20,186 nucleotides of DNA from Bugula neritina (taxonomy: Eukaryota; Animalia; Bryozoa): NCBI GenBank assembly GCA_964035545.1, contig CAXIUT010000232.1, forward strand, positions 1 through 20,186, written 5' to 3'. How positions within the stretch are numbered: the first letter of the stretch is position 1; each line of letters starts with the position of its first letter. The position numbers were made by a program, and so were the translations under genes. Of this stretch, positions 1 through 20,186 are shown piece by piece. The notes beneath the pieces were generated by a model. The model was not told the origin of the DNA. It made no database searches and saw only the letters and a program-made list of their open reading frames with translations.

Positions 1-82
1 CCCAACCCCAACCCCAACCCCAACCCCAACCCCAACCCCAACCCCAACCCCAACCCCAACCCCAACCCCAACCCCAACCCCA
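1..82 (+). repeat. Left telomere, (CCCCAA)n
   Basis: Perfect tandem CCCCAA from base 1 to about 82, then unique AT-rich DNA. C4A2 is a known ciliate macronuclear telomere repeat (e.g. Tetrahymena). Confidence 0.99.
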
Positions 83-146
83 TTGGATAATCAAAATAAA
101 TAAATAATATCTAATAGATAGTAAATCTTTACGTGTGAATAACATT

Positions 147-2534
147 ATGAATAGACTACAACTAAAAGCCCTCATCTTATGTCTGATGTTGGTCTGTAAT
201 ACGATCGCATAGACCGAAGGAGCCACTCAGCAAGACAACACTTACTACTTCAACGCTGAAGTCACAAGGTATTCCCATTCTTATTTAGATTGATGGATAT
301 TTTGATCAACTCTCTCTACTCACAAAAATAGGTCTTTCTTAGATAAGTTATCTCCAATGCATCAGATGCACTGGATAAAATAAGACTTCTGTCTCTTAGT
401 GATCCAGAATTGTTGGGGGATACTAAAGATTTTGAGATCAGAATCGATATCAATGAAGAATAGAAATATATCCAGTTCAGAGATACTGGTATCGGCATGA
501 CTAGAGACGAGTTAGTTAAAAATTTAGGAACAATTGCTAACTCAGATACAACCAAATATATATAACCTTTGAAGGAAGGTAAAATAAACTTGATCGGTCA
601 ATTCGGAGTGGGTTTTTACTCAACTTTCCTTGTAGGAAAAAAGGTGGTAGTAATTTCAAAATCTAATAATGATGATCAACATATCTGGACTTCATAGAGT
701 GCTGCTTCATTTACAGTTGAATAAGATCCAGCTGGAAATACTCTTGGTCGAGGAACTATCGTTAGAATATATCTTAAAGAAGATGCCTTGTAGTTTTTAA
801 ATAGAAAAAAAGTCTCTAAACTAGTGAAGAGATATTCAGAATTTATCGATTTCCCCATTTACATGCATGAATAGAAATAAATAGAAGAAGAAGTTGCAAC
901 TGAATAATAACCCAAAGAATAAAAATCTGATGATTTGTAGGTCAAGTAAAAGACCTAATAGAAATAAAAAATAAAAAGAAAAGTCTGGGAATGGTAAAGA
1001 ATCAACAATAATAAAGCTCTTTGGTTGAGAGATAAGGATGATATCTACGACTAAGATTACATTGATTTTTACAAAAGTATCAGCAAACAATCAAATCCTC
1101 CAATGAACTGGGTTCATTTCAATACTGAAGGATAAATCACTTTTACTTCTATTTTGTATATTCCTAACAGAATTCCCTATGATTTCTACAATAACTACAA
1201 CTCTAGAAAAAATTAACTCAAACTTTATACTCGAAGAGTTTTGCTTGCAGAACAAAATACTGATTTGATCCCTAAATATCTCTCATTTGTGATGGGTGTT
1301 GTTGATTCTAACGATCTCAACGTCAATGTGGCCAGATAGACATTGCAAAATAGCAAAACATTCAAAATTATCAATCAAAGATTAACTAAAAAAGTACTTG
1401 ATATGATTGGATAAGTAGCTAACTACGATTAAATTACAGATGATTAAATAGAAGGATAACTCTAAGAAGATTCTGAAGAATTGGCTCTCATGGAATAACA
1501 AGAATTATAAAAACTTAAAGAAGAAACTAAATAGCAAATGCTTAAAGATAGAAAATAAAGATATGATAGCTTCTACTCAGAATACGGCAAAACATTAAAA
1601 CTTGGTATTCTCTAAGATAAAACCAATAGAAACAAACTAGCCTCACTATCAAGATGGTTTACCACCAGAGATCCTAATGGAAAAACCTCTCTAGATGACT
1701 ATATTAAAAAAATGAAATCGGTTCAAGATCAAATCTACTTCTTTAGCGGATAAGATAAAGCTGTCCTTGAAAAGTCACCTTTAGTTGTCGGACTTGTCAG
1801 AAAAGGATATGAAGTTTTACTTTGCGATGATCCTATCGATTAGTATGTCTTCAACGTTCTCAGATAGTATGAAGGAAAGGTATTTTATCAATTATTTAGA
1901 ATATTGTGAATGTTGGCAAAGGAGATTTCAAGATGCCTGATGATGGAGAAAGAGAACGCAAAGTTCAAAAGTTTTTAGGCAAAAAGTATGAACCCTATGT
2001 TTAATTTGCCAAGAAAATTCTCTTTGAAAAGGTAAATAACGTAATCATTTCAAATCGATTGACTAACGAACCTTGTGTAGTTGTTGCTGACACCTATGGT
2101 CATAGTGCTTTCATGGATAAAATTCAAAAAGCTCAAGTCTTTTCAGGAAATATGAATGAAAACCCTGTCTCAGATTTCAAAAAAATACTAGAAATCAATC
2201 CTCATCATCGAGTCAACCAAATCATTCTCTAAAAATTACAAGTAAATTATTTTTTATTTAGGATAATTCAGCAAATGATTAAACTTAAGAACTAATAGAA
2301 CTACTTTACGAAACAGCAGCTTTCCATTCAGGCTTTTCAGCAAGAGATCCCAACTAATTCGTTAAAAGATTTTATCAAATTTATTCGAAAGCTATGGGAG
2401 TCATCAGCATGGAAAGAAAAGAGCTCTAAGTATAGGACGTATCTCTTGGAGAAGAAGATTACTAAGGTGAAGCACAGGATATCTTGCGAATTAATCCATC
2501 AGATATAAAGGTCGACAAGAACTAAGAAGAATGA
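147..2534 (+). CDS. HSP90B1: ER-type Hsp90 (GRP94/endoplasmin-like), 775 aa, TAA/TAG=Glu
   Basis: ATG 147, TGA 2532-2534. Three 20-nt GT-AG introns (269-288, 1880-1899, 2242-2261) restore frame; spliced length is 2328 nt. N-terminal signal-peptide-like [21 protein letters not shown]. Hsp90 motifs [84 protein letters not shown]. Signal peptide, LGRGT and lack of MEEVD point to the ER paralogue. Confidence 0.95.
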
Positions 2535-2610
2535 TATATGGAATCATATAAATAACAAATTGACTAGTTTCTACTTAATTTCAATAATTCATATAATATA
2601 AGTTTCATTA

Positions 2611-3997
2611 ATGTCATTAGCATCAGTGGCATATCGTTCGGTCTAAAGTATAGTTGAAAATTGGACAAGTAAATATCAATACCATATCTCTCTCGTTGAT
2701 TCCAAACCTAACAATGTTAAGTAAGTCGATGATAATATAGATTTATGGTTGAATTCAGTTTGCCACAAGCACAAAAACCTGTGCCAATTGCTACTATTCG
2801 TGTCTACTTTACCTGTACGTCATAAGATCAACTTAACATTACTTTCAGATTTTAGAAAGATTCACTCATTCATAGTCCTAATAAAACTATCAGAAAAAAA
2901 GAAATATAAGTATTGCTATCAATATCTAGAAATGGATTGATGATTCTCTTCAGAAGAAGTTGTTGGTTCGTGAGACAGTGTTTTATTTGGGAACAGCTTA
3001 TGAAAGTACAAGAGTTAAAGATTAAAGACAAGATAATATATTGAGAGAATAAATAAAACCAAAATAAGTTGAATTTGTATGGATTCATCCGGATTTATTG
3101 GCTGATCAGCAAAGAGCTATATAGATAATGTAAAAACCTAAAGATTATGAATAGGTAGTTAAAAACAAACTTCTAAAAAGTTTTAGAGATTTAGATAAGT
3201 AAAATATAGGCGTTATTACTCATCAATAATTTTTAAATCTTATCAAAAATATAGGAGTTAAGTTAACGCCTACAGAATAAAAAGAGTTTTTGAAAAGAGC
3301 TGATCCTTAATAATCAGGTATGGTTGAATTTGAGCATTACGTTCAGGTATCTAAGTAATTTTTCTAAGGTTTATAATCAAAAAGAGAAACTGATATCAAG
3401 TTATAATCGAACTATTAAGAAGAAGTGTTCAGTAGTATATTAATGTTGATAAATGATTAATCTCAAGATATCCAGGACATAATAATATAAAAATTGAGAT
3501 AAAAAGATGTAGATGAGACAGGATTGACTACAATATCTGATGTGAAGACTTGTCTTTAATAGATAAACAAACAATTCAAATAATAAAACAAGCCAGAACC
3601 TCTTACAGTCTTATAAATGACTGATGTTACTAAAGATATCACTGATGCTCATGGATATAAATAAATACCATATTAAAAAATACATAAATTCATTATAAAT
3701 TATAAAATTAAACAACTATCTACTGGAAGAACCAACTCGAGAATCAATAATTTAGAAGTTCATCTGCAGGAGCTCTTTTCTAAGGGTGATTAGAAAAAGA
3801 ATGGAAAAATCAAACTTGATACCCTTGAGGAAGTGTTGAAGAAATCAGATAAAATAAAGTTGACAAGAGCACAACTATATCTTTTGAAGAGTTTGCTTTT
3901 GGCAGATGTTAAAGGTGAAGTTAGCTATGTTGATAATTCAAAGTTTTTGGCTTAACTTATCAAAAGACTATATCTCAATAGTTCCAAAAAGAAATGA
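2611..3997 (+). CDS. AKAP28 (AKAP14-like) domain + multiple EF-hand protein, 448 aa, probably ciliary
   Basis: ATG 2611, TGA 3995-3997. 20-nt introns 2721-2740 and 2910-2929; spliced 1347 nt. N-terminal FSLPQAQKPVPIATIRVYF...FRFEKDSLIH...EKWIDD resembles the AKAP28 family pattern (SIP..RKPIP.ATA.VYF...FE...L.H...EKWL) as I recall it. EF-hand pair DKENIGVITHQE / DPEESGMVEFEH, plus degenerate hands DVDETGLTTISD and DEKKNGKIKLDT. Confidence 0.75.
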
Positions 3998-4068
3998 TCA
4001 ATCATTATCATATAATTTAAAAATAAAATGAATTAGATAGTATAAAATATTGATATTGACTGTCTGAA

Positions 4069-5250
4069 TCATTCTGTATGGTCCATCAATTCTACAGCAT
4101 CTTGCAGCAAATCATCATCAAAATCTTCATTGATATGTAGCAAAAAGTGCAAGGCAATCTCTTTAGGATCAAGAATTTTCTTGACATTGACTGTAAACTA
4201 ATCTACATCTCCGTTTTCATACTAACTCTCTATCAAAGTAGCACTATCAAATCCAGGTACATAATACTTGGTACGATAAGTACATTGCCATTCATCATAA
4301 GCAATTATCTTCTCACTCTCGTTGTTTACGTAGTACACAGGACTGGTTTAAACTTTTCCTTATAAGAAATAAAAAGTTCTAAACATAGAAATCGGACCCA
4401 AGTACATATAGTCAATCTGATAGTCATTGTACTTCTCAGCAAATGAATATTTGGTCTCTCTGATAGTAGATGTATTTAGATCAACAACAAAGTTGTTATT
4501 GACGACTCCTTCTTTGTTAAATGCTCGATTTTCAGTTTTATTGGAGACACAGACCATGCAAAATGAATCACGTTTATTTTACCATAAACTGGTAATAGCC
4601 ATTTCTACTTTGTTCATGTTGTAGGGTTATCCAATAGTATTTTTTATTTTGTGGTGATTGTAAGTTCCTTTGGGACTATCACGTAAATCAAAAGTTTTGA
4701 ATTATATTTCTTAATCATTTCTTGGTTTAAACCAAGCTATCATTGAATGATTATTCACTTTCCTTGATATGTATTCATGAGTCCACTGGTTTTCAATTGA
4801 TTCGTAGTGTCCTACAGGTTTGCAGTCGACGATTGGGTAATGATAATAAGTAAGAATAAATCTGTTGTCGTTGTATTGTCCTGATTCTTTCACACATAGT
4901 AGTCTGGTGTCATAGAATGTTTAGATATCGGATTGATCAGATTCTTAATGGGCAAACTGATGGTCGATATATGTGAATTTATGAGTCTAGAGATCAAGAA
5001 TGCTGATTCTGTTTTATCTTGGTTCTAATACAGCTACTTCCCTTTCTGAAAGCATTCCGAACGAATCAACACTCTTTTAAAATCCATGTTCAAAAATGAT
5101 TTTACCATTTTTATCACTATGAACGATAGATTCCTTGCCGACGCCTGGCATGCCCAGAAAGACGAAGGTTTCCTTTAGAGCAGTAGAGAGGAAAAGTATT
5201 TTGAGGTAGCGTTTGGCTAATTTGACTTGATACTTGCTCTTAAGAAGCAT
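4069..5250 (-). CDS. Hypothetical protein, 393 aa, beta-rich, intronless
   Basis: ATG 5250-5248 to TGA 4071-4069, 1182 nt with no internal TGA. Contains track ORFs 4711-4893 and 4360-4557 in one frame. No family recognised. Confidence 0.8.
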
Positions 5251-5425
5251 AAAATGAAAAAAGAATTGATATTATCAGTCTCTGATAATTTGGTTGATAT
5301 ATATAGCTTGATATAATTATGAATGATATAAAATGAACTAGTAAAAAATGTATTTTTATATTCATTGTAAATTTTTGTTGACATTTTAGTAGTTTATATT
5401 GGTATAATCAATAATAAAAATAGCA

Positions 5426-6062
5426 ATGGATAAACCTAAGGTCCCTCCCTTATACCCGAACCTTAGATATGATCAACTAGGAACCACTTTCCATCGCTCT
5501 ACTTCTAAATAGGTTAGATATTCCTGTCATGATCTACGTTTTTCCATCTCTAACTCCAAACCTCAACCTTCTAAACCTTGTCTCAGTCCCATCGCTTCTT
5601 AGCTGAAAAATCCATAATAAAAATTTGCTAAAACTCATTATCCCTCCTCAGATTTAGTAGAAGCACATTCTTCAACTTTTTATCCGAGAAAAACAAGATA
5701 CAAACCGATATATTAACCATCACAAAAGATATCACGTTCTTAAGAAATGGATTATATTCGTAATGGTTTTCCTCTAAGAAAGAAAAAAAACAGGAGAGCA
5801 GCAATTTCTTAAATTATTGCTTAAATTATCAGATTCATCTAGTCCTCAAAATAGGAAAAGTCCAGAATCAATAAAACCTACTTTATTTGATGAAAAAACA
5901 TTAAAATAAAAGTAGAAGTAGAAGGGACCAAAGTTAAAAGCAAGGACTACTTTAAATTGGGTGAAAAAGAGATATTGTGTGAATAGAGATAAATAGATGG
6001 GTTATTTTCTCAATAGCATGAACTCTACTCAATAGTTCTAATAAAGAAAAACCCCATTTTGA
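5426..6062 (+). CDS. Hypothetical basic, low-complexity protein (about 205-211 aa) with an unresolved +1 frame change near 5760-5790
   Basis: The ATG 5426 frame (MDKPKVPPLYPNLRY...) stops at about 5890. The +1 frame (...LSDSSSPQNRKSPESIKPTLFDEK...RKTPF) runs to TGA 6060-6062, 50 nt before the next ATG. The join needs an atypical 19-nt intron (5760-5778), a one-base error in the A8 run (5783-5790), or a frameshift. Confidence 0.55.
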
Positions 6063-6112
6063 TTTATAATTCTATTTGGATTCAACTAAATATCAAAATA
6101 ATTATAACATCG

Positions 6113-6906
6113 ATGAATAGTTTCAACGAATGCATAATCCTTAATGTAGTTCTTATATAAAATTGGAAAACCACTGCTCCACCATTCTTTACTCTCAACT
6201 TTATGAGTACTGCTTTTCTTCTTATTCTGTCGAAAAAGTTAAAGACTTAGCTCAATGATCATCTTCTTATATTTGAGAAAGCTCCACTTAAAATAACTTA
6301 TGATCCTGAAGATAAAGAAGTAAAGATGGTTAGATATAGATTTTATTGAAGATGTGGGAAGGATAGTATAGATAACAAGGATAATCAGCTATGCTATTCG
6401 CAATTGATTTATAGTTATTAGGGAAGAAAGGAGTACAATATCTTCCTCTGGGAGATAAAGATAGTGTTCTTAAGATCACTTCTAAGCCTTATTCTTAAGA
6501 GGAAAATAAAAGTGTCAAGAATGATAAAAAGGAAGGTAAAAGTGTTGATTTTGTAAGTTAGAGACAACAATTTTTAAATAAATTTAAAACAGCAGATAAT
6601 TACAAAAACAAAAAAGTTCAAAAAGATTTTACCCAAAAAATATATGAACTATTAGTATAATCTAAATAGTTAAGAAAAAATGTATTGTATAGAGTAAGAG
6701 AAGAGCCAGAAATAATAAATAACGAATAAAATATGAAAGAAGATAAACAATAAACATAAATTAATAAAAAATAATAGAATTCTAATCAGAATAACAATAA
6801 TGAAGATTTTACCAAAATGAATACTTTTAATATCAATAATTTAGTAACAAAAAACAAATTATCCCTTCAAGATCTCCAAATCATATAAAAAACTTATAAA
6901 ATCTGA
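6113..6906 (+). CDS. Hypothetical protein, 257 aa; possible N-terminal C2-like beta-sandwich, N/K/E-rich tail
   Basis: ATG 6113, TGA 6904-6906, one 20-nt intron 6320-6339; spliced 774 nt. The C2-like call is only an impression from the strand pattern. Confidence 0.7.
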
Positions 6907-7002
6907 ATATTAACTTTATTTGATACTATTACTATCTAATGATATATTTTATGATATAAAACAATAGAATCTAAATATTTAATATAACCAAATATAACAA
7001 CC

Positions 7003-9653
7003 ATGGACATCAGCTAGTAGAAATACAAAAAAATTATTAATGACTATCGACCTCTCTTCGCTAATCTTCTCAGTTAAAATCCGATCAACCCCACCAAACG
7101 CCACACTGACAAACAAAATAGAAACCTCAAATACATCCTCACCAAATCTGTACTATCAGATAACTATCCATACTACAGTCCCGTCCTTCAGTAGGCTCTA
7201 GAATAGATAAAATCTTCTTTGACTGATAGTAGTCCCTAAACAAAAGCATTGGGTTTGCGATTGATACGCGTTTTACCTCTTCTTTTGCGGATAAAGTTGA
7301 TAGAAATGTGCTAAAATGTATCTTTTATTCTAAATAGTAAATAGTCAATGTGGTGGTCAGTCGGTAGAAATAAATCAATGGTTTTGGATATTAGACTGCA
7401 GCTGATCTAACAGAATTACTCATGTCGGTGTACTAACTTACAAATCAAAGCTAAGATATCTATTTCGATGTCAATCAAAGAATATTAACCATCTTTTCTA
7501 GATATTTTTAGTATGCCTTTCAAGGAGATAAAAGTGTATTGAGAAATGGATGTGAGGTTTTGAGGAATATATTTTGTTATTTGGGATATAGAATCAGCAG
7601 AAAAGATTATCTATAAAATAAATTGGTTATCAAAATTATGCATATCTTTTTGCCTCATTCGCTGATCAATAAACAAGATGTGGCTAATCAATCTATAAGC
7701 AATTTCGATAGAAAAAAAAATAACAAGAAGTTGTTCAGCATTATTATTCAATTAAGATAACTTGAAGGAAGAATAAAAGTAAGAACTCTTTATGGTTTTT
7801 GCTGTCTAGTAAGTTATCTTCCTGATCCTGATTGTGAACTTCTTTAGCTTCTGGGTAAATAAATTTTATAAGTGATGTAAAATATATCAGAATGTGATGT
7901 TCTTTTGGATTGTTTCAGTTGTCTTTTGGTTCTAGTATTCCAGTAACAACCTTATCACATTCGTAATATTCTTATCAAAAGATGGGTCTTCCTTTTTGAA
8001 TAAATTTCTTTCAAAAAATAATATCTAGAATACTATATATCTTTGCTTTAGGTGTGCGGGTAAAGCAGCTATTAGATTCCAAATCGAGTGGCATATAAGT
8101 TAGCCATGCTATGTTTATAGATAACTAAACATTTGCAACAACAATATAGTAGGTTTCTTATTTACAACAAAGCCTGTAAAATAATATTGAAAATCAGTCG
8201 TAATTCATGCCGCAATAATCCTAGCAACAATCTCTTACTAACTATCTTCCAATATGATTGGTTCATAGATAGAATAAACCAAGACAACGATCTCTTCAAA
8301 TCTGAGTTTCTGATTGCTCTTCTTCACCATGCAGTTAGCAATCCTCTTCCCCCAACTTCTAATCATCTTTTAGATATTCTTGATATCGCGCATAGACTTA
8401 TCGATTGGAAATGCACCAGTAAAGAGTAGACTCATATACCTACTCTTAAATTTGCATTTGACATGTATTTGATTACACTTGGTTGGGCATGTAACATCCT
8501 CTCCAAAAGTCCAACTGAAGGTACTGGCCTTTAAGGTGTTGTTTCTGGATTGATCAATCGATGCAATGATCCCAGCATCTACTTCCTTTTCAAATTCAAG
8601 TTGATTAGTAGGTTACTAGAGATAGATTGGTACAAAGATAACTACAAGTATTTACAAGGTGCACAGTTAAATTTTCAATTTATCTAAGATGAAATTCAAG
8701 TGGTAATGATGCCTAAAAATCCAAAGCCTATATTTTCATATGAATACAGTTTGACATTTGACGGATAGATCTAATCCCGTAAATAGATATAATACATAAA
8801 AATAATAATAGATCTTCTGAATAAAATACCTAAAATCCATAGCAACTATGCCTAGCAAATCCAAAACATCATCATTGAATATCACAGATATCTCAACTAA
8901 ATATAAATCAGATAGGATGCCAATAAAGAACTTATCAACTGCTTGCAGACTCTAGAAGCAGATTATTATTTCAATTAGTCACAGAGTCATTTTCTTTTAG
9001 CTGCTCTTCCGACAGCTATGACTTCTAATCTGCATCATGAAACGAATTTGGAAGGAATATTGCTTCATTCTCCTAATTAGACTCTTGAATGCGAAGATGA
9101 TGTCAATATTTTTGGACCTATGTCGCCAGTGCAACTAACTATCAAATTGAATCCTCACTCGTCGTATTCGTCAGCTTATGTGCATATCAAGAAAAACCAA
9201 TGGGTGCAGACTCAAAATGAGTAGAAGTTGGTGATATCTTCAGGAATATAAAAGAAATAGATTCCCTTTTAGTCATCGATAATTGATATAAAGATCGATC
9301 GGATAGGAACTCTTCATTTTTAGATCTGGAAGGGAACAGAAAGCGATACTCTACTTGGTTCTGGTTCGTATCGTATTAAACGGCATTTGAAATGGTTGAA
9401 AGTCAACCATCTTAAAATAATAGATGGAATACATACGAAAGCTTACTTCAAATAAACATAATTATGCTAAAGATAATCTTATATATCTTGCTATTATGGA
9501 TAGCCTATTATGATACAGATACTTAAAAATGAGAACTAGGTTGTGGTGGGAGTTAACAATAAATAGATATGGAATTAGATTAGAGATTTTGTGCCTGCTA
9601 TGGTGCATTAGTTGTCCACTGGGGCGGCTGAGATAGTTGATTGTCTATCGTGA
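7003..9653 (+). CDS. Large alpha-solenoid (HEAT/ARM-like) protein with beta-rich C-terminus, 876 aa; possible adaptin/coat large-subunit family
   Basis: ATG 7003, TGA 9651-9653, one 20-nt intron 7318-7337; spliced 2631 nt with no internal TGA. HEAT-like ALEEIKSSLTDSSPETKALGLRLIRVLP, and the last ~200 aa are beta-rich. The gene model is solid; the family call is weak. Confidence 0.7.
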
Positions 9654-9740
9654 ATTCATATTATCTCATTATCATAAGTATTAATCATGATAATTAGGAT
9701 TTAATATCATTAATAAAAACTAATAATAATACAGATATTA

Positions 9741-12094
9741 TCAAAGCATTCCTTTACTGAGAGTATTTTGGAGGGCACTTTATAAAGCTCCTTGTTTTTT
9801 GTAGCCTTGTAGAATATTAGCTCTTAATTTTTATGATGTCATTACTTATACTCCATTGATTTTTCTTCTTTCCATTAAAAATTTCTAAGGATGAAGGGCT
9901 TAGTTAGTCAAACCGAATCTAACCTGACTAGCTCCTGCACTACTCTAAGGTTTTCTTTTCTATTTTGATTTAGATGATAGTTGTGACTTGCTGCTATCAT
10001 TGAATTTATTTTAGATAGTTTTGTCTCCTTTTTTGAATTGATTTCCTACACCAAAATCAGGTATATCGAATGATCTGTCATTGAGTTGAGCAAATTATAA
10101 ATTAGTGAACAAATTTTATACTTTTTTTCTATCATAGCCTCTTTTATAAATGGCTTCGAGTCCTTCGAATACGTTTAACAAAAATTAGAAATTTCTCATT
10201 ACATGTAAATTAGTTCCATGACATTTCCAAGGATTATCAAGATACTACTATATTTATTTCTTCTTTTCTTCACTATCTTAAATTTCTCTTGAGTTATAAT
10301 TGGGCCAATTCGTTGATAGAACAGCTGTAAAATCTAAATATTAAACAATATACCATTATTAGTATAAAGTGATAATGATGAAACCAACCACCTCTTGCCT
10401 TTGTTTTACATTATTGCAAAATTGTTACAAGAATTGAATTTTGATATCTTTTAGTTTCTCCATAAATCATATACACGTAAATTGCCATTAGCATCTAATA
10501 CGTAACTCACACCCACATTTGATATCTTTATCGCTATGATTGGATAGTCACGTTTAGATTAGAACACATTTGTTCTTTTTACTTAGTTTTTCTTAGTGAG
10601 AATATTGTCGATGTTGACTTATCCTTTGCTACTGCCAGATACTAGCTTCCATCCTTAGAAAAATGATAAACAACTTACAGAACCCTGATGCTTAGCTGTA
10701 TTCATAACTATGCTAAGAGTGCTAGTTGACCATACTGAAGTAACGCCGTTGCTCATTCCAGTAGCGAAATACAAACTATCTGGATTAGATAAATTAGTAG
10801 CTGATATTTAATATATATTTTTGAGCGTTTTCGTGTTTCTAAGAGCTACTTTCTGACTGATATATTATTTTTTTGATTTGGCGAAGGCCTAAGGAATTAC
10901 TTGTAAGAAATGTTGAATGTAGATATAATCAGGATAGTATGTAGGTTTGCTATGGAAGAGATATCCAACATAGAATTGTTTGGTATTGGTCCATCCGTAT
11001 ATTATTTTTTATGCTATTTCGATAAATCTGCCCTTCTAAAATTGTTTTTTTCTTTATAGTTATACTTTAGAACTAACAATCCAAACAAAAGGTTCATATT
11101 TGGGCTTAGGGTAGTCAGGACTGTTATCAAGACCATGTTCAAGTATAATCTATCTTTTAGTTAAAATATCATTGAAGTCAAAATTATCTTTAGGGACCTA
11201 TTCTACGGGAGGTGGAGCCTATTTTTTATCATCTTTCTTTTTTGGATCTTTTTTTGGTTATTATTGGACTATTTCAGGTGGTTTTTCTATAGTTTGGGAA
11301 AGAGGAGGTGGAGGTTTCTTTTTGCCATTGAATTTTATTGAAAAAATAGATTATTTAATAATTTGACTTTAATTTTAAATAAGAGCATAACTAAGAGGAT
11401 ATCTCAATCGTTTTTTAAATTCTTACTCTTCCAGCTGGATAGTTTGACTTCTATTAATAGCTTAGAGATCAATCTTCATCTCAGGAATCCGATACAACTG
11501 AATATTTCCATCAAAAGTATACACGAAAAGCAACCTAGAATATTCTTAAAATTGACAGCGATAGGCCAAAGTGCTAGGATTCTCAATATCTCCTATCTAT
11601 ATTTCATAAGCAGACATCAATTTCTGCTCTCCATGCTTATACCTCAAAACATATATCTTATTGCAACTATTCAAAACTACAGCAACAGTGGTAAAGGTCG
11701 TATCTCCATCAGTAATCAACGACTCAGAAATAAAACAGACTCGATGACCTGCAGACAGCTCTTTCTTTGAAAAGATGGCTTTCTTGGCCAAATCGACCAA
11801 ATAGACTGTTCCATTTTTATCACCAACGAGTAAGTGGTTGTGTTGGTTGGACTGATCTGAAAAGCAGACTATGCTTTATAGGTCGAGAGTGTTATTCGAA
11901 TAGTAATCTTTGACTCCGCCTTAGTAATTTGCATGTTTTTGTTTTTGGTCGATTTAAAAAATAGATAGGTTGAGGCGGTGCATGATGGTTGTTTGAAGGA
12001 TTTCGTCGATTAGGCCGTAGGGTTGGGGAAGGTGGTCTTCGCGATTATCTGGGTCTGAGATGTTCCACTCGTCAAGATCTAATTTAGTTTTCAT
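9741..12094 (-). CDS. WDR93: WD40-repeat protein, WDR93-like (cilia-associated), 777 aa
   Basis: ATG 12094-12092, TGA 9743-9741, one 20-nt intron 10334-10353; spliced 2334 nt. N-terminal DPDNREDHLPQPYGLIDEIL matches the WDR93 signature (DPD...D.LPQPY..I..L) as recalled. WD repeats include FATGMSNGVTSVW, KHQGSVSCLSF...LVSGSSKGEV and DANGNLRVYDL. Confidence 0.75.
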
Positions 12095-12245
12095 CAGTTA
12101 TATATAATGAGATAACTACAATAATCAAATAAACTCATAAATCTTTATCAAGGCCATAAAGGTCTAAAGTAATGGTTATAAGTCTTAAGTAACTGTAGTA
12201 ATCTATTTATCTTATAATGATTAAATAGGAAAGTAAGATCTATAA

Positions 12246-13669
12246 ATGTACCAAGAATAAAATGAAGACGATGAGAAGTATATTCCCTCACATCTGCTGG
12301 ACGGTACTACTCCCTCATTTAGACGATGATCTTCCTACTAGTACAACTATGAAAGCCACTAAAACTTCATAACATTAATTTGCTTATTCTGCTCCTCTCA
12401 TGCCGAACACTCTTGCCTACAGAGTACTTTTAGATGAATTAAGATTGAAGAAGATTTTTTCCAGTAAAGAAGAAAATAGTAAGCTGATCAAAGAGATAGA
12501 GAGGGAATTTAATCTGAATGGGCTCTTGCCAATTCTGTCAGAAAGTAATTTTATATTTATTTTAGATTGAGTTTGCAGAACTAGGGATAGTTTGACAGTT
12601 ATGAGGGTGAGATGGTCGAAATGCCTTAAGCTAACTACTACCCTATATACTCTCCTTAGGAGGAAATAATGAATAATATCCACTATGTATTTGAGTGGTC
12701 AAAAGATCAATACGGTTCTAGAAATATACAAAATGCACTTATGAATGGCAATTATCTCTTCAATCAAAAAATATATCAGATATTGGCACCACATTTCAAC
12801 TATCTTGCTTATCATAAATTTGGAAACTATGTGTTACAGGTATTGTTGGATGTTTGTACATAAGGACAGAGATAGTAAATTCAGGATATAGTTATCAAAG
12901 AAATATTGTTTATGAGTTTACATAACTATGGGTGTAGAGTAGTGCAAAAAGTTATCTAACAGTTGGATAGAGACATTTCTAAACAAAAATAAGTAGTAAA
13001 ATAGTTAAAAAATCAATTCAATCAACTAATTCTCAATCAAAATGGAAATCATATTGCACAAAGAATCATATAAATCTTTGATGGATCAACCATTCAATCT
13101 CTAAGCTATCTCATTTCAAAATAAGTATTAATCATTAAATACAGCTTAATAAATTATCTTTTCATCCTTTTGGCTGCAGAGTAGTTCAAAAGTATCTCTA
13201 GGCTGGTAGTGATCAATAATTAAAAAGATAGATTATGGACAGATTGATCTAACTGACCCTTCCTTTATCTAAATGCCAATATGGAAATTATATCGTTCAG
13301 TTTATAGTTAACAGCTAACTAAAATAAATATAAAAAGTGTTGGATATCCTTTTGGATAATTTCTTTTAACTATCCAGAAATAAATATGCTAGCAATGTTA
13401 TTGAAACAGTTATCAAAAGAAGAAATAAATATTTTATCGAAAAAGCACTCCATATCTTATCCACATCTAAAGAGTAACTATATATTAAATTTAGAGCAAT
13501 ATAATTAGCTAAAGATCACTATGGAAACTATGTAATTCAAAGTTTAATCGAGCAAAGCAACTCATAAAGAAGATCTATTCTAAAAAAAGTATTTTTATAA
13601 GGAAATCACTAACTCAACAGATCTCAATACGGAAGACATGTTCTTGCGCAACTAGATAAACATAAATGA
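12246..13669 (+). CDS. Pumilio/PUF RNA-binding protein with 8 repeats, about 440 aa
   Basis: ATG 12246, TGA 13667-13669. Introns 12304-12322 (19 nt), 12424-12443 (20), 12545-12565 (21), 13125-13144 (20), 13474-13494 (21); the two 21-nt ones are in-frame and less certain. Repeats: DQYGSRNIQ, HKFGNYVLQ, HNYGCRVVQ, NQNGNHIAQ, HPFGCRVVQ, CQYGNYIVQ, NKYASNVIE, DHYGNYVIQ, then YGRHVL. Confidence 0.93.
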
Positions 13670-13765
13670 TGCTGTAAAGATATTATTTGTCTTTTTTTGT
13701 TTATTTTATCAATTTTAACGAGATATCTCATATCTAAAATATCGATAATTAGTTTAACAGACATA

Positions 13766-15138
13766 ATGAGCATCCTGGCTACCAACCTCAAGAAATCTAA
13801 GGGATCAGCTTCCTCCAAAGACCAAAACCTTTCCTCGTAACAAAGAAATTGTTCTGCCTATGATTATAATCGTTCAACAGTCAAACGTCTGTTCTCATCT
13901 GTTTTTTCAATCGTATCTATTTTGACATTCAGATCGACAATGACCAGGAAATCAGTCACTTCGATTAGTATGACCATTCATCCAAAATTGATAGAATACT
14001 CAATAATACAGAATTCCTCACACATCTTCATAACAAAATTAGAAATTAAGGGTTCTATTAAGGCTATAAATTACCCGTCCTTAGACTCTCAATACTTCAA
14101 GATAAAAGTGCAGGCTACTTCACCAACTCATTTTAGTTGGATCAGGGTGATCTATACAGTGCTATGAGCAAATTTGGATAACTCAATAAAATTATTTTAA
14201 CTAGAGATCAAAAAGAAGCATATATCTTCTTTAATACCTTTGTCAATGCATATATCTGCTTTAAGTTGCTAAGTAAAGTTAATTTGGCTTCTGGAAACTC
14301 GTAAATTAGACTGGAATGGATTCATAACAGTGGATATCAGCATGAAGTTACTACATAAATACAAAATTTTGCAAGTTTAATAAAATGGGAATCTATGGCT
14401 GAAAGTTCTAGAGATATAAGTGAATTTGGAGAAGAATTTTCATCTTATGGAGGGAGACAAAGCAAATTGACTTGTAGATATGATATTCAAATATAAAATT
14501 AAAGATAATTTCAAGTAGCCAGAAGGATAATAGGACCTAAAGGATGCAATATGAAACGAATTATTGATTAGTCTGTTTCTCAAGATATCAAAAACAATGC
14601 TTAAAACCTCAACTAACTTTTAAAACTTAGATTAAGAGGTAGAGGGTCTGGGTATAAAGAAGGTCCAGAACAGCTATAATCAGTATAAAATTTGCATTTA
14701 TGTGTTAGTGCAAAAGATTAAGTAGTGTATAACCAGGCTTGTTCAAAAGTAGAAAAACTACTTTCATCGATTTACCTGGAATATGCCGAATGCACAAAAA
14801 GACAAGGTAAAATAAGCTAGCTAAAAATAAAGAAAATAGCCCTAGGACAAAATCCCACTTTAGAATAAAACAACAGCTATAACAACAATACAATCAAAGC
14901 CTAACCTCAAGGAAACGATGAGATACCTGAAAGAGTCTAAGGAGAGTAAATCTACAGAATATCTCCTCAAAAAATAGCATAATTACTATAGTTGAGAAAC
15001 AAAGCAAGGAGAGAATTGAATTTTAGCTAAGCTGATAGAATAAGAAATTATTTACGAAGTGTTGGGGTTTGTCTAATAGACGAGAAAGGTCGTAGGGGAA
15101 GAGCCAATGAAGTAACTACATGGAAATATCTCTACTGA
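13766..15138 (+). CDS. RRM-like + KH (KHDC4/SF1-type) RNA-binding protein with C-terminal CysRS anticodon-binding-like domain, 450 aa
   Basis: ATG 13766, TGA 15136-15138, one 20-nt intron 13913-13932; spliced 1353 nt. RRM-like DLYSAMSKFGELNKIIL...EAYIFF...IRLEW. KH: FQVARRIIGPKGCNMKRII...KLRLRGRGSGYKEG...LHLCVSA. C-terminal IAELLELRNKARRELNFSEADRIRNYLRSVGVCLID...TTWK. Confidence 0.88.
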
Positions 15139-15191
15139 ATTAAATGATAGAACAATTAATATAATTATCTTAACTTTATTTACATCTTTTT

Positions 15192-16862
15192 ATGAGGCTG
15201 CATAAAAATAATATGCTATAAGGATAGTTCAAACAAATTACTCATCTATTCTACAAGGCAGACTATCAAGAAGGACTACCCTATATTGACAAACTTCTTT
15301 AAAACCACTCTAGAAATGCTAATCTTCATTTGAGTCGAGCTCTATTTTGTTCACAGTTGGAAGATGATTAATAGGCAAAGATCTAAATAAAGAAGTCTTT
15401 ATAAATAAATCCTAGAAATTACATAGCGTATTTTAATTTGTTTTCGATATCTTATCGAAACAATCGAGACAAATAAGCTTTTGATTATCTTTGTTGTAGT
15501 TTATCATGTCTGTATTTGATGAAAGCAAAGCATAATAAAAATTATTAATATGCTTTAAAAGCTATAAAATATAGTTCTAACAATATAGAAGCTCATGTGC
15601 TTAAAGGATTATTTCTCTTGGAGAATTAGAAATATATGGAGGCATATTTTTGTTTTTAACAGGCCATTAATATCGAACCTTTGAATGATAAATTGTCTAA
15701 GTTGAAAGAGTGTGCTTTTGAGAAGGCGTATCCTGGACAAAGATTGGCTAAAGATTATTATTTTGCTTAAGATTAGGTTTATAAATAAAAAATACTTAAA
15801 TGTTCTTACGTCACATTAAAAAATATTATTGAGTAAATCAACTAAAAATTAAATTAATTTAACGATCTGTATAAATAAATAAGTTAAAATATCGAGGCTA
15901 TTACACATCAAATACCAAAAGATGGAAATAATTCAAGCTTTTTAAATAAAAAATCATTAGTAAAGGCTACTTCTCATCATAATAATAGTAATGTTGATGG
16001 AAATACTGTAGAAATTTAGGATCCTGGTTTGAAGACTCCATAGCAGTCGTAAATGCGTCCTTAGCCAGGAAATATATATATAAGAGAATCAAGGTCTTCT
16101 CGGATTTATAAAGATGAGACAGAAAGTTCAAAAATAAGTGAATTTAAATCTATTCTTGAAATATCTGTATCAAAACAAGAGCATCAAGAAGAAGAATAAG
16201 CCTTTTAGGAGTTTTAATCAATTTTGAATCATTAACAAGAAGATCATCTCCTTTAAGATAGTTGTCTTTCAAAATAAATATCACTGCAGATATAAAAAGT
16301 TTAGTAAAAAGCCAGTTAGTTCAACTAATTATCACTAAAGACAGAAAATAAAACTCAAAATGAATAATTTGAATAAATTCCAACTGAAAAATAACAAATA
16401 AATGAAAAACAATAAGACAACTACAACTTGATATACCCTTTAGACGACTATATGAAATTAAAAATAAAAGTTCTTCAAGTTAAATTTAATTCCTCTGCTT
16501 AAAATACCTAAAACTGGAAAGATATATACTGTATAATAAGTTACAACTCAAATAAAACTAAATTATCAACATTTTTGAAAAGTTGTGAGTAAAAAGAATG
16601 TATTTGGAACCAATAATTCAATCCAGTTAATATAGCTAATGATCCTTCTGATATGAAATTGAAAATATACAATAAAAAGTACAATTCAGTGAGAGATTAA
16701 TTTATTGGTGATGTTTAGGTGTTAATAACAACGGCTGATCTATTGAAACTTCCTTTCTTTTCGAAAAAAGGAATATAAATGGGAACAATCGTTGTCCAAC
16801 TTGAGTTGGTAGAAGTTAAACCTTAGCCAGTCAAAGAATAGGAATCTGTTGATTAGGAATGA
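15192..16862 (+). CDS. TPR-repeat + acidic linker + C-terminal C2 domain protein, 556 aa, intronless
   Basis: ATG 15192, TGA 16860-16862, 1671 nt open. TPR-like AKIEIKKSLEINPRNYIAYFNL and EAHVLKG...YMEAYFCFEQAINIEP. C2-like LKIKVLQV...YCII...IWNQEF...LKIYNK...DEFIGDVEV...MGTIVVQLEL. Confidence 0.82.
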
Positions 16863-16926
16863 TCTAAATATTATTTATTTTTGTATCTATAATAGATTAT
16901 ATGAATGATTCATGATCGATGCTTCT

Positions 16927-18030
16927 TCATTGAGTTGATTTTCTCTTGTTGAAAAACTATTAAAGTTCGTTTAGTTCTGAATCACTGAAATTTGGAATAT
17001 TCACATTGATTTTCACGTATAGGTTTCCTTTCTAAGAAGAATTATGGAAAGGCATTCCTTCTCCTTCTAACACTTTCACAGATCCTGGTTGGGTGATATC
17101 CTACTCAGATACAACTACCAATCTGCCGTCAAGATGAGTTATAGTTTTAGAGAATCCTAGTAAGGCCTGTATAAATAAGAAAGTACTTATTCAAGAGAAA
17201 TAACGATTTAGGTGTGAAGATTATTGTGTAGTCTTGTTAGTTGAGGATGTTAAATTTGTACAAGTTAGAAGACGATATCTGAAGGAGCTCCTTGCATTCT
17301 CTCATCACCCATATTGGTGTATCTCAGATCAGAATTACTAGGTGTCCCTGGAGCAACTTTAAGAGTAAACTACTAAACACCAGGTATGATTTTCTGGGAA
17401 TGGCATAAATGACACTTTCTGCCAATAACTTTTCCTTTTCCTTGGCAGCGAGGACATACTTGTGTATACATATTATAATATCCTCCACCAAGTTAAACTC
17501 TTTTGGTGACTCTTCCTTGTCCTTTACATTCTTGACAAGTAGCTACATCATAAGGATTTTAAGCTCCTGTTCCGTGGCAGTGAGGACAAGCTACTTGTTT
17601 TTAAACTAGCACATCTAATTACTTTCCTAAATAAAAATCTTTCAATTCTAAAAAGACTTTTATTTTGAGTTCTGGACCTTTTAGCTGATTGAAATCGAAT
17701 TGTTGGTAGACAGTAGGATCATTCATTTTTTAGATGCCTACTCGGTCATATAAATATTTTTTATCATCATCGTAAAGGGTTTAATAAGCTACATTTTATA
17801 ATTAGTACCAACATTGATTTTTTAGAATTTCTATCTAGATCCAGATTTAGTATTTCTATCTGGATGATACTTTTTTGATAACTTTCTAAAAGATTCTCGA
17901 ATATCTTCCTGGCTCGCACTAACTGGCAATTCTGCATCAATTTTACAGTACATAAAGCATCATAGTAAGACCTGTCAAGGATCTGCTGTGTGAGGTAAAG
18001 TAAACTGACAAGTAGGGTAATGGTTTTCAT
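16927..18030 (-). CDS. Type I DnaJ/Hsp40 with signal peptide (ER lumen, Scj1/ERdj3-like), 347 aa
   Basis: ATG 18030-18028, TGA 16929-16927. 20-nt introns 17932-17951, 17789-17808, 17167-17186; spliced 1044 nt. Hydrophobic leader MKTITLLVSLLYL; J domain with KYHPDRN and AYETL; zinc fingers CPHCHGTG, CQECKGQG, CPRCQGKG, CHLCHSQK; C-terminal ISLEEALLGF..ITHLDGR and GEGMP, KGNLYV. Confidence 0.94.
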
Positions 18031-18110
18031 ACGTGTTATCAATTTTAATATAATGATACTAATCTTAAATTAAAAATAATAAAAACAGAAACGATACAAA
18101 TCAGAAATAA

Positions 18111-19680
18111 TCAAGCGATGGCTTATACGATAGACAATCTGATTGATTCAAATTTTCTTTATAGCTATCTTAATTCATTAACTTTTCTCAAATATTTGGC
18201 ATAACTCTATTTAGCCAATTCAACTCGATGTTCAATGGCTCTTACGCTGATATCATAATTTCTGTATTTATTTTGATACTAATCTTTGTATTTGCAATAT
18301 TAACCCTGATATCTTTCGATTTCATTGATCAAATCTTCAATTTTATTTCTTTAGATAGGCACATGTGATTTTTCAGGAGGATTATCCAGTCGATAACTAA
18401 TCTACTTTATCTTTTATGTCAGATTTAGTATCTATTTGTTGAGTTGAATTTCGTCGTAGGTATGGTTGGCTGAATATCAATACAAATACATAGTCTGATG
18501 ATTTATATTTATGAAATTAGGTGGTTTCTGTAGTCTTGTTGATCTTTGAAGTATTTTTTTAATTGATCGGATTTAGAATTATATTCTAGATCTTTGTATT
18601 TTTTATTTAATTCTGTTAGATTTTTTTATACTGAATCCATTTTTGTTAGGAGTTGAGGGAGTCCTTATGAACAGGAATACCAATTGTTATATACTTTTAA
18701 TATTTTTTTTAATTAGGATTATAAAGCTGCTACTACTCCAAGGCAATATGTGCTATTCTATTTTTATCTACTTTTTATATCTTTTAGTTCACGGCATTTT
18801 GATTCTATTAGATGGTGATATTCAAAATTATCTTTTTATTTCATCTTCTATTTCTAAACTTCACATCTCTTTTTTTATTTTATTTATAAACTCATAGCAT
18901 AATGTAAATCTTGTAGTCTTTATATTTATATTTTTAATTACTCCCTATCAGAAAATAGTTCAAGCACATCTTTAACTCTTCCCATTTATCTATTCTATTT
19001 CTTGAAAGATAATTCAATATCTCCAAACAATTACTTAACAATATCATCGATATTACTTCTTTTTCCTTGATGGCTATCTTTGAGATAAAGAAGATATTTC
19101 AACTTGGCTTGATATACTTTCAACTAAAACTTCAATTTTATCTAATCAAAGCTAGTTTAGTTAGTTTTATCAAACTAGTTATAAAGCAAATCGTTTAATT
19201 CAGCGATTTTTGAAGTTATAGTATCATTGATGTTCTTCAAATTCTACTCAAGAAGTTAAAGTTATGACATTTTAGGTTTATCGATATTTATCGCTTATTT
19301 ACTAAAATATTCAGAAATATCAGATTCTAACTAAAATAAAGATTACTTTAGAGGTCTGCTTTTGCCTTTTTTATTTATTACGATGTCTTTAAGAATTACT
19401 TCACGCGGGTTTTCAAGTTGTCCACTTTTTTCTATTACTCTATCAACAGTAATTCTTGTTTCTATAATTCAGAAGGAGACTAAAGAGATGAACCAAGAGA
19501 GCATGCTTCAGGAAATGTTAAATAATCTATTTTTTATTTTTATGGTTTAATGACTATATCGTGGGCTTTTGCTTGGTCGATAAAAGTTTTTTCTATGTAG
19601 TTAGTCAATGAGAAGTCGATGTAGTTTTGACTGACTGTGAGATAAGTGAATAGAATAAGACAGATAAGATATCCTTTCAT
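18111..19680 (-). CDS. Secreted coiled-coil-rich hypothetical protein, 509 aa
   Basis: ATG 19680-19678 with signal-peptide-like MKGYLICLILFTYLTVSQ, TGA 18113-18111. 20-nt introns 19327-19346 and 18470-18489 are each needed to avoid a TGA; spliced 1530 nt. E/K/L heptad-rich. Confidence 0.82.
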
Positions 19681-19830
19681 AGTTTAAGAAAGTTTATTAA
19701 TGCTAAAATTTATTTGATCAATAAATTTTCAATTGCCTTAAAGATTTAATAAAGGCGGTTGATAGATTATTTAAATCATATATTATGGACAATAATGACT
19801 ATCTATATTACAAAGAAGAATATCGATTTA

Positions 19831-20007
19831 TCATTTACTGTTTTTTCTTTGAATAGCACGATCAACTTTTTCTTGCATTATTTTATGTTCTTATTAAGTT
19901 GGTTTAGAAAATATGTAGGAAAAATTAAAGGATTTGTTAAGCTTTTTTATTGGAGTCTTTAAAAGACCCATCCTTATCTTCTCTTGAATAGTTAACTTTT
20001 TAAACAT
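19831..20007 (-). CDS. Candidate small protein, 58 aa (MFKKLTIQEKIRMGLLKTPIKKLNKSFNFSYIFSKPTEEEHKIMQEKVDRAIQRKNSK)
   Basis: ATG 20007-20005 to TGA 19833-19831. It fills the only large gap, and the minus strand is A-rich like the other coding strands. An overlapping 83-aa plus-strand ORF (19785-20036) competes. No homology recognised. Confidence 0.35.
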
Positions 20008-20085
20008 ACTACTTAATTATTATAAAACTAATATGATTTTTAAGATACAGAATCATTAACTATAGATTTGATTATTTACATTGTT

Positions 20086-20186: not shown

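Follow-up and report, generated by a model that had tools for sequence, protein, structure and literature searches.

Several domains of aminoacyl-tRNA synthetases have been reused in other proteins, among them the HisRS-like domain of GCN2, the tRNA-binding domain of Arc1p, Trbp111 and EMAP II, and the YbaK/AlaX editing domain. In reuse of the GCN2, Arc1p and EMAP II type, a tRNA- or RNA-binding synthetase module is part of a non-catalytic or regulatory protein. The closest described relative of the domain treated here is the C-terminal tail of bacterial cysteinyl-tRNA synthetase (CysRS; Pfam CysS_C, PF23493; approximately residues 403-461 in E. coli; structures 1U0B and 3SP1). In 1U0B the anticodon-binding domain comprises residues 403-461 (PMC12684709). 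Anticodon contacts of E. coli CysRS are made by Arg427, Trp432, Asp436 and Arg439, of which Arg427 hydrogen-bonds G34 (PMC13449415).

We analysed a stretch of 20,186 bases, here called the window, and found a gene at 13766-15138 (+ strand) for a product of approximately 450 aa, in which a CysS_C-like tail follows an RRM-like domain and a KH domain. The ciliate tail has the helix-helix-hairpin layout of the bacterial CysRS tail, and the two share the pattern R..AR...[WF]..AD.IR....G..L.D...TTW with the same anticodon-contact positions. It differs from bacterial CysRS in lacking the Rossmann catalytic core and DALR_2, being joined to an RRM-like and a KH domain instead, and in carrying a 7-residue Arg/Gly-rich insertion in the hairpin. 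At the position of Trp432 in E. coli CysRS it has Phe, which some bacteria have too. The principle is the same as in GCN2, Arc1p and EMAP II, but the donor domain is another one and the partners are classical mRNA-binding domains rather than a kinase or a stand-alone protein. In its subtype the KH domain agrees with that found in KHDC4 (BLOM7), SF1-BBP and STAR proteins, with an intact GXXG loop and LRG[RK]GSG, whereas those proteins have no CysS_C tail. We suggest, with a probability of about 0.8, that the gene encodes a modular protein of RRM, STAR/KHDC4-like KH and CysS_C domains, in which the tail would be a third RNA-binding module.

Chromosome, genetic code and gene model

Telomere repeats occupy both ends of the window, C4A2 at 1-82 and G4T2 at 20088-20186, which makes it a complete macronuclear chromosome of a ciliate, 20.2 kb long. 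In the mixed assembly of 216 Mb to which it belongs it is contig C241. Contigs of more than 33 Mb in this assembly (C1 and C7) contain standard-code, intron-rich CysRS genes belonging to the host, and the tRNA-synt_1e matches in the assembly come from exons of the host's CysRS on contigs of very large size. Set against C241, these large contigs show that the ciliate was sequenced along with another organism, as its cobiont or as a contaminant of the assembly. A CysRS candidate on the ciliate-code contig C291 (L150, 2823-6002, - strand) was rejected, since it is actually a cytoplasmic-type leucyl-tRNA synthetase; it matched the CysRS catalytic profile weakly.

Close relatives of the chromosome occur in environmental assemblies, activated sludge among them, and the occurrence in activated sludge fits a peritrich. 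The gene order of metagenome contigs (L152-L156), including activated sludge, is near-identical to that of the window.

TAA and TAG encode Glu, as in the peritrich nuclear code (table 30), and TGA is the sole stop codon. The RRM-KH-CysS_C gene contains 25 TAA/TAG codons; when aligned to eight homologues these mainly face E (39) and D (25), and several of the columns are E throughout. In a metagenomic orthologue of 60% identity, 13 of the 25 codons are GAA or GAG. In addition, the HSP90 signature at 311-346 reads K-TAG-V-F-L-R-TAA. Together, the homologue alignment, the orthologue codons and the HSP90 signature confirm that TAA and TAG were correctly read as Glu in the original prediction. Reading them as Gln (code 6) was rejected, because the homologue columns and the GAA/GAG codons of the orthologue favour Glu.

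The gene has two exons and one intron. In brief, exon 1 (13766-13912, + strand) comprises 49 codons beginning with the ATG at 13766, and exon 2 (13933-15138, + strand) comprises 401 codons in a different frame, followed by the TGA stop at 15136-15138. Exon 2 is open under the ciliate code and aligns to homologues over its full length. The intron between them (13913-13932, + strand; GTATCTATTTTGACATTCAG) is 20 nt long, starts with GTA, has an A at -6 and ends with AG; it joins the two frames because 20 is 2 modulo 3. The end of exon 1, ...NRSTVKRLFSSVFSI, is kept as ...NRSTVKRIFSSVFSI in the metagenomic orthologue, and the pattern NRSTVKR[LI]FSSVFSI is conserved there in a frame unlike that of exon 2. 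Three metagenomic orthologues (L152-L154) have a 20-nt GTA...AG intron at the identical position, and the geometry is the same as that of the intron at 1880-1899 in the HSP90 gene. The gene model is thus supported at the sequence level by the conserved 20-nt intron. An alternative model with a 44-nt intron (13837-13880) was rejected because the 20-nt intron is conserved in the orthologues, and a start at an internal Met within the RRM was rejected because it would truncate that domain. The assembly yielded a single copy of the gene.

Directly upstream, with a gap of approximately 100 nt, is a gene for a PUF/Pumilio-repeat RNA-binding protein (12438-13669, + strand; Pfam PUF, E 2e-11, in the piece 12660-12860). 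The window also encodes an HSP90-family protein (260-2900, + strand; Pfam HSP90, E 8e-15, in the piece 1217-1336), whose gene contains the 20-nt GTA...AG intron mentioned above, and a DnaJ-type chaperone with a CXXCXGXG zinc-finger domain (17079-17936, - strand; Pfam, E 1.9e-6, in the piece 17376-17492).

Domain architecture and distribution of the family

The RRM-like domain (YKLPVLRLSI ... IRLEWIHNS) is encoded at 14065-14331 (+ strand). It was assigned by alignment alone to the RRM of homologues, the stop-free pieces of the window falling below the Pfam RRM threshold, as did homologues other than P0034, P0036 and P0037. In these three, Pfam RRM_1 (PF00076) was detected at 21-38 bits (38.4 for P0036 and 29.5 for P0037). 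The Stentor orthologue, modelled with AlphaFold at a mean pLDDT of 85, comprises an RRM, an extended KH domain and, at its C-terminus, the tail domain. The RRM of this model has the canonical order beta-alpha-beta-beta-alpha-beta at pLDDT above 90, and RRM proteins lead the PDB matches of the model. A long helix (H226-253) lies C-terminal to the KH domain in the same model.

The KH domain is a type I domain of the KHDC4/BBP kind (14464-14793, + strand; Pfam PF22675, KH-I_KHDC4-BBP). PF22675 matches two stop-free pieces of the window, 14509-14568 (E 1.8e-5) and 14617-14676 (E 2.3e-3), and scores 59-91 bits in homologues. The intact GXXG loop, GPKG, is encoded at 14533-14544 and the signature LRGRGSG at 14632-14652 (both + strand). 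A KH domain with these two motifs had been described from the sequence before, and the Pfam matches on the stop-free pieces confirm it. As to a role in splicing, the likeness to KHDC4 and SF1 is a family-level analogy only.

Upstream of the tail, the window ORF aligns to the RRM and the KH domain and contains no HIGH/KMSKS synthetase core. We did not find a Pfam match to tRNA-synt_1e or DALR_2 in any full-length homologue; with E. coli CysRS as control, tRNA-synt_1e, DALR_2 and CysS_C were all detected. The absence of a synthetase catalytic domain, as originally claimed, thus holds in the full-length homologues. The RRM-KH-CysS_C protein is not a synthetase and, having no catalytic core, cannot aminoacylate.

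A phmmer search with the 35-aa piece encoded at 15031-15135 against 1.84 billion representatives gave 39 matches at E <= 1e-3. These include full-length RRM-KH-tail proteins as well as proteins with two or three tandem tails. A search with the Stentor protein gave 294 relatives. RRM-KH-CysS_C proteins are found in ciliates and in many dinoflagellates, and all are annotated as hypothetical. The ciliate members come from Tetrahymena thermophila (TTHERM_00444130, XP_001023275.1, annotated 'hypothetical protein'), Stentor coeruleus (SteCoe_17985 and SteCoe_31074), Blepharisma stoltei and Climacostomum virens, and the dinoflagellate members from Gymnodinium smaydae, Pyrodinium bahamense and Alexandrium spp. 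Some precomputed annotations list PF23493, PF00076 and PF22675 together. The architecture had been put forward as novel; it proved to be uncharacterised, yet it is found widely among ciliates and dinoflagellates and is partly present in precomputed Pfam annotation. We did not find the family in the literature on the architecture, on TTHERM_00444130, or in one review of dinoflagellate RNA-binding proteins.

It could be argued that the gene is a fusion artefact, created from adjacent genes or by mis-assembly, the tail being what is left of a synthetase gene that has decayed. The combination of domains is unusual, and 'cysteinyl-tRNA synthetase' is indeed a name that automatic pipelines give to C-terminal fragments. 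We consider this explanation highly improbable. The frame is open from the RRM through the tail in the window, on a contig that is complete from telomere to telomere, and Pfam reveals no remnant of a catalytic domain in the full-length homologues. The same order of domains recurs across independent genomes and, in many species, within single transcripts. That a detached CysS_C is fused to RRM and KH domains in one ORF, as predicted, is upheld. The 3' part is probably not a separate transcript, the full architecture being present in single MMETSP and EukProt transcripts, and since many members stem from such single transcripts the fusion is not an artefact of gene models.

Three further proteins, P0010 (from Biecheleria cincta), P0004 and P0032, have two or three CysS_C domains in tandem and neither an RRM nor a KH domain. 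Pfam CysS_C scores 53.5 bits on P0010 and 49.6 bits on P0004. These two three-copy dinoflagellate proteins have the same detached CysS_C with a lengthened hairpin and conserved contact residues, but differ in the tandem arrangement, in the absence of RRM and KH, and in a loop insertion that is shorter and of another sequence. In the tandem proteins of dinoflagellates the detached domain has a second use, separate from that in the RRM-KH proteins. Two C-terminal fragments from JGI/IMG metagenomes, P0002 and P0159, have been named 'cysteinyl-tRNA synthetase' automatically, a misnomer caused by the CysS_C tail.

Relationship of the C-terminal tail to CysRS

The tail, a CysS_C-like domain of approximately 57 aa with two helices and a beta-hairpin, is encoded at 14959-15135 (+ strand) and was recognized by profile, fold and individual residues. 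The C-terminal sequence quoted in the original prediction is the table-30 translation of 14971-15135, followed by the TGA stop at 15136-15138, and the E. coli CysRS C-terminus with which it was compared is that of cysS in MG1655 (L009).

Database searches were made with stop-free pieces of the window protein and with natural homologues. An HMM was built from the C-termini of 136 proteobacterial CysRS encoded in genomes, and the window protein was scored against it locally in translations with table 30, with table 6 and with X at every TAA/TAG. The scores, in bits, were 33.8 with code 30, 35.2 with code 6 and 30.3 with X-masking, compared with 10.1 for the best of 5000 shuffles. When the window is translated in all six frames, the tail is also the only match to this HMM (E 7e-10). 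Its match to the CysRS tail is not due to chance. Using hhalign, a profile of the eukaryotic domain was matched to the bacterial tails with 99.15% probability (E 4e-19, 51 columns).

Pfam CysS_C, which has a cut-off of 23 bits, scores 22.9 bits on the homologue P0001, 97% identical over the last 35 aa, and 22.7 bits, just under the cut-off, on P0013. In homologues CysS_C is the best or only C-terminal Pfam match, at 13-23 bits in single-copy and 50-53 bits in three-copy proteins, and the top clusters of an ESM Atlas feature search carry PF23493. The stop-free 35-aa piece of the tail alone gave no match in Pfam, in phmmer against PDB sequences or in BLASTP against the E. coli tail, because it is too short.

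P0001 was modelled with AlphaFold from an alignment that contained family members only and no CysRS. The model has two helices (H33-48 and H52-64) and two strands (E67-71 and E83-87) at pLDDT 86-92. In a Foldseek search of 350,542 chains its first matches were E. coli CysRS in complex with tRNA-Cys (1u0b_B) and Borrelia CysRS (3sp1_B), the former aligned on 54 columns at an rmsd of 1.6 A (prob 1.00, E 0.045). An exhaustive VIA-align scan placed 3sp1_B first (Z 7.7, rmsd 2.5 A over 52 residues; next 5.4), with chain residues 426-480 aligned to the model. Taken together, the sequence profile and the matches of the predicted fold establish that the tail is homologous to the anticodon-binding domain at the C-terminus of CysRS. 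The CysRS-like tail that had been predicted is in this way borne out by HMM, hhalign, and AlphaFold with Foldseek, P0001 serving as the model.

The E. coli residue numbering was checked against cysS of MG1655. The equivalents of R423, R427 and W432 are R, R and F, encoded at 14995, 15007 and 15022, and those of D436, R439 and D451 are D, R and D, encoded at 15034, 15043 and 15079 (all + strand). As first described, the alignment is gapless from the R423- to the D451-equivalent, and the TTW (T456-W458 in E. coli) is present as well, at 15115-15123 (+ strand). R423 and D451 of E. coli CysRS we take to be anticodon-contact positions like the other four. All 48 family members share R, R, F, D, R and D, and R76 as well, and the final W is found in 47 of the 48; conservation of the contact set in orthologues, on which the prediction depended, is thus complete across these members. 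The same six columns are invariant in the 136 bacterial tails, except for K at R427 and F or Y at W432. It should be noted that some of the conserved residues of the contact set may be structural and not base-specific, because the same positions are the most conserved of the fold.

The hairpin loop contains a 7-residue insertion, RGRANEV, encoded at 15094-15114 (+ strand), which appears as a 7-column gap in the bacterial profile in hhalign. It precedes the TTW, makes a basic loop rich in Arg and Gly and is specific to the family; bacterial CysRS do not have it. Within the loop R76 does not vary, and conservation of G74 and G77 is at least 90% (alignment A1). The pLDDT of the P0001 model is lower in the inserted loop.

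The main rival to an RNA-binding tail is a module for protein-protein interaction or dimerisation, that is, a UVR-like helical hairpin from which RNA binding has been lost. The UVR domain of UvrB mediates the contact between UvrB and UvrC. With the P0001 model, C-terminal (UVR) domains of UvrB come next after CysRS in Foldseek, and Pfam UVR gives a weak match on P0001 (E 0.003). The likeness to UVR lies in the two-helix hairpin, residues 33-64 of the model. However, the UVR match covers these two helices only (32 columns), whereas the match to CysRS covers the whole domain (52-54 columns). Moreover, the base-contact equivalents are all invariant and a conserved Arg/Gly hairpin loop has been gained, and this points to binding of nucleic acid. 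A role in protein interaction is therefore improbable, since the whole domain including the hairpin matches CysRS and the contact set is invariant.

Proposed function and significance

From the conserved sequence and the predicted fold we infer, on good grounds, that the tail binds RNA. In the proposed arrangement, the tail would dock on a splayed trinucleotide in a loop, GCA-like, or on the anticodon loop of tRNA-Cys itself; single-stranded RNA adjacent to the loop held by the tail would be bound by the KH domain and the RRM. RRM, KH and tail could jointly provide a composite specificity in post-transcriptional regulation. The isolated tail may bind RNA too weakly to be specific by itself.

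A more restricted possibility is that the protein senses or escorts tRNA-Cys specifically, as the HisRS-like domain of GCN2 binds tRNA, and does not bind mRNA hairpins. The contact residues are as in CysRS, whose only substrate has a GCA anticodon. On the other hand, recognition by CysRS also requires U73 and the shape of the tRNA, which are read by domains absent here, and RRM and KH partners are typical of proteins that bind mRNA or pre-mRNA. An exclusive tRNA-Cys function, suggested by the residues, thus appears rather unlikely.

Returning to the tail as one RNA-binding module among three, we tentatively speculate, from sequence and model, that in alveolates an anticodon reader detached from CysRS might serve as an RNA module specific for both sequence and shape, with tRNA-Cys, its fragments or GCA-presenting mRNA hairpins as possible targets. 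RRM-KH-CysS_C proteins would then couple tRNA-like signals to the fate of mRNA, and the three-copy proteins of dinoflagellates would employ the module a second time. This extension is itself doubtful.

The reuse of synthetase modules is known as a theme, and we found no report of reuse of CysS_C outside synthetases in the literature searched. The surprise is lessened by the fact that the architecture is widespread and partly present in automatic annotation; the family is uncharacterised. On the practical side, automatic pipelines mislabel fragments of the family as 'cysteinyl-tRNA synthetase'. That CysS_C is fixed in a family of ciliates and dinoflagellates with its contact residues intact suggests a small, portable reader of a defined RNA loop, an idea that the Tetrahymena member, TTHERM_00444130, makes directly testable.
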